Shown here: piece by piece, positions 1 through 51,015 of the stretch | How the letters are laid out: the number at the start of each line of letters is the position of its first letter | How positions within the stretch are numbered: position 1 is the stretch's first letter | Assembly (NCBI GenBank): GCA_038227875.1 | Contig: JBBRPR010000059.1 | Span: forward strand, 1 to 51,015 | Origin: Planctomycetota bacterium | GTDB lineage: Bacteria > Planctomycetota > SZUA-567 > H5-PLA8 | Length of the DNA stretch: 51,015 nucleotides | Reading direction: 5' to 3' | The notes under the pieces: generated by a model | Databases searched by the model: none | Told to the model about the DNA's origin: nothing | The model's input: the letters and a program-made list of their open reading frames with translations, nothing else | Made by a program: the position numbers and the translations under genes

Positions 1-87
1 CGCCGCCTCGTCAACGAAGAACCTGTCGAACTCGCTGAAGTTGCGCGGGTAGTCCCCGCCGCCAATCGATAACTGCAACTCTCCCAT
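1..87 (-). CDS. IS1595-family transposase, N-terminal fragment (runs off the window)
   Basis: Manual translation from ATG at 87: MGELQLSIGGGDYPRNFSEFDRFFVDEAA. This resembles the DYPRxxxEFxxxFxxExAC start of IS1595-type transposases. Only 29 codons are visible. Confidence 0.6.
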   Translation of the reverse strand, partial: MGELQLSIGGGDYPRNFSEFDRFFVDEAA

Positions 88-135
88 AGTAAGGGAACGC
101 TATATCTTGGAGCCACTTGCGTAAAGTGGATACCC
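1..135 (-). mobile_element. End of a putative IS1595-family element; candidate terminal repeat at about 113-135
   Basis: The minus strand reads GGGTATCCACTTTACGCAAGTGG, with an internal CCACTT/AAGTGG palindrome, just upstream of the transposase ATG. The other end is outside the window. Confidence 0.45.
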
Positions 136-576
136 CCCTCGAACCATACTCTTTTCAATCTTGTTTTCACTTCATCCGGCAGTCGCGCGAGAACGACATT
201 CACATCATCGTCGGAAACGAAGTAACGCTTGTGGTAGTACCGAAGTGGAATTATTGCGGCTGTGGTCATGTAGATTCCCCTTAAAATATCAAACGAGTGA
301 TCTCCGCAGCGACACGCTGCGAAATCAGAGGCATAAAAAGTTCTGTAAATGGCCACGTGTCTCAGCGTAAGGGGCTGAGCGCGGCAGTTAGGTAGTCGTG
401 CGGTTTAGGGCTAACTCAATCGCATGCCACAATAAACCCGGCGTAGACATCTCTTGTCAAGTATTTCAACTTCGTAGCACGCAACTCCACGAGCGTACCA
501 TCACGCTTGACGCGCCCTCGCGACTCTGTAACCTTCCGAACACGCCATAAAATCCAACAGGAATCGAGCTCACACA

Positions 577-1083
577 ATGCGCTGTCCGTTCTGCAAGGAA
601 GACAATGACAAGGTCGTCGATAGTCGCTCCGGCGAGGACGGCTCCACCATCCGGCGACGGCGCGAATGCGTGGCGTGCAAGCGGCGTTACACGACCTACG
701 AACGCGTGGAAGAAAACCCGCTCCGCGTGATCAAGAAAGACGGGCGGCGCGTCCCCTACGAACGCGAGAAAATCCGGCGCGGCATCGAGAAGGCCTGCTG
801 GAATCTCCCCGTCTCCGTGCAGCAGATCGACGCCATGACCAACGCCGTAGAGACCGAAGCATTCGAAAAGTTCGAACGTGAAGTGCCGTCCAGCTACGTC
901 GGCGAGCTGATCATGCGCGAGTTGCGCAAGGTCAACCAGGTCGCGTACGTCCGCTTCGCGTCGGTCTACAAAGAATTCAAAGACGTCAGCGAATTCATGG
1001 AAGTATTGGAAGAATTTGTGAAAGGTCGCGGTACATTGCCGGCTGGATTTTTGAAGACGGAAGAGAGCAAGCCGGCGCTGTAA
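577..1083 (+). CDS. nrdR: Transcriptional repressor NrdR
   Basis: MRCPFC...VVDSR...IRRRRECxxCxxRYTTYE zinc ribbon, ATP-cone (VIKKDGRRVPY), and C-terminal VAYVRFASVY. Confidence 0.97.
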   Translation: MRCPFCKEDNDKVVDSRSGEDGSTIRRRRECVACKRRYTTYERVEENPLRVIKKDGRRVPYEREKIRRGIEKACWNLPVSVQQIDAMTNAVETEAFEKFEREVPSSYVGELIMRELRKVNQVAYVRFASVYKEFKDVSEFMEVLEEFVKGRGTLPAGFLKTEESKPAL

Positions 1084-1146
1084 ATGTCGAATGTTGAATT
1101 CTGAAGTCGTATGCTGAATGCTGAGTACCAGTGAACATCGCGAGGC

Positions 1147-2865
1147 TTGGTGACCGGCATGATGATTCCTGAAGCCTTGAAAAAGCATGACGGACGCGTG
1201 GTGGCCTTCGACAGCCTGAAGCTCGGCGCGTCGATCGCTCGCGCGGCCTGTGCCTCGGATGCCTGCATGCCGCCAGAATCGGCCAAGCGGCTGGGCGCGG
1301 AGATCGCGCACGCAGTCGGTGTCTTTCTCTCCAGCGAAGGCGTGAAAGTTCCGGCCAGCGCCGACGTGCGGGCGTTCGTGGTGAAATTGCTGCGCGAAAC
1401 CACGCACGGTACGGTCGCTGACGCGTATTCCGATTTTGGCCGTGCGGCGTCGAGCCTGCTGTGGCGCATCCGGGTCGCCGATCCCGGCGTGCCAGTCATT
1501 TCAGCTCAGCCGTGGGATCGTCGGCGCTTGCTGGAATCGTTCCGAGCGGCCGGCGTCGCCCGCGATCCGGCGGGTGAAGCGGCGCGCGAAACCGAACGCC
1601 GCGTCGTGATGCTCGGCCAGGAGCGCATTTCTCCGGCGCTGATTCACGCGCTGTCGTGCCTGGTGCTGGCGCAACGCGCCATCGATGCCCGCGGTTATCT
1701 GGCGCGGCGGCTGGCGTATTCGCTCTCGGCGCACGTCCCGCACTACGATCCACGTTCGGTCGAGCAGGTACCGCTGCCCCCAGACGGGCCGGCGCTGGAG
1801 GCGCTCTGGCTGCAGTCGGTTCATTCCTCCGACGTCACGCGCGGCGTCGTCGACAACACGATTTCGCTCGAACCGTACGCGTCGTCACCGTCCGATGACC
1901 TCACGGCGCTGGGATTTCTGGACGCAGTCGATCCGGTGCTTCCCGACATGCCGGTGCGTCTGCGCGAATGGTGCGCCGGCAAGCGCGGCCAGTTGTTCGT
2001 GCGCATCGACGCCCCGGAACGCATCACGGAACTCGCGCGGATGCTGGCGCTGCTGCCGGCATCGGTAATTCCCCCGCCCTCTTCCACGGCGTCGTTGACG
2101 CTGCTCTACAAATCGGCCACGGCCAACCGTGCGCGCACCCCGCAGCGCGCGTGGCCGGTGACGATCAACGCCGCCGGTCTGCTGGTGCGCGAAGCCCTGC
2201 GCGACCGCGAACGCGCCACGATCCGGCTGGCACGCATTGTCGCGCTTGCCGCGCAGGCGCATCGGGAGCGCGAGGAGTACTTCAATTTCTCACCCGTCCG
2301 GGGCCGGCAATTGCCGGTGGCGATCGCCGGACTGTGGAACGCCGTGGCCTGGCTGCAAGGCGAAACGTTCGACGCGCCGCGCGTCACGCGCGCCGCGCGG
2401 GCGCTGGCGGAGACGCTGATCACGGTCGTGCGCAACGCGCTGGAAACGCTGCGCAACGAAACCGGCATGGAACTGACGCTAATCGGCACCGCGCCGGTCG
2501 CCGCCACGCGCGGCCTCTGGCGCCGCGACCGCGAATTCTTTCTGCGCGACGGCATCACGCTCGACCCTGCCGCGACCTACGACGGCGGTCCTGGCCTGCA
2601 ACTGCTGCCCGGCTATGAGGACATTGGCGAACGTGTCGAGTTCTCAAAGAAGGCCGGCGCGAACTTCGACGAGCCGCCCACGCTGACGCTGAAAGTACCT
2701 CTCGGCGACGAAGCGGACGTGGCGGCGTGGCGCGACGTCTTCAGCGCGTTCAGCCAGGCGGGCGTGCCGCGCCTGGATTTGATGCCCGGCGGCGGCATTC
2801 GGGTACTCAAAACCGTATCCCGTGCTGTACGCACACATTTGCAGGAATATCCCCTCTTCCAATAG
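1147..2865 (+). CDS. ATP-cone protein with a degenerate class III ribonucleotide reductase (NrdD)-like core
   Basis: N-terminal ATP-cone (KKHDGRVVAFDSLKLGASIARA) and a second cone-like segment (PWDRRRLLESF). NrdD-like segments VTINAAGL, VAIAGLWNAV and TAPVAATRGLWRRD. No glycyl-radical motif. Start could be 1147, 1150 or 1159. Confidence 0.6.
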   Translation: MVTGMMIPEALKKHDGRVVAFDSLKLGASIARAACASDACMPPESAKRLGAEIAHAVGVFLSSEGVKVPASADVRAFVVKLLRETTHGTVADAYSDFGRAASSLLWRIRVADPGVPVISAQPWDRRRLLESFRAAGVARDPAGEAARETERRVVMLGQERISPALIHALSCLVLAQRAIDARGYLARRLAYSLSAHVPHYDPRSVEQVPLPPDGPALEALWLQSVHSSDVTRGVVDNTISLEPYASSPSDDLTALGFLDAVDPVLPDMPVRLREWCAGKRGQLFVRIDAPERITELARMLALLPASVIPPPSSTASLTLLYKSATANRARTPQRAWPVTINAAGLLVREALRDRERATIRLARIVALAAQAHREREEYFNFSPVRGRQLPVAIAGLWNAVAWLQGETFDAPRVTRAARALAETLITVVRNALETLRNETGMELTLIGTAPVAATRGLWRRDREFFLRDGITLDPAATYDGGPGLQLLPGYEDIGERVEFSKKAGANFDEPPTLTLKVPLGDEADVAAWRDVFSAFSQAGVPRLDLMPGGGIRVLKTVSRAVRTHLQEYPLFQ

Positions 2866-2927
2866 CCCCGCTCTACCTTATAATATAATGAAGACGGATT
2901 TAAGTCTTTTTTAATCACACGCCGAAC

Positions 2928-4712
2928 TTGGCGCGACACTTGATTAAAAATGACGGCAAGTCTGCCTCATCAACGGGGACGCACCGCGTGCAAATCCTTT
3001 ACTGCGAAGCCTGTACAAAGCGTATTCCCCCTGCGGAATTTGAAAATAAGACCGCCGTCTTCATCGACGAAAATCAGGCACTCTGCTCAATCTGTGCGAA
3101 GGCTCGTGTGACCTCACCACCAGTGGCGGCACCTGTTGCCGCACCTGATCCAGAACCTGCGCAGCCCGAATTGATTGGCGCACGACCCGCGACCGGGACG
3201 AACATTCGACCCGTGACCTCGCGCCGCACCACCACGATGATCAAGAAGGGCGCGGGAAGTTCCGGCGGAATGGTGTCAGTTCAGGGAAAAGACAAACCTG
3301 CGGCCGCCCAGCCGGGTGGACTGCCCATGCCTGTGCTGGCCGGCGGCGGCGCGCTGGCGCTGTGCGTGATTGGGTACCTGGTATTCGGTGGATCCAGCAA
3401 GCCGCCGGCGGTCGCGGCAGATAAAGCGTCGGAGACAAAGGTCGCCGAGTTTGCACAGAAAAAACTGGTGGACGACCCCAAGCCGCAGATCGCTGCGGCG
3501 GATTTGACTCCAAAAAATCCGGTCGAGGGGCTGCGAAAGGACGAATCCCGACAGGAACTCGCGACTGCCAAACCTGAGGCTCGCGCGTTCGGCAGTGAAC
3601 GCAGAGTGCTCGACGACAAGCCAGCCCAGCAGATAGACAGGCTCGAGAGGGCCCCAATTGAAAAGGGCGAAAAAAGCGAGAAAGTCGAGAAGCTCGCGCA
3701 AGCCGACAGAGCAGGCGAGTCTCTCGATAAAGAGAAGGACAGCAGGAGTATCGAGAACGCGAAATCCGACGCCAAGCGCGAGAGCGCACCGGATATCGCG
3801 GCGTTGCTGGGAAAGAAAGAAAATAGCAATGGCGCCAACGGCGGGGGCGCGTCGGACGCACCTGCGGCTGCGGCCGCGCCGCCGGGGGCCCCGGCTGGAG
3901 CAGCGCCCGCCGAGCAAGTCGGTTCCATTCCTAAAGCGCCGGTGCCGGTCAATCCGCTTTCCGACGATACGCCGGATGATCCGTTCAACCGCGACAAAAC
4001 TCAGGCCCCCAAAAAGCCCGCCGCGCCGAACGATACCAAAGTGGGTGCGGGGGCAGGCAGCGGCAAAGCGCCTGCAGCCATCGATCCCAAACCGCTGCCG
4101 CCGCGCGCGGCGTTTGTGCGCGGAAAGTCCTGCGATCTGTTTCCGGCGGGAACCTCCAGCCGCACCGACGAGATCGTCGACCCGCGCAACAACAAGCAGA
4201 CGGCAAAGATCGATCGCTACGAGGGCTGGATCTTCAACTGCCAGCAGTTGACCGGCCTCGTTGTGAAGGACGGCGAAGCCAGCATCAACCACCAGGCGCT
4301 GCTGCAGCTCGACCGTTTCCCGGACCTGGAATACAAACTCCAGTTTGAGATGAAACTCGGCCCGAACGCAGCACTGGCGATTCAAACCGGGTCGGTCGTT
4401 GCGGTCTCGAATCTGCTCATCATTACCGACACGCATGCGCTGCCCGGAACCTGGGACACCGCGAAGACGGACAACAACGTAAAGGGCGAAGACCACCAGG
4501 CCAAGCCGCACGGCGTCAAGGACGCGTGGATTCCGGTGCAGTTGTCGGTCCACGCCGATTCGGTGGATTGCGTTTTCGGCGGGAAGGCGCCGGTGCGATT
4601 CACGCTGCCGAAGACCGCGACCTTCGCTCAATTGGGATTCATGACGATGGGCCTGAAGGGCAACAAAGATCCCAACGTAAAAATCCGCAAGGCCACGCTG
4701 CTGGCGCCGTGA
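2928..4712 (+). CDS. Hypothetical membrane-anchored protein (N-terminal Zn finger, one TM helix, low-complexity linker, beta-rich C-terminus)
   Basis: CxxC...CxxC (CEAC, CSIC), hydrophobic ALALCVIGYLVFG, Pro/Ala/Lys-rich linker. Start uncertain (TTG 2928 or GTG 2988). Confidence 0.7.
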   Translation: MARHLIKNDGKSASSTGTHRVQILYCEACTKRIPPAEFENKTAVFIDENQALCSICAKARVTSPPVAAPVAAPDPEPAQPELIGARPATGTNIRPVTSRRTTTMIKKGAGSSGGMVSVQGKDKPAAAQPGGLPMPVLAGGGALALCVIGYLVFGGSSKPPAVAADKASETKVAEFAQKKLVDDPKPQIAAADLTPKNPVEGLRKDESRQELATAKPEARAFGSERRVLDDKPAQQIDRLERAPIEKGEKSEKVEKLAQADRAGESLDKEKDSRSIENAKSDAKRESAPDIAALLGKKENSNGANGGGASDAPAAAAAPPGAPAGAAPAEQVGSIPKAPVPVNPLSDDTPDDPFNRDKTQAPKKPAAPNDTKVGAGAGSGKAPAAIDPKPLPPRAAFVRGKSCDLFPAGTSSRTDEIVDPRNNKQTAKIDRYEGWIFNCQQLTGLVVKDGEASINHQALLQLDRFPDLEYKLQFEMKLGPNAALAIQTGSVVAVSNLLIITDTHALPGTWDTAKTDNNVKGEDHQAKPHGVKDAWIPVQLSVHADSVDCVFGGKAPVRFTLPKTATFAQLGFMTMGLKGNKDPNVKIRKATLLAP

Positions 4713-5017
4713 GCAGAAAAACCCAACGCGCTGTGCAGTCCGAGCGGGATTGGAAATCACTCCGCGTCGGCGATCGCATTCGCATCATCGCCGTTCCAAA
4801 AGGCGATCAGATCCATTTCAAAGAGTCGGGCGACAACGACACCATTCGAGTGCTCCGCCGACTCGCCAAAAAGCGCTGCGTTCGCACGATCCGTTTTATC
4901 GACTCGTCTGGCGTTCCGTGGATCGAGTACCGCTTTCGAAATTCCCACGGAAAAATCGAAGAGCATGGGCTTGCCATCTGGGACAATGAAAGCTGGGTAC
5001 GCGTCAACTCCCGCTGA
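4709..5017 (+). CDS. Small hypothetical protein (about 102 aa)
   Basis: GTG overlaps the upstream stop (GTGA), suggesting translational coupling. It is the 3' part of track ORF 4526..5017. Confidence 0.6.
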   Translation: MSRKTQRAVQSERDWKSLRVGDRIRIIAVPKGDQIHFKESGDNDTIRVLRRLAKKRCVRTIRFIDSSGVPWIEYRFRNSHGKIEEHGLAIWDNESWVRVNSR

Positions 5018-5389
5018 TTGCCGCACATATATGCTGATTCCTTGCCTCCGATAAAACGTGTCGACTGACTGATATTCGCAGTGGATTCGGTATCTACTCC
5101 AGCGCGTTAAAGAATATTATACGGTGGGATGCGCCACTCCTGCGGGATTCGATTACCCGCGTCAACGCCGGTTCTCAACCGCTTAAAGTGTACCACCCGT
5201 AGCCGTTGCGGCGTCAAAGCGAGTCCCGTTCACTACTCTTGAGGTCACGGGTATCACCCAAGGTTACCGCGGATCTGCCGTCAGTTACTCTTGAAGCAAC
5301 GCGTTATCAGCTTTGGTCCGGCGAGTGCTCTCTTGCCAAGTGCATTGCGTTGAAGCGCAGTCCAACGTGAACTCAAGAGGAGTACGAAT

Positions 5390-5830
5390 ATGAAATTCAA
5401 AACTGTTCTGCCCATGCTGCCGGTTTTGCTGGCGATGGTAATGTTCTCAAGCAGCAAAGCGCAAGCTGTGGATGTGGGCATTGGCGTGAACCTTGGCGGC
5501 AGTGGCCATCGTTACTACCACAATGGCGGCGTGGTCGAATACCGCACATCGGATCCTGTGTACTCGACGTGGTATCCCGACGATAGCTCGACCTATGTGT
5601 ACTCGCCTTCGTATTCCTCATACGGTGATTATGGCGACGGCTATGGTTCCACGTATATCTACTCCACCAACTCGACCGGATACGATGGCTGGTACGGCAA
5701 CGGCCGGGTCGGACACGGCGGCTATTACGGAAACAACTATCGCGGCGGCCACAGTTCCTACAGTGGGTATAGCAGCGGAAGTGGCATTCGCGGCGGCGGC
5801 AGTCGCAGCAGCGGCGGACATCGGCGCTAG
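5390..5830 (+). CDS. Secreted Gly/Tyr/Ser-rich protein
   Basis: RBS GAGGAG, signal peptide ending AQA, low-complexity G/Y/S mature region. Confidence 0.8.
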   Translation: MKFKTVLPMLPVLLAMVMFSSSKAQAVDVGIGVNLGGSGHRYYHNGGVVEYRTSDPVYSTWYPDDSSTYVYSPSYSSYGDYGDGYGSTYIYSTNSTGYDGWYGNGRVGHGGYYGNNYRGGHSSYSGYSSGSGIRGGGSRSSGGHRR

Positions 5831-5839
5831 CCAGGATGA

Positions 5840-5863
5840 TGTGGCGCAGGCGTCCAGCCTGCA
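5840..5863. repeat. REP-like palindrome
   Basis: TGTGGCGCAGGCGTCCAGCCTGCA, with related copies at 7059-7082 (inverted) and 7085-7105. Confidence 0.6.
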
Positions 5864-5936
5864 CTCTGCGCGGCGTGCGGAATGTGACCGCAGCCGCTTA
5901 TCGGCACCAGTTCAACAACCAATAAAGAGGTACCCC

Positions 5937-6800
5937 ATGAAATTTCTGAGCATTGTCGCCATGACGGCGTTCGTCATCTCCGGGTTCGCACATGCGGCCG
6001 ATCAGGCCACGACCGCAGCGGCCGATCCCGTTCCCGACAGCAAGCCCGTCGCTGGCACCACCGAAGACGAAATGAAGGTCGGCGCCCCCGCGCAGGTCTT
6101 CGGCAAGGTCGTCGGGATGCATAGCTGCAATCTCGTCGGCATGTCCGATCCGCACATGCTGGTCAAGCTGGAATCCGAACCCGGCAACGTCGACATTGTC
6201 GACCTCGGCTCCACGGCTGAACTGAAAGCCAATGGCATTGAACCCAAGGAAGGTCAGCAGTACTGGGTTGACGGCCGCGTAGGGAAGGTCAACGGCAAGC
6301 CGCTGGTTGTGGCGGAAACTGTCAGCGAATCAAAGCTGGTGACGATCAACCATCAGGCATTGCGCGTGGAAACCACCAAGCACGCAGATGCCCGCCAGGC
6401 TGACGCCAACGCTGCTCCGGCGCCCACGCAGGAAAAAGCACAAGGCGAACCGAAGACCGAAACCGTTGACGCGGGCCAGGATATTCTGACCATCGACGGC
6501 GTTGTGATGCACTCCCGCAAGGTCCGTATCGAAGGCGAATCGTTCGAACACGTTATGGCCAAAATCAAGACCGACAATGGTGTGGTGGTACTCGATCTCG
6601 GCACTTGCACTGCATTGCCGGCCACCGTTGACTTGACCGAAGGCAAACCCATCGCCGCCAGCGGCTACATGGGCCGCCTCAACGGCAAGCCCATTCTTAT
6701 GGCCGAATCCGTTGGAAATCTGACCAGCATCGAACGCCCGCACCAGGCGGACGTCACCCCGACGAATACAAACTATCCCGACGCGAATTTGAAGAAGTAA
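5937..6800 (+). CDS. Secreted protein with two repeated OB-fold-like domains
   Basis: RBS GAGG and signal peptide MKFLSIVAMTAFVISGFAHA. Internal duplication: VDLG...GKVNGKPLVVAETV and LDLG...GRLNGKPILMAESV. Confidence 0.8.
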   Translation: MKFLSIVAMTAFVISGFAHAADQATTAAADPVPDSKPVAGTTEDEMKVGAPAQVFGKVVGMHSCNLVGMSDPHMLVKLESEPGNVDIVDLGSTAELKANGIEPKEGQQYWVDGRVGKVNGKPLVVAETVSESKLVTINHQALRVETTKHADARQADANAAPAPTQEKAQGEPKTETVDAGQDILTIDGVVMHSRKVRIEGESFEHVMAKIKTDNGVVVLDLGTCTALPATVDLTEGKPIAASGYMGRLNGKPILMAESVGNLTSIERPHQADVTPTNTNYPDANLKK

Positions 6801-6819
6801 TAGCAGCAAGCGTTTGTAG

Positions 6820-6846
6820 CGTGCCCAGGATGTATTCCTGGGCACG
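6820..6846 (+). terminator. Perfect hairpin downstream of the CDS, possible terminator
   Basis: CGTGCCCAGGA-TGTAT-TCCTGGGCACG, an 11-bp stem with only a weak U-tract. Confidence 0.45.
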
Positions 6847-6890
6847 TTGCAATTTCAAAGTGGCATGAACCCGATCAAGGAGCTGCGACG

Positions 6891-7055
6891 ATGAAAAAGG
6901 AAAGAATTACCAAGCTCAAACAAAAAGTGATCGCTCACGCGGACGGTAAAGAGAAGGAAGCCAAAAAGGCGAAGGAACTTTCCCAGAATCTCGATGAACC
7001 AGTCGAAAAGAGTCTCGCCAAGTCGTCTTCAGACGAAGAAACTTCATCACGCTAA
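6891..7055 (+). CDS. Small charged protein (54 aa), absent from the ORF track
   Basis: AAGGAG RBS at 6877-6882; MKKERITKLKQKVIAHADGKEKEAKKAKELSQNLDEPVEKSLAKSSSDEETSSR. Confidence 0.55.
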   Translation: MKKERITKLKQKVIAHADGKEKEAKKAKELSQNLDEPVEKSLAKSSSDEETSSR

Positions 7056-7058
7056 AGC

Positions 7059-7105
7059 TGCAGGCCGGACGTCTGCGCCACAATTGTGGTGCAGGCATCC
7101 GGCCT
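7059..7105. repeat. Pair of REP-like palindromes in opposite orientation
   Basis: TGCAGGCCGGACGTCTGCGCCACA followed by TGTGGTGCAGGCATCCGGCCT, the same family as 5840-5863. Confidence 0.6.
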
Positions 7106-7123
7106 CAATTCCTTGCACACATC

Positions 7124-9361
7124 TTACAGATTCAACGCCCGAGCTCCCACCGCTTCGACGCGCTTCTTTGCAGGCACGTAGACCAGCGTGTATTCGGAAT
7201 CCAATTCCGGCCGCCCCGGAACGCTGAGCACGAGCTTCATCACATTCTCGGAAAGATGCGGCAGCGTAAAGCGCAGCACCGGGCCCGCGAGATTCACGTT
7301 GGGCTCGAGCGCCGGAAAATCCCAGCTCAGCAGTGGAATCTTCTCCGCTCCATTCTCCAGCGATACATCAATGCGGCCAGCGGCCACGCGTTCCGGCGAA
7401 TCGTTGAGCAGCCACAATTCCGGATTGAAACATTCTCCGGCCTTCCAGCGGAACTTCGCGATCCGTGCGCTGGCCAAAACCGGGCGGCATGCCCTGGCCA
7501 CCTGAGCCAGCCCGCGCTTGGGTTCGTGCGGCCAACTGACCAGGCTGTTGTTCGCCGCCGTCGGCCACGGTTCGTTGAAACACCAGTTGAGCGCCATCGC
7601 CGCCGTCGGCTTCTGGCGGCGCGATTCTTCGAAGATGCATTTGTAGCCTTCGCCCTGCAGGAGCTGGCCGCCGTTGACGACGTCTTCGAGCGATTTGCAC
7701 GCGCCAAAATAATCTTCGATCAAATGAAGCATCAGCCAGCTTCCGGGATCGGCGCCCCAGGCATCAAAGGCATGATGGCTGACCCACGACGTTCCGCGCC
7801 GCGGCGGGAAGAGCTCGCTTTCCGGAATGATTTTCTTGAGCGTTTCCACCGAGGCCGGGCCCGGGCAGCCGAACTCCGTGTACGCCGAACATCTCGAGCG
7901 CGCAAAGAGTTGGAAGACCTCATTGCCCATCGGATCGCGGAACAAATAGTGCCCGTGGCCCATGCCCATGATCGGCGAGGTCATCAGGAACGGCCTCAGC
8001 GGATCGAGATCGTACGTGTTCCGGTTGAGGAGTCGCAGCGCGAGGTCCTGGTTGGTCATCAGCGACCAGTTGTTGAAGAGCTCGTTGCCGCCGCACCACA
8101 TCACCAGGCATGCGTGACCGCGGAGCTTGCGGATGATCGATTTCGATTCCTGATCGAGCACCTTTAGATACGCCGGCGTGCCTTCGTAGCGGTTGCAGGC
8201 GAGCGGGAATTCCTGCCAGATCATGATGCCGCGCTCGTCGCACATCTCGTAAAACGCCGTCTTGTTGATCGCCGCTCCGCCCCACAGGCGCAGCATGTTC
8301 ATGTTCGAGGACTTCACAAGATCGAGCAGCGGCCGGTATGTTTCCGCGGTAACCGTGCCGGGGAAAATGTCGGGGCCGACCCAGTTGGAACCTTTGCAGA
8401 AAATCGAGCGGCCGTTGACTTCCATCGTGATCGGCGGGTTGCTCGGCCCTTTTGGAAATTCATGGCCGATCGGAATGTCCCACGAGCCGGGCGCCATCAC
8501 CAACCGCACGCGGCGGAAGCCGACGCGGGATTCGCGGACGCCACTGGCTTCTCCGGCGGAATTCACCAGCGAAACGCGCGACGTGTAAAGCGGCTGCGCG
8601 CCCTGGCCATTGGGCCACCAGAGTTCCGGATTGGCGAGCGTTGCGCTCCAGTTCACAATCGAGGCTGCGGCCGGAAGTTTCTCGGTGGCGACGACCTTGC
8701 CGTTCGGGTCGAGTAACTGCCAGAGCAACTTCGCGTCGCTCGATCCTTCGAGGTCCGCGCTGACGGCAATCTGCGCAGACTTCAAATCCGCGCTGAGCTC
8801 ATAGCGCGTCTCCGCCGAACAAAGATGGTGCGCGGGCCGAACCTCCACAAACGCTTCGTCCCAGATGCCCAGCGGAATCAGCCGCGGATGAAAATCCCAC
8901 TCGTAGCTCACGGCGGGCTTGACGCTCTGGTTGGCCTGATTGCGGTCAACGGGCTTCTCGCACGATTTGGGCGCGGGGTAGACGACCACTTCGAGCAGAT
9001 CGCCAGACTTCGCGTTGCTCAAATCCGCTTCAAAGGGCGTGAACATGCCTTCCTGATCGTGAAGCGTCGCGCCGTTCAGGCGAAGGGTGAAACGGTAGTC
9101 GACGCCTTTGCAGACGAATACGACCCGCTGACCGTTCTCGCGCTTCGGCAGGTCGAGTTTCGTCTGGTATATCCAGAACACATCCTCCATCCAGCGGTAC
9201 TCTTTCCAATTCTCCGCAAAGAAGTGCGGTCCCCACTTTTTGGCGCGCGCCCAATCGAGCTGCACCGCGCCGGGCACGATCGCCGGCACGAACTCGCTCG
9301 GCGCCTTCTCGGCGCTCGTTGAAAAGCCCACGGTCCACTGCAGGGGTTTGCGCGTTAGCAT
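7124..9361 (-). CDS. Glycoside hydrolase family 2 (beta-mannosidase-like)
   Basis: PELWWPNGQGAQPLY, NMLRLWGG, IWQEF, WCGGNE (acid/base) and TEFG (nucleophile). Start reassigned to ATG 9361, preceded by GAGG. Confidence 0.9.
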   Translation of the reverse strand: MLTRKPLQWTVGFSTSAEKAPSEFVPAIVPGAVQLDWARAKKWGPHFFAENWKEYRWMEDVFWIYQTKLDLPKRENGQRVVFVCKGVDYRFTLRLNGATLHDQEGMFTPFEADLSNAKSGDLLEVVVYPAPKSCEKPVDRNQANQSVKPAVSYEWDFHPRLIPLGIWDEAFVEVRPAHHLCSAETRYELSADLKSAQIAVSADLEGSSDAKLLWQLLDPNGKVVATEKLPAAASIVNWSATLANPELWWPNGQGAQPLYTSRVSLVNSAGEASGVRESRVGFRRVRLVMAPGSWDIPIGHEFPKGPSNPPITMEVNGRSIFCKGSNWVGPDIFPGTVTAETYRPLLDLVKSSNMNMLRLWGGAAINKTAFYEMCDERGIMIWQEFPLACNRYEGTPAYLKVLDQESKSIIRKLRGHACLVMWCGGNELFNNWSLMTNQDLALRLLNRNTYDLDPLRPFLMTSPIMGMGHGHYLFRDPMGNEVFQLFARSRCSAYTEFGCPGPASVETLKKIIPESELFPPRRGTSWVSHHAFDAWGADPGSWLMLHLIEDYFGACKSLEDVVNGGQLLQGEGYKCIFEESRRQKPTAAMALNWCFNEPWPTAANNSLVSWPHEPKRGLAQVARACRPVLASARIAKFRWKAGECFNPELWLLNDSPERVAAGRIDVSLENGAEKIPLLSWDFPALEPNVNLAGPVLRFTLPHLSENVMKLVLSVPGRPELDSEYTLVYVPAKKRVEAVGARALNL

Positions 9362-9508
9362 TGCGGAGAAAACCTCACCGGAGGATGTGATTGTTGTTTG
9401 ATTCGCAGCGCTACAAATTGCAGCCGAGAGCGACATTCTACAAATCACTTTTCGCGGTGCGGTGATTTCTGTACGATCCGGCGTCCTATTTACACGGAGA
9501 ACGATTGA

Positions 9509-12292
9509 ATGCATCACGTTAGTTCGCTGCTTCTTACGGCCGCCGCGGTTCTGGCGGGAACATCGGCGCTCTCACGGGCGGAACAAACTCCGGAGCCTGC
9601 ACCTCCCCCGCCCGCGCCCGCTCCCGCTCCGGACGCTACCGCGCCGGTTGAGCTGAAGCTCAAGCAGTTCGCCTTCACACGCGGCGATGAGATCAGCGGC
9701 AAGATCGTGCTGGCCAAGCCGCTGACCGGCGGCGGCAAAGTGACGCTGACGTGGAGCGACTGCTTCAACCGCACCGTGGCAATCCAGGAAGAACCCAGCG
9801 ACGCTGGCGAGAAGGACCTCTCGTTTGAACTTCCCGCAGCACCCGCTCTGGCGCTGGCCAACACGCTGACGGTGGACGTCGACGACAACGGCACGAAACT
9901 TTCGGCGAACAAAACGTTCGTCGTCACGCCGGATGTCGAGCCGTGGGACGACTACCAGGTGATCATGTACAATTCGTACAAGCCGGAATTCCAGAACCGG
10001 CTGCGCGAGCTGGGCATCACCGCGGGCATGAACCAGCGCCCGTCGCGGCTCCTCGACGAAAGCGGCGAGAAGACGAAGATCTGGTGGGGCTACGGTTATC
10101 GCTTTTACGCTGAGCAGATTCTTTCCGAAGTGTACGCCGAATATCACCGCTACCAGGAAGAGAAGCCGAAGAACATCCGCCTGATGGAAGCGAAGGAACT
10201 CTACAAAAAGGACAAGACGAAGAAGGACGCTTTCTTCCGCAAACCGTGCCTCAGCGATCCGGATGTGCGTAAGAAAATTGAAGAGACCATGCGCAAGGCC
10301 GTGGAGCTCAACGCGAAGTTCGCGCCGCTCTTTTACAGTCTCGCCGACGAGGCCGGCATCGCCGATCTGCCGACGGCGTGGGACTTCTGCTATGACCCGC
10401 GCACGCTCGCGGCGATGCGCGAGTGGCTGAAAGCGCAGTACACGACCGTCGAAGGCCTCAACAAGGAATGGGGCACGGCCTTCGCCACGTGGGACGACGT
10501 GGTGCCGCTGACCACCGATGAAATGATGAAGCGCGGCGACGACAATCTCTCGCCGTGGGCCGATCACCGCACGTTCATGGAAATGGTCTTCGCCGACGCC
10601 GTGAAGTGGGGCGTCGATGCGACCACCAAGGCCGATCCGCATGCGTACTGCGGACTTGTCGGCTGCCAGATGCCCAGCGCGTTCGGCGGCTACGATTACT
10701 GGCGGCTTTCGCAGACGATGACCGCGATTGAGCCGTACAACATTGGTAACAACCGCGAAATCTGGCGCTCGTTCAAACCCGACGCACCGGCGTTGACGAC
10801 CACATTCGGCTACAGCCCGAACGAAGCGTGGCGCCTCTGGTACCAACTCCTGCACGGCGACCGCGGCACGATCATCTACGACGAGAAGGCGACGTACCTC
10901 GACGACAAAGGCGAGCCCACCGAACTCGGCAAGCAGGCAGGCGGATTGTACAAGCAGCTCACGTCGGGAATCTGCAAGCTGCTCTCGAATTCCACATCCG
11001 TCAATGATCCGATCGCGATTCACTACTCCCAGGCTTCGATCCACGCGCACTGGATGTTCCAGGCGCGGCCCGAGGGCGAGAAGTGGATGGAGCGCGGCAG
11101 CAAGTCGGAACGGACGAACTCCGAATTCCTGCGCGTGCGCGAATCGTTCACAAAGCTGATCGAAGACCAGCAACTTCAGTACACGTTCGTCTCGTACGCG
11201 CAATTGGAGCGCGGTGACCTGGTCAAGAATCCGCCGAAAGTCCTGCTGCTGCCACAGAGCATCGCCATGAGCTCCGCCGAATGCGCGGCCGTACGCGCGT
11301 ACGTCGAAGCCGGCGGCACCGTCGTCGCAGACAGCCGCTGCGCGTTGATGGACGAACACTGCAAGCGCCTGCCCAAAGGACAGCTCGACGATCTCTTCGG
11401 CATCAAGCGAGCCAATCAGGATTGGAAACCCGGCGGAAAGATTACGGTGCCCAACGGTGAACTGAAAATCGCGACGGTCGAACCAGGGATCAGCATCGAT
11501 CCGGACAGCAAAGCGAAAGCGGCCTACGCCGACACGGCGAATGTGCCCGCGGTTATCGGCCGCGATGTTGGCAAAGGCCACGCCGTCTACCTCAATCTCG
11601 ACCTGACCGACTACCACCGCTGGCGCTTGAAGGCCGGCGAAGGCAACGACGCGCTGACCACGCTGGAATCCATCTTCAATCTGATCGGCATCAAGCCCGC
11701 CATCACCGTTTCGCGCCTCGATGGCGGAGTACTCTCGGCCGTCGAAGTTCACACCTTCGCCAACGGCGCTGCGAAGATCATCGCCCTTCACCGCAACTTT
11801 CAGCTGCGCATCGACGAACTTGGGCCGCCGGAGTACCAATCCAACGGCGCGTTCGAAAAGGAAGAGAAGATCGACATCAACCTCGGCAGCGAGTACGCGG
11901 TTTACGATTCGCGGACCGGGACATCGCTGGGCAATCTTCAGAATATCCGCGTCACGCTCAAACCGTTTGAGCCGCTGATTTTCACGCTGCTGCCGAAGCC
12001 CGCAAAAGAGCTGACCGTCCTCACTTCCGAAAAGCCCAAGCGCGGCGAGAAGATTACGATTCTCGCCTCGCTCGATGCGCCAGCGCCGGCGGACGTGCAC
12101 GTCTTCCGCATGGAAGTGACCGGGCCGGACGGCAAGGTCATTCCTTATTACTCGCGCAATGTGAAGGCTTTCAAAGGCGTCGCCAGCACCAGCCTCTACC
12201 TGGCGCTCAGCGAACCGGCCGGTAACTACACGATTACGTTGCGCGATGTCGCAACGGGAATTGCGAAACAGAAAAGCGTGCCGGTGGAATAG
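9509..12292 (+). CDS. Secreted GH42-like glycoside hydrolase with a beta-galactosidase trimerisation domain
   Basis: Signal peptide; WLKAQYTTVEGLNKEWGTAFATWDDV (GH42-like); KVLLLP...YVEAGGTVVAD...LDDLFGI (trimerisation domain). Confidence 0.75.
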   Translation: MHHVSSLLLTAAAVLAGTSALSRAEQTPEPAPPPPAPAPAPDATAPVELKLKQFAFTRGDEISGKIVLAKPLTGGGKVTLTWSDCFNRTVAIQEEPSDAGEKDLSFELPAAPALALANTLTVDVDDNGTKLSANKTFVVTPDVEPWDDYQVIMYNSYKPEFQNRLRELGITAGMNQRPSRLLDESGEKTKIWWGYGYRFYAEQILSEVYAEYHRYQEEKPKNIRLMEAKELYKKDKTKKDAFFRKPCLSDPDVRKKIEETMRKAVELNAKFAPLFYSLADEAGIADLPTAWDFCYDPRTLAAMREWLKAQYTTVEGLNKEWGTAFATWDDVVPLTTDEMMKRGDDNLSPWADHRTFMEMVFADAVKWGVDATTKADPHAYCGLVGCQMPSAFGGYDYWRLSQTMTAIEPYNIGNNREIWRSFKPDAPALTTTFGYSPNEAWRLWYQLLHGDRGTIIYDEKATYLDDKGEPTELGKQAGGLYKQLTSGICKLLSNSTSVNDPIAIHYSQASIHAHWMFQARPEGEKWMERGSKSERTNSEFLRVRESFTKLIEDQQLQYTFVSYAQLERGDLVKNPPKVLLLPQSIAMSSAECAAVRAYVEAGGTVVADSRCALMDEHCKRLPKGQLDDLFGIKRANQDWKPGGKITVPNGELKIATVEPGISIDPDSKAKAAYADTANVPAVIGRDVGKGHAVYLNLDLTDYHRWRLKAGEGNDALTTLESIFNLIGIKPAITVSRLDGGVLSAVEVHTFANGAAKIIALHRNFQLRIDELGPPEYQSNGAFEKEEKIDINLGSEYAVYDSRTGTSLGNLQNIRVTLKPFEPLIFTLLPKPAKELTVLTSEKPKRGEKITILASLDAPAPADVHVFRMEVTGPDGKVIPYYSRNVKAFKGVASTSLYLALSEPAGNYTITLRDVATGIAKQKSVPVE

Positions 12293-12296
12293 CGGG

Positions 12297-15200
12297 CTAC
12301 TGCTTTTCTTCGCCGACCGAACCGCCATCGGCGTTCGGTCCGACTTTGGTGGAATCCAGGCGACCTGTGGTGGTCGTGGGAGTTGTCACCCGCGTCTGCT
12401 GACGCGACGCGACTTCGGCACGCCGCTGCGCGACATTGCGCCGCGATTCCGCGAGTTGCGGGTCGGTTGGAAAAATCTTGGCCGCGCTGGCCAGAGAAGC
12501 CTCGGCGTCATCCAGTTCATCGCGACGCAGCTGCACGGCCGCGGCTTTCAGTAGATCGGTGAAATCAACCTGCCGCTTGCGATCGGCCACCTGGTTGCGG
12601 TAGTTCTCCAGCTTCGGATTGTCCGGCGACAGCCGCACGACACGGTTGAACTTCGCGTTCACGTCGTTGAAGGAACCGTTGGACGCCAGAGCCGCATCGA
12701 GCTCTTTTAGCGCCACTTCCAGATCGGCAGCAGCGCTCAATTCCTCACGCCGCTTCTTCAAATGCTGGCGTGCGGACTCCAGCAGCGGGTCTTTGGGAAA
12801 TAGTGATTCCGCGGAATTCAGGATCTTCTCCGCGGCGTCCGGATCTTTGGCGATGGCTGCGTCGGCACTGGCCACTTGCGCCGCGAAATGAGCGTGCTGA
12901 ATCTCGCGGCCGCGTTGCGCGACCTTCTCGCGCGTGGCGTCCAGCAGCGCTTCGCCTTTGTGTGAGGCTTCCAGCGCAGCGAAGGCCGTCCTCGCAACCT
13001 CGAGCTTCTTCTCGGCGGCCGCATCGTCGGCGGCGGGGAGCGCATCTTCCAGCGTCTTCAAATCCTGCTGCAGCTTCGCCCGTTCCTGGCGGGCGCGTTC
13101 GCGCACGACGGCGGCGGTCTTCGCGTCGTTGAACTTCTCGCGCAGTGTTTTCAGGCGCGGGTCCCCGGGTACGATCTTGGCCGCCGCGTCGATGCGCTTC
13201 TCGGCCTCTGCCAGCTGCGCGTCGTTGGCGAGGAAACTGTCGGCCTCGCGGACCAGCGTTTCGAGCTGCTGCGCCTGCTCCGCTTTGCGCGCGGCGAGCC
13301 GGTCCTGGCGGGCTTTTAGATTGGGATTTCCCGGATCCACTTCGACGGCGGTGTCGAGCTTCTTCGAAGCTTCGGCGAGATTGCCGTCAGCCAGCAGCGC
13401 GTCGGCCTTTGCCAGCAGCGCATCGGCCTGATCGCGCTTCTCTTTTTCCGTCGCCTTGCGCAAGGCGTCGGCCTGCTGCTCCTTCGCGCGCTGGCGCAGT
13501 GTTGCGATCTGCGGGTCGGGCGCGCCGGGCGTCAGCGCTTCGGCCTCCTTCAATTTCGCTTCGGCATCGTCCCACGCGGCCTTGTCGATCAGCTCGCCGG
13601 CGGCCTTGAGCGCCGCGGCCAGTTTCTCACCGCGCTGCTTTTCGGCCTTGAGCGCATCGAGACGTTCGCGCCGGCCGGCAAGCTCGGGATCGGCAGGGAA
13701 ACGCTTCGCCGCTTCGTTTAATTTCTCATCGGCTGCGGCAAAATCGCCGCCGGCTTTCAGCTCTTTATCCGCATCGTTCAGCAGCGCGGTGAACTCCTGC
13801 TTCTGCACTTCCGTCGCATGCTGTTTGTCCAACTGGTCCTTGGCCGTGGCCTTCTTGCGGAACAGATCCTGCAGTCGCTTTTCCAGGTCCTCGCGCGCTT
13901 TGCTCACCTTGAACGCCGGTGAATTGAGCGTCACGTCGAGGTCGGTCAGTTTCTGCAGCGCCAGACCCGGCTCCATCTCGGCGATGGTATCGAGGACCTG
14001 CGCGCTGGCCGTTTCCTGCTTGCGCAGTTCCTGCAGCGAGGCCAGCGCCTTCTCGCGCGCGGCGATGGTCCTGGCTTCGGAGTCGTCGCGCGGCGCATAC
14101 TTCTTGAGTTCATCGAGCGCCGCGGGCGCATTTTCGAGCGCTTGGCCTTCGATGATGGCGTCGAACGCCACCAGCTGCTGCTGGTACTTCTGCGTCCACC
14201 CTTTCTCTGTGTCGGCGATGAACTTCTGCGTCTCCTGCTCTTCCTGCCGCGCGGGCGCTTCGTCGAGTCCCAGGCGCGACGCCATTTCGACCTGCGCGCC
14301 GGCCTCCATGAAGTGACCGTCTTCCGCATAGGTTCTGGCGCGCTTGAGAACCTTGGTGTGCTCGGCCTCGAAGATTTTACGCTTTTCGGGATTCATTGCG
14401 GGCGCCGGCGTGCGCAGGACCACGTACCCGGTGCCCACCATCAGCGCGGTGCAAAGCCCCGCGGCGGCGAGGACCGCAGCCCGTTTACGCGTGGCCCAAT
14501 CCGGCGTCCGGGCCTGCTCGCGTAAAGCCTGGGAGCTGGTGCGGATGAACGTCGAATGCGAATCGGCCGGCGCGGCACGGCCGGTTCCGCTGGGAAGAAC
14601 ATCGGTGTTGTGACTGCGCGACGGAGCAGGCGCGAGGTTCCGGGGTGGAACCATGCCCAGTGTCAGCATCTCCCGCGCGGTGCGCAGTTCGGCGATGAAC
14701 TGCTCCACGTTTTCATAGCGCCGTTCGGCATCCTTGATCAAACAGCGCTCAACAATGCTCACGACACTGGGGTGGACGTCGTCGCGGAAATTGGTCAGCG
14801 GCGCGTACGCTTCATGGACCGTGGCGAAGAGCGTCTTCATGGAGCTCTCGCGCTGGAACGGCGAGCGGCCCGCCAGCATGCCGTAGAGCGCCGCGCCCAT
14901 CGAGAAGATATCGGAACGCTGCGTGGCGCTCTTGGCATCGAGCGCCTGTTCCGGAGACATGTACCCCGGCGTGCCCATCGACGACTCGGTCGCCGTCAGG
15001 CCCGTGCCCTGGTGATGCTGCATGCGCGCGAGGCCCAGGTCCATCAGCTTGGCATCGGACCAACTGAGCTCATCGCTCGGCAGGCGGAAGGGAATGATGA
15101 TGTTGTCGGGCTTGATGTCGCGGTGAACCACGCCGCGTTCGTGCGCGGCCTTGAGGCCCAAACCCGCGGCGACGCAGACGTCGATGGCGTCGAGTTGCGC

Positions 15201-15896
15201 CAGACCGACTTTGCCGCTGCGGCGCACGCCGATCAGCGCCTTGGCACCGGTCAATCCACAGACGTATTCCATGACCAGAAAGTAGAGGCCCTTGTCCTGG
15301 TTGACGTCCAGCACGTGAACCAGATGCGTGGAGCGGACATGGGCAGCAATCTGGGCTTCGCGGACGAAGCGATTGATCAGCGTCGGGTCGCGTTCGGCGA
15401 GATGGAACGGCAGCACCTTGACGGCGACTTCGGAATTGAGGCGCGGATGAATGCCGTAGTAGACCGTGCCCATGCCACCTTCGCCGAGCTTGGCCAGCAG
15501 CGGAATGCCACCGAGCGACGGGCAGTCGGCGCCTTCGTACTTGATGCGCGAGGCGTCGCGAAGAATCCGTTCGCCATCGAGGTTGGTTCGCTCCACGGAG
15601 AGCGCTGCCGGACGCTTGGCGGTGTTTCTCGCGAAAATCTGATGCGTGTCGGTGGAGGGCAAAGCGTCGGAGGACGCCTGCGCCGGCGGAGCCATTCCGC
15701 CGGAACCTTGATGCGTACCGGGAACGCCGGCGCCGCCGGATTTCAAAGCCGGATTGTGCGTGTCGTCGGAAGGATCGGGACGTTTACGGAGCGTGTCCGG
15801 GACCAGGTCATCGTCGCGCGGTTTGGTCGGTGGCGTGACGCCAGCCAGCGGCTCGGAACCGCTCGGAACATCGCCGCCGTTGTTCGACTGTGACAC
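12297..15896 (-). CDS. Membrane Ser/Thr protein kinase with helical TPR-like repeats
   Basis: LGEGGMGTVY, VAVK, HRDIKPDN, DLGLAR, GTPGYMSPEQ; one TM segment; repeated helical units. Confidence 0.92.
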   Translation of the reverse strand: MSQSNNGGDVPSGSEPLAGVTPPTKPRDDDLVPDTLRKRPDPSDDTHNPALKSGGAGVPGTHQGSGGMAPPAQASSDALPSTDTHQIFARNTAKRPAALSVERTNLDGERILRDASRIKYEGADCPSLGGIPLLAKLGEGGMGTVYYGIHPRLNSEVAVKVLPFHLAERDPTLINRFVREAQIAAHVRSTHLVHVLDVNQDKGLYFLVMEYVCGLTGAKALIGVRRSGKVGLAQLDAIDVCVAAGLGLKAAHERGVVHRDIKPDNIIIPFRLPSDELSWSDAKLMDLGLARMQHHQGTGLTATESSMGTPGYMSPEQALDAKSATQRSDIFSMGAALYGMLAGRSPFQRESSMKTLFATVHEAYAPLTNFRDDVHPSVVSIVERCLIKDAERRYENVEQFIAELRTAREMLTLGMVPPRNLAPAPSRSHNTDVLPSGTGRAAPADSHSTFIRTSSQALREQARTPDWATRKRAAVLAAAGLCTALMVGTGYVVLRTPAPAMNPEKRKIFEAEHTKVLKRARTYAEDGHFMEAGAQVEMASRLGLDEAPARQEEQETQKFIADTEKGWTQKYQQQLVAFDAIIEGQALENAPAALDELKKYAPRDDSEARTIAAREKALASLQELRKQETASAQVLDTIAEMEPGLALQKLTDLDVTLNSPAFKVSKAREDLEKRLQDLFRKKATAKDQLDKQHATEVQKQEFTALLNDADKELKAGGDFAAADEKLNEAAKRFPADPELAGRRERLDALKAEKQRGEKLAAALKAAGELIDKAAWDDAEAKLKEAEALTPGAPDPQIATLRQRAKEQQADALRKATEKEKRDQADALLAKADALLADGNLAEASKKLDTAVEVDPGNPNLKARQDRLAARKAEQAQQLETLVREADSFLANDAQLAEAEKRIDAAAKIVPGDPRLKTLREKFNDAKTAAVVRERARQERAKLQQDLKTLEDALPAADDAAAEKKLEVARTAFAALEASHKGEALLDATREKVAQRGREIQHAHFAAQVASADAAIAKDPDAAEKILNSAESLFPKDPLLESARQHLKKRREELSAAADLEVALKELDAALASNGSFNDVNAKFNRVVRLSPDNPKLENYRNQVADRKRQVDFTDLLKAAAVQLRRDELDDAEASLASAAKIFPTDPQLAESRRNVAQRRAEVASRQQTRVTTPTTTTGRLDSTKVGPNADGGSVGEEKQ

Positions 15897-16034
15897 AGTT
15901 TACATACGCCTCAATCGAGGACACAACCCCATGAATTTTATATCCTGCCGCCAACGCGAATTCAATACGGAATGACATTTCCGCGCGGCGCCATCCCGGT
16001 ATAGTCGGAGCCAAATCCAGGAGTCACTTTAATT

Positions 16035-17312
16035 ATGCCTGAAGGCTTCGATGCCGGCGATACCGCATGGCTGCTGCTGTGCAGCGGCTTGGTGCTACTC
16101 ATGACACCGGGCGTGTCACTGTTTTACGGCGGAATGGTGCGGCGCAAGAACGTGCTCGGCACAATCATGCAGAGCTGGATCCTGATGGGCGCCGTCTCGG
16201 TGGTCTGGGCGCTGATTGGCTATTCGCTGGCCTTCGACAAAGGATCGGCAGTGATCGGCGGAACGGCATTCGCATTTCTGCCTTGGAAGGCGCTCTCGGG
16301 TGCGACGCCTTTTGGTTATGCCACCACCGTTCCGCATTTTGCGTTCATGCTCTTTGAAATGATGTTCGCGATCCTGACTCCGGCGTTGATCTTCGGCGCG
16401 GTTGCCGACCGCATGAAATTCAAAGCGATGCTGCTCTTCGGCGTGCTCTGGTCGCTGCTGATTTATACGCCCATCGCTCACATGGCCTGGGGCGAAGGCG
16501 GATTGCTGCGCGGCGCGTTTGAGAACGGCGCGCGGTCGGCGCGGTCGGGACTGTATCCGTCGCTGGACTTCGCGGGCGGCACGGTGGTCCATATTTCCTC
16601 CGGCTTTGCGGCACTGGTCGCGTGCCTGGTGATGGGCAAGCGCGCCAACTACGAGCGCGAACCGATGCCGCCGCACAGCATGGTGCTTTCAACGATCGGC
16701 GCCGCGCTGATGTGGTTCGGCTGGTTTGGCTTCAACGGCGGCAGCGCCATGCACGCCAACGGACTTGCGGCATCGGCCGTCGTTGCCACGCAACTGGCCG
16801 CTGCGGCCGCGACGCTGTCGTGGGTCTTCATCGAGTGGCGGCATCGCGGCCATCCCAGCGTGCTTGGCGCGATTACTGGCGCTCTGGCGGGGCTGGTGAT
16901 CGTCACACCGGCGGCCGGGTTCATCGAACCGATCAACGGTCTGTGGATGGGCCTGATCGGCGGCGGCGTCTGCTACTGGGCGGTCTCCGTGCTCAAAGCG
17001 AAACTGGCCTACGACGACTCGCTCGATGCCTTCGGCGTGCACGGCGTCGCCGGCGTCTGCGGAGCGCTGCTGACCGGCGTCTTCGCCAGCGCCGCCGTCA
17101 ATCCGCTCGGCGCCGATGGCCTGCTGCATCACAACGGCGCGCAGCTGATCAACCAGATCATCGCCGTGCTGGTGGTCGTTTCGTTCTCATCGATCGGGAC
17201 GTTTATTCTGCTGAAGCTTGTCGACAAGGCCGTTGGCCTGCGGATCACGCGCGACGAGGAACTGGAAGGACTGGACCTCACGCAGCACCGCGAAGTCGGC
17301 TACTACATGTAG
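16035..17312 (+). CDS. amtB: Ammonium transporter
   Basis: DFAGGTVVH, WFGWFGFNGGS, DDSLDAFGVHG; AGGAG RBS. Confidence 0.95.
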   Translation: MPEGFDAGDTAWLLLCSGLVLLMTPGVSLFYGGMVRRKNVLGTIMQSWILMGAVSVVWALIGYSLAFDKGSAVIGGTAFAFLPWKALSGATPFGYATTVPHFAFMLFEMMFAILTPALIFGAVADRMKFKAMLLFGVLWSLLIYTPIAHMAWGEGGLLRGAFENGARSARSGLYPSLDFAGGTVVHISSGFAALVACLVMGKRANYEREPMPPHSMVLSTIGAALMWFGWFGFNGGSAMHANGLAASAVVATQLAAAAATLSWVFIEWRHRGHPSVLGAITGALAGLVIVTPAAGFIEPINGLWMGLIGGGVCYWAVSVLKAKLAYDDSLDAFGVHGVAGVCGALLTGVFASAAVNPLGADGLLHHNGAQLINQIIAVLVVVSFSSIGTFILLKLVDKAVGLRITRDEELEGLDLTQHREVGYYM

Positions 17313-17317
17313 ACGCG

Positions 17318-18226
17318 TCAGCCGAGTCCCACGAGCACGACGCCGGCGAACACGGTTGCGACGCCCAGGCGCTTGGGCCACGGGCTGGGTTCCTTCAGGA
17401 TCATGATACCGAGGCTGGCGCCCAGCGGGATGCTGAGCTGGCGGAAGGCCATTACATAGCTAACGTGCGTCGCGAAAGTCATCGCGACCAACACCAGCGT
17501 GTACGCGCCGTAAATACCGGCGCCCATCAGCAGCGCCTGCGTCTTGGTGCTGCGGAGAACGTGACCGAAGCTGCGCCGTTCGCTGCTGCGGGCCACGACG
17601 TAAATGCCCAGCCACACGGCGGTCGAGAGGATTTCAAGCGGCGCGTAGATCAGTGCCGCTTCGACTTTGGAGAAGCTGGCGTGGTCGCCGTCGCAGAGCA
17701 GCGAGAGCGCCTGCTTGTCGATGACCATGTAGCCGGCTGTCCCGATCGCGGCGAACATCGCGAGAAGACAGCAAGTGTTGAGGTAGCTCTTGGGCTCCAA
17801 GCCGCGGAAGTGGCGCAGCGGCAGGATCGTGCAGCCGGCGACGACGAGGAAGATTCCGGCCAGGCACAGATTACTGATCGCGTGTCCGGTGCCCATGATC
17901 AGGGCAATGCCCGTGACCAGCAGCGTCGGTACGGAGCGCGCGAGCGGGTAGACCAGCGACATGTCGCCGGAGCAGTACGCGGCGGCGAGTGTGCCAAAGT
18001 ACATTGCTTGAAACAGGCCGGTGATCACGAGGAGTTGAATCACCGCGCTGGGAATCTGCGTGTAGCGATCGTGAAACCAGAAGACCACCGGCAGCATCAG
18101 CAGGCCACCCATTAGGGTGGCAATGAGGAAGAGCGCGGAGGAAGGCTTTTCGCGTTTGCCGAGAAAATTCCACGCGGCGTGGGTGATGGCGGAAACGACG
18201 ATCAACAGCATGGCGGCCAGGGACAT
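17318..18226 (-). CDS. EamA/DMT family transporter
   Basis: Highly hydrophobic; HAAWN, GDMSLVYPLAR, FRQLSI...ILKE. Confidence 0.88.
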   Translation of the reverse strand: MSLAAMLLIVVSAITHAAWNFLGKREKPSSALFLIATLMGGLLMLPVVFWFHDRYTQIPSAVIQLLVITGLFQAMYFGTLAAAYCSGDMSLVYPLARSVPTLLVTGIALIMGTGHAISNLCLAGIFLVVAGCTILPLRHFRGLEPKSYLNTCCLLAMFAAIGTAGYMVIDKQALSLLCDGDHASFSKVEAALIYAPLEILSTAVWLGIYVVARSSERRSFGHVLRSTKTQALLMGAGIYGAYTLVLVAMTFATHVSYVMAFRQLSIPLGASLGIMILKEPSPWPKRLGVATVFAGVVLVGLG

Positions 18227-18337
18227 CGATACTCCTTCAGGACGAGGCGGACGAACTTCATAGAATCTTTACAATCAATCGCGCGCGAGACCAGTGCGAA
18301 ATTGCGCAAAGCGTTTGTTGAAATGCGCGAGAACGGC

Positions 18338-18360
18338 ATTGCGGATTGCGGATTGCGGAT
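18338..18360. repeat. Heptamer tandem repeat (ATTGCGG)x3
   Basis: Directly visible in intergenic DNA. Confidence 0.7.
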
Positions 18361-18455
18361 GGGAAGGGCGTGCGCGTTCCGGTTCCAGCGTGCTATTCAG
18401 TTGTCAAAGAAGCACTGACTTCACATCTACTTTCAACTCTCACTGCTCAACTGAC

Positions 18456-19790
18456 TCACAGCGACTGATACTTCAAGCAGCCGTACATCATCATCGAGAT
18501 GTCCTGCGAGACTTTGTCGAGCTGCGCGTCGGGCTTGGCGCTGGTGGCGGCGTCGAGGATGTCCATGGCTTTGCTCAGGTTCTGATAGGCGGTCTTGAGC
18601 ATTTCGTTGCGCGCAGGGCCGCGTTCGGTGCTGTCGGCAATGGCCTTGCGGTATGACGTGGCGGCGGTCTGGATCAGGCCGTGCGCTTCCTTGAGCTTCG
18701 GGTCGGCCTTGTTGAGCAGCACGGCACCCACGGAGGAGTCGTCGGTTTCGACGATTACCGGCGCCGCGCTGGAGGTGCTGGCCAGATCGCCGAGCGACTT
18801 GGTTTCGAGCAGTTTCTCCGGCGTCGGCGGAGCGGGCGGCGCGGGCGGCGCGTTGGGCGCAGGCGCAGCGGGAGGCGCGGTCGGAGCGGCGGCAACTTTG
18901 GGCTCGTCGGTCTTCCCCGCATTGGCCTCGCCGGGTCCGGTCGGCGGCGTCGCGTCCGTGGCAGCGGGCTTTTCGGTCTCAGGCGTGGCGGAGGCGACGG
19001 ACTTCACCGGCTTGTCACCGGCGGCGTTGAGCGCTTCGGTGACGGCGGCCAGCATTTCACGTTCGAGATTGGTGCCGCTGGTTTCGCGCTGGATGCCCTG
19101 CAGAATCAGCGTGCGTTCCTTCGGCGGTGAGGACTTGGCGACCGAGAGCAGCTTGTTCCACTGGTCCTTCACTTTCTTCTGCGAATCGCGCGCGCGTTCG
19201 GGCAGCGGACCTTTGAAGGGCGCGACGAAGGCGTATTCGTTATAGCCTTCCTTGGAGTGATTCATCTTCACGTACTTGTCGCCGCGGTCGATGTGGTCCT
19301 TGAAAAACTTCTCAACCTTCGCGGAGAGCGACGGCCAGTTCTGCGCCACGGATTGGATCTGCGGCGCGGCTTCGGGGAAGCTTTGCAGCGAGACCGGATT
19401 GCCGTAGGAATCCATCCAGATGATCGCCGGCAGCGTCTTGACGTGCATTTTTTCGCAGAGCGCTTTGAGTTCCGGATTCTTGATCGTGTCGCGCGTGGCC
19501 ACGTAGTCCTTGTGGCTGCCGACGATCGCGTAGGGCCAGGTGATCATCCGTTCCACAGGCTTGTAGTCGTCGGGCGCGTAGGAGTTGCAGACGACCATCA
19601 TGATCGGCTTCTTTTCTTCGGCGGCAGTATCCTGGGCGTCGCTCATGTCGTCTTCGAAATAGAAGACGCTGGGATCGTCCTTCGGATCCTTGCCCTTCTT
19701 CTTCCGCTTACCGCCGGCATGGATCACGCTGCTGAGCAGCAGCGAGAAGCTCACTATGGCCAACGTCATCGCGACAAACTGGGTTCGCAT
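18456..19790 (-). CDS. Secreted protein with a thioredoxin-like domain and Pro/Ala linker
   Basis: AGGAG RBS before ATG 19790, signal peptide, AAEEKKPIMMVV...VKTLPAIIWMDSYG. No CxxC. Confidence 0.7.
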   Translation of the reverse strand: MRTQFVAMTLAIVSFSLLLSSVIHAGGKRKKKGKDPKDDPSVFYFEDDMSDAQDTAAEEKKPIMMVVCNSYAPDDYKPVERMITWPYAIVGSHKDYVATRDTIKNPELKALCEKMHVKTLPAIIWMDSYGNPVSLQSFPEAAPQIQSVAQNWPSLSAKVEKFFKDHIDRGDKYVKMNHSKEGYNEYAFVAPFKGPLPERARDSQKKVKDQWNKLLSVAKSSPPKERTLILQGIQRETSGTNLEREMLAAVTEALNAAGDKPVKSVASATPETEKPAATDATPPTGPGEANAGKTDEPKVAAAPTAPPAAPAPNAPPAPPAPPTPEKLLETKSLGDLASTSSAAPVIVETDDSSVGAVLLNKADPKLKEAHGLIQTAATSYRKAIADSTERGPARNEMLKTAYQNLSKAMDILDAATSAKPDAQLDKVSQDISMMMYGCLKYQSL

Positions 19791-20084
19791 TCCGTGATAC
19801 TCCTGAATACTCACACTTCGACCATGGCGTATTCCGCCACACTTCCCCCGTGGTGGTGCCCCTACATAGGAAGAGATGGCAAAGCGCATGCGCGTTTGGC
19901 AATTCTTTGACTTAGCTCAATATTAGGGCGGAGTAGACCTCGCCGCCAATTGGCGGCGTGGTTAGAAACCACCACACCACCTTCTTTCCTCCCTTCTATA
20001 AAGCGAATCCATGCGTGGAGTTTTCGCGCAGTGTCGGAGTTCTCTACAAGCACCCTACCCTGCCGATTGCACTGGTTTTGCGCC

Positions 20085-21101
20085 TCACTGTACGACAATT
20101 TCCCACGCTGTATTGGTGATTCGTTCCACACCAATTTTGACGTCCAGAAACTTCTGGATGACTTCGCAATTCGTCAGCGTGTGCGGCGTGGGTTCGAGCG
20201 TGCGAAATGCGCCACCGCGCGCCATCGCCAGCGGCAACAGCAACTGATCGGCGAGATGCGTGCCGACCGGCGCGTCGGTGCGGAGGTACTCGCGCGCTTC
20301 CTTGGCCGCCTGATGTGCAACGGCTTCCGCGCTGACGCCACGCTCACCGAATCCCGTGAAGACTTCCGTGACGTGTTCGCTTTCGACGATAACCTGCGCG
20401 ATGTTGCCTGGCCCGATCGCCGTCGTGATCTCGTCGAGCAACCGCGCGCTCTTATCGAGTTCGAGCGCCGCGACCATCACTTCCAACTCGCGATGCGCGA
20501 TGTTGCGCGGCAGCGCGGAAATGCGCGCGACGGCTGTGGTCGCGCGATGCGCGCCACGTTCGCGCAGTTCCAGCGGCGAGAGTTTTTCGACGGGCGTGAT
20601 CGCGACGGTGACTTCGCCGCCACCGGCTGGATAGAAGCCCGGACGGACGAGCGTCGCATCCACGCGCGCGCCCATGCGGGCGAGCAGCGGCAGGAATGCT
20701 TTGGCGAGGAAATCAAACGGCGGCGCCGCCGGATTGTGCGTGCCGCCGCCCAAGGTCAGCGTCGACGGCGCACTGGCCGTGAGCAGCGTCGGCAGCACTG
20801 TCTGCAGCACGAGCATGGCGCTGCCGGCCGTGCCGACCGCAAACGCGTACGTCCCCGCGCGGCGCGTGGTCGGCTTGAACGTCAGTTCCATCGCACCGAG
20901 CGCCACGCCGGAGACATCAGCGCCGCCGATTTCCGCGGCCGCCTGAACGGCGGTGAGATGCTGCCGCAGCAGGCCAGGCTTCTTGCGGCCGGCGCGGATG
21001 TTCTTGATCGTGAACGGCTGGCCGGTCAGCACGGAAAGGCTGAGTGCCGAGCGGAGGATCTGGCCGCCGCCTTCGCCTGAGGATCCGTCTAGAGTTATCA
21101 T
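20085..21101 (-). CDS. rtcA: RNA 3'-terminal phosphate cyclase
   Basis: MITLDGSSGEGGGQILRSAL, IRAGRKKPGLLRQHL, GFYPAGGG, HLADQ, HTLTN. ATG 21101 has an AAGGA RBS; the track start at 21122 lies in a repeat. Confidence 0.97.
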   Translation of the reverse strand: MITLDGSSGEGGGQILRSALSLSVLTGQPFTIKNIRAGRKKPGLLRQHLTAVQAAAEIGGADVSGVALGAMELTFKPTTRRAGTYAFAVGTAGSAMLVLQTVLPTLLTASAPSTLTLGGGTHNPAAPPFDFLAKAFLPLLARMGARVDATLVRPGFYPAGGGEVTVAITPVEKLSPLELRERGAHRATTAVARISALPRNIAHRELEVMVAALELDKSARLLDEITTAIGPGNIAQVIVESEHVTEVFTGFGERGVSAEAVAHQAAKEAREYLRTDAPVGTHLADQLLLPLAMARGGAFRTLEPTPHTLTNCEVIQKFLDVKIGVERITNTAWEIVVQ

Positions 21102-21115
21102 TGGTTTCCTTAACG

Positions 21116-21170
21116 GAGTCATTGGTCATTGGGTATTGGTCATCGGTCATTTTTCATTTACGAGGAGCGG
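21116..21170. repeat. Left 55-bp inverted repeat built from GTCATTG-type heptamers
   Basis: 53/55 identical to the reverse complement of 21759-21813. Confidence 0.9.
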
Positions 21171-21211
21171 CGGATTGCGCTCAGCGTTCAGTCGTTTGCT
21201 CTTTACAAATG

Positions 21212-21682
21212 CTATTCCACAGACAAATTCGGCGCAAAGCGATGCACAAGCTTCAGGAGTTCCACTGGACTAAGTTCGAGATACATCACAAAGAGTTGAA
21301 TCTCTCCTGCCTTTCGAGACAACAACACACACGTATGTTCCGTCGCGTATGCCTTGGAAATATCCGACCATTTACCCGTCATATTGTTTGTAGAAAATCC
21401 CTCTCGTGTAAATTTGATCACAGGCGTGGCCGCCGAATTCCGTCTGGCAAAAAAGACAAGTAGCGCGAGTACTGTCGACACAATTGCCAACGGTAGTCCA
21501 AACGTTCTCGCCATGAGAACCGTTACCGGTTGGCTCGATGAGAGCCCAACCAGATAAAATCCAATAGCAACCGCGGCCGCTAACGCGAACAACAGCGACT
21601 GGTTTGATTTCTTCTTCTGACTCTCAAATATCTCTATGCTCCCGTCTGGACATTCGACACACAGCTCTAATGGATTTGCCAT
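21212..21682 (-). CDS. Hypothetical protein with two TM helices (cargo between the inverted repeats)
   Basis: 156-aa ORF with two hydrophobic segments; visibly AT-richer than rtcA and rtcB. Confidence 0.7.
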   Translation of the reverse strand: MANPLELCVECPDGSIEIFESQKKKSNQSLLFALAAAVAIGFYLVGLSSSQPVTVLMARTFGLPLAIVSTVLALLVFFARRNSAATPVIKFTREGFSTNNMTGKWSDISKAYATEHTCVLLSRKAGEIQLFVMYLELSPVELLKLVHRFAPNLSVE

Positions 21683-21758
21683 AATCTATTTCCTGAACAA
21701 CACCACTTGTACAATCTCACTTACGGAGAGCGTTCGACGGCACGATTGACTCCCCACC

Positions 21759-21813
21759 CCGCTCCTCGTAAATGAAAAATGACAAATGACCAATACCCAA
21801 TGACCAATGACTC
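21759..21813. repeat. Right 55-bp inverted repeat
   Basis: CCGCTCCTCGTAAATGAAAAATGACAAATGACCAATACCCAATGACCAATGACTC, starting 4 nt after the rtcB stop. Confidence 0.9.
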
Positions 21814-21817
21814 TTTT

Positions 21818-23320
21818 CTAATCATCCGCCTGCGAGCCATCCTTGATCACGAAGCGCGCATTGAGCTTCGCGACCGTGCGCGCCAATCCGGCCGCGGTGA
21901 CGCTGCGGAGGACTTCCGTGAAATCCTTGTACGCGGCGGGGGCTTCGTCGCGGGGGTATTCGCGGCAGTTGGTCAGGATGTCGTGGTCCACGAACTCCTG
22001 GTCGATCTTCTTCTGATCGAGCGCCCGCGTCGCGGCCTTGCGGCCCATCGCTCGTCCGGCGCCGTGGTTGACGCTAAAGCAGCTCTTTTCGGCGCCCGCT
22101 TCGGCCACCATCACCACGCTGCCGTCGCGCGGGTTTCCGGGAAGCAGAATCGGGTGGCCGGTCTTCTCGAAGACCGTGTCCTTCAGCGCGTGATGATGCG
22201 CCGGAAATGCGCGCGTCGCGCCTTTGCGGTGCACCCACGAAACGGTGTTCTTCACCACTTCCTCGCGCGCGATGTTGTGGCTGATGAAATAAACCAGGTG
22301 GCCCTTCACACCGGGAATGATTTCCTGGAACGCTTCCAGCACCAGCGCGTTGATCAGCAAATGATTGATCGTGGCGAAGTTCGCGCCCAGCGACATGTCG
22401 TCGATGTACGCGTCGGCTTCGGGCGTACCCAGCGGCGCGTAGACCAGTTCGCGGTCTTCACCCGGAAGCGGAATGTTCCACTGCGCGAACTTGTGCTGCA
22501 GCGCTCGGAACTGTCCCATCGCCAGGTTGTGACCAAAGCCGCGCGAACCGCAGTGCGACAGGAACGCCACGCGGCCGTCGAGCAGACCGAAGTTGTCGGC
22601 CGTGCCCGCGTTCTTTTCGCGGTCCTGGAGTTCCACGACTTCGCATTCGCCGAAGTGGTTTCCGCCACCGTACGAACCGAGCTGGCCAATCTTGTCGGCG
22701 AAGTTGGAGAACTCACGCTGCGTCAGCAGGTAGTCCAGACGGTTGGCCAGCGCGTCGTGCGTATGGTCATGACCGGTGTGCGCCGAATCTTCGCAGCGCT
22801 GCGCCCATTCGGGCGGAATGCCGACCGCGGCGCAAACCTCACGCGACGCACCTTCCACCACCGCGCGCTTTCCGAGCGCGGCGTCGATGTGGCGGGACTT
22901 CTTCACCGAACGCTGCCCCTTCCCTGCACCAGTCGGCAGACGGGAGACGATGGCGTTGATCAATTCGCGGCGGACTTCGCGGCCGAGAATCTGATCGGCC
23001 GGGAGGTCGAGCTGCAGGAGGCTCATCGAGCACTTGATGTCCACGCCCACTGGACCCGGATAGATGTGGGTTGGCGAAACCATGACACAGCCTACCGGCG
23101 CGCCGTAGCCGAGATGCGCGTCGGGGTTAAGGACGAGGTCGGTCACGCCCGGCGCCAGGCGCGAGTTGATCGCCTGCTGCAGGCAGCCGGCGTCGAAGCC
23201 GTTGCGGATGGATTCGGTGCCGATGACGGTGATCGGCTTGGTGACATCGTTGGTCACTGGGAGGAGCGCAGTGGCTTCGCCGGTGGGGATCAGAGCGGGC
23301 TTGTGTTCGGGAAGGTTCAT
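21818..23320 (-). CDS. rtcB: RtcB-family RNA ligase
   Basis: PDAHLGYGAPVG, VGVDIKC, GGGNHF, HCGSRG, SHN, HRKGAT, HGAGR, DEAPAAYKD. Confidence 0.95.
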   Translation of the reverse strand: MNLPEHKPALIPTGEATALLPVTNDVTKPITVIGTESIRNGFDAGCLQQAINSRLAPGVTDLVLNPDAHLGYGAPVGCVMVSPTHIYPGPVGVDIKCSMSLLQLDLPADQILGREVRRELINAIVSRLPTGAGKGQRSVKKSRHIDAALGKRAVVEGASREVCAAVGIPPEWAQRCEDSAHTGHDHTHDALANRLDYLLTQREFSNFADKIGQLGSYGGGNHFGECEVVELQDREKNAGTADNFGLLDGRVAFLSHCGSRGFGHNLAMGQFRALQHKFAQWNIPLPGEDRELVYAPLGTPEADAYIDDMSLGANFATINHLLINALVLEAFQEIIPGVKGHLVYFISHNIAREEVVKNTVSWVHRKGATRAFPAHHHALKDTVFEKTGHPILLPGNPRDGSVVMVAEAGAEKSCFSVNHGAGRAMGRKAATRALDQKKIDQEFVDHDILTNCREYPRDEAPAAYKDFTEVLRSVTAAGLARTVAKLNARFVIKDGSQADD

Positions 23321-23329
23321 GGTTTTTAA

Positions 23330-23608
23330 TCTCTCGCAAAGACGCTAAGACGCAAAGACGCAAAGAACGGTGGTTTTAGCTGGACTGGCTTCGGTCGGAC
23401 GCTTTCCTTGTTCATAGGCGAAATGTTACGGAATGTTACAAAATGTTACATCGAACGGGGGCGGTTTTGTAATCTCGCGCAAAGCCGCAAAGGCGCAAAG
23501 AACGGCTCGGATTGAGGCGGACGGAAATGGGGGCTGAGCGTTCTTGTTCATAGGCGAAATGTTACCGAATGTTACAAAATGTTACATCAAATGGGGCCTG
23601 TTTTGTAA
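23330..23608. repeat. Duplicated intergenic unit: CGCAAAG(A/G/C) octamer runs plus a 66-bp block containing (AATGTTAC)x3
   Basis: 66-bp blocks at 23407-23472 and 23543-23608 (offset 136). Octamer runs at about 23335-23370 and 23478-23505. Confidence 0.85.
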
Positions 23609-23781
23609 CCCGTGCCGACGAGTGATTGGCGGAACATCGCGCTCACCTTGAGCTTCGGCACGTTCGACAGGCTCAGTGCAAGCCCATACGACAGGCTCAG
23701 TGCAAGCCGTCTCAGCCGGCGGAATTCGAACCCGCGCCTCGTGGTTTTAAGCCATGTAGTTTCACCGGCATTCGACACGGG
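23609..23781 (-). ncRNA. Y8: YrlA-like Y RNA with an anticodon-like arm (UAA) and a repeat insert
   Basis: 5' CCCGUGUCGAAUGC pairs with 3' GUCGGCACGGG. T-arm GCGGG-UUCGAAU-UCCGC lies 5' of D-arm GCUC-AAGGU-GAGC (permuted order). Hairpin UGG-CUUAAAA-CCA. Confidence 0.8.
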
Positions 23782-23783
23782 GA

Positions 23784-24242
23784 TCATTTTTCGGTTTCCA
23801 ATTCGTGCAACTTTTCAAAGTAGGCTCTATTCCTTTGGTGTGTGTTGAAGTACATACCGTCGTCGACCAGGTAGGCGCGCAATGTTTTCTCACATTCCGT
23901 TTTTAAGTCTTCCATCACATTGATTAGAACGATGATCGCAGTAGCAAATTCTTCGTCCTCTGCATCCATTAATTTGTGCGCATCTTTCCAGACAATGGCG
24001 ATTTTGCGTTCGGAAAGATCCGCGATCCCATTGAAAAGGGAGTCTTTGATTGCTTCCCACCCACCGAAGACGATGGGCGGATTTAGCGGGAGGTGCTCTT
24101 TGATAACGCGCACAAAGTCCGCGTTAGACGCAATGGAATCCAGCCTGAAGACGCAAAACTCCTCCTTTACGAGCTGACGATGTAACGCGTCCAATCGTTC
24201 TTCGGGCAGATGGCACGCCCACGATCCTTCCTCGAGAGTCAT
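23784..24242 (-). CDS. Barstar-family (barnase inhibitor-like) protein
   Basis: FRLDSIASNADFVRVIKEHLPL...GGWEAIKDSL...IAIVWKDAHKL follows the barstar pattern (xWDALxDxL...IVW). Confidence 0.7.
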   Translation of the reverse strand: MTLEEGSWACHLPEERLDALHRQLVKEEFCVFRLDSIASNADFVRVIKEHLPLNPPIVFGGWEAIKDSLFNGIADLSERKIAIVWKDAHKLMDAEDEEFATAIIVLINVMEDLKTECEKTLRAYLVDDGMYFNTHQRNRAYFEKLHELETEK

Positions 24243-24622
24243 GCGGACAACTCCTCAATCATTTCAACACACGCTGGATCAAAATCCAGTCCTCGGTGCG
24301 TATGGCAATCGGAGCTTTCTGTACCCACTTCATGTCCATTCGCACACAGTGTGTTTCGTCCGCTGAATCCGGACGGGCCGCAACAGCCGAACAGTCTTTT
24401 GGGATCGGGATGATGTCTGGTGTTGATTGCGTCATCCAGATTAATTACCGCATGACCCGATTCAAATCCGATCGCTAACTTGTCCGCGATCGCAAAATGT
24501 CCGAGCGGAAGATAGTCACAACCGGTGTCTTCAAAGGCCAGCTTCGTGCGATCAACCAACTCCACAACCGGATTGGAGAGAGGAAGCTTGCAGATCGCGC
24601 AGCGGAAGATCATGTTTTCCAT
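24239..24622 (-). CDS. Cys-rich hypothetical protein, possibly a Zn-binding Yippee/Mis18-like fold
   Basis: FRCAICKLPL...GCCGPSG...NTLCANGHEVGTESSDC. ATG 24622 has an AAGGGAG RBS (alternative start 24640). Its stop overlaps the barstar ATG. Confidence 0.65.
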   Translation of the reverse strand: MENMIFRCAICKLPLSNPVVELVDRTKLAFEDTGCDYLPLGHFAIADKLAIGFESGHAVINLDDAINTRHHPDPKRLFGCCGPSGFSGRNTLCANGHEVGTESSDCHTHRGLDFDPACVEMIEELSA

Positions 24623-24645
24623 GTGGCAAGCTCCCTTCATTATAA

Positions 24646-24775
24646 TCAGACGCGACTATCGTTTGCGGAAAGAGCATGCTCTACCGCTGAGCTACGATCC
24701 CAGTGCGTTTCCGCCGCTGGAACCGACGGGAATTGAACCCGCGACACTGTACTTCCTCGCTGCATTCGCGCCTGA
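24646..24775 (-). ncRNA. Y7: YrlA-like Y RNA (permuted tRNA mimic)
   Basis: UCAGGCGCGAAUGC...UAGUCGCGUCUGA stem; T-arm GCGGG-UUCAAUU-CCCGU; closed acceptor CGGUUCC/GGGAUCG; D-arm UA-GCUC-AGCGGUA-GAGC. Confidence 0.85.
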
Positions 24776-24782
24776 CTGCATA

Positions 24783-24898
24783 TTCGGCGACTAAAAGTTG
24801 AGAAACGTTTCCGCTGTCCTGATTTGGACGACCGCTTGCGCGGCCGGGACTCTCACCCGGATCTGCGGCTTGATGTAGTTCCTCGGGCATTCGCCGAG
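24783..24898 (-). ncRNA. Y6: compact YrlA-like Y RNA
   Basis: CUCGGCGAAUGC...UAGUCGCCGAA stem; T-arm CCGGG-UGAGAGU-CCCGG; acceptor CCGC-GCAA-GCGG; D-arm GUCC-AAAUCA-GGAC. Confidence 0.82.
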
Positions 24899-25013
24899 CA
24901 CTTTTGTTCCTCATAAGACTTCGCACTTTGTTAGGATATCACGCCGGTATTCATCTGTAAAGCGGATTGTAGATTTATTCCTTGTATTTCGGTTGTTGCT
25001 TCCTTAAGTACGA

Positions 25014-25348
25014 GTGACGACAAAGGGTTGGTGAAATCTATACGCGCTCGCCATGAGCTACGGCCCCGTCTTTTGTGGCCTGTGGATTCGGGCGCTTTGG
25101 CCACAACCCTTTCAGGGTTGTCGCGCTGGCGCGGGCTCGTCGACCCAGGGCAGCGCTGCGGCGCAACCCTGGGCTTTGTAGCCGTTACCTCTTCGAGGTA
25201 AGTGAAGGCGGCGGCGCTTCGCGCTCATCCTTCACCTCAGTCCTCAGTCCTCAGTCCTCGGCCCTCAGTCCTTTCCGTTATGAAGCCGGCGGGAATCGAA
25301 CCCGCTCCTCGTTCTCCTAAAGAATGTAGTTCCACCGGCATTCGTCAC
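25014..25348 (-). ncRNA. Y5: YrlA-like Y RNA with an anticodon-like arm (UAG) and a 214-nt insert in the acceptor loop
   Basis: GUGACGAAUGC...UUGUCGUCAC stem; UUC-UUUAGGA-GAA hairpin; T-arm GCGGG-UUCGAUU-CCCGC; acceptor CGGCUUC/GGGGCCG; D-arm GCUC-AUGGC-GAGC. Confidence 0.78.
25068..25281. repeat. REP-like hairpin cluster plus (CCTCAGT)x5 inside Y5
   Basis: Hairpins ACAACCCT-TTC-AGGGTTGT (25103-25121), CCCAGGG...CCCTGGG (25144-25173) and TTACCTC-TTC-GAGGTAA (25185-25201); heptamers at 25235-25269. Confidence 0.75.
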
Positions 25349-25383
25349 AAGCTTGGTGTAACTCGCTGCGCTCGTTTTTTGGA

Positions 25384-25405
25384 CCGGGCGGGACGCCCGG
25401 ACTAC
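25384..25405 (-). repeat. GTAG-type REP-like palindrome
   Basis: The minus strand reads GTAG-T-CCGGGCG-TCC-CGCCCGG. Confidence 0.6.
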
Positions 25406-25413
25406 GAACAGTA

Positions 25414-25507
25414 ATGGCGACAAAATTGGCGAGAGTCTGCCCCCGGTTTCCCGGGCTGGGATTCGAACCCACGGCGTGCCGATGTACTCCCCACACGCAT
25501 TCGCCAC
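25414..25507 (-). ncRNA. Y4: Y-RNA-like element with a T-arm and GAAA hairpin, no D-arm
   Basis: GUGGCGAAUGC...GGGGAGUACAU...UGGG-UUCGAAU-CCCA...CCGG-GAAA-CCGG...ACUCUC...UUGUCGCCAU. Confidence 0.78.
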
Positions 25508-25541
25508 GTCTGTTTCTCAACATTTTTGAACCCTGCAAAAT

Positions 25542-25634
25542 ATGGCGACTAAGTTTGGAGAGAGTTGCCGTCGGTTTCCCGATTTGGGGTTCGACCCCCA
25601 GGCGTCGATGTACTCCCTGACCAGCATTCGCCAC
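25542..25634 (-). ncRNA. Y3: Y-RNA-like element with a T-like arm and GAAA hairpin, no D-arm
   Basis: GUGGCGAAUGC...GGGAGUACAU...UGGGG-GUCGAA-CCCCA...UCGG-GAAA-CCGA...ACUCUC...UAGUCGCCAU; a paralog of Y4 with compensatory changes. Confidence 0.78.
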
Positions 25635-25665
25635 GTTTCAGATTAAACAGTCACACTCTCCAGAA

Positions 25666-25732
25666 GCACGCCGACTAAGATTAATTTCGAGACGTCATTT
25701 TCAAGATGTAGTCCCGAAGGCATTCGGCGCAC
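25666..25732 (-). ncRNA. Y2: minimal Y-RNA-like element (Ro-type stem only, 67 nt)
   Basis: GUGCGCCGAAUGCCUUCGGGACUACAU...GUCUCGAA...UUAGUCGGCGUGC. Confidence 0.7.
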
Positions 25733-25748
25733 GTATTCCATTTTAAAA

Positions 25749-25817
25749 CCGTGCCGACTAAGACTTCTTGTGGAGACGCGACATGGGTTAATGTAGTCCC
25801 CGCTGCATTCGGCCCGG
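25749..25817 (-). ncRNA. Y1: minimal Y-RNA-like element (Ro-type stem only, 69 nt)
   Basis: CCGGGCCGAAUGCAGCGGGGACUACAU...GUCUCCAC...UUAGUCGGCACGG. Confidence 0.7.
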
Positions 25818-25903
25818 AATTGTCACTGTTCATAGCACCCATTTGTCGCCCCGTGTGAATGGGGCGACCTGCGTGCTATTTTCCTAATGCCGATCCCATC
25901 AGT

Positions 25904-27460
25904 TCAGATCGTCGTCTTCTCAATCACATCCGCCCAGGTCTTGCCGTTGAGACGACCGGCAGCGAACTCGGCGATTACGTCGAAGACACGGTCCGAAAAA
26001 CCGCCGATGTTCAAGATGTCCGCACGCTCCTGCGCCTGGGTCGTGCCGTTGGGCTGGATGTCCAGACAGACCAGCTTCGCGTCCGGATTGCGGACTTTGA
26101 ACGCCATCCACTCCTTCATCGTGTTCGTGCGGCTGGCGCCCACGCTTGCGGAACGGGCGCTGTCCACCCACGACTCGTTGTCCGAAACGTAGATGATCAG
26201 ATCGCCGCGCGCCTTCTGATCGTTGAGCAGCATTAACGGCGCGCTGCAGTTCGTTCCGCCCGACGGGAGACTCGTGAGCTGCTTGGCGATGGTCATCACG
26301 CTGTCGCGCGGATTGACACGGAACGGGACGGCAGTGCATTCGAACGCCACAATTTCCGTCTCCTTGTTCTTGCGCACCATCGCCGCCGCCACGAGCGCCG
26401 CGACATCGATGCAGCGTACGGCAGTGGTCGCTCCGGCACGGTGGCCGGTGACCGGCGAATGCATCGAACCGGAAATGTCCGGGAAGACATAGACCTTTCC
26501 GTCGATGCGCGGCACGTTCTCGGTCGCGATTTCCATCGCGTCCTGGAGCGCTTCGCGTACGATGTGGGGCACTTCCTTGCCCGCGGCAGTGTAGGCCATC
26601 AGCAACTGGTACGGGAAGACACGGGCCTTCTTCACCAGTTCGGCGTCGCTGAGACGATCGGCGATCACGCGCGCCAGGTTTCCGCCGTTAAACACGCCAT
26701 GACGGGCGAACGTGTTCAGGTTCATGCGCGTCATCTGCCACGGCGCGTTGCGGGCGATCGAAATCCATTCGTCCTGACCCAGCGAGAGCGCGGTCAACAT
26801 CTGGAACGGCACGTCGGGAGCATCGCCCACCGGCTTGCGCTTGAAGGCTTCGAACTTCTGCACCAATTCCGGCAGCGCAGACGCGTCATGTTCGCGGCCG
26901 ATCAGGTACGCGTAGAGCGCGGCGCGGGACGGCGTCTTCGGCTTGGGATGGACCATCTTCACGATGTCGGCCAGCGACGGGTTCGCACCCACCGAGGCGC
27001 GGAAGACCTGGTCGTCTGAGCGCGCGTCGAGCCAGTTGCGGACCATGCGCTTGGGCGCGGTTCCCAGCGAGTTGCGGCCGACCGCGCCACTGCGGATCAT
27101 CTGGACAAAGTTCATCAGCATCTTGCCGTTGTCGATGACGCGGTCGAAAATCTCGCACATCAATCCGGGCGACTTGACCGAGAGGACGGCGCAGAGCAAC
27201 GCGGGCATGTCCTTCATGTAGCCCTTTTCGCGGCAGTAGAGCGCCAGGCGCGCGATGAATTCGGCGTCGACTTGAGCGGAAACCTCGAGGACGGTCTTGA
27301 GCTGATCGTCGGCGGTGGCGTAGAACGTGTGGTTCATGCAACCGGTGATCGCGTACTGCGCGAGCTTGTGCTTGGCGTTGAAGGCATACGCCTGGCCGCC
27401 GGCCTTGTTGAGCGCGTTGGTCTTCGGGAGCTTGGTGCTGAAGAGATTCTTGTTGGCCAT
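25904..27460 (-). CDS. rsr: Ro60/TROVE-domain RNA-binding protein (Rsr)
   Basis: NKAGGQAY...KLAQYAITG, MKDMPALL, RMNLNTFARHGVF; vWA MIDAS DISGSM, GGTNCSAPL, SDNESW, IGGFSD. ATG 27460 has an AAGGAGG RBS. Confidence 0.93.
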   Translation of the reverse strand: MANKNLFSTKLPKTNALNKAGGQAYAFNAKHKLAQYAITGCMNHTFYATADDQLKTVLEVSAQVDAEFIARLALYCREKGYMKDMPALLCAVLSVKSPGLMCEIFDRVIDNGKMLMNFVQMIRSGAVGRNSLGTAPKRMVRNWLDARSDDQVFRASVGANPSLADIVKMVHPKPKTPSRAALYAYLIGREHDASALPELVQKFEAFKRKPVGDAPDVPFQMLTALSLGQDEWISIARNAPWQMTRMNLNTFARHGVFNGGNLARVIADRLSDAELVKKARVFPYQLLMAYTAAGKEVPHIVREALQDAMEIATENVPRIDGKVYVFPDISGSMHSPVTGHRAGATTAVRCIDVAALVAAAMVRKNKETEIVAFECTAVPFRVNPRDSVMTIAKQLTSLPSGGTNCSAPLMLLNDQKARGDLIIYVSDNESWVDSARSASVGASRTNTMKEWMAFKVRNPDAKLVCLDIQPNGTTQAQERADILNIGGFSDRVFDVIAEFAAGRLNGKTWADVIEKTTI

Positions 27461-27514
27461 GATCGTTTGCCCTCCTTTTTTGTCGACTGCGTTCGTTTCG
27501 ATGAAAGTGATATG

Positions 27515-27529
27515 GCACCGCGCATGCCA
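27515..27529 (-). promoter_or_regulatory. Sigma54 -24/-12 promoter for the rsr-Y RNA-rtcB-rtcA operon
   Basis: TGGCATGCGCGGTGC fits GG-N10-GC, about 55 nt upstream of the rsr ATG and next to a sigma54 activator gene. Confidence 0.75.
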
Positions 27530-27556
27530 GCGTGAAAATTCTCGATAAGGAAGTCG

Positions 27557-27569
27557 TAAGTCATTTATT
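27557..27569 (-). promoter_or_regulatory. IHF-like site
   Basis: AATAAATGACTTA has one mismatch to WATCAANNNNTTR and lies between the promoter and rtcR. Confidence 0.4.
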
Positions 27570-27645
27570 AACTGCCTGTTGTAATTCATATGCGAAAAAC
27601 GTTGCCTGTGAAGTCATCCTCTATTACTATCCGTTGATCTATTAA

Positions 27646-27658
27646 CTTATCGGATAAG
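27646..27658. promoter_or_regulatory. Palindrome, candidate RtcR upstream activator site
   Basis: CTTATC-G-GATAAG just before the rtcR ATG, about 120 bp upstream of the sigma54 motif. Confidence 0.4.
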
Positions 27659-27662
27659 ATAA

Positions 27663-29279
27663 ATGAAACGAAACGTTGTGCTGGGCCTTCTGGGCACCAC
27701 TTTGGACGCGGGATTTGGGCCGAATCGCTGGTCGCGCTGGCGGCCGTCGGTGGCGCTGTGTCAGCACGAGGACTTCCTGGTTCATCGCTTTGAATTGATG
27801 ATTCAGAAGCGGCATCTGAAGATGGCCAAGGCGCTGGTCGCGGATATTCATTCCGTCTCGCCGGAAACGGACGTGCGGCTGCATGAAGTTGAATTTTCCG
27901 ATCCGTGGGATTTTCAGGAGGTCTACGCGGCCCTTCACGATTTCGCGCGCGGGTACACCTTCAACACCGACGATCACGATTATCTCGTCCACATCACCAC
28001 CGGCACGCACGTGGCTCAGATTTGTCTGTTTCTGCTGACGGAGTCGCGCCATCTTCCGGCGAAGTTGCTCCAGACCTCACCGCCGCGCCGGAGCCAGCAG
28101 GGACCGCTGCAGGATCAGTCGGGGCATTACAGCGTCATCGACTTGGACCTGTCGAAGTACGACGGCATCGCGTCGCGTTTTCGCAAGGAACATCAGGAAG
28201 CGGTCTCGATGCTCAAGTCGGGCATTGAGACGCGGAACGCGCGGTTCAATCAACTCATCGAGCGGATCGAGCGGGTCGCAATCGTCTCGCGTGCGCCGGT
28301 GCTGTTGATGGGGCCGACGGGCGCGGGCAAATCGCAATTGGCGCGGCGCATTTTCGAACTGAAGAAAGCGCGGCGGCAGATCGACGGGCCGTTTGTGGAA
28401 GTGAACTGCGCGACGGTGCGCGGCGATGGCGCGATGTCGACGCTGTTTGGGCATAAGAAGGGCGCGTTCACCGGCGCGACGTCGGACCGGCCGGGGTTGC
28501 TCAAGGCGGCGAACAAGGGGATCTTGTTTCTCGATGAGATCGGCGAACTGGGGCTCGACGAACAGGCGATGCTGCTGCGTGCGCTGGAAGAGAAAGTATT
28601 TTTGCCGCTGGGCGCAGACACTGAGACGGGCAGCGACTTCATGCTGATCGCGGGAACCAATCGCGATCTGTCGAGCGCGGTGCAGACGGGGCGCTTCCGC
28701 GACGATCTGCTCGCGCGCATTAATTTGTGGACCTTTCACCTGCCGGGCCTGCGCGACCGGTTGGAGGACATCGAGCCCAACGTTCACTACGAGTTGGAGA
28801 AGATTTCGGCGTCGCTGGGCGCGCGGGTCACGTTCAACAAGGAGGCGCGCGAGGCGTTCTTGAGTTTCACGACGTCGCCGGACGCGACGTGGGCGGGGAA
28901 CTTTCGCGACTTGAACAGCGCCATCGAGCGCATGGCAACGCTGGCGTCGGGCGGGCGTATTTCAGTCGAGATCGTCGACGAAGAGCTCCAGCGATTGAGG
29001 CGGCAGTGGGCGCTTCCGACGGCTGCTGCGGCTGGAACTGGGGGTGAGCTCGTCGCGGAAATCCTCGGCGAGGACCGTGCCGCGGAGCTTGACCGTTTTG
29101 ACCGGGTCCAGCTCGCGGATGTCCTGCAGGTGTGCCGGAGCGCGCGCAGTCTCTCCGAGGCCGGGCGCATCCTGTTTGCGGAAACTCGCAAGAAGAAGCT
29201 GCTCGCTAACGACGCCGATCGGCTGCGCAAGTACCTCGCCCGATTCGGGCTGGAGTGGAACGGCGTCCGAAGTTCCTGA
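27663..29279 (+). CDS. rtcR: Sigma54-dependent RNA repair activator RtcR (CARF + AAA+)
   Basis: RWSRWRPSV, DPWDFQEVY, HITTGTHVAQIC, Walker A GPTGAGKS, GAFTGA, LFLDEIGELG, NDADRLRKYLARFGL. Confidence 0.96.
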   Translation: MKRNVVLGLLGTTLDAGFGPNRWSRWRPSVALCQHEDFLVHRFELMIQKRHLKMAKALVADIHSVSPETDVRLHEVEFSDPWDFQEVYAALHDFARGYTFNTDDHDYLVHITTGTHVAQICLFLLTESRHLPAKLLQTSPPRRSQQGPLQDQSGHYSVIDLDLSKYDGIASRFRKEHQEAVSMLKSGIETRNARFNQLIERIERVAIVSRAPVLLMGPTGAGKSQLARRIFELKKARRQIDGPFVEVNCATVRGDGAMSTLFGHKKGAFTGATSDRPGLLKAANKGILFLDEIGELGLDEQAMLLRALEEKVFLPLGADTETGSDFMLIAGTNRDLSSAVQTGRFRDDLLARINLWTFHLPGLRDRLEDIEPNVHYELEKISASLGARVTFNKEAREAFLSFTTSPDATWAGNFRDLNSAIERMATLASGGRISVEIVDEELQRLRRQWALPTAAAAGTGGELVAEILGEDRAAELDRFDRVQLADVLQVCRSARSLSEAGRILFAETRKKKLLANDADRLRKYLARFGLEWNGVRSS

Positions 29280-29614
29280 GGCAACCATGGGAACTGTGGG
29301 AAATCGGTTGGAGTCGCGCGCTTTGAATTTCCGGCCGAAACGCGGCAGTGCAGAGTCGTTGTGATTCGTCATGGCGATTGAATCCTGGATGCAATCCACG
29401 AACACTCACCTTCACTATAGTTAAGTCGACACGAAACGCAGGGAAAATCGGAAATTGTGTCGAGATTTGAAAATTATAGCCAAACGCAAAATTCATAAAC
29501 ACATAGCGCGCATTTAATGGCATGTAATCGCAAAATATGCTTCCAGAAAAATGATCTCTCGTGTGCAACCATTCCTTCAAAGTCGCTCTAGTGACTGAGC
29601 CATGCATTTATGGG

Positions 29615-29629
29615 TGGCATGTGGTTTGC
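29615..29629 (+). promoter_or_regulatory. Sigma54 -24/-12 promoter
   Basis: TGGCATGTGGTTTGC is close to TGGCACG-N4-TTGC and follows an AT-rich region. Confidence 0.65.
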
Positions 29630-29737
29630 CATTTCTGTTATCTGCACGGCGTCAGAGTGGGACGGACGTGCATAGCGGCTCATTGCCCACCGATAATCGG
29701 ATAGCCAGTGTCGTAATAAAGTGTGGAGAGGTGAAGT

Positions 29738-30256
29738 ATGAGCAAAGCAGCTTTTGGTATTTTTTCTCGACGAGCCACCGTCGACAACGCGATTGAAGTG
29801 CTGAAAGGCGCCGGTTTTCGCAAGACTGATATTTCCGTGTTGGTGCCGCAGAACGACGGTGCGAAGGAATTCACCGTCGAGCGCGCTTCACGAGCTCCGG
29901 AAGGCGCGGTAACCGGCGCAATTCTGGGCGCGGCCATCGGTGGAACTCTGGGCTGGCTGGCCGGCTCGGGTGTAGTCGCGTTGCCAGTCTTAACGCATCT
30001 GGCCATGGCCGGCGCGGTTGAAGCAGCGCTGGCGGGATTGGGTATGGGCGGAGCGCTGGGCGGACTGGCTGGCGCGATTATTGGGCTGGGCGTGCCGGAG
30101 TATGTCGTCCGCCGCTACGAAGGCCGCACCTTGAAGGGCGGCATTTTGCTTTCGGTTCACTGCGACGATTCCGGGTGGACGGACAAAGCCAAGAAAGTGC
30201 TCGAACGCACCGGCGCGGAGGACGTTGCATCAACGCCGGAGGCGCCGGCGGAATGA
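29738..30256 (+). CDS. General-stress / Gly-rich membrane protein
   Basis: FGIF...LKGAGF...DISVL, GAxxGAxxGG hydrophobic repeats, GLGVPE...YE...GGILLSVH; GAGG RBS. Confidence 0.75.
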   Translation: MSKAAFGIFSRRATVDNAIEVLKGAGFRKTDISVLVPQNDGAKEFTVERASRAPEGAVTGAILGAAIGGTLGWLAGSGVVALPVLTHLAMAGAVEAALAGLGMGGALGGLAGAIIGLGVPEYVVRRYEGRTLKGGILLSVHCDDSGWTDKAKKVLERTGAEDVASTPEAPAE

Positions 30257-30325
30257 AGAGGATGTCGACCGTCGAAGTTGGAAAGTGACGTTGAAACTAC
30301 AATGGACGAAACCAGGAGGAGAATC

Positions 30326-30868
30326 ATGAATAACGGTAAGAATGGCAAAAATGGTGAAGAGAACAGCGCGCGCGAATCGATCACGCGGCAGGAATTGGCA
30401 AAGCTGCTCAATGAAGATTTGGCGCGCGAGTACCAGGCGGTGATCGCGTACGTTCAGTACAGCCAGGTGTTGAAAGGCCCGCAGTACGTGGCGATCGCCA
30501 AGGAACTCGAAGCGCACGCGTCAGAGGAACTGGAACACGCGCTGAAGATCTGCAAGCAGATCGACTATCTCGGTGAAACTCCGACGGTCACGCCGAAGCT
30601 GGTGAAGACGTCTGAAAAGCCTGAGGACATGTTGCGCTTCGATCTTGATAACGAGAACGAAACGGTGCGCAACTACCGCGAACGCGTGCGGCAGGCGGAA
30701 GCGCTGGGCGAGTACGCGATGGCCGAAGTGATTCGCGGCATCCTGGTACAGGAGCAGGATCACCAGATCGATCTGGCCACCGCGCTGGGTATCGACGTCC
30801 CGAAGGAAGGGCTGGCGAATGCCTCCAGTGACGTAGCACCCGTCCGCGAAGTTGCGGCGCGCCACTAA
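30326..30868 (+). CDS. Ferritin-like (bacterioferritin-type) protein
   Basis: LNEDLAREYQAVIAY, EELEHA, ENETVRNY, QEQDHQ diiron-type motifs; AGGAGG RBS before ATG 30326. Confidence 0.88.
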   Translation: MNNGKNGKNGEENSARESITRQELAKLLNEDLAREYQAVIAYVQYSQVLKGPQYVAIAKELEAHASEELEHALKICKQIDYLGETPTVTPKLVKTSEKPEDMLRFDLDNENETVRNYRERVRQAEALGEYAMAEVIRGILVQEQDHQIDLATALGIDVPKEGLANASSDVAPVREVAARH

Positions 30869-31003
30869 GTACACCCGGCACTTTCGCTGGTGCCGTGCTC
30901 GTATAGGATGCTTCACTTGCGTGGAAACGCGCCATATATATGTATGGGCGTTTCCACGCGGATTTTTCAAGTCGTATCGCGGACGGGGGAGATTCAGGGG
31001 CGG

Positions 31004-34000
31004 ATGACGGAATACAAACTGCTGGTTGATGGCAAGGAATTGAAAGTCAGCACGCACCGGGATGAAGACCGCAACACCTTTGAAGTGACTTTCGCGCCAG
31101 GCGTTCCCTGCACTCTGCATTGGGGATTGCGGGGCGTCGGAAGGGAATGGAAGAGCCCGCCGGAGAACATCTGGCCGGCGCAGACGACCTCCGCCGATGC
31201 GCAGTCGGCGGATTCTTTATTCCCGGCCAGCCCGGCCGAATCCAAAGTGAGTTTCAGTGTTCCCAACACGGCCAACGCCAAAGGCGTGATGTTCGTGCTG
31301 CATTTTCCGCAGACCAAGCGCTGGGTGAAAAACGGCAACGAGGATTATTACATTCCGTTTGAAGGCAATCCGCAAGCGACGCCGATCGACGGAATGATTG
31401 ACACGATTTGCGGCGCGGAAGTCGGCAAGGGCTCGTGGACGCTGATGCACCGCTTCCACCTGGCTCACGATCTGATCAACGAAGCTAACAACAATCCCGA
31501 CGCGCTGGCGCTGATTTTCGTCTGGCTGCGCTTCAGCGCGATCCGGCAACTGGATTGGCAGCGCAATTACAATACGAAACCGCGCGAACTCTCGGCGGCT
31601 CAGGATCGCCTGACCAAACGCATCGCGGCGCTCTACCGACACAGCCCGGCGGCGCGGACGTGGGCGCGCGGGATGCTCACCACGCTGGGCCGCGGCGGTG
31701 AAGGGCAGCAGGTGCGCGATGAAATTCTGCAGATCATGCACCGTCACCACATCAAGGAAACACACGGCCACTTTATGGAAGAGTGGCATCAGAAGCTGCA
31801 CAACAACACCACACCCGACGATGTGATCATCTGCGAAGCGTTGCTGGCGTTTTTGGACAGCAACGGCGACTTGAAGCGTTTCTACGATCATCTGGAAGGC
31901 AACGGCGTTACGCGCGACCGGCTGCGCAGCTTCGAGCGCGCGATCAAGACCGATCCCAATTTCAATCATGGCGACAAAGAACGGTTGATGCCGGAGTTCC
32001 GCAACTTCCTGCGTATTTTGAAGTCGGTGCACTCGGGGACGGATTTCGATTCCGCCGTCGACGCCGCGCAGAGGTATTTCAGTGGCGAACTGCGGGGCAA
32101 GATTCAGGAACTCGGTGGAATGCGCCACGGCCATGCGCCGCTGGCGGACGTCGCCAAAACGGCGACGGCCGCGCGCGAAATTCTGGCGCGCGACGCCTGG
32201 AATTCCAAAGACGACGGTGCGATGCGCGACCTGCTGTATCTCGACCTTGCGCTGGAAGGATTTTTGCGCCTGGCTTTCGAACGGCAGGACTGGTTGAAGG
32301 TCAATCGCGATACGCTCAGCTTTCTGCTCCAACTGGTTGTGCGGAATCTGCAGGTGACCAATCCTTCCGATGAACTGGGCATGATCCAGCGGCACTTCGA
32401 CGCGCTGGTCAGCAACCCAAACAAGGACGCCAATTGGGCTCTCCAAGCCAAGAGTGTTACCGACCGCCTGGGGCGTTGTGTGCAGGAAATTTCGAGCAGC
32501 TTCTACGCGACGTTGCAGCCGAAGGCCGAGCAACTGGGCCGCGCGTGCAAAGTTCAGGACTGGGTGCTGCCGCTTTTCAGCGAAGAGGTGATTCGCGGCA
32601 GCCTGCTGTTCGTGCTCTCGCTGATGCTGCGGCGGCTCGACGCGGAACTCCGTGCGGCCGCGGGACTCGGAGGCTGGCAGGTAGTCAGTCCGTCGAACGT
32701 TAAAGGCCGCGTGCGCGTGGTCGACAGCCTGATGTCAGTTCAAGGGCAGCGCTTTGGCGAATCGACCGTGATCGTCTCCGATCACGTCAGCGGCAACGAG
32801 GACATTCCCGAAGGCGTCGCCGCTGTGATCACGACGGCGACGGTCGATCTCGTGTCGCACGCCGCCGTGCGCGCGCGCAATGGCCGCGTACTTTTTGCCA
32901 CCTGTTTTGATGCAAAACCCTACGAAACACTGAAGGCGTTGAACGGCAAGAACGCGGCGCTGGAAGTGAGCCCCGGCGGCGATGTGCTTGTCCAGGAGAG
33001 CAGCGCGGGCAGCGCGATCTTACAGGAACACGCGAAGCTTGGAGGATCGATTCGCCAGCGTGCGTTCTCGACGTGGGCGGTAAGCGCGGGAGAGTTCACG
33101 CCGGAGATTGTGGGCGGAAAGTCGAACAACCTGAACGGGCTGCGCGGCAAGCTACCGGACTGGATTGCGTTTCCGAAATCGATGGCGCTGCCATTCGGTG
33201 TCTTCGAGAAGCTGCTGTCGAGCGGTGAGAACAGCGACGTACGCGAAAAATACGCCGCGCTGGTGGGGCGCATTGAAGAAAATGTGCCGGCGACGCTGCA
33301 GAAAATTCGCGCACTGATTCTGGAGCTCAAGCCGGCGGCCGATTTCGATAGCGCGCTGGTGCGGACATGGGAGCGCACCGGGCTTCCGCCCTTCGAACGC
33401 GAAGCGAACTGGAAAGCGATCACACGCGTCTGGGCGTCGAAGTGGAACGACCGCGCGTATCTCTCGCGCCGCGCGCTGGGGTTGAGTCACACCGATCTGA
33501 CGATGGCAGTGCTGATTCAGGAAGTCGTGGAAGCCGATTACGCGTTCGTGATCCACACGGCCAATCCGATCAACGGCAATCGCGGCGAAATTTTCGGCGA
33601 GGTCGTACTGGGTCTGGGCGAAACGCTGGTCGGCAACGATCCGGGTCGCGCCTTCGGGTTCGTCTTTCGCAAAAATGACGGAGCGGTTAAACTGATTTCT
33701 TATCCAGGCAAAAGTTCAGGCTTGTATGGTAAGGGGCTGATTTTCCGATCCGATTCCAACGGCGAGGACCTGGAAGGATTCGCGGGCGCCGGCTTGTACG
33801 ACAGCGTGCTGGCGCACGAACCCGAACGCCGGCGCCTGGATTACAGCCGCGAGCCGCTGGTGACCAACGCGAAGTTCCGCGCCGACCTCGTCGCGAAAAT
33901 CGCGCATGTCGGATTGGAAGTGGAGAAAGCATTCAGCGCCCCGCAGGACATTGAAGGCGCGATCAGCCGCGGGCAGAGTTTTGTCGTGCAAACGCGGCCG

Positions 34001-34015
34001 CAGGTCGGGCTATAG
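31004..34015 (+). CDS. Alpha-glucan water dikinase homolog (CBM45-like + phospho-His + PEP/pyruvate-binding domains)
   Basis: LHWG...W..PP..WP, LMHRF, WQRNYNTKPRELSAAQDRLT, FMEEWHQKLHNNTTPDDV, LVSHAAVRARN, GGKSNNL, QDIEG...VQTRPQ. Start reassigned to ATG 31004. Confidence 0.88.
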   Translation: MTEYKLLVDGKELKVSTHRDEDRNTFEVTFAPGVPCTLHWGLRGVGREWKSPPENIWPAQTTSADAQSADSLFPASPAESKVSFSVPNTANAKGVMFVLHFPQTKRWVKNGNEDYYIPFEGNPQATPIDGMIDTICGAEVGKGSWTLMHRFHLAHDLINEANNNPDALALIFVWLRFSAIRQLDWQRNYNTKPRELSAAQDRLTKRIAALYRHSPAARTWARGMLTTLGRGGEGQQVRDEILQIMHRHHIKETHGHFMEEWHQKLHNNTTPDDVIICEALLAFLDSNGDLKRFYDHLEGNGVTRDRLRSFERAIKTDPNFNHGDKERLMPEFRNFLRILKSVHSGTDFDSAVDAAQRYFSGELRGKIQELGGMRHGHAPLADVAKTATAAREILARDAWNSKDDGAMRDLLYLDLALEGFLRLAFERQDWLKVNRDTLSFLLQLVVRNLQVTNPSDELGMIQRHFDALVSNPNKDANWALQAKSVTDRLGRCVQEISSSFYATLQPKAEQLGRACKVQDWVLPLFSEEVIRGSLLFVLSLMLRRLDAELRAAAGLGGWQVVSPSNVKGRVRVVDSLMSVQGQRFGESTVIVSDHVSGNEDIPEGVAAVITTATVDLVSHAAVRARNGRVLFATCFDAKPYETLKALNGKNAALEVSPGGDVLVQESSAGSAILQEHAKLGGSIRQRAFSTWAVSAGEFTPEIVGGKSNNLNGLRGKLPDWIAFPKSMALPFGVFEKLLSSGENSDVREKYAALVGRIEENVPATLQKIRALILELKPAADFDSALVRTWERTGLPPFEREANWKAITRVWASKWNDRAYLSRRALGLSHTDLTMAVLIQEVVEADYAFVIHTANPINGNRGEIFGEVVLGLGETLVGNDPGRAFGFVFRKNDGAVKLISYPGKSSGLYGKGLIFRSDSNGEDLEGFAGAGLYDSVLAHEPERRRLDYSREPLVTNAKFRADLVAKIAHVGLEVEKAFSAPQDIEGAISRGQSFVVQTRPQVGL

Positions 34016-34038
34016 CGCTTAGGAGAAACGCAAGAACC

Positions 34039-34851
34039 ATGAGCAACCGCATTCGCATCGGCAACCAGACCGCCAGTTCCGCGCATTACGCGCGAGCGCC
34101 GTTTGATTTTGCGCTGCACTATCGCTTCGATGCGTTCGAGTGGTTTTCGGACAAGAAGGGCTCGCAGGGATGGGGCGAGTCGGATTTTGATGCGGGGACG
34201 CGCGAAGAAATTCGCCAGATCGGACTGCGCCACGACATTCACTATTCCGTCCACGCACCCTGGCAGGCCAATCCGCTCGATAGCGACGGCATCAACTTGC
34301 TCTACAACAGCGTCCATTTCGCGCACGAAATTGGCGCGAAGCTGGTGAATCTCCACCTTTATATGGATCGTGGACCGCATGAATACGTCAAAGCCCTGCT
34401 GCCGGTGATTCATTTTGCGACGAGTAAAAATGTACGCATCAGCATCGAAAATACGCCGCTGACGCCGCCCGATGAATTCAACCAGACGTTCGCCGCCTTC
34501 AAAAATACGAATGAAGTCAGCGCCAATAACGTCGGTATGTGCCTGGACATCGGCCACGCCAATCTTTGCGGCGCGACGCGCTTTGATTACATCAAGTACA
34601 TTGACCAACTCTCCGCCGACGTGCCGATCATTCATCTGCATGTTCACGAAAACTACGGCGACCACGATTCGCATCTGACGCTGTTCTCGGGGCCATCAGG
34701 ACAGAACGACGCGGGCATCCGCGCGTTTATCGAACGGTTGCGCGATCGCAAATACGATGGCGCGATGATCCTGGAACAGTGGCCGCACGACACCACGCAA
34801 CTGCTGATCGCGCGGGCGCGGTTGCGGATGCTGCTGGACGTGCATGGGTAG
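34039..34851 (+). CDS. Sugar phosphate isomerase/epimerase-family TIM barrel
   Basis: [41 protein letters not shown]. Confidence 0.85.
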
Positions 34852-36811
34852 CCCTCCCCTCAACTTCTCCGACATCGCCGGCGACGATCTCGCGTCGCTT
34901 GCGGAAATTCACACGCATGCACCCGGGCCGCAGGGGAAGCTGCCGCTCACGTCGGAAATGCTGCTGAAATGGTCGAGCGGCGATATTTTCGGACTGAGCC
35001 AGAACGCCGGCATGGGCTGGACGCCCGAGCAGCTCAATTGGAAAAACTATCTGATCCTAAGCACCTCCGGCGGCATCCGCGCGGATGACGGTACGCCCAT
35101 TGCGCTGGGTTATCACACCGGCCATTGGGAAGTTGGGCTGCTGATGCAGGCGGCGGCGAGAGAATTCAAAGCGCGCGGCTCGATTCCGTTCGCGGCGTAC
35201 TGCACCGATCCGTGCGACGGGCGGACACAAGGCACGCCAGGAATGATGGACAGCCTCGCCTTTCGCAACGATGCGGCGATTGTGCTGCGGCGGCTGATCC
35301 GTTCACTGCCGCGGCGCGTCGGCGTGCTGGGCGTGGCGACGTGCGACAAGGGACTGCCTGCGATGATGATGGCGCTGGCCGGCACGCCCGATCTGCCGTG
35401 CGTGCTGGTGCCTGGCGGCGTGACGCTGCCGCCCACGGTCGGCGAAGACGCGGGTAAAGTGCAGACCATCGGCGCGCGCTACGCTCACGGCACGATCTCG
35501 CTCGAGGAAGCCGCGGAGATGGCCTGCCATGCCTGCGCCTCTCCCGGCGGCGGCTGCCAGTTTCTCGGCACGGCCGCGACGGCACAGGTGGTCGGCGAAG
35601 CACTCGGCCTTTCGCTGACGCATAGCGCGTTGGCGCCGTCGGGTCAGCCGATCTGGCTGGACATGGCAGTGCGTTCCGCGCGCGCGTTGATTCATCTTGC
35701 CGACCGCGGCATTCGCACGCGCGACATTCTCACGCCGGAAGCCGTGCGCAACGCGATGACCGTGCACGCGGCGTTTGGCGGATCGACGAATCTGCTGCTC
35801 CACATTCCGGCCATCTCGCACGCAGCCGGGCTGCCGCGGCCGATGGTGGAGGACTGGATCGCAATCAATCGAAGCGTCCCGCGCCTGGTTGATGCGCTGC
35901 CGAATGGGCCGGTGGGGCATCCCACCGTGCAGGTATTTCTGGCCGGCGGCGTGCCGGAAGTGATGCTGCATCTTCGGCGCATGAAACTGCTGAACGAAGA
36001 GTGCCTCACTGCGTCCGGCGAGACCGTGAAGCGGATGCTCGATTGGTGGGAGACTTCTCCGCGACGCGCGAAATTGCGGGAGTTGCTGAAAACAAGCGAC
36101 GGCATCGATCCCGACGACGTGATCTATTCGCCGGAGCGTGCGGCAGCGCGCGGACTAACCAGCACGGTTGCGTTTCCCATCGGCAATCTCGCGCCGCAAG
36201 GCTCAGTGATCAAGGCCACAGCGATCGATCCGAGCGTGCTGGACGATCATCAGGTCTATCGCAAAACCGGACCAGCGCGGGTTTTCATCACCGAACGCGC
36301 GGCGATCACGGCGGTGAAGGAGAAACAGATTCGGTCCGGCGACATCATCGTACTGATCTGCCGCGGTCCACTGGGCGCGGGAATGGAAGAGACGTACCAG
36401 ATCACCAGCGCGCTGAAGCATCTGGAATTCGGCAAACACGTCGCGGTGATTACCGACGCGCGGTTCTCCGGCGTCTCGACCGGCGCATGCATCGGCCACG
36501 TGGGTCCGGAGGCGCTGGCCGGTGGTCCCGTCGGAAAAGTACGCGACGGCGATCGAATCGAGATCGTCGTCGATTGCAAACATCTCACCGGCAGTGTGAA
36601 TCTCGTTGGCGCGGACGGTCGAACGTTCAGCGCGGAAGAAGGGACGCGCGTCCTGGCTGAGCGCACGCCCCGCCCGGACCTCGCCGCCGACCCGCAGCTT
36701 CCGGAAGACACGCGCCTATGGGCCGCGCTGCAAGCTGCAAGCGGCGGGACGTGGGGCGGATGTGTGTATGATGCGGAGGCGATTGTGGGGAAATTGAAAT
36801 CGGAAGGTTAA
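34844..36811 (+). CDS. YjhG/YagF-family D-xylonate dehydratase (IlvD/Edd superfamily)
   Basis: [58 protein letters not shown]. Confidence 0.9.
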
Positions 36812-36860
36812 TTCCGTTCCAGATTGTGTGCAAATTCCAAGGGACTAATCGAGGTTCCCC

Positions 36861-37601
36861 ATGATTCAATCCATCGTCGAAGGATTTTTAAACGCATACT
36901 TCGAGCACGCACGACGTACTAACCAATTGCGACGGCCTGGAAAAATTCCAATTGAGATGTTGGATGAATCGATCCCGGAATCAGAAGGGTGGTTCGGTTG
37001 GAAACCTATTCCCAGCCAAGTCACTGACTCCGAACTTAATCTGCTAGAAACGGTAATCGGATTGAAATACCCACCCCCTTACAGACAGTTGCTAAAAGCG
37101 GTGCATTATATGGAAATTGATTTCGGCCCTGTGAGGTTCGAACCTCATCCAGTCGGCACTTGGCAAGACCGTTTAAAGAAACTCTACAAAGCATATTGTC
37201 CAAAGCGAATTCTGGGAACTGGACTGATCCCATTTGGTTCAGAAGGAATGTGGGATGCTGGACTAATCTGTTTTGATTCAAAGCACACGGATGGTGATGG
37301 CGACTGTCCGGTTGTATGTTGGAACCATGAATTTGTTGGTAAGGAGAAAGAAGTGTTCCCGCTGTTTTCATCGTCGCTTCGAATGTTCAAATGCCTCACA
37401 GTGGCTGGGCGGTCTGATTCTAACTTTGCCTATTTTCATGCGGAGTCGGATATAGATGCAGATTCAGAACAAGGAATGGAAAATACACACGACGATCTAG
37501 CTGCAAAACAAGAAATTATGAGAGAGTTTCTTGGCTTAGATCCAGAAGGCGCCGGTGGGGTAGCGCGCAAATATTGGACGCAATATGTCGATCCGAAATA
37601 G
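36861..37601 (+). CDS. SMI1/KNR4-family protein
   Basis: VTDSELNLLETVIGLKYPPPYRQLL...LIPFG...ICFD...PVVCWNHE...SS; AT-richer than its neighbours. Confidence 0.78.
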   Translation: MIQSIVEGFLNAYFEHARRTNQLRRPGKIPIEMLDESIPESEGWFGWKPIPSQVTDSELNLLETVIGLKYPPPYRQLLKAVHYMEIDFGPVRFEPHPVGTWQDRLKKLYKAYCPKRILGTGLIPFGSEGMWDAGLICFDSKHTDGDGDCPVVCWNHEFVGKEKEVFPLFSSSLRMFKCLTVAGRSDSNFAYFHAESDIDADSEQGMENTHDDLAAKQEIMREFLGLDPEGAGGVARKYWTQYVDPK

Positions 37602-37912
37602 TTGCCAGGACTTTTCGCCAATAGTATTCATCCCATTCAAATTTTGCACCTTCATCTAAATTCTGGAGGCCCGTCCGGTGATTGAAAAGAGTGCGATTCG
37701 TAAAATTCAGCAGCGCTTAAACCCCAAGAAAGGCGCGCCTTCAAATCCGACTGCAGAAGACCTCGCGGCAGTTTGCGAAGCGTTGCTCGAATTGCAGCGC
37801 CAGATTGACGCGTTGGACCGTCGCCCCGCCCGCCGTATTGAAATCTCCCGTTTTCGCGCCGCTCAATCGTTCAAATTCGCGTCGTGTTATAGGGAGGCGC
37901 ATCAGAATCAGC

Positions 37913-38434
37913 ATGAGAACGCAACGACGCGGATTTACGCTGATGGAAATGCTCGTCGTCGTCGCGATTGTCGTCATCTTGTCGGGTCTGGTGTTTGGCG
38001 TGCTCGCCTTCGTGTGGCGAAAGGCGAAGCGCGATCAGACTCAGATGACCCTTCAGCTCATCGCTACAGCACTGGACGACTACGATCAGGATCACCATGA
38101 TTATCCGCCTTCATCCATCGGCGGAGCCATTGATCCCACTGGGATGGAAGGCGCGGAGCTGCTCTACACGTACCTGTGCACGCCCGGCGCCAACGGGAAG
38201 CGTTACATCGTGCCGGGTCAATCGAATCCGACGTGCGATCCGGGGAATCTGGGTCGACCGAAATTGTGCGACGCGTGGAACCGGCCAATCCGCTATCAGC
38301 ATCACGCCGACTACCGCAACAACGCGCCAAACCGCCAGAGCTACCGCCTGATCTCCGCGGGTCCCAACGGTGAGTTCGAAGACGGCGCGGCCGATTCAGA
38401 TGACGTGGTGAACTGGGAGAAGAGTAAACCGTAA
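37913..38434 (+). CDS. Type II secretion pseudopilin-like protein (GspG-like)
   Basis: RRG-FTLMEMLVVVAIV prepilin cleavage motif; DAWNRPIRY...YRLISAGPNG. Confidence 0.85.
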   Translation: MRTQRRGFTLMEMLVVVAIVVILSGLVFGVLAFVWRKAKRDQTQMTLQLIATALDDYDQDHHDYPPSSIGGAIDPTGMEGAELLYTYLCTPGANGKRYIVPGQSNPTCDPGNLGRPKLCDAWNRPIRYQHHADYRNNAPNRQSYRLISAGPNGEFEDGAADSDDVVNWEKSKP

Positions 38435-38504
38435 CGTTTGGGCTGGTTTATGCGTGTCGTGGGTCAACTAAAATGACCCACGACTCGGATCACAATCCAT
38501 TTCG

Positions 38505-40982
38505 CTATTTTCGATGCGACAACTGCGCCGTCTGAACCAGCAGCACGCCATTGAAGAGCACGTGCGTCGAGACTTGCGTCGGTTGGCCCTGGGCGTCCTT
38601 GGGTGCATTCAGGAGCAGATTGCTTAGCAGTGTGCCGCTCAAGTTCAATGAGAAGCGTGCTTCCCTGGCCTTGATCGGGTTTCGCTTCGCATAAAGCTGA
38701 AAGCGCACCCCGTCTCCGATAGCGCGCGCGTGATCATCCAAGGTCAATTTGCGGACGTTGCCCCCCACGTCGACGACCAGCACCTTCCCAGTCGGATCAA
38801 ACCCGGCGTCCACGTGCAGGATGCCTTTGATCAGGATGACGTCCTTCCCATTCGAGAACTTTACCTTCTGTCCTTCGATGCGGAACCTCGTAGGCGGTGC
38901 ACCTTTAGTCGGAGAATCGCTCGGGTTTGTGGGAGAGGTACCCAGAGCTATTTCCATTTCATCGGGGACGCCATCACCGTCCGTGTCCAGATCCATGGGC
39001 CCGACAAAACCGTCAGAGTTGAAATCAGGCGGGGTTTTCGACTTTACGGTAATCGTCACCTGCTTTGTGGTCGTATTGATTTCGTCCGAGGCCGAGACCG
39101 TTGCCGTAAAGGTGCCTGCGCTCGCGTACACATGGGTCAGTTCGATGCCGGTCGTGCCATCGCCGTAATCAAAGGTAATGGTTGGCGTCGTGCCGTTGGG
39201 GTCGCTGGCAGAAACCGTGAAGGTTACCGTATCGCCGGCTGTGATCGCGGTGGGCGTCGCACTAAAGCTGTCGATCACCGGCGGGCTGTTCAGAACATCC
39301 GTCAGCGTCACTCTGGTACTCGTGTACGCGATTTGAAACGACCGATTCTGCGCCGAGATTATCGTGCCGGTGGGCAGTCCGCTGAATGTGCCAGTTACAT
39401 TCACACCCGTGACAATGGTATAAACCTTTCCAAGCGCGGAGTTGGCAGCACTGGCCACGGTGAGCGTGCCTGCACAGTTCACCGTGCCGGACGAAACAAT
39501 CTTGTCTGAACTCGGCAACGTGCCGTCCAAGTCCACGGAATAGTTTGAGCTTGCGTTGAAGATGACCGTACCCATCGTCAGCGTGCCGATACTGACGCCG
39601 GAAAGCCCGGGGCTCAGCGTCGCGCCGTTGGCAATCTGCGTCGTGCCGGCGATTGTGCCTGTGCCGCCCAAGGTACCACCGGTATTCACAGCAACGGTGC
39701 TGCCGGCGGGAGTTGCACCGGTTACCAGCAGTGTTCCTGCGTCGACCGACGTGCCACCCGTGTAGATGTATCGGTTGCCGGGAAGCACCAGGGTGCCCGC
39801 GCCAGTCTTTGAAAGTTTGCCGTCACCGGCGATCGCACCGATCAACGCCGCGGATGCTGTTGAATTCAAAGTCACTACGCCTGCATCGATTTGGAAGGTC
39901 AGCGGAAAAGTCGTGCCGTTGATGTAAATGTCGTCGCCCAGATTCTGCTTCGGTGAACTCGATGGAGTTGTGCCCTTCAAGGCCGAGTTGCCGCTGAACG
40001 TGATCGCAGCGCTGGCTTTTACGATCAGAAGGCCGCCATCGAGCACAAAGACCGCACCACCAAAACCCGTGCCGGCCTGTCCCGGACCGTTGTTGCCATT
40101 ACCGCCGTTGCCGGCGCCAAATCCACCAATCCCGGCTGCGCCCGAGCCTGTTCCGATTCCACCGCCGCCGCCACCGCCGCCGAATCCACCGGTACCGCCC
40201 GGCCCGCCGCTGTGTGCGCCCGTCGCGGCACCACCGCCGCCACCGCCACCGCCGAACGTGGCCGCGCCGCCGGCACCGCCGTTGTTCGTATTCACGCCGC
40301 CGCCCGTGCCGGCGATGCCACCGCTGCCCGGGAAAAACGGCGAGGATGCACCCGCGCTACCCGGACCACCTGTGCCAGAACCGCTGGGCGGTGTGCCTGC
40401 GTTGCCGCCATTTAAACCGCCACCGCCAGCGCCGCCGCTATTGGCACCGGCCGTATTGCCGTTTCCGCCTTGCGCCACATTCGTGGTGAAGGCCACATCC
40501 TGAATTGTCACCGTCGCGCCCGTATAGACAAACAGTCCGCCACCGGCACCCAATCCGCCGCCACCCCCACCGTCAGCCCCACCACCGCCGTTTCCGCCAC
40601 GCGCCGTCGTGTTGCGAACCGTCAGGTTTTTGATCGCCACGTTTCCCAAGCGCACAAAAAACGCGCTATATAGAGCTGCGCCGTCGAGCGCAAAATTTCC
40701 TCCGTCAATAGTCAGGTTCACGGTGATCGCCGGAAGGCTGGACGCCAGCGTAATATCCGATGTGAATATTACGGTATCGCCGGGCGTTGCCGTGCTGATT
40801 GCGGTGCGAAGTGTTGCGTCTGAATTAACGTTTACTGTGGCGGCCACAGCAGAATGTTGCTGTAAGAGTCCAAACAATACGATTGCTGCAATTGAATACA
40901 GCGTCCGAGACCGAGCACCCGCGAACTTGCAGACTTTCTCCGCAATCATTTCCTGGGCACACCCTTCGCAATTTATATCCAT
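38505..40982 (-). CDS. Secreted Gly-rich surface protein with an autotransporter-associated beta-strand repeat, PKD domain and Ca-binding repeat
   Basis: Signal-like segment; Gly runs; LSKTGAGTLVL..N.YTGGTSVDAGTL; FDYGDGT...HVYASAGTFTATV; DTDGDGVPDEME. Confidence 0.82.
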   Translation of the reverse strand: MDINCEGCAQEMIAEKVCKFAGARSRTLYSIAAIVLFGLLQQHSAVAATVNVNSDATLRTAISTATPGDTVIFTSDITLASSLPAITVNLTIDGGNFALDGAALYSAFFVRLGNVAIKNLTVRNTTARGGNGGGGADGGGGGGLGAGGGLFVYTGATVTIQDVAFTTNVAQGGNGNTAGANSGGAGGGGLNGGNAGTPPSGSGTGGPGSAGASSPFFPGSGGIAGTGGGVNTNNGGAGGAATFGGGGGGGGAATGAHSGGPGGTGGFGGGGGGGGIGTGSGAAGIGGFGAGNGGNGNNGPGQAGTGFGGAVFVLDGGLLIVKASAAITFSGNSALKGTTPSSSPKQNLGDDIYINGTTFPLTFQIDAGVVTLNSTASAALIGAIAGDGKLSKTGAGTLVLPGNRYIYTGGTSVDAGTLLVTGATPAGSTVAVNTGGTLGGTGTIAGTTQIANGATLSPGLSGVSIGTLTMGTVIFNASSNYSVDLDGTLPSSDKIVSSGTVNCAGTLTVASAANSALGKVYTIVTGVNVTGTFSGLPTGTIISAQNRSFQIAYTSTRVTLTDVLNSPPVIDSFSATPTAITAGDTVTFTVSASDPNGTTPTITFDYGDGTTGIELTHVYASAGTFTATVSASDEINTTTKQVTITVKSKTPPDFNSDGFVGPMDLDTDGDGVPDEMEIALGTSPTNPSDSPTKGAPPTRFRIEGQKVKFSNGKDVILIKGILHVDAGFDPTGKVLVVDVGGNVRKLTLDDHARAIGDGVRFQLYAKRNPIKAREARFSLNLSGTLLSNLLLNAPKDAQGQPTQVSTHVLFNGVLLVQTAQLSHRK

Positions 40983-41376
40983 GTCTAACTTTCCTTTCGT
41001 GGGAGGCCGGCCGTTTCAATACAGGGCTACTCGTATGCGATTCGCGCGCCAATCTTTGGGCATAAACAACGGATTGATACAAGGCATCAAGTGACTGAAA
41101 GTTAAAAGATTCGAAATGAGGATTCTTACGCTTGCCAGAAAGAATTGCCGTCCGTTAAAGCGTTGCGAGCTGAGAATTGGAAACGGTCCGGCAGAGTGGA
41201 AGACGCGATAAATTAGAAAAGAAAATACCGTAAGGCGCTCAACGACTGATACCACCAACACTATGCAGTATTGGCTCAATCGGCTTCGATGACAATGCGC
41301 CCGGCTTGTTGTTTCCACGAGATATTTTTTGAAGCACCCGTCTGACTCATCTTCACGCGTCGAGCCGGCGCTGTGT

Positions 41377-42366
41377 TCAGCGCCAACTCTGCAGAATGCG
41401 CGCGTAATTTCCGCGCTCGTAAGCCGCCGGGTCCGGGCAGTGCTGGAGACTCAGGCAGCCGGTCATCTCGCGAACGCTGGTGTAGTAGTGATCGGCCATC
41501 CAGTGTTCCATGTCCGTGCGCGCAACCTTGAGGTATTCGGGACCACGGAGCAATAATGCGGAAAGCATCTGCACCGCGTTGGCGCCGGACATGATCGCCT
41601 TAACGGCGTCCAATCCCGAATGGATGCCGCCGGTGGCCGCGAGTGAGCAACGGAGGTGGCCACGCAGGATACCCAGCCAGCGCAGCCGCAAGGGTAGTTC
41701 CGCGGAGGTGGATAAATGTACACGCGGGATCACGTCCATCAGTTCCGCGTCGATCTCCGGTTCATAGACGCGATTGAACAGCACCAGTCCGTTGGCGCCG
41801 AGCGCTTCAATCGAGACCGCCAGGTGGATCAACGAAGAGTAGAACGGCGAGAGTTTGACGGCGATGGGAATCGAGACGGTGCTGCGCACGGTCTGCACGC
41901 TATCCAGGACGCGCTTTTCGACAGCGGCTCCAGATTCCTTCTGGTCGGAAGGCAGATAGTAAATATTCAATTCAAGCGCGTCGGCGCCGGCTTCTTCGAT
42001 CAACTCCGCGTAACGAAGCCAGCCGGATGCCGTGGTGCCATTCAGCGACGCGATCACAGGCACGGATGTGGCGCTCTTGATGCGCCGGATCTGATCCAGA
42101 TAGTTTTCCGGTCCGAGTTTGAATTCATATGAACTGGGGAAGAACGACTTTGTTTCGGAGACGCATTCTGAATGCAATTCCATGTCCTGCAACGTCCGCA
42201 GCGCTTCCTCTTCAATCTGCTCTTCAAAAAGGGAGTGCATGACGATGGCGGCGACGCCCGCGTCTTCCAAGCGGCGGACCATGTCCAGATCATCGACCAG
42301 CGGACCGGCGCTGGAGATGAACGGATTCGGCAAGGTGAGGCCCAGGTATGTGGTGGTGAGATCCAT
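41377..42366 (-). CDS. Dihydroorotate dehydrogenase-like flavoprotein (nifJ-associated)
   Basis: MDLTTTYLGLTLPNP, SLFEEQI, PVIASLNG, ALELNIY, VKLSP, VLFNR, ATGGIH; AGGAG RBS before ATG 42366. Confidence 0.88.
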   Translation of the reverse strand: MDLTTTYLGLTLPNPFISSAGPLVDDLDMVRRLEDAGVAAIVMHSLFEEQIEEEALRTLQDMELHSECVSETKSFFPSSYEFKLGPENYLDQIRRIKSATSVPVIASLNGTTASGWLRYAELIEEAGADALELNIYYLPSDQKESGAAVEKRVLDSVQTVRSTVSIPIAVKLSPFYSSLIHLAVSIEALGANGLVLFNRVYEPEIDAELMDVIPRVHLSTSAELPLRLRWLGILRGHLRCSLAATGGIHSGLDAVKAIMSGANAVQMLSALLLRGPEYLKVARTDMEHWMADHYYTSVREMTGCLSLQHCPDPAAYERGNYARILQSWR

Positions 42367-42376
42367 GAGTATGCTC

Positions 42377-45300
42377 CTAGCTCTTCGGCTTTTCGATGAC
42401 CTTGGGCGCGTCCGACGCCGCGGATTTTCCATTCTCGGAACGGGCGGGGACCAGTGGTTTGGCGACTTCCTGGTAGAGCGCGAAGCGATGTGCGAGGTCC
42501 TTTTGCGCCGCATCGATGAGTTCCCGGTACTTGCCTGGATTCTGCTGCTCCACGATGCGGAACCGGGCTTCGTTCTGCGTGAATTCCTTCAGGCGGCGTT
42601 TGGGTGGAGCGGACTCCAGGACCAGCGGGCTTTCGCCGGTGGCTTCACGCCGCGGATCATAGCGGTAGAGCGGCCAGTAGGCGGTTTCCACGGCCAGTTT
42701 CTGCTGGTCCAGCGCCCGGGCCATGTCATAGCCGTGTGCGATGCAATGGCTGTAAGCGATGATCAGTGAGACACCGGGGTAGGACGCCGCATCCTGCAGC
42801 GCCCGCAGGGTCTGCGTGTCGCGTGCTCCGAACGCGACGCGGGCAACGAACACGTTGCCGTAGGACATGGCAATCTGGCCCAGGTCCTTTTTCGCCGTCG
42901 TCTTGCCTCCCGACGCGAACTTGGCCGCGGCGCCCATGGGTGTGGACTTCGACTGCTGGCCGCCGGTGTTCGAATACACTTCCGTGTCGAGCACCAGGAT
43001 GTTGATGTTCTGACCCGAGGCCAGCACGTGGTCGAGACCGCCGAAGCCGATGTCATAAGCCCAGCCGTCTCCGCCCACGATCCAAACATCCTTGCGGCAG
43101 AGGTAATCGGCCTGCACTTCCAACTGGCGCGCGGCGGGCGCTTTGACGTCCGCCAGTTTTGCTCTCAGCGCCACCACACGGGCGCGCTGCGCGATCACAC
43201 CAGCCTCGTCGGACTGATCGGCGTTGAGAATTTCAGCAACGAACGGCGCACCCAGGTTCTCAGAAAGCGATCCGAGCAGGAAGCGCGCGTTCTCAGCCTG
43301 CTTGTCGGCACCAAGCCGGATTCCCAGTCCGAATTCCGCGTTGTCTTCAAAGAGCGAATTGATCCAGGCCGGGCCGCGACCCTCCTTATTGGTGGAGTAA
43401 GGTGTGGTCGGCAGGTTTCCACCGTAGATCGAAGAACATCCCGTGGCGTTGGCGATGTAGATGCGGTCGCCGAACAATTGGGTGAGCAGCTTGAGGTACG
43501 GCGTCTCTCCGCAACCGGCACAGGCGCCGGAGTATTCAAAGAGCGGCTGAAGCAGCTGCGAGCCTTTAACGTCCTGCTTGACGCGTGTGCGATCGGCTTC
43601 CGGCAGGTCGAGGAAGAACGAGTAGTTCTGGCGCTCGGCCTGACGCAAGGGCGGCTGCGGCATCATGTCGATCGCTTTGTGGTTCAGTCGGGTGCGATCC
43701 TTGGCCGGGCAAACCATCACACACACGTTGCAACCGGTGCAGTCTTCCGGCGCGACCTGGATGGTGTACTTGAAACCTTCAAATTCCGCGGTCTTGTAAT
43801 CGACGGACTTGAACGAGTCCGGAGCGCCAACCAGCTCCTTCGGATCGTAAACTTTGGCGCGGATGGCGGCATGGGGGCAGACCATCGCACATTTGTTGCA
43901 TTGAATGCACAGTTCCGAATCCCAGACAGGAATTTCCTGCGCCAAGTCGCGCTTTTCCCAACGCGCGGTGCCCAGCGGCCAGGTCCCATCCGGAGGAAAT
44001 GCGCTGACCGGCAACAGATCGCCCTTGTTCGCCAGCATCATTGCCGTCACATGCTTCACGAAATCCGGAGCCGCGTCGGAGACCGGCGGCGGCATGCTGC
44101 GTTGCGCGGAGACCATTGCCGGGACTTCGACGCGATGGAGATTCTCCAGCGTCTGATCGACCGCGGCGAAATTGCGCCGGATGATCTCCTCGCCTTTGCG
44201 CCGGTACGTCTTCTCAATCGCGGCCTTGATCTGCGCGATGGCTTCATCCTTGGGCAGGACTCCGGAGATCGCAAAGAAACAGGTCTGCATGATGGTGTTG
44301 ATGCGGCTGCCCATGCCGGTGGCGTTGGCAACCTTCATGGCGTCGATGACGTAAAACTGCAGTTTCTTGCCGACGAGCGCTTCCTGAACGTCCCGCGAGA
44401 GGGTCGTCCAGACGTCCGCCGCAGACGAGGCGGTATTCAGAAGGAAGACTGCGTTGGGCGCGGCGTAAGCCAGGACATCATACTTATCGAGGAAGTTTTC
44501 CTGGTGGCAGGCCACGAAGCTCGCATGGCGGATCAGGTAGGGCGCGTGAATGGGCCGGGCTCCGAAGCGCAGATGAGAAATGGTCATCGCCCCGGATTTC
44601 TTCGAATCATAGACGAAGTAACCCTGGGCGTAACAACCGGCGTCTTCACCGATGATCTTGATGGAGTTCTTATTCGCGCCAACCGTTCCGTCCGCGCCGA
44701 GTCCGAAGAATACCGCGCGCACGACATCGTCGGGTTCAATATCGAACTCCGGATCCACGTTCAGCGAGGTGTTCGAAACGTCGTCAAAGATGCCCACGGT
44801 AAAGTGGCGCCGCGGTTTCTTTTGCGTGAGTTCGTCGAAGACCGCCTTGACCATTGCCGGCGTGAATTCCTTCGAGGCCAGGCCGTAACGCCCGGCGATC
44901 ACCGTTGGGCGCACCGTCGGACACGGGAGACCCGTGGCGTAGGCTTCTTCGAGCGCTGCGATCACGTCGAGGTACAAGGGATCGCCCAGCGCTCCGGGTT
45001 CTTTGGTCCGATCGAGGACAGCGATCGAGCGCACAGTTTTAGGTAACGCGGCAGTGAAGGCGGCCAGCGAGAATGGCCGATAGAGCCGGACGATCAACAC
45101 GCCGACTTTCTGCCCGCGCGCGTTAAGCCAGTTCGCGGTTTCCACGGCGGTCTCAGCCGACGAACCCATGGTAATGATGACGCGGTCGGCATCCGGGTGG
45201 CCCACGTAGTCGAAAAGCTGGTAGTGCCGTCCGACGCGCTCGGCGAACCGGTTCATCATCTCCTGAACGATGTCGGGACATGCCGCGTAATACGGGTTAA

Positions 45301-45997
45301 TGGCTTCGCGGGCTTGAAAAAAGACGTCGGGATTCTGCGCCGTTCCGCGCAGCACCGGGCGGTCCGGCGTCAGAGCCCGCTTCTTGGCTACGGCGATGTA
45401 TTCGTCGGCGAGCATGTAGCGCAAATCATCGTCGTCGAGCAGTTCAATCTTGGCAATCTCGTGCGAAGTGCGGAAGCCGTCGAAGAAATGCATGAATGGA
45501 ATGCGGGCACGCAGAGTGGACGCTTGCGCGATGAGCGCAAAATCGTGCGCTTCCTGCGCGGATGCGGACGCCAGCATCGCAAATCCGGTCTGGCGGCAGG
45601 CCATGACGTCGGAGTGGTCGCCAAAGATCGAAAGCGCATGTGTCGCGATGGTGCGCGCGGTCACATGCATGCAATAAGAGGTAAGTTCGCCGGCGATCTT
45701 GTAGAGATTTGGAATCATCAAGAGCAGGCCTTGCGAGGCCGTGAACGTAGTGGCCAGCGATCCGGCCTGCAATGCACCGTGGATCGCACCGATGGCGCCA
45801 CCTTCCGATTGCATTTCTGCAATCGTGGGCACGACGCCCCAGATATTCTGCTTGCCTTGATTCGCCCACTCATCCGCCAATTCACCCATCGTCGACGATG
45901 GGGTAATGGGGTAAAGTGCGATGACTTCGTTGGTGCGATAAGCCACCGATGCGGCGGCTTCATTTCCGTCTACTGTGATTTGTCGTCGATGAGACAT
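42377..45997 (-). CDS. nifJ: Pyruvate:ferredoxin (flavodoxin) oxidoreductase
   Basis: DGNEAAA, YPITPSS, QSEGGA, two ferredoxin motifs (CIQCNKC..CP, CTGCNVC..CP), GACAGCGE, GGDGWAYDIG. Start ATG 45997. Confidence 0.96.
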   Translation of the reverse strand: MSHRRQITVDGNEAAASVAYRTNEVIALYPITPSSTMGELADEWANQGKQNIWGVVPTIAEMQSEGGAIGAIHGALQAGSLATTFTASQGLLLMIPNLYKIAGELTSYCMHVTARTIATHALSIFGDHSDVMACRQTGFAMLASASAQEAHDFALIAQASTLRARIPFMHFFDGFRTSHEIAKIELLDDDDLRYMLADEYIAVAKKRALTPDRPVLRGTAQNPDVFFQAREAINPYYAACPDIVQEMMNRFAERVGRHYQLFDYVGHPDADRVIITMGSSAETAVETANWLNARGQKVGVLIVRLYRPFSLAAFTAALPKTVRSIAVLDRTKEPGALGDPLYLDVIAALEEAYATGLPCPTVRPTVIAGRYGLASKEFTPAMVKAVFDELTQKKPRRHFTVGIFDDVSNTSLNVDPEFDIEPDDVVRAVFFGLGADGTVGANKNSIKIIGEDAGCYAQGYFVYDSKKSGAMTISHLRFGARPIHAPYLIRHASFVACHQENFLDKYDVLAYAAPNAVFLLNTASSAADVWTTLSRDVQEALVGKKLQFYVIDAMKVANATGMGSRINTIMQTCFFAISGVLPKDEAIAQIKAAIEKTYRRKGEEIIRRNFAAVDQTLENLHRVEVPAMVSAQRSMPPPVSDAAPDFVKHVTAMMLANKGDLLPVSAFPPDGTWPLGTARWEKRDLAQEIPVWDSELCIQCNKCAMVCPHAAIRAKVYDPKELVGAPDSFKSVDYKTAEFEGFKYTIQVAPEDCTGCNVCVMVCPAKDRTRLNHKAIDMMPQPPLRQAERQNYSFFLDLPEADRTRVKQDVKGSQLLQPLFEYSGACAGCGETPYLKLLTQLFGDRIYIANATGCSSIYGGNLPTTPYSTNKEGRGPAWINSLFEDNAEFGLGIRLGADKQAENARFLLGSLSENLGAPFVAEILNADQSDEAGVIAQRARVVALRAKLADVKAPAARQLEVQADYLCRKDVWIVGGDGWAYDIGFGGLDHVLASGQNINILVLDTEVYSNTGGQQSKSTPMGAAAKFASGGKTTAKKDLGQIAMSYGNVFVARVAFGARDTQTLRALQDAASYPGVSLIIAYSHCIAHGYDMARALDQQKLAVETAYWPLYRYDPRREATGESPLVLESAPPKRRLKEFTQNEARFRIVEQQNPGKYRELIDAAQKDLAHRFALYQEVAKPLVPARSENGKSAASDAPKVIEKPKS

Positions 45998-46222
45998 GGC
46001 TTCTCCAATCGGTATGACTCTGGAGTGTCCACATCGCGTGCCATCCTCGATTTCGCGGCAGAAAAACTTTAAAGCACACTGAGGCAATTAGTTGCAGAAT
46101 CGGTGCCTGCGCCGACCGCCGCGGCAGCGACTGCAAGGGTGGGAATGAACTTTCAAGTTTGAGAACACACCAGCGCATGTTTTCGGCATTGAGAAGTCCC
46201 GGGAGGAGTGAGGTGCATTTTT

Positions 46223-46642
46223 ATGGCTCACATCGCGTTTCTTGTGGACTGGGAGAAGTTTCAGACCGAACTCAAAGCAACAAGAAGCTACGAACAGACC
46301 CTCGACCACTTCACGTACGAATCTGGCCCTGAAGATCTCGATGACATGGAAAATTCCACATTCCACCTTATATGGACGTGGATTCGCGATCATTTGGATG
46401 TGCCATGGCAGAACGCGTTCGAAAACATATTTTCGTTCGAATTAAATCCTGCGATTCAATTGGAAAAGGAGCAGGGCTATGAACCCTATCCTCGGTTTTG
46501 GATTTCCAAAACGTGTAGTCCGGAGGAAGTTAAATTTCACCTGAAGGCTTGGAGAGATATTGAATACAAACCATTGTTGCGTCGCATACCCAAGAAATAT
46601 CGAGCGCGCTACATCGGAATGGCGTTGTACGCAAAGGAATGA
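46223..46642 (+). CDS. Hypothetical protein
   Basis: 139-aa AT-richer ORF with GAGG upstream; no recognisable motif. Confidence 0.55.
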   Translation: MAHIAFLVDWEKFQTELKATRSYEQTLDHFTYESGPEDLDDMENSTFHLIWTWIRDHLDVPWQNAFENIFSFELNPAIQLEKEQGYEPYPRFWISKTCSPEEVKFHLKAWRDIEYKPLLRRIPKKYRARYIGMALYAKE

Positions 46643-46763
46643 AAGCAGATTTTCAAAAAAGCACGTGATGAGGGGAAGGGACTAGTAATTTGCTTTAGGT
46701 GGGACCATTAAACCGGCACGGCGCTGAATCGGATGACGTCGTGAATTGCAAGGATCCGTGAGG

Positions 46764-47267
46764 TCATACTCTGCGCGCGCCGCACCCGTTGCATTCTGAG
46801 AATGTTTCGGCACGGATCTTTCCCGGACAGTACGGGCAATTATCGGTTTCGATCGGCACGACGTTGGCAGCCGCAAATTTCTGATCGGCCTTGAGCTGCA
46901 GTTTCAAAACCCAGACGCACAGCGCCGAGAAAAAGAGCATGCCCAAACCCATTCCGATCAATGAGAGTTGATCCCGTTTCGCTAAAAATCCTCCGACGAA
47001 CATGAATGCACCGAACAGGCCGAGAACAACCGCGCCAGCAATCAGTACAGCGGGACGCTCACGGACCGGGTTGGGATTCTTGCCGCAGGTGGCGCAGCGC
47101 CAATTTTTAACAAAGCCCAACGGCAGCACCGACACAAAGATCACGTGCCAGAAGTTGAATGTCCGGTACTGCTCCGTCAGACGCGGCTCTTTGCAATGGA
47201 TGCAGTTGCTGTGCCGAAATCCGACGCGCGTTTCCGAGAACCGGTAGATGCCGTGGAGTAGGAGCAT
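46764..47267 (-). CDS. Zn-ribbon membrane protein
   Basis: CIHC...HVIFVSVLPLG...CATC, two TM helices, and C-terminal CPYC...CNGC. Confidence 0.7.
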   Translation of the reverse strand: MLLLHGIYRFSETRVGFRHSNCIHCKEPRLTEQYRTFNFWHVIFVSVLPLGFVKNWRCATCGKNPNPVRERPAVLIAGAVVLGLFGAFMFVGGFLAKRDQLSLIGMGLGMLFFSALCVWVLKLQLKADQKFAAANVVPIETDNCPYCPGKIRAETFSECNGCGARRV

Positions 47268-47317
47268 GCGAGTCTGCCTGTCTGACTATACCAAACGGGA
47301 TCGTTTTGATAATTTCA

Positions 47318-47400
47318 TACCGGAGGAGGGAATCGAACCCTCACGAGGTTGCCCTCGGTGGATTTTGAATCCACTGCGTCTGCCGTTCCGCCACTCCGGC
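47318..47400 (-). tRNA. tRNA-Leu (CAA), CCA not encoded
   Basis: Acceptor GCCGGAG/CTCCGGT+A, D-loop GGAACGGCAGAC, anticodon arm GTGGA-TTCAAAA-TCCAC, long variable arm, T-arm GAGGG-TTCGATT-CCCTC. Confidence 0.96.
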
Positions 47401-47537
47401 GAGTGTTGCTGCAACTTCTTTACCCTGTATAACTTGCTAGTACTAAGCGACTTGTATATACATTTGGTCCTGTCACCGTTGTGCAACTAACCGTAAAACC
47501 TGTTGTGCAGTGTTGTGTAAACTGCCTTGGACAACCA

Positions 47538-48986
47538 ATGCCAGCTGTAAAGCGAAAGTCCATCACACCGTACCGCGCCAGTGGGAGACCCGGCTACTGT
47601 ACAACGTTCTTCAATCCACGCAATGGCAAGAGAATCAACCGGGGCCTTGGAACAGACGACGAAACTGAAGCGAAGCAGATCTGCCTTCACATCGAGCGTC
47701 TTGTCAATACGCCCAAATACTGGAGTGTAAAACACAAGATTCTGCACGCCTTTCATCGAAAAGCAGTCCAAATATTCTTCGACGGTAAGAAGCCTGCGAA
47801 TATCTCAAATAAAGTCATCATTCCTCAAAGCTTTTTCTATCCAGACAATGACGATGGACCTGGCCCAGCTGGCTATGAAATCGCGAGCGAAGAACTAGGT
47901 GAAGAGCGCCGAAAAAACGTTAAACTGGAACTCCGACTTATCGAGCGAGAGCGCGACATCGAAGCCTTGCGTCACGAAAACGCAGAACTGCGTAGAGAAG
48001 CAAACAAACACGTCACGGCTACACTGGAAGAAGTGATCTGTGAGTGGAAAAAAACTTATCCTTCTGGCCGAAATCCGCATACCGTGACAGAAGCATTTTC
48101 CGCAGTGGACGGATTTTCAAAGTTCAATCGTCCAACCACTCTGATCGCGTCGATCAAAGCCGGCGAGATTGACAAATGGGTTGCTGCATATCGAAACAAG
48201 TCTACTGACGCTGAAGTTTCGCCGGTAACGAAACGTCGTGTCAGAGCGTACGTGTTAGCCTTCCTTTCGTGGGCTGTACGAAACTACGATCTCGCCGAAA
48301 ACCCCAGAGACAAAATCGGACCGATCCCAGGGTTGGCGCGCCATCCAGAAAACATCGAAGCGATTCGTAGTCCCAGAGATCTGAAGCTGCTAATTGCTGC
48401 TCTAAAACCGGCCCCATATTTCTGTGCGTGGGTGGCGGTCGCTTGCTTGGCTGGGCCTCGGTGGAGTGAACAGGCGAACTTGCGAGTGTCAGATGTTCAT
48501 TTGGACGAAAACTACATTCGCGTCTCGTCCCGTTCATCCGGACGACGAATTACGGGAACAAAGACGGGCCGTGAACGCAGCATCCCAATCGAACGAACTG
48601 TGTTAAAGCCGATTCTAAGGAAGTACATCGAATCTCATTCCCGCCAGCACGAATGGCTCTTTCCAAGTATTGTCGAAGCGTTGAAACGGAAGACATCCAC
48701 CGTTGGTCAGTGGTGTGGAAACGGAACTTTTCTGAACGCGCTTCGTCCCGCTCTTGAAGCCGCACGACTGCGAGTTTTGGCATCCGCGCGCGACAAAGCA
48801 AAAGCCGATAGCGAACTGTGGCGATTTGGACCCGCCGAATGGCGACACTGCTTCGGTACTGCACTGGGCAATTCGGGATTTACCGAACTTGAAATTTCGC
48901 AGTACATGGGAAACAGCGCGGACGTAGCGCGACGCCACTATATTGCGCCGGGAAATGGCAAGCGTTGGCCGTTCAAATGGCGATGA
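47538..48986 (+). CDS. Tyrosine recombinase / integrase
   Basis: AGPRWSE (Arg), TKT (Lys), AEWRH, MGNS, RRHY (Tyr); N-terminal RINRGLGT arm-binding-like segment. ATG 47538 (track start 47481). Confidence 0.85.
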   Translation: MPAVKRKSITPYRASGRPGYCTTFFNPRNGKRINRGLGTDDETEAKQICLHIERLVNTPKYWSVKHKILHAFHRKAVQIFFDGKKPANISNKVIIPQSFFYPDNDDGPGPAGYEIASEELGEERRKNVKLELRLIERERDIEALRHENAELRREANKHVTATLEEVICEWKKTYPSGRNPHTVTEAFSAVDGFSKFNRPTTLIASIKAGEIDKWVAAYRNKSTDAEVSPVTKRRVRAYVLAFLSWAVRNYDLAENPRDKIGPIPGLARHPENIEAIRSPRDLKLLIAALKPAPYFCAWVAVACLAGPRWSEQANLRVSDVHLDENYIRVSSRSSGRRITGTKTGRERSIPIERTVLKPILRKYIESHSRQHEWLFPSIVEALKRKTSTVGQWCGNGTFLNALRPALEAARLRVLASARDKAKADSELWRFGPAEWRHCFGTALGNSGFTELEISQYMGNSADVARRHYIAPGNGKRWPFKWR

Positions 48987-49375
48987 TCCTAACGAGTCCT
49001 ACGAAAACGCGATTAAAGCTGCTGCACAATGTTATAGTGGGCAAGGTGACGACGTACCCTGGGCAAGGTGCCGATTCCCGAGATTTCGATGTTCGATTCC
49101 AACGTAACGGCTTCTTTGAGCAAGCTCCTCGGAAAATGGCCCTCCTTTGCCGAATTCGGCCGCGGAAAGTTAGACGGAGACTGTCGTGGCCATCGCGAAA
49201 ATTGGAAGGGCAAAGTAACGCCCAGCTGGGTTTTTCGCAAACATGGTTTTCACGGTATTCGGTAGTTTTCCGGCTGCCGCAAATGGTCGCGCGTAGCTCA
49301 GAATTTCACTAGCCGCTACATTTACTTAGATAGAATACATGAACGTGCACGGGTCTGATCCACCCAAAGTAGAAG

Positions 49376-50281
49376 TTGAGGAATCCAGCGAAGGCCCCCT
49401 GGGTTCCTCAACTTCAGCACGTCTTCGGGGCTTTTTTCGTGAAAAAGAAATCGGCTATTTCGTTTGCGGGGTTCTCCCCGTCCGGTGAATCTTGGTTTTT
49501 GATACCGATTCCAAACACGCCTATCTATGGAAAATCTGTCATCATTTATCACCGCGTCAGCGAGAGCAAAAGCAGTAGCGGCGTTTCTGCGCGAAAGAAT
49601 TTGAAGCAAATTATTCGTACGTTTCGAAAGGCTCGGATTTCAGAAGCAAATGCCGAATTGATTGGTTTCTTTGAACAATGCCGGTCGCCGTTGAAGTCGA
49701 AGTTACTTCCAAAAATACTAGACTGGGCAGACGACAAGCGGAATGAAATCGTTCTAGTTGTGGCGAGCGTTTGTCGTACCGCACATACGTTGGATGGTGG
49801 GAAGCGGATTCTGCAGTTGCTTCGCGCGCGCAAACTACGAGTGATTTTGATGGACGTTGATAGGTTAACAATAGACGAACTTGATTTTCGTTCGTATCGC
49901 AGACAGCTAATCAAGCACGAAGCGATGTACCAATCCAGAGAGAGAAAATCCATGGCAAGACGCGTTGCGACCCCTCCTCCGAGAAGAGGCCCCACCCACT
50001 TTAACATTGTTGCAGGCCGCATAGAATTTAAGCCGAGCTTTGAACGTCATGTTGCCCCAGTCTTCAGCGCCGCAGCGAAAATTGGTTCAGGTTTCTACAA
50101 AGGTTGGCTACAAGCTTGTGCGATCGCCACGTGGCTCAATGATGCGCAAATCAGGCCTCTACGCACCTCCGAATACTCTCCAGATCTTGTCAGAAAAATG
50201 CTCGCAAATTCGAAATTGAAAGCTGCCTATGCAGAATTCTATCGGAGGCAGAATTCGCGCATGAAGAAGCGAAAAGTATAG
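49376..50281 (+). CDS. Divergent serine recombinase-like protein
   Basis: VIIYHRVS (YxRVS), LVVASVCRTAH (degenerate DRLxR), IATWLND...YSPDLVRKMLAN (recombinase-domain-like). Start uncertain. Confidence 0.5.
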   Translation: MRNPAKAPWVPQLQHVFGAFFVKKKSAISFAGFSPSGESWFLIPIPNTPIYGKSVIIYHRVSESKSSSGVSARKNLKQIIRTFRKARISEANAELIGFFEQCRSPLKSKLLPKILDWADDKRNEIVLVVASVCRTAHTLDGGKRILQLLRARKLRVILMDVDRLTIDELDFRSYRRQLIKHEAMYQSRERKSMARRVATPPPRRGPTHFNIVAGRIEFKPSFERHVAPVFSAAAKIGSGFYKGWLQACAIATWLNDAQIRPLRTSEYSPDLVRKMLANSKLKAAYAEFYRRQNSRMKKRKV

Positions 50282-50373
50282 GTTTCGTTGCGTGTATACC
50301 TCTACATTCCAATATGAACAGCTTGTAGTGTCGATGGAGAAGCAAACGAGTAAGAATATAGCCTGAAGAAGAT

Positions 50374-51015
50374 TTAGTTGCGGATCGTACTGACCGTCGC
50401 ATTGAGTTTTGCGATGTTGTCGCTGGCCTGGTGAATCAAACTTTGCAATTTTGAACGATACGTTTGGCCGTGCTCCGCGAGATATGGCAGGTCCATACTG
50501 TACTTGATTGCGTCCGCCCATACGTCTTGGGCTTCCGCATAACTCTTCATCGGTTCTGAAACATCGCGGGTGAGTTCAGGCCATAGATTTTTTTCTGGCG
50601 TCTCAAGGAACGCCCGGACGACGACCCAAGTATCACCAAGTGCTGTGGAGAATTCCGCTTTGGTCATTCCTACTTCGAGTCGCGCTTGCAGACTCTTTAA
50701 TGCGCGAATACTCGGCGCTGCCGCGGTTAGAGCTTTTAGCTTAGACGTTTGAATCTGCTTCAACCGTTCAACTACGGCCTCGTGTGCTTTCCGTATGCGA
50801 TCTTCGTCTTTAGCGCGCAGACGCAGTTCTTCAGCCTTTCGAGCTTCGTCAGCGCGTAGCTCCTGGTCTGCTCGAAGTTTGTCATCAGCTTCGCGCCGCA
50901 ACTTGATCTCCTGTCCTTCAATTAATACATTATTTGCCTGTGAGGTGGCGCTGCGCCAAAGAACAAGGTTCACCAAGACGACAAGAATTGCTGCTGCACC
51001 AAAAAGAACTAGTCC
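50374..51015 (-). CDS. Hypothetical membrane-anchored coiled-coil protein (5' end outside the window)
   Basis: The frame stays open to the window edge (GLVLFGAAAILVVLVNLVLW...), followed by a charged helical region. Confidence 0.6.
   Translation of the reverse strand, partial: GLVLFGAAAILVVLVNLVLWRSATSQANNVLIEGQEIKLRREADDKLRADQELRADEARKAEELRLRAKDEDRIRKAHEAVVERLKQIQTSKLKALTAAAPSIRALKSLQARLEVGMTKAEFSTALGDTWVVVRAFLETPEKNLWPELTRDVSEPMKSYAEAQDVWADAIKYSMDLPYLAEHGQTYRSKLQSLIHQASDNIAKLNATVSTIRN

Follow-up and report, generated by a model that had tools for sequence, protein, structure and literature searches.

An expanded array of eight predicted YrlA/YrlB-type Y RNA genes between rsr and rtcB in a Planctomycetota bacterium

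The window analyzed here is the whole stretch of 51,015 nucleotides of contig JBBRPR010000059.1 (assembly GCA_038227875.1, forward strand) from a Planctomycetota bacterium. Pfam searches confirmed the rtcR / rsr ... rtcB ... rtcA locus read from the letters in the earlier note, with the Y-RNA-like units on the rsr strand (Table 1). The genome has only one rsr, and its product is 58-67% identical to 80 homologues. The longest rsr open reading frame extends to 27589; the homologues align from residue 40-44 onward, and the likely start is the ATG that follows AAGGAGG, a ribosome binding site. The genome also contains rpoN. The candidate sigma-54 site upstream of rsr has the right GG/GC spacing and a weak -12 element. 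A scan for TGGCAC-N5-TTGCW with 2 mismatches found no excess over shuffles, and the candidate was missed by it because it has 3 mismatches to this consensus. A like motif was found ≤300 nt upstream of rsr in 15/80 related loci and on the opposite strand in 0/80. A sigma-70-like site was found upstream of U6, and more than one transcript may thus arise. Terminator-like sites were not in excess (8 found, 9.6 expected). The 85-nt spacer between rsr and U1 has a folding energy of -35.8 kcal/mol (z -5.5). The repeat next to U8, which carries GTAACATT, has 51 copies in the genome, compared with 0 for a control pattern, and lies outside the Y RNA system.

Table 1. Annotated and predicted features of the rsr-rtcB-rtcA locus in window coordinates (R1, handle covariance model).
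Feature	Position	Strand	Description
rtcA	20085..21122	-	RNA 3'-phosphate cyclase; Pfam RTC 263.9 bits
ORF156	21212..21682	-	lineage-specific, probably membrane-associated; only weak sub-cut-off Pfam matches; absent from 80 related loci
rtcB	21818..23320	-	RNA ligase; Pfam RtcB 334.4 bits
Dispersed repeat (D2)	23407..23608	.	two copies, 136-nt period; carries GTAACATT x3
U8	23609..23782	-	YrlA-like: T arm, D-arm-like hairpin; exact 5' motif
ORF152	23784..24242	-	Barstar-like; start overlaps ORF133 stop (ATGA)
ORF133/127	24239..24622	-	predicted zinc-type beta-tent protein (Yippee/Mis18/CULT/MsrB/RIG-I-CTD-like) inserted in array
U7	24647..24773	-	permuted tRNA mimic of canonical YrlA-like form: T and D arms, loop-closed 7-bp acceptor-like stem
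U6	24781..24898	-	YrlA-like; three payload hairpins without canonical T or D loop sequences
U5	25010..25351	-	permuted tRNA mimic of YrlA-like form: T and D arms, 7-bp acceptor-like stem; motifs and fold
U4	25411..25510	-	T arm only; U3 paralogue, 79% over 98 nt
U3	25539..25637	-	handle, T-arm-like hairpin and GAAA hairpin, no D arm
U2	25665..25733	-	plain hairpin, YrlB-like; R1 59.4 bits, a training row; MFE fold shows both helices
U1	25748..25818	-	plain hairpin Y RNA, YrlB-like; R1 53.6 bits, a training row; fold
Very stable hairpin	25832..25879	-	between rsr stop and U1, no U tract
rsr (Ro60 orthologue)	25904..27459	-	TROVE HEAT-repeat ring and vWA domain; Pfam vWA_Ro60 78.3 bits, TROVE 32.8 bits
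Candidate sigma-54 promoter	27517..27531	-	TGGCAT-N5-GTGC, ~57 nt upstream of likely rsr start; read from sequence
rtcR	27663..29279	+	sigma-54-dependent activator, divergent from rsr; CARF-like RtcR domain and sigma-54 AAA+ domain; Pfam RtcR 279.8 bits, Sigma54_activat 170 bits

Eight units occupy the minus strand from 25818 to 23609, each closing two helices of unit-specific sequence, and all of them lie on the rsr strand, 85 to ~2300 nt 3' of the rsr stop (<4 kb away). As described earlier, CGAAUGC, A(C/G)UACA and a 3' GUCG were common to all eight; 7-9 nt separate the first two, and the GUCG flank pairs with the 5' flank. The second helices quoted in the earlier note were found as written in U2, U6 and U7, and in U8 with one A.C mismatch. 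Together these elements form a handle, which would be the Rsr-binding part: its 5' and 3' strands pair in an outer helix up to CGA/UCG, the AAUGC / A-rich internal loop comes next, and the second helix after it ends in A(C/G)UACA. We compared it with the GNCGAAN0-1G and YUAY motifs given in the available part of Chen et al. 2014. The former matched literally in 7/8 units, U7 having C for the first G and a compensating G on the 3' strand; of the eight A(C/G)UACA copies, five fit YUAY strictly.

The results of genome searches showed that the handle is largely confined to this locus. Of the 9 places where the 9.3 Mb genome matches the pattern CGAATGCN{7,9}ASTACA, 8 are in the array, and the reversed control pattern has 0 matches; the motif is specific, beyond what chance would give. 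With the covariance model R1, all four genome matches at E≤1 fell in the array, and the next matches in the window were at chance level (15 bits, E 0.03). U3 (38.1 bits, E 4.5e-9) and U4 (27.5 bits, E 6.8e-6) were outside the training set. In the window search R1 did not recover U5-U8, because long payloads are penalized; U5 and U8 are thus putative members, placed by exact motifs and pairing only.

To evaluate the pairing in the window, own 5' and 3' partners of the outer helix were compared with cross-combinations, and 5.9/7 variable pairs were formed by the former against 3.5/7 by the latter. The second helix was less discriminating within the window, own partners ranking first in only 2/8 rows, because a GGGAC/GUCUC core is common to the units; its closing pair is C-G in U1, U2, U6 and U8, and G-C in U3, U4 and U7. 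The strong evidence of covariation comes from other genomes, not from the window. In an alignment of 42 short units from 39 loci and the window, 90.9% of cells were paired versus 79.8% in shuffles (0/500 as high) and 31-48% in slid controls, and 13/17 pairs had changes on both sides; the units for training were chosen by a finder that demanded outer-helix pairing, so helix 1 pairing among them is partly by construction, while helix 2 played no part in the choice. RNAalifold independently recovered the same two helices. In the alignment of 126 units (A3), made against the model and thus favoring structure, 91.7% of cells were paired versus 70.6%, and 15/17 pairs had changed on both sides. The 5'/3' end stem pairs in 8/8 units, backed by the covariation of homologues. 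These results bear out the earlier proposal that both helices change in sequence and keep their pairing.

The payloads fall into three architectures, with plain hairpins in U1 and U2, a T-arm-like hairpin only in U3 and U4, and circularly permuted tRNA mimics in U5-U8. Among the units there are T-loop motifs, D-arm motifs and acceptor-like stems of 7 bp, and U5, U7 and U8 have both the T and D arms of the tRNA-like domain, seen also in repeats D3/D6. Since U1 and U2 have no tRNA-like domain, they are YrlB-like rather than YrlA. The handle helices covary and the payload folds differ among units, in agreement with the idea of a constant handle and a variable payload. The further claim of a multi-architecture array holds in so far as payloads do differ, but part of this difference comes from paralogue pairs and dispersed-repeat insertions. 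U1 and U2 are paralogues, 71% identical over 64 nt, and so are U5 and U8, the 5' half of U5 being 81-82% identical to U8. The acceptor loop of U5 holds ~220 nt of dispersed repeats; 54 further genome positions match this insert (25055-25285), inside which lies a tandem repeat, CCTCAGT x5.4. U5 also has a C.A mismatch where 41/42 relatives have C-G, and may be decaying, because this pair is nearly invariant and repeats have been inserted. U8 has a 10-bp outer helix, 7/8 pairs in the second helix and a 24-nt tandem duplication (repeat D7) in its acceptor-like region.

The search with the Rfam YrlA model (RF02553) matched four units, none of them at the gathering score of 69: U7 (50.1 bits, E 1.2e-9, with T-loop and D-arm motifs), U6 (49.5 bits, E 1.9e-9, full-length), U4 (23.0 bits) and U3 (22.8 bits). 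Nothing in the region reached the Rfam gathering level, and no YrlB-type family matched even at E≤10. Weak RF02553 matches elsewhere in the genome (C58, C25 and C41) had 19-26 bits, and the same search also scored in 13/14 control genomes. The E-values of 1e-9 for U6 and U7 still point to homology, and we class the units as YrlA-like, not as curated members; the Y-RNA-like identity proposed earlier stood, as YrlA/YrlB type, with matches below the cut-off.

The search beside rsr in other genomes, which the earlier note had called for, showed that the handle recurs on the rsr strand only across 80 related loci. All 185 R1 matches in these loci were on the rsr strand (185/185), and the strict motif had 0 matches on the opposite strand in all 80. 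Single motif matches in four relatives (L134-L137) were taken as chance, with no rsr nearby. The related loci have 0-7 units each, with a median of 3 downstream, and two of them have 7. The uniqueness suggested earlier was thus overstated, since rsr genes of this clade normally have arrays of 2-5 units beside them, arrays of 7 occur in two other lineages, and Table S1 of Chen et al. 2014 lists up to four YrlA-like RNAs for a single rsr, as in Neisseria elongata, Chondromyces apiculatus and Hahella chejuensis. In the literature searched, no rsr was described with more than four Y RNAs; arrays of more than four are missing from that table because its search was blind to plain-hairpin and T-arm-only units. 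The eight units are the top of a continuum and not a new kind.

A lineage-specific two-gene cassette, encoding a putative beta-tent protein (ORF133) and a Barstar-like protein (ORF152), splits the array between U7 and U8. Both genes are absent from the 80 related rsr loci. ORF152 scored 27.0 bits with Pfam Barstar (PF01337), above the gathering cut-off of 23.4, which identifies it as a predicted member of the Barstar family; it has one relative, at 88% identity. ORF133 had no Pfam match, and 460 relatives were found at E≤1e-3 in 1.84 billion representatives. Its AF2 model had a pLDDT of 96.4 with 67 sequences and 33 with 4 sequences. The fold comparison gave Z values of 8.9/8.8 for the Mis18 Yippee domain, 7.3 for MsrB1, 7.0 for YPEL5, 6.7 for cereblon and 6.3 for the MDA5 CTD, and Foldseek returned the same families at E 4e-3 and weaker. 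Cysteines C8, C11, C80, C81, C93 and C106 are conserved. The model predicts a beta-tent fold, an assignment of fold only and not of function, because the Z values lie close to 7-8, the background stated for the tool. For ORF133, ESM Atlas gave only unnamed clusters, and the PDB sequence search and PADLOC gave nothing. The family occurs in only 2/401 genomes of the phylum, and in a genome of the same family a homologue immediately precedes an rtcB; seven metagenome loci with ORF133 homologues had no adjoining RtcB, Rsr, ORF152-like gene or Y RNA motif. The predicted ORF133-ORF152 complex scored 0.00 in a run without controls.

These results indicate that the eight Y RNA genes in a row between rsr and rtcB are a real and unusually long case of a layout that is common among related bacteria, and that they extend a known system. 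We consider it very probable that the region is an expanded array of eight YrlA/YrlB-type bacterial Y RNA genes, 3' of rsr and 5' of rtcB-rtcA, with rtcR divergent, as shown by motifs, pairing, covariation, specificity to the locus and gene context. Most probably, RtcR and sigma-54 would drive one long transcript starting upstream of rsr, from which the units would be excised, and the single Rsr would bind and stabilize each of them. The resulting Ro RNPs would differ in the partners that their payloads tether or mimic, a role that YrlA and YrlB are thought to have. The array grew by local duplication, with U1/U2, U3/U4 and U5/U8 as paralogue pairs, and is still in flux, as seen in a copy missing in a related strain, the repeats in the U5 acceptor loop and the cassette before U8. 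In this strain (run X2), a contig skips 128 nt, from 25413 to 25542, and is without one of U3/U4.

Such flux also suits the alternative that the array is only partly functional, with the usual three or four types working (plain hairpin, T-arm-only, full tRNA mimic) and the extras (a member each of U1/U2 and U3/U4, and either U5 or U8) being recent duplicates, some of them decaying. The three paralogue pairs are 71-81% identical, a close strain is without one copy, the median of related loci is 3 units, the U5 payload is broken by ~220 nt of repeats and its handle has a mismatch, and U8, with its internal duplication, is cut off by the cassette. However, the invariant handle letters and both helices are kept in all eight units despite paralogue divergence of 19-29%, and the helix 1 changes between U5 and U8 preserve pairing (A-U vs U.G). 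Moreover, the U5 insert sits exactly in the loop closing the acceptor-like stem, where RNase P cuts M. smegmatis YrlA according to the available part of Chen et al. 2014, so it could be removed harmlessly. We regard the partly functional array as possible, if somewhat doubtful.

Another alternative is an anti-RNase defence island, in which tRNA-like payloads would serve as decoys or competitive inhibitors of tRNA-cleaving toxins, the Barstar-like protein would block an RNase, RtcB and RtcA would repair the damage, and conflict would drive diversity. It would account for a Barstar-family gene within the array, for copy number that varies between strains and for payloads that vary on a constant handle, and the available part of Hughes et al. 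2020 suggests that YrlA might competitively inhibit an anticodon nuclease. On the other side, the absence of the cassette from 80/80 related rsr loci places it outside the conserved system, PADLOC had no matches and no nuclease gene was identified, making this proposal unlikely. A bolder idea, to which we also assign a low probability, treats the array as a library of Ro-tethered tRNA mimics that evolves fast and varies between strains, with each payload meant for a different partner or tRNA-directed nuclease; the U5/U8 acceptor-loop inserts would be removed by tRNA-processing enzymes to give two-piece Y RNAs, and the Barstar-like and beta-tent proteins would be accessory to an inducible anti-RNase/RNA-repair island. 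It is scarcely credible that the array consists of repeats derived from tRNA, or of a mobile/REP-like element, piled up in intergenic space with no connection to Rsr: the genome is rich in small dispersed repeats, with two families in and beside the array, and T-arm-like sequences draw spurious depth from other organisms, but within the genome the handle motif and model are restricted to the locus, in 80 other genomes the units adjoin rsr on its strand only, the helices covary, and ARAGORN finds no tRNA at the array.

The array of eight Y RNA genes reveals no new kind of system. Work on bacterial Y RNAs concerns three species, in each of which two RNAs are named. This locus and the 80 related loci show that many uncultured Acidobacteriota, Planctomycetota and Verrucomicrobiota encode, after a single rsr, three to eight Y RNAs in a regular order, of which public models detect only part. 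Such arrays are a natural series for asking what a Y RNA payload specifies, and this locus exemplifies their growth by tandem duplication and their tolerance of insertions.

The closest known system, as far as the available parts of the papers describe it, is the rsr-yrlBA-rtcBA operon of Salmonella Typhimurium under RtcR/sigma-54 (Chen et al. 2013, 2014; Hughes et al. 2020). As there, rtcR is divergent, a single strand carries rsr, Y RNAs, rtcB and rtcA in this order, the tRNA-like Y RNAs are preceded by a plain hairpin one, and the handle has the GNCGAAN0-1G motif. Unlike the two RNAs of Salmonella, there are eight here, with a T-arm-only class, two units with inserts, and an RNA region that also holds a protein-coding cassette and dispersed repeats; induction and Rsr binding have been demonstrated in Salmonella and are predicted here. 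The YrlA family (RF02553), of which Chen et al. 2014 give 355 predicted members close to rsr in 254 bacteria and 22 phages, likewise combines the handle with a permuted domain resembling tRNA, made up of T arm, acceptor-like stem and D arm, <4 kb from rsr on the same strand, but no unit here reaches the family gathering score. For Mycobacterium smegmatis YrlA, the available part of Chen et al. 2014 describes RNase P cleavage of the acceptor loop, CCA tailing and two halves that stay on Rsr, and names a 7-bp acceptor-like stem as the cleavage determinant. Similarly, U5 and U7 have 7-bp acceptor-like stems, and the U5 insert is in the loop that would be cut; its 220 nt of repeat-derived sequence have no counterpart in that part of the paper, and cleavage here is presumed from this likeness. 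The nearest arrays are those of L100 (a Blastocatellia MAG) and L078 (a MAG labelled Myxococcaceae), which differ in having one unit fewer, a compact layout (~0.8-1.1 kb) and no coding cassette or large inserts. Both have seven units with the same handle directly downstream of an Rsr 65% identical to ours, and share with the eight-unit array the order of hairpin, T-arm-only unit and then tRNA mimics.

Between the rsr stop codon (25904) and rtcB (23320), eight Y RNA units (U1 to U8) follow one another on the minus strand. Each begins with 6-10 variable nucleotides, CGAAUGC, 7-9 variable nucleotides and A(C/G)UACA, and closes at the 3' end with GUCG and a stretch complementary to the first 6-10 nucleotides. 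Neighbouring units are 7-111 nt apart, with the exception of U7 and U8, which are separated by 864 nt. When folded without constraints, seven units closed the outer helix and U5 did so in part; with the CGA/UCG pairs alone fixed, all eight gave an outer helix, an internal loop, a second helix and a variable payload. In U8 there is also a second 5' strand (GUGCCGAAGCU) able to pair with the same 3' end (15.2 bits, E 0.03 with the handle model R1 described below), which could be an alternative fold or the remnant of a shorter unit.

Features of the array and its surroundings; bits and E for U3, U4, U6 and U7 are full-length alignments to the Rfam YrlA model RF02553
Feature	Position	Strand	Length	Match
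rtcR	27663-29279	+
rsr-U1 spacer hairpin	25832-25879	-
U1	25818-25748	-	71 nt
U2	25733-25665	-	69 nt
U3	25637-25539	-	99 nt	22.8 bits, E 0.099
U4	25510-25411	-	100 nt	23.0 bits, E 0.081
U5	25351-25010	-	342 nt
U5 insert	25055-25285	-
U6	24898-24781	-	118 nt	49.5 bits, E 1.9e-9
U7	24773-24647	-	127 nt	50.1 bits, E 1.2e-9
First cassette ORF (ORF133)	24622-24239	-		no Pfam match
Second cassette ORF (ORF152)	24242-23784	-		Pfam Barstar, 27.0 bits (cut-off 23.4)
U8	23782-23609	-	174 nt
U8 region with second 5' strand	23609-23664	-
Dispersed repeats, U8 to rtcB	23407-23608
ORF between rtcB and rtcA	21212-21682	-	156 aa	no family match
Alpha-glucan water dikinase-like protein	30890-34015	+	1041 aa	Ig_N_CWD1, GWD1_pHisD, PPDK_N

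The 9.3 Mb assembly contains nine copies of the pattern CGAATGCN{7,9}ASTACA, eight of them in the array and one on another contig, and no copy of the reversed control pattern. When the whole genome was scanned with R1, a covariance model of the constant part (handle) built from the short-unit alignment A1, all four matches at E<=1 fell in the array and none outside it. R1 also recognised two units that were not part of its training set, U3 (38.1 bits, E 4.5e-9) and U4 (27.5 bits, E 6.8e-6). The motif is not spread through the genome independently of rsr, a distribution that the earlier note had said would speak against its reading. Within the array, the variable pairs of the outer helix scored 5.9/7 for a unit's own 5' and 3' flanks vs 3.5/7 for cross-combined units. 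The mean duplex energy of the second helix was -8.7 kcal/mol with the own partner vs -6.3 with others, and the own partner was the best in only 2 of 8 rows; this within-window test is weak because a GGGAC/GUCUC-like core is common to all units. The closing pair of this helix is C-G in U1, U2, U6 and U8, G-C in U3, U4 and U7, and C.A in U5.

For comparison across genomes, the best 80 of 426 relatives from an Rsr protein search (58-67% identity) were used as loci, which come from MAGs labelled Acidobacteriota (mostly Pyrinomonadaceae), Planctomycetota, Verrucomicrobiota and others. A1 was built from U1, U2 and 40 short units of these loci. The results showed that 90.9% of its cells were paired on the two-helix structure, compared to 79.8% in shuffles, with both-sided changes at 13 of 17 pairs; none of 500 shuffles reached any observed measure, and sliding the partner by 1-3 columns left 31-48% paired. 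RNAalifold predicted the same two helices from A1 when the structure was not supplied. The outer helix in A1 is paired partly by construction because the finder picked units by outer-helix pairing; helix 2 was not used in the choice. Scanning the 80 loci (best 80 of 426) with R1 at E<=0.01 gave 185 matches, every one on the same strand as rsr. In an alignment of 126 matches, which was fitted to the structure by aligning to the model, both-sided changes occurred at 15 of 17 pairs (91.7% vs 70.6% of cells paired). The claim that eight units share motifs while their helices differ in sequence and keep pairing is thus borne out by the motifs, the folds, the own-flank pairing and the covariation in other genomes.

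The motifs GNCGAAN0-1G and YUAY have been described for both YrlA and YrlB, and the first has been linked to Ro60 contact (Chen et al. 2014). We found GNCGAAN0-1G literally in seven of the eight handles, U7 beginning with C and carrying a compensating G on the 3' strand. A(C/G)UACA is present in all eight units; five (C-UAC) fit YUAY strictly, and U3, U4 and U7 have GUAC. The payloads fall on this handle in different classes. U1 and U2 carry simple YrlB-like hairpins, and U3 and U4 combine a T-arm-like hairpin with a GAAA-capped hairpin and lack a D arm. U7 shows the classic layout of a permuted tRNA mimic, in which a T arm and a D arm accompany a 7-bp acceptor-like stem (GGGAUCG/CGGUUCC) capped by a loop. 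U5 and U8 contain all of these elements and, in the acceptor region, additional sequence; U6 has three hairpins at matching places without tRNA loop sequences. ARAGORN called no tRNA in the array. In the comparison with the Rfam YrlA model that the earlier note had proposed, U3, U4, U6 and U7 aligned over the full length, and no unit reached the gathering score of 69. Away from rsr, the same model gave weak matches at G000:C25:19926-20078 (-) (25.7 bits) and G000:C58:44550-44618 (+) (26.4 bits) in the window's own genome; these are probably tRNA-like noise, because the same search gives matches in 13 of 14 control genomes. The description of a constant handle with a variable payload is correct, and it agrees with the established modular view of Y RNAs.

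Three pairs of units are paralogous: U1/U2 (71% over 64 nt), U3/U4 (79% over 98 nt) and U5/U8 (81% over 65 nt). The probable source run, X1, tiles the entire region with no differences. In run X2, from a close relative with scattered differences, a contig joins 25413 to 25542, so that X2 has only one of U3 and U4. The excess of U5 (220 nt) consists of dispersed repeats, a GGACTGA (7-nt) tandem repeat and a ~105-nt element, with 54 other genome matches on many contigs, and it sits in the loop closing the acceptor-like stem. In M. smegmatis YrlA, RNase P cuts in the equivalent loop, CCA is gained and both halves stay Rsr-bound, and the authors ascribed the cleavage to the 7-bp acceptor stem (Chen et al. 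2014). Since the stems of U5 and U7 are likewise 7 bp, it is a reasonable idea, by analogy, that tRNA-processing enzymes would excise the U5 insert. A 24-nt tandem duplication is present in U8, whose insert weakly matches four other places in the genome. The stretch from U8 to rtcB contains two copies of another dispersed repeat (~66-136 nt), in which GTAACATT occurs three times; this repeat has 51 genome copies on both strands and therefore looks REP/MITE-like.

The gap between U7 and U8 holds a cassette of two mutually overlapping ORFs, the second Barstar-like. The family of the first has 460 representatives at E<=1e-3; longer proteins carry its domain as a fusion with HEAT repeats, an AAA_33 kinase domain or DUF6923. 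Its predicted fold (pLDDT 96.4 with 67 sequences) resembled the beta-tent zinc domains of Mis18 Yippee (Z 8.9/8.8), MsrB1 (7.3), YPEL5 (7.0) and cereblon (6.7), and the C-terminal domains of MDA5/RIG-I/LGP2 (Z 5.4-6.3); Foldseek returned the same beta-tent families at E 4e-3 and weaker. The modelled fold suggests a beta-tent zinc protein of an uncharacterised family. Neither ORF was found in the 80 related rsr loci (best 80 of 426), and, of 401 genomes from the phylum, two have the family of the first: the window's own and G009, where a shortened homologue is located directly upstream of an rtcB (contig C97, L139). Seven metagenome homologues have unrelated neighbours, and X2 contigs give no cover over the cassette region. 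We read the cassette as a putative lineage-specific insertion.

The operon is divergent from rtcR, and on the minus strand 3' of the array are rtcB, a small ORF without an assigned family and rtcA. The product of this small ORF has a hydrophobic middle, and no counterpart was found in the 80 related loci (best 80 of 426). Beyond rtcR is a protein with domains of the alpha-glucan water dikinase family, whose best-known members are from plants. For rsr, the longest ORF begins at 27589; because homologues align from residue 40-44 only and AAGGAGG precedes the ATG at 27459, this ATG was chosen as the start codon. TGGCAT-N5-GTGC, with sigma-54 spacing and a weak -12 element, lies ~57 nt upstream of that ATG. 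Of the 80 related loci (best 80 of 426), 15 have a similar motif <=300 nt upstream of rsr, and none has one on the other strand. Terminator-like sites are not in excess (8 vs 9.6 in shuffles). Given this layout and motif, the single rsr of the genome and the presence of rpoN, co-transcription of rsr and the array from an RtcR-dependent promoter is plausible. One sigma-70-like site, at 24961-24933, lies upstream of U6. The 85 nt between rsr and U1 fold into a highly stable hairpin (-35.8 kcal/mol, z -5.5) that has no U tract and could be a processing or mRNA-stabilising element.

Two genomes of the window's own family, G009 (L132, contig C122) and G006 (L133, contig C2), share the rtcR-rsr-Y RNA-rtcB layout. 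Their RtcB and RtcR are 70-73% and 63-64% identical to those of the window and their Rsr only 37-41%, compared to 58-67% for Rsr from other phyla. This suggests an exchange of rsr, and perhaps of its Y RNAs, in an operon otherwise inherited vertically.

Counts of the strict motif, which are lower bounds, gave among the 80 loci (best 80 of 426) no unit in 8 loci, one in 5, two in 17, three in 27, four in 16, five in 4, six in 1 and seven in 2. Within 3 kb downstream of rsr, the median was three in the 65 of these loci with at least 3 kb: none (4 loci), one (4), two (21), three (18), four (14), five (3) and seven (1). Seven units packed into ~1 kb occur both at L100, from a Blastocatellia MAG, and at L078, with hairpins first, then T-arm-only units and then tRNA mimics; between rsr and rtcB, four tandem units are present in G009 and two in G006. 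Eight is the largest count among the loci examined, yet it marks the upper end of a continuous range, and the exceptional novelty first attributed to the array is not upheld. Our literature search found no description of more than four Y RNAs per rsr, and four is the maximum in Table S1 of Chen et al. (2014), for Neisseria elongata, Chondromyces apiculatus and Hahella chejuensis. The same work reports 355 YrlA-like RNAs in 254 bacteria and 22 phages, and at least two Y RNAs in each of three studied species, D. radiodurans having further small RNAs upstream of rsr. These results indicate that the eight-member array in this RtcR-type RNA repair operon is real and well supported, and that it is a large instance of a known Y RNA arrangement.

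Follow-up and report, generated by a model that had tools for sequence, protein, structure and literature searches.

YrlA RNAs (Rfam RF02553) are the closest described class for the RNAs analysed here. Their fourth stem-loop, V, is interpreted by Chen et al. 2014 (RNA 20:1715; PMC4201824) as a variable arm, and it is left unannotated in SS_cons. Wang et al. 2018 (bioRxiv 312249) state that YrlA is without an anticodon loop; the literature describes the tRNA-like domain in the same terms and expects its partners at the elbow. A role as competitive inhibitor has already been suggested for the tRNA-like domain of Salmonella YrlA (PMC7790460). An anticodon-arm-like stem-loop has been proposed in another Ro-bound RNA, Yrn1 of D. 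radiodurans, where Chen et al. 2014 regard it as independently evolved.

The Ro60 locus and its Y RNA units

The window (the whole stretch of DNA analysed, 51,015 nucleotides) contains eight Y RNA genes adjoining a Ro60 gene. Two of the eight, Y5 and Y8, carry an anticodon-arm-like hairpin. The genes and the units discussed are the following.

27663..29279, plus strand: rtcR (RtcR 1e-83, Sigma54_activat 4.6e-50), divergently transcribed
25904..27589, minus strand: rsr, the Ro60 ortholog (vWA_Ro60 8.3e-22, TROVE 5.7e-08), upstream of the Y RNA array
25014..25348, minus strand: Y5, whole YrlA-type unit with Ro-stem strands and motif (model R1 53.3 bits, 25208-25344)
24897-24781, minus strand: Y6, YrlA-type, without the hairpin; RF02553 match below the gathering score
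24772-24646, minus strand: Y7, YrlA-type, without the hairpin; RF02553 match below the gathering score
23610..23780, minus strand: Y8, whole YrlA-type unit, 5' CCGUGUCGA, 3' UCGGCACGG (model R1 71.3 bits, 23626-23774)
21818..23320, minus strand: rtcB (RtcB 1.7e-99), downstream of Y8
20085-21122: rtcA (RTC 1.1e-78)

By their sequence features, Y5 and Y8 belong to the YrlA type of Y RNA, within an rtcR / rsr-Y RNA-rtcB-rtcA locus. Both share the strand of rsr and start about 0.56 kb (Y5) and 2.1 kb (Y8) downstream of it, within the distance by which YrlA is recognised (at most 4 kb from a Ro60 ortholog, same strand). The Ro stem of Y5 is formed by GUGACGA (25348-25342) pairing with UCGUCAC (25020-25014), and the GNCGAAN0-1G motif (GACGAAUG, 25346-25339) lies near the 5' end in this end-formed stem. 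In Y8 the motif is GUCGAAUG and the two terminal strands listed above pair as the Ro stem. The order of elements in both is that of YrlA (T arm, closed acceptor-like stem, D arm), with canonical T arms. In Y6 and Y7 the anticodon-like stem leads directly into the Ro stem.

RF02553 scores 49.5 bits for Y6 and 50.1 bits for Y7, under the gathering threshold of 69 bits, and misses both Y5 and Y8 at cut-offs up to E<=10. With all of Rfam, at gathering and at E<=10, Y5 and Y8 yielded no YrlA; their T arms alone drew partial matches, of tmRNA or mascRNA-like type, and ARAGORN placed no tRNA at either. The model R1 was built in this analysis from hairpin-bearing homologs. A search with the sigma-54 promoter pattern returned four matches with one mismatch, which is the chance level, and none was placed for rsr. 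ORF133 is without any Pfam or NCBIfam family, and its Foldseek matches are weak ones to Yippee/Mis18/cereblon-CULT (best E 4.6e-3). It has only six relatives, and its Atlas clusters are unnamed.

Anatomy of the Y5 and Y8 hairpins

The initial annotation placed the two hairpins correctly, on the minus strand, but its span (23719..25348) covers Y5 and is incomplete for Y8, which extends to about 23610. The elements of the two RNAs are listed in 5' to 3' order.

25329-25325, minus strand: Y5 CUACA
25312..25324, minus strand: Y5 anticodon-like hairpin UUC-UUUAGGA-GAA (stem UUC 25324-25322, loop UUUAGGA 25321-25315, GAA 25314-25312)
25310..25311, minus strand: Y5 CG, tRNA positions 42-43, which can pair with CG 25044-25043 (positions 27-28)
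25289..25309, minus strand: Y5 4-nt variable loop AGGA (25309-25306) and T arm GCGGG-UUCGAUU-CCCGC (25305-25289)
25061..25288, minus strand: Y5 7-bp acceptor-like stem, CGGCUUC (25288-25282) with GGGGCCG (25067-25061), closed by a 214-nt insertion
25043..25058, minus strand: Y5 D arm GCUC-AUGGC-GAGC (25058-25046), then N26 G (25045) and CG (25044-25043)
23759-23755, minus strand: Y8 CUACA
23742..23754, minus strand: Y8 anticodon-like hairpin UGG-CUUAAAA-CCA (stem UGG 23754-23752, loop CUUAAAA 23751-23745, CCA 23744-23742)
23740..23741, minus strand: Y8 CG, positions 42-43, which can pair with CG 23639-23638 (positions 27-28)
23719..23739, minus strand: Y8 variable loop AGGC (23739-23736) and T arm GCGGG-UUCGAAU-UCCGC (23735-23719)
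23638..23653, minus strand: Y8 D arm GCUC-AAGGU-GAGC (23653-23641), then N26 G (23640) and CG (23639-23638)

The acceptor of Y8 has four contiguous base pairs and an extended imperfect stem. The D stems are GCUC/GAGC in both RNAs and the D loops are merely 5 nt long, so that the "complete" tRNA mimicry claimed at the outset is overstated. Both hairpin loops (UUUAGGA in Y5 and CUUAAAA in Y8) have the features of an anticodon loop, namely 7 nt, Y32, U33 and R37. The 3-bp stems covary as had been proposed: at two of the three pairs, Y5 and Y8 have different nucleotides in both strands. The topology first put forward also holds, with the 3-bp hairpin continuous with a covarying 2-bp helix (27-28:42-43) and the Ro stem entering between positions 28 and 29. 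Where a tRNA has its 5-bp stem below N26, these RNAs have 2 bp (27-28:42-43) and 3 bp (29-31:39-41), both present and covarying, with the 5' strand interrupted; the two parts may stack.

Energy models do not predict the hairpin. It is absent from single-sequence folds of Y5 and Y8, and partition-function folding of 71 homologous units placed it in 14 of the 71 minimum-energy folds, with a median pair probability of 0.065.

Recurrence and loop rules in homologs

The same hairpin was found in viral contigs as well as in bacteria of several phyla. Genome contigs were scanned with a pattern in which CGAATGC, CTACA and the T loop were invariant, and the loci found earlier were added; the counts refer to the matches listed and, as the sequences are related, numbers of units overstate the number of independent events. 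In the source phylum, 10 of 20 YrlA-like places bear such a hairpin, four of the ten with 6-nt loops. Insert lengths peak at 12, 13 and 14 nt (41, 30 and 28 of 158 parsed units among the matches listed), and all three come down to a single 13-nt hairpin, in which the final A of CUACA joins the stem or to which a spacer of one nucleotide is added. Among the 121 listed units whose insert is 10 nt or longer, 79 have exactly 3 bp plus 7 nt with the end at position 41; sliding the register leaves 0–8, and shuffled 13-mers average 6 (maximum 14). In this count the linker between the hairpin and positions 42-43 is zero by construction; spacer nucleotides are seen on the 5' side only. The remaining 42 of the 121 listed units do not fit this pattern; across all 121 the loop is 7 nt in 79, 6 nt in 10 and 8 nt in 4, and 26 have no 3-bp closure. 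Of the distinct inserts in viral contigs, 23/24 have the 3 bp plus 7 nt, with U33 in 22/23. Two units (G042c and G218a) have a different hairpin directly beside the T arm. The arm is missing from about half of the YrlA-like units and from the crystallised Salmonella YrlA, which indicates that it is dispensable for the core function.

The helix between 27-28 and 42-43 was followed through the same units. Of the 121 listed units, 104 form both pairs (shuffle mean 50.8, maximum 66; slid controls 14 and 31), as do all 21 viral contig units with a D arm. They are 100% paired in alignment A1 (the 17-sequence seed), with changes on both sides, and 94.4% paired in alignment A2, a model-made alignment of 150 matches that is fitted to the model's own structure. 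Five of the seven sequences in the seed of Chen et al. 2014 (R. etli, mycobacteriophage ET08, Streptosporangium, Gordonia and M. smegmatis) have the same arrangement of hairpin and two nucleotides. In our own reading, 27-28:42-43 is paired in 5/5 of these hairpin bearers (CC:GG, AG:CU, GG:CC, GC:GU and AA:UU). The arm, already named V, is hence routine in YrlA alignments, an outcome that the initial annotation had listed as refuting its claim and that here applies to the element itself; it does not set Y5 and Y8 apart.

The 7-nt loop, Y32, U33 and R37 are conserved well beyond the source genome, in agreement with the first proposal. Among the matches listed there are 71 distinct loops, with Y32 in 68, U33 in 66, R37 in 63 and A38 in 49; the corresponding numbers for the 79 predicted tRNAs of the source genome are 75, 74, 78 and 56. 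C37 occurs in eight of the 71 listed loops. The triplet at 34-36 varies freely, with 29 kinds in the 71 distinct loops listed, and A34 is present in 19 of them as against 1 of the 79 own tRNAs. G37 comes after G36 in six of nine occurrences among the matches listed and never after U36 (40 loops) or C36 (12 loops); in viral contigs G37 follows G36 in five of six, and in the tRNAs of the source genome in 11 of 13. The Y8 loop is identical to the loops of both predicted tRNA-Leu(UAA) genes in the source genome, and the Y5 loop differs from that of its tRNA-Leu(UAG) at one position. Copying of Y5 and Y8 from an own tRNA was rejected; neither 13-mer occurs in any predicted tRNA and the stems are unlike those of the Leu tRNAs. 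Pairing of the loop with the unit's own acceptor region was also rejected, the complement of 33-37 being found in 0 of 79 units among the matches listed (shuffled mean 0.7).

Readings of the hairpin and known systems

Y5 and Y8 are probably YrlA-type RNAs with the optional V stem-loop, which in them forms an anticodon-arm-like arm of 2+3 bp with a loop that obeys tRNA rules. The 3' strand of the hairpin runs unbroken into 42-43, whose pairing with 27-28 past the D stem and N26 gives the predicted 2+3 bp helix. This helix stands where a tRNA has its anticodon stem, and the Ro60-binding stem exits the junction between 28 and 29, with (C)UACA and (A)ACG as linkers. The hairpin may stack on the 2-bp helix and the loop may form a U-turn, in which case hairpin-bearing YrlAs would show nearly the whole tRNA shape tethered to Ro60. 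With less confidence, we suggest that the arm could be kept because it is bound by a protein that reads anticodon loops. Candidates would be an enzyme that modifies position 37, an anticodon nuclease or the repair machinery of RtcB, with the arm serving as a competitor or docking site that mimics no one particular tRNA.

A poorly conserved equivalent of the variable arm (V), acting as a mere brace or spacer where the tRNA-like domain meets the Ro stem and lacking any anticodon role, is an unlikely explanation. The hairpin is optional, loops of 6 and 8 nt occur, the hairpin of G042c and G218a abuts the T arm, and Wang et al. 2018 give the AS, AC and VL regions variable sizes, all of which would suit such a spacer. 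However, the hairpin lies 5' of the covarying, paired 42-43 and a separate variable loop of 4–5 nt comes after, so it is not in the variable-arm position; a class II variable arm is located after position 43-45 and right before the T stem, and the hairpin is not. Constraint is seen on its loop length and on positions 32, 33, 37 and 38, with 34-36 free. Class II variable arms usually have loops of 3–5 nt without such positional rules. As judged from the alignments, the anticodon-arm reading is better supported than the variable-arm label because of the exact 3+7 register, the tRNA loop rules and the covariation of 27-28:42-43. Chance pairing in two paralogous spacers has next to no probability: the stems are just 3 bp and escape prediction by folding, yet the same register, loop length and flanking pairs return in different phyla and in phages, at frequencies well beyond those of the shuffled and slid controls.

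The hairpin might also be a functionless leftover, either the anticodon arm of the first tRNA in a dimeric-tRNA ancestor or an arm refreshed by tRNA gene conversion. The dimeric-tRNA model, as set out in bioRxiv 312249, places the anticodon arm of the first tRNA at precisely this site, upstream of the variable loop and T arm, and the match of the Y8 loop to its own tRNA-Leu(UAA), with Y5 one position off tRNA-Leu(UAG), would fit a tRNA origin. Neutral decay predicts drift at all seven positions, but only 34-36 drift, and the stems covary. The absence of both 13-mers from the own predicted tRNAs and the different stems of the Leu tRNAs also speak against it, and A34, in 19 of 71 loops among the matches listed, is nearly absent in tRNA genes, which argues against repeated copying from tRNAs. 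We consider the leftover explanation improbable. The initial annotation saw Y5 and Y8 as mimics of tRNA-Leu(UAG) and tRNA-Leu(UAA), acting as decoys or sensors for Leu-directed anticodon nucleases or as RtcB substrates feeding RtcR, which we hold to be very improbable. The triplets of both loops are indeed Leu ones, UAG being followed by G37 and UAA by A37 just like in the genome's own Leu tRNAs, and three relatives (G394a, G200 and G154) have UAA, CAA or UUA loops. Their genes are flanked by rsr and rtcB, under rtcR, and RtcR responds to tRNA halves with a cyclic phosphate end according to PMC7790460. The Leu identity is nevertheless not conserved: with 29 triplets in 71 distinct loops, Leu-type ones are rare among the matches listed, and paralogs at other loci bear unrelated triplets. 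The 5' piece of a cut Y RNA would moreover be unlike a 5' tRNA half, and Salmonella YrlA, itself hairpin-less, is reported in PMC7790460 to be uncut by the anticodon nuclease studied there.

Beyond the anticodon-arm-like form, V may be a true mimic of the anticodon stem-loop under tRNA constraints that include the 36/37 rule, with hairpin-bearing YrlAs carrying tRNA-type modifications and engaging anticodon nucleases or RtcB repair as a decoy or docking site; this extension is tentative and, on balance, doubtful. The 36/37 rule would then reflect position-37 modification enzymes. Under such tRNA-like constraint the candidate partners would be position-37 modifiers, anticodon nucleases and RtcB, and partners that read the anticodon loop would suit the neighbourhood of rtcR, rsr, rtcB and rtcA. 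If this is true, the mycobacterial, rhizobial and phage YrlAs and those of the present locus would be complete tRNA look-alikes tethered to Ro60, which would give the first concrete handle on the role of YrlA. The mimic reading would open direct experiments in M. smegmatis and R. etli, species already in use.

The element itself has been known as V since 2014; its anticodon-like character seems undescribed. An anticodon-like reading of V was not found in the text of the YrlA and Y RNA papers searched. The locus adds new, divergent members of a described class and a testable reinterpretation, which is modest for the window alone.

Y5 and Y8 share with YrlA (RF02553) the GNCGAAN0-1G motif, the T arm, the closed acceptor-like stem, the D arm and the same-strand location within 4 kb of rsr, and V, like their hairpin, is a fourth stem-loop just upstream of the T arm. 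They differ in sub-threshold Rfam scores, 4-nt variable loops, 5-nt D loops and long acceptor-loop insertions (214 nt in Y5). V is a variable arm in PMC4201824, whereas in the present reading it would be the lower part of the anticodon arm. The YrlA hairpin resembles a tRNA anticodon arm in the putative 5-bp helix below N26, the 7-nt loop, Y32, U33, R37, A38 and G37 mostly after G36; it differs in that the Ro stem interrupts the 5' strand between 28 and 29, leaving only 3 bp contiguous, and in that A34 is common. The S. Typhimurium YrlA structure (PDB 6cu1; Wang et al. 2018, bioRxiv 312249) has a similar L-shaped, tRNA-like core whose junction holds the conserved UA of CUACA, but no hairpin, and its AC stem kinks into the Ro module. 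D. radiodurans Yrn1 is likewise a Ro-bound Y RNA with a proposed anticodon-arm-like stem-loop; that arm, as described by Chen et al. 2014, has a contiguous 5-bp stem and a 6-nt loop and belongs to a different permutation, in which it separates the T element from the D element. Circularly permuted tRNA genes (Soma et al. 2007, as cited in bioRxiv 312249) also have a loop-closed acceptor stem and RNA ends in the anticodon-stem region; they are matured into true tRNAs, whereas the ends of Y5 and Y8 form the predicted Ro60-binding stem.

Architecture of Y5 and Y8 in the Y RNA array

Eight Y-RNA-like units (Y1–Y8) form an array between rsr, the Ro60 orthologue, and rtcB on the minus strand; Y5 and Y8 carry a hairpin of 3 bp and 7 nt between CUACA and positions 42–43 (tRNA numbering throughout).

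Features of the locus
20085-21122, minus strand: rtcA, after rtcB
21818-23320, minus strand: rtcB, after the Y RNA array
23780-23610, minus strand: Y8, ...CUACA-UGG-CUUAAAA-CCA-CG-AGGC-T arm ... AA-GCUC-AAGGU-GAGC-G-CG-...
25348-25014, minus strand: Y5, GUGACGAAUGCCGGUGGAA-CUACA-UUC-UUUAGGA-GAA-CG-AGGA-T arm
25904-27589, minus strand: rsr (Ro60), upstream of the array
27663-29279, plus strand: rtcR, divergent from rsr

The Rfam search gave no YrlA match (RF02553) to Y5 or Y8 even at E ≤ 10; Y7 (50.1 bits), Y6 (49.5 bits), Y4 and Y3 (about 23 bits each) all score below the gathering score of 69. The two hairpins read exactly as written in the initial annotation, and two of the three stem pairs differ between them on both sides. 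In both units, the CG 3′ of the hairpin can pair with a CG located one nucleotide past the D stem, giving a 2 + 3 bp helix that the Ro stem (the Ro60-binding stem formed by the RNA ends) enters between positions 28 and 29. The T arm of Y5 is followed by a 7-bp acceptor-like stem closed by a 214-nt insertion and then by UA, the D arm GCUC-AUGGC-GAGC, G, CG, and the 3′ Ro strand. The insertion (25068-25281, minus strand) is structured, with about four GGACUGAG repeats; folded as a whole, Y5 has a z-score of −3.0. What has been published on M. smegmatis YrlA suggests that RNase P could possibly open the acceptor-like stem. The acceptor-loop insertion of Y8 (23658-23705, minus strand) contains a 24-nt tandem duplication with a small GGCU...AGCC hairpin per copy. 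Single-sequence folds of Y5 and Y8 do not predict the hairpin, and the case for it therefore rests on comparison with other sequences.

Other elements adjoin these units. A two-gene cassette (23784-24640, minus strand) lies inside the array between Y7 and Y8. Its first ORF, Cys/His-rich and of 133 aa (127 aa in the database entry), has six relatives and no family match; the AlphaFold model (pLDDT 75) has a weak Yippee/Mis18/cereblon-CULT likeness (best Foldseek E 4.6e-3). The second ORF overlaps the first by ATGA and encodes a Barstar-like protein of 152 aa (Pfam score 27.0 bits); the two proteins may be an effector and its immunity partner in an operon for RNA repair. A unit of about 136 nt occurs twice between Y8 and rtcB (23335-23608). 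Each copy has three GTAACATT-like words spaced 10 nt apart on the minus strand, together with a stretch rich in CGCAAAG, and a 66-nt core is 92% identical between copies. Y1 and Y2 (25684-25816, minus strand) are minimal units, with a Ro-type stem (CCGAAUGC ... UAGUCGG) and CUACA and neither T nor D arm.

Spread of the hairpin and its closing pairs

The pattern CGAATGC...CTAC...T loop matched 5 of 20 genomes of the window's order. In a sample of 401 genomes of the phylum it matched 16, with 23 places in all, and three of these (L016, L017, and L029) were left out by eye as not YrlA-like. A hairpin is present at this position in 10 of the remaining 20 places (7-nt loop in six, 6-nt loop in four); eight have no hairpin and two have other hairpins. 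A scan of genome_contigs with 15–29 nt between CTACA and the T loop gave at least 121 stretches, and the matches listed include Acidobacteriota, Planctomycetota, Verrucomicrobiota, Alpha-, Beta-, and Gammaproteobacteria, and Myxococcota. With all loci pooled, there are 186 distinct matches among those listed; removing 26 without a recognisable D arm and two that are too short leaves 158 parsed units.

The 26 represent a second class of Ro-associated units with a T arm and no recognisable D arm (loci such as L045, L063, L069, L114, and L143), many of which have CUACA-U(C)GGUAA-CCC-UUCG-GGG adjoining the T arm. The counterpart in the window is at 25411-25634 (minus strand), where Y3 and Y4 have a T arm without a D arm.

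Among the matches listed, the insert from CUACA to 42–43 peaks at 12, 13, and 14 nt (41, 30, and 28 of 158 units), lengths that correspond to one 13-nt hairpin, which either draws on the final A of CUACA or has a single spacer nucleotide in front of it. Exactly 3 bp and 7 nt directly precede 42–43 in 79 of the 121 listed units whose insert is 10 nt or longer, compared with 0–8 in slid registers and a mean of 6 (maximum 14) for shuffled 13-mers, in sequences that are related to each other and were retrieved by patterns fixing the flanking motifs. Loops of 6 nt (10 units) and 8 nt (four) also occur among these 121; 26 have no 3-bp closure, some by eye having a mismatched outer pair or being mis-parsed. 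A viral-contig scan with the actinophage-type 5′ motif gave 42 stretches; of their 24 distinct inserts, all but one (23) have 3 bp and 7 nt. The arm is optional, as Y6, Y7, and Salmonella YrlA do not have it. One unit in genome G019 (L011, about 225-323, minus strand) has a hairpin, CCGGC-AUC-GCCGG, on the 3′ strand after positions 27–29 instead, with none on the 5′ strand; this genome is unpublished, publication needs its depositors' permission, and the main claims are independent of it.

Both pairs of 27–28 with 42–43 form in 104 of the 121 units among the matches listed (99 with the variable loop fixed at 5 nt). When the 27–28 dinucleotides were dealt among units, the mean was 50.8 and the maximum 66; one-position slides gave 14 and 31. 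Pair types include CC:GG, CG:CG, GG:CC, UG:CA, GC:GC, and GU:AC. In a MAFFT alignment of 17 units, picked by spacer length and hairpin closure independently of these pairs, both show 100% pairing together with changes on both sides. A covariance-model alignment of the 150 best matches (100 sources), which is fitted to the model and favours its structure, has the helix 94.4% and the hairpin 93.2% paired. Viral units with a D arm form both pairs in 21/21. The pairing in the listed units and the changes on both sides support the 2 + 3 bp helix with the Ro stem between 28 and 29. The structural reading of the initial annotation is supported and generalised by the sequence comparison; its "complete" tRNA mimic was overstated, given the D loops of 5 nt and variable loops of 4 nt in Y5 and Y8.

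Loop positions compared with tRNAs

Distinct hairpin loops (among the matches listed) and predicted tRNAs of the window's own genome
Y32: 68/71 loops; 75/79 tRNAs
U33: 66/71 loops; 74/79 tRNAs
R37: 63/71 loops; 78/79 tRNAs
A38: 49/71 loops (C in 19); 56/79 tRNAs

The 71 listed loops have 29 kinds of triplet at 34–36. Their nine G37 follow G36 (six) or A36 (three) and never U36 (40 loops) or C36 (12 loops); in the tRNAs, 11 of 13 G37 are preceded by G36. Viral 7-nt loops have U33 in 22/23, R37 in 22/23, and A38 in 20/23, with G37 in all five that have G36. A34 occurs in 19 of the 71 listed loops and in 1/79 tRNA genes. With 34–36 free, 32, 33, 37, and 38 constrained, and 37 dependent on 36, the comparison argues for an anticodon-loop architecture under selection.

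This constraint and the 36–37 dependence argue against chance pairing and against an ancestral tRNA arm that is decaying neutrally. Energy models do not back the hairpin, which is in 14 of 71 minimum-energy folds with a median pair probability of 0.065. Mimicry of one particular tRNA would fit the Leu-type UAG and UAA anticodons originally assigned to Y5 and Y8, and that assignment holds for the loops: the Y8 loop is that of the genome's tRNA-Leu(UAA) genes, and the Y5 loop differs from that of tRNA-Leu(UAG) at one position. The stems are unlike those of the genome's Leu tRNAs, neither 13-mer was found in its predicted tRNAs, and homologues carry all kinds of triplets, which argues against such mimicry. 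On contig C25 of the same genome (17445-20078), three unusual predicted tRNA-Leu genes (75–83 nt; CAG, GAG, and UAA) form a cluster adjoining weak YrlA-like matches (C25:19956-20065 and C25:17445-17583).

Relation to the published V stem-loop

The arm is less novel than it had seemed, being the fourth YrlA stem-loop, named V by Chen et al. 2014 (PMC4201824), who treat that region as the equivalent of the variable arm of tRNA. It is present in five of seven sequences of their seed alignment (Supplementary text 1), among them M. smegmatis (CCA-CUUCUAA-UGG-AA-UGGUC), phage ET08 (CUC-AUUGAAA-GAG-AG-AGGUC), and Streptosporangium (CGC-CUUCUAA-GCG-GG-UGGUC), and is left unannotated in the SS_cons line. 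In our reading, the two nucleotides 3′ of the hairpin pair in all five with the two that follow the D stem and N26. Since the hairpin lies 5′ of the paired 42–43 and a separate variable loop of 4–5 nt follows, it is not at the variable-arm position. The hairpin meets the 2-bp helix without a linker and the Ro stem is joined via (C)UACA and (A)ACG-type linkers, from which we infer that hairpin and helix would stack coaxially into a 5-bp anticodon-like stem.

The structure of the Salmonella YrlA domain was solved by Wang et al. 2018 (bioRxiv 312249). The initial annotation proposed that Y5 and Y8 may be decoys or sensors for anticodon nucleases, or substrates of RtcB. According to Hughes et al. 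2020 (PMC7790460), Salmonella YrlA is left uncut by the anticodon nuclease and may, they suggest, be a competitive inhibitor. No statement that V is anticodon-like was found in the YrlA literature searched, several reviews and Burroughs and Aravind 2016 lying outside that search. Within the published V-bearing class, Y5 and Y8 are new and divergent members. The obedience of V to anticodon-loop rules appears to be unreported; it is testable and of moderate interest.
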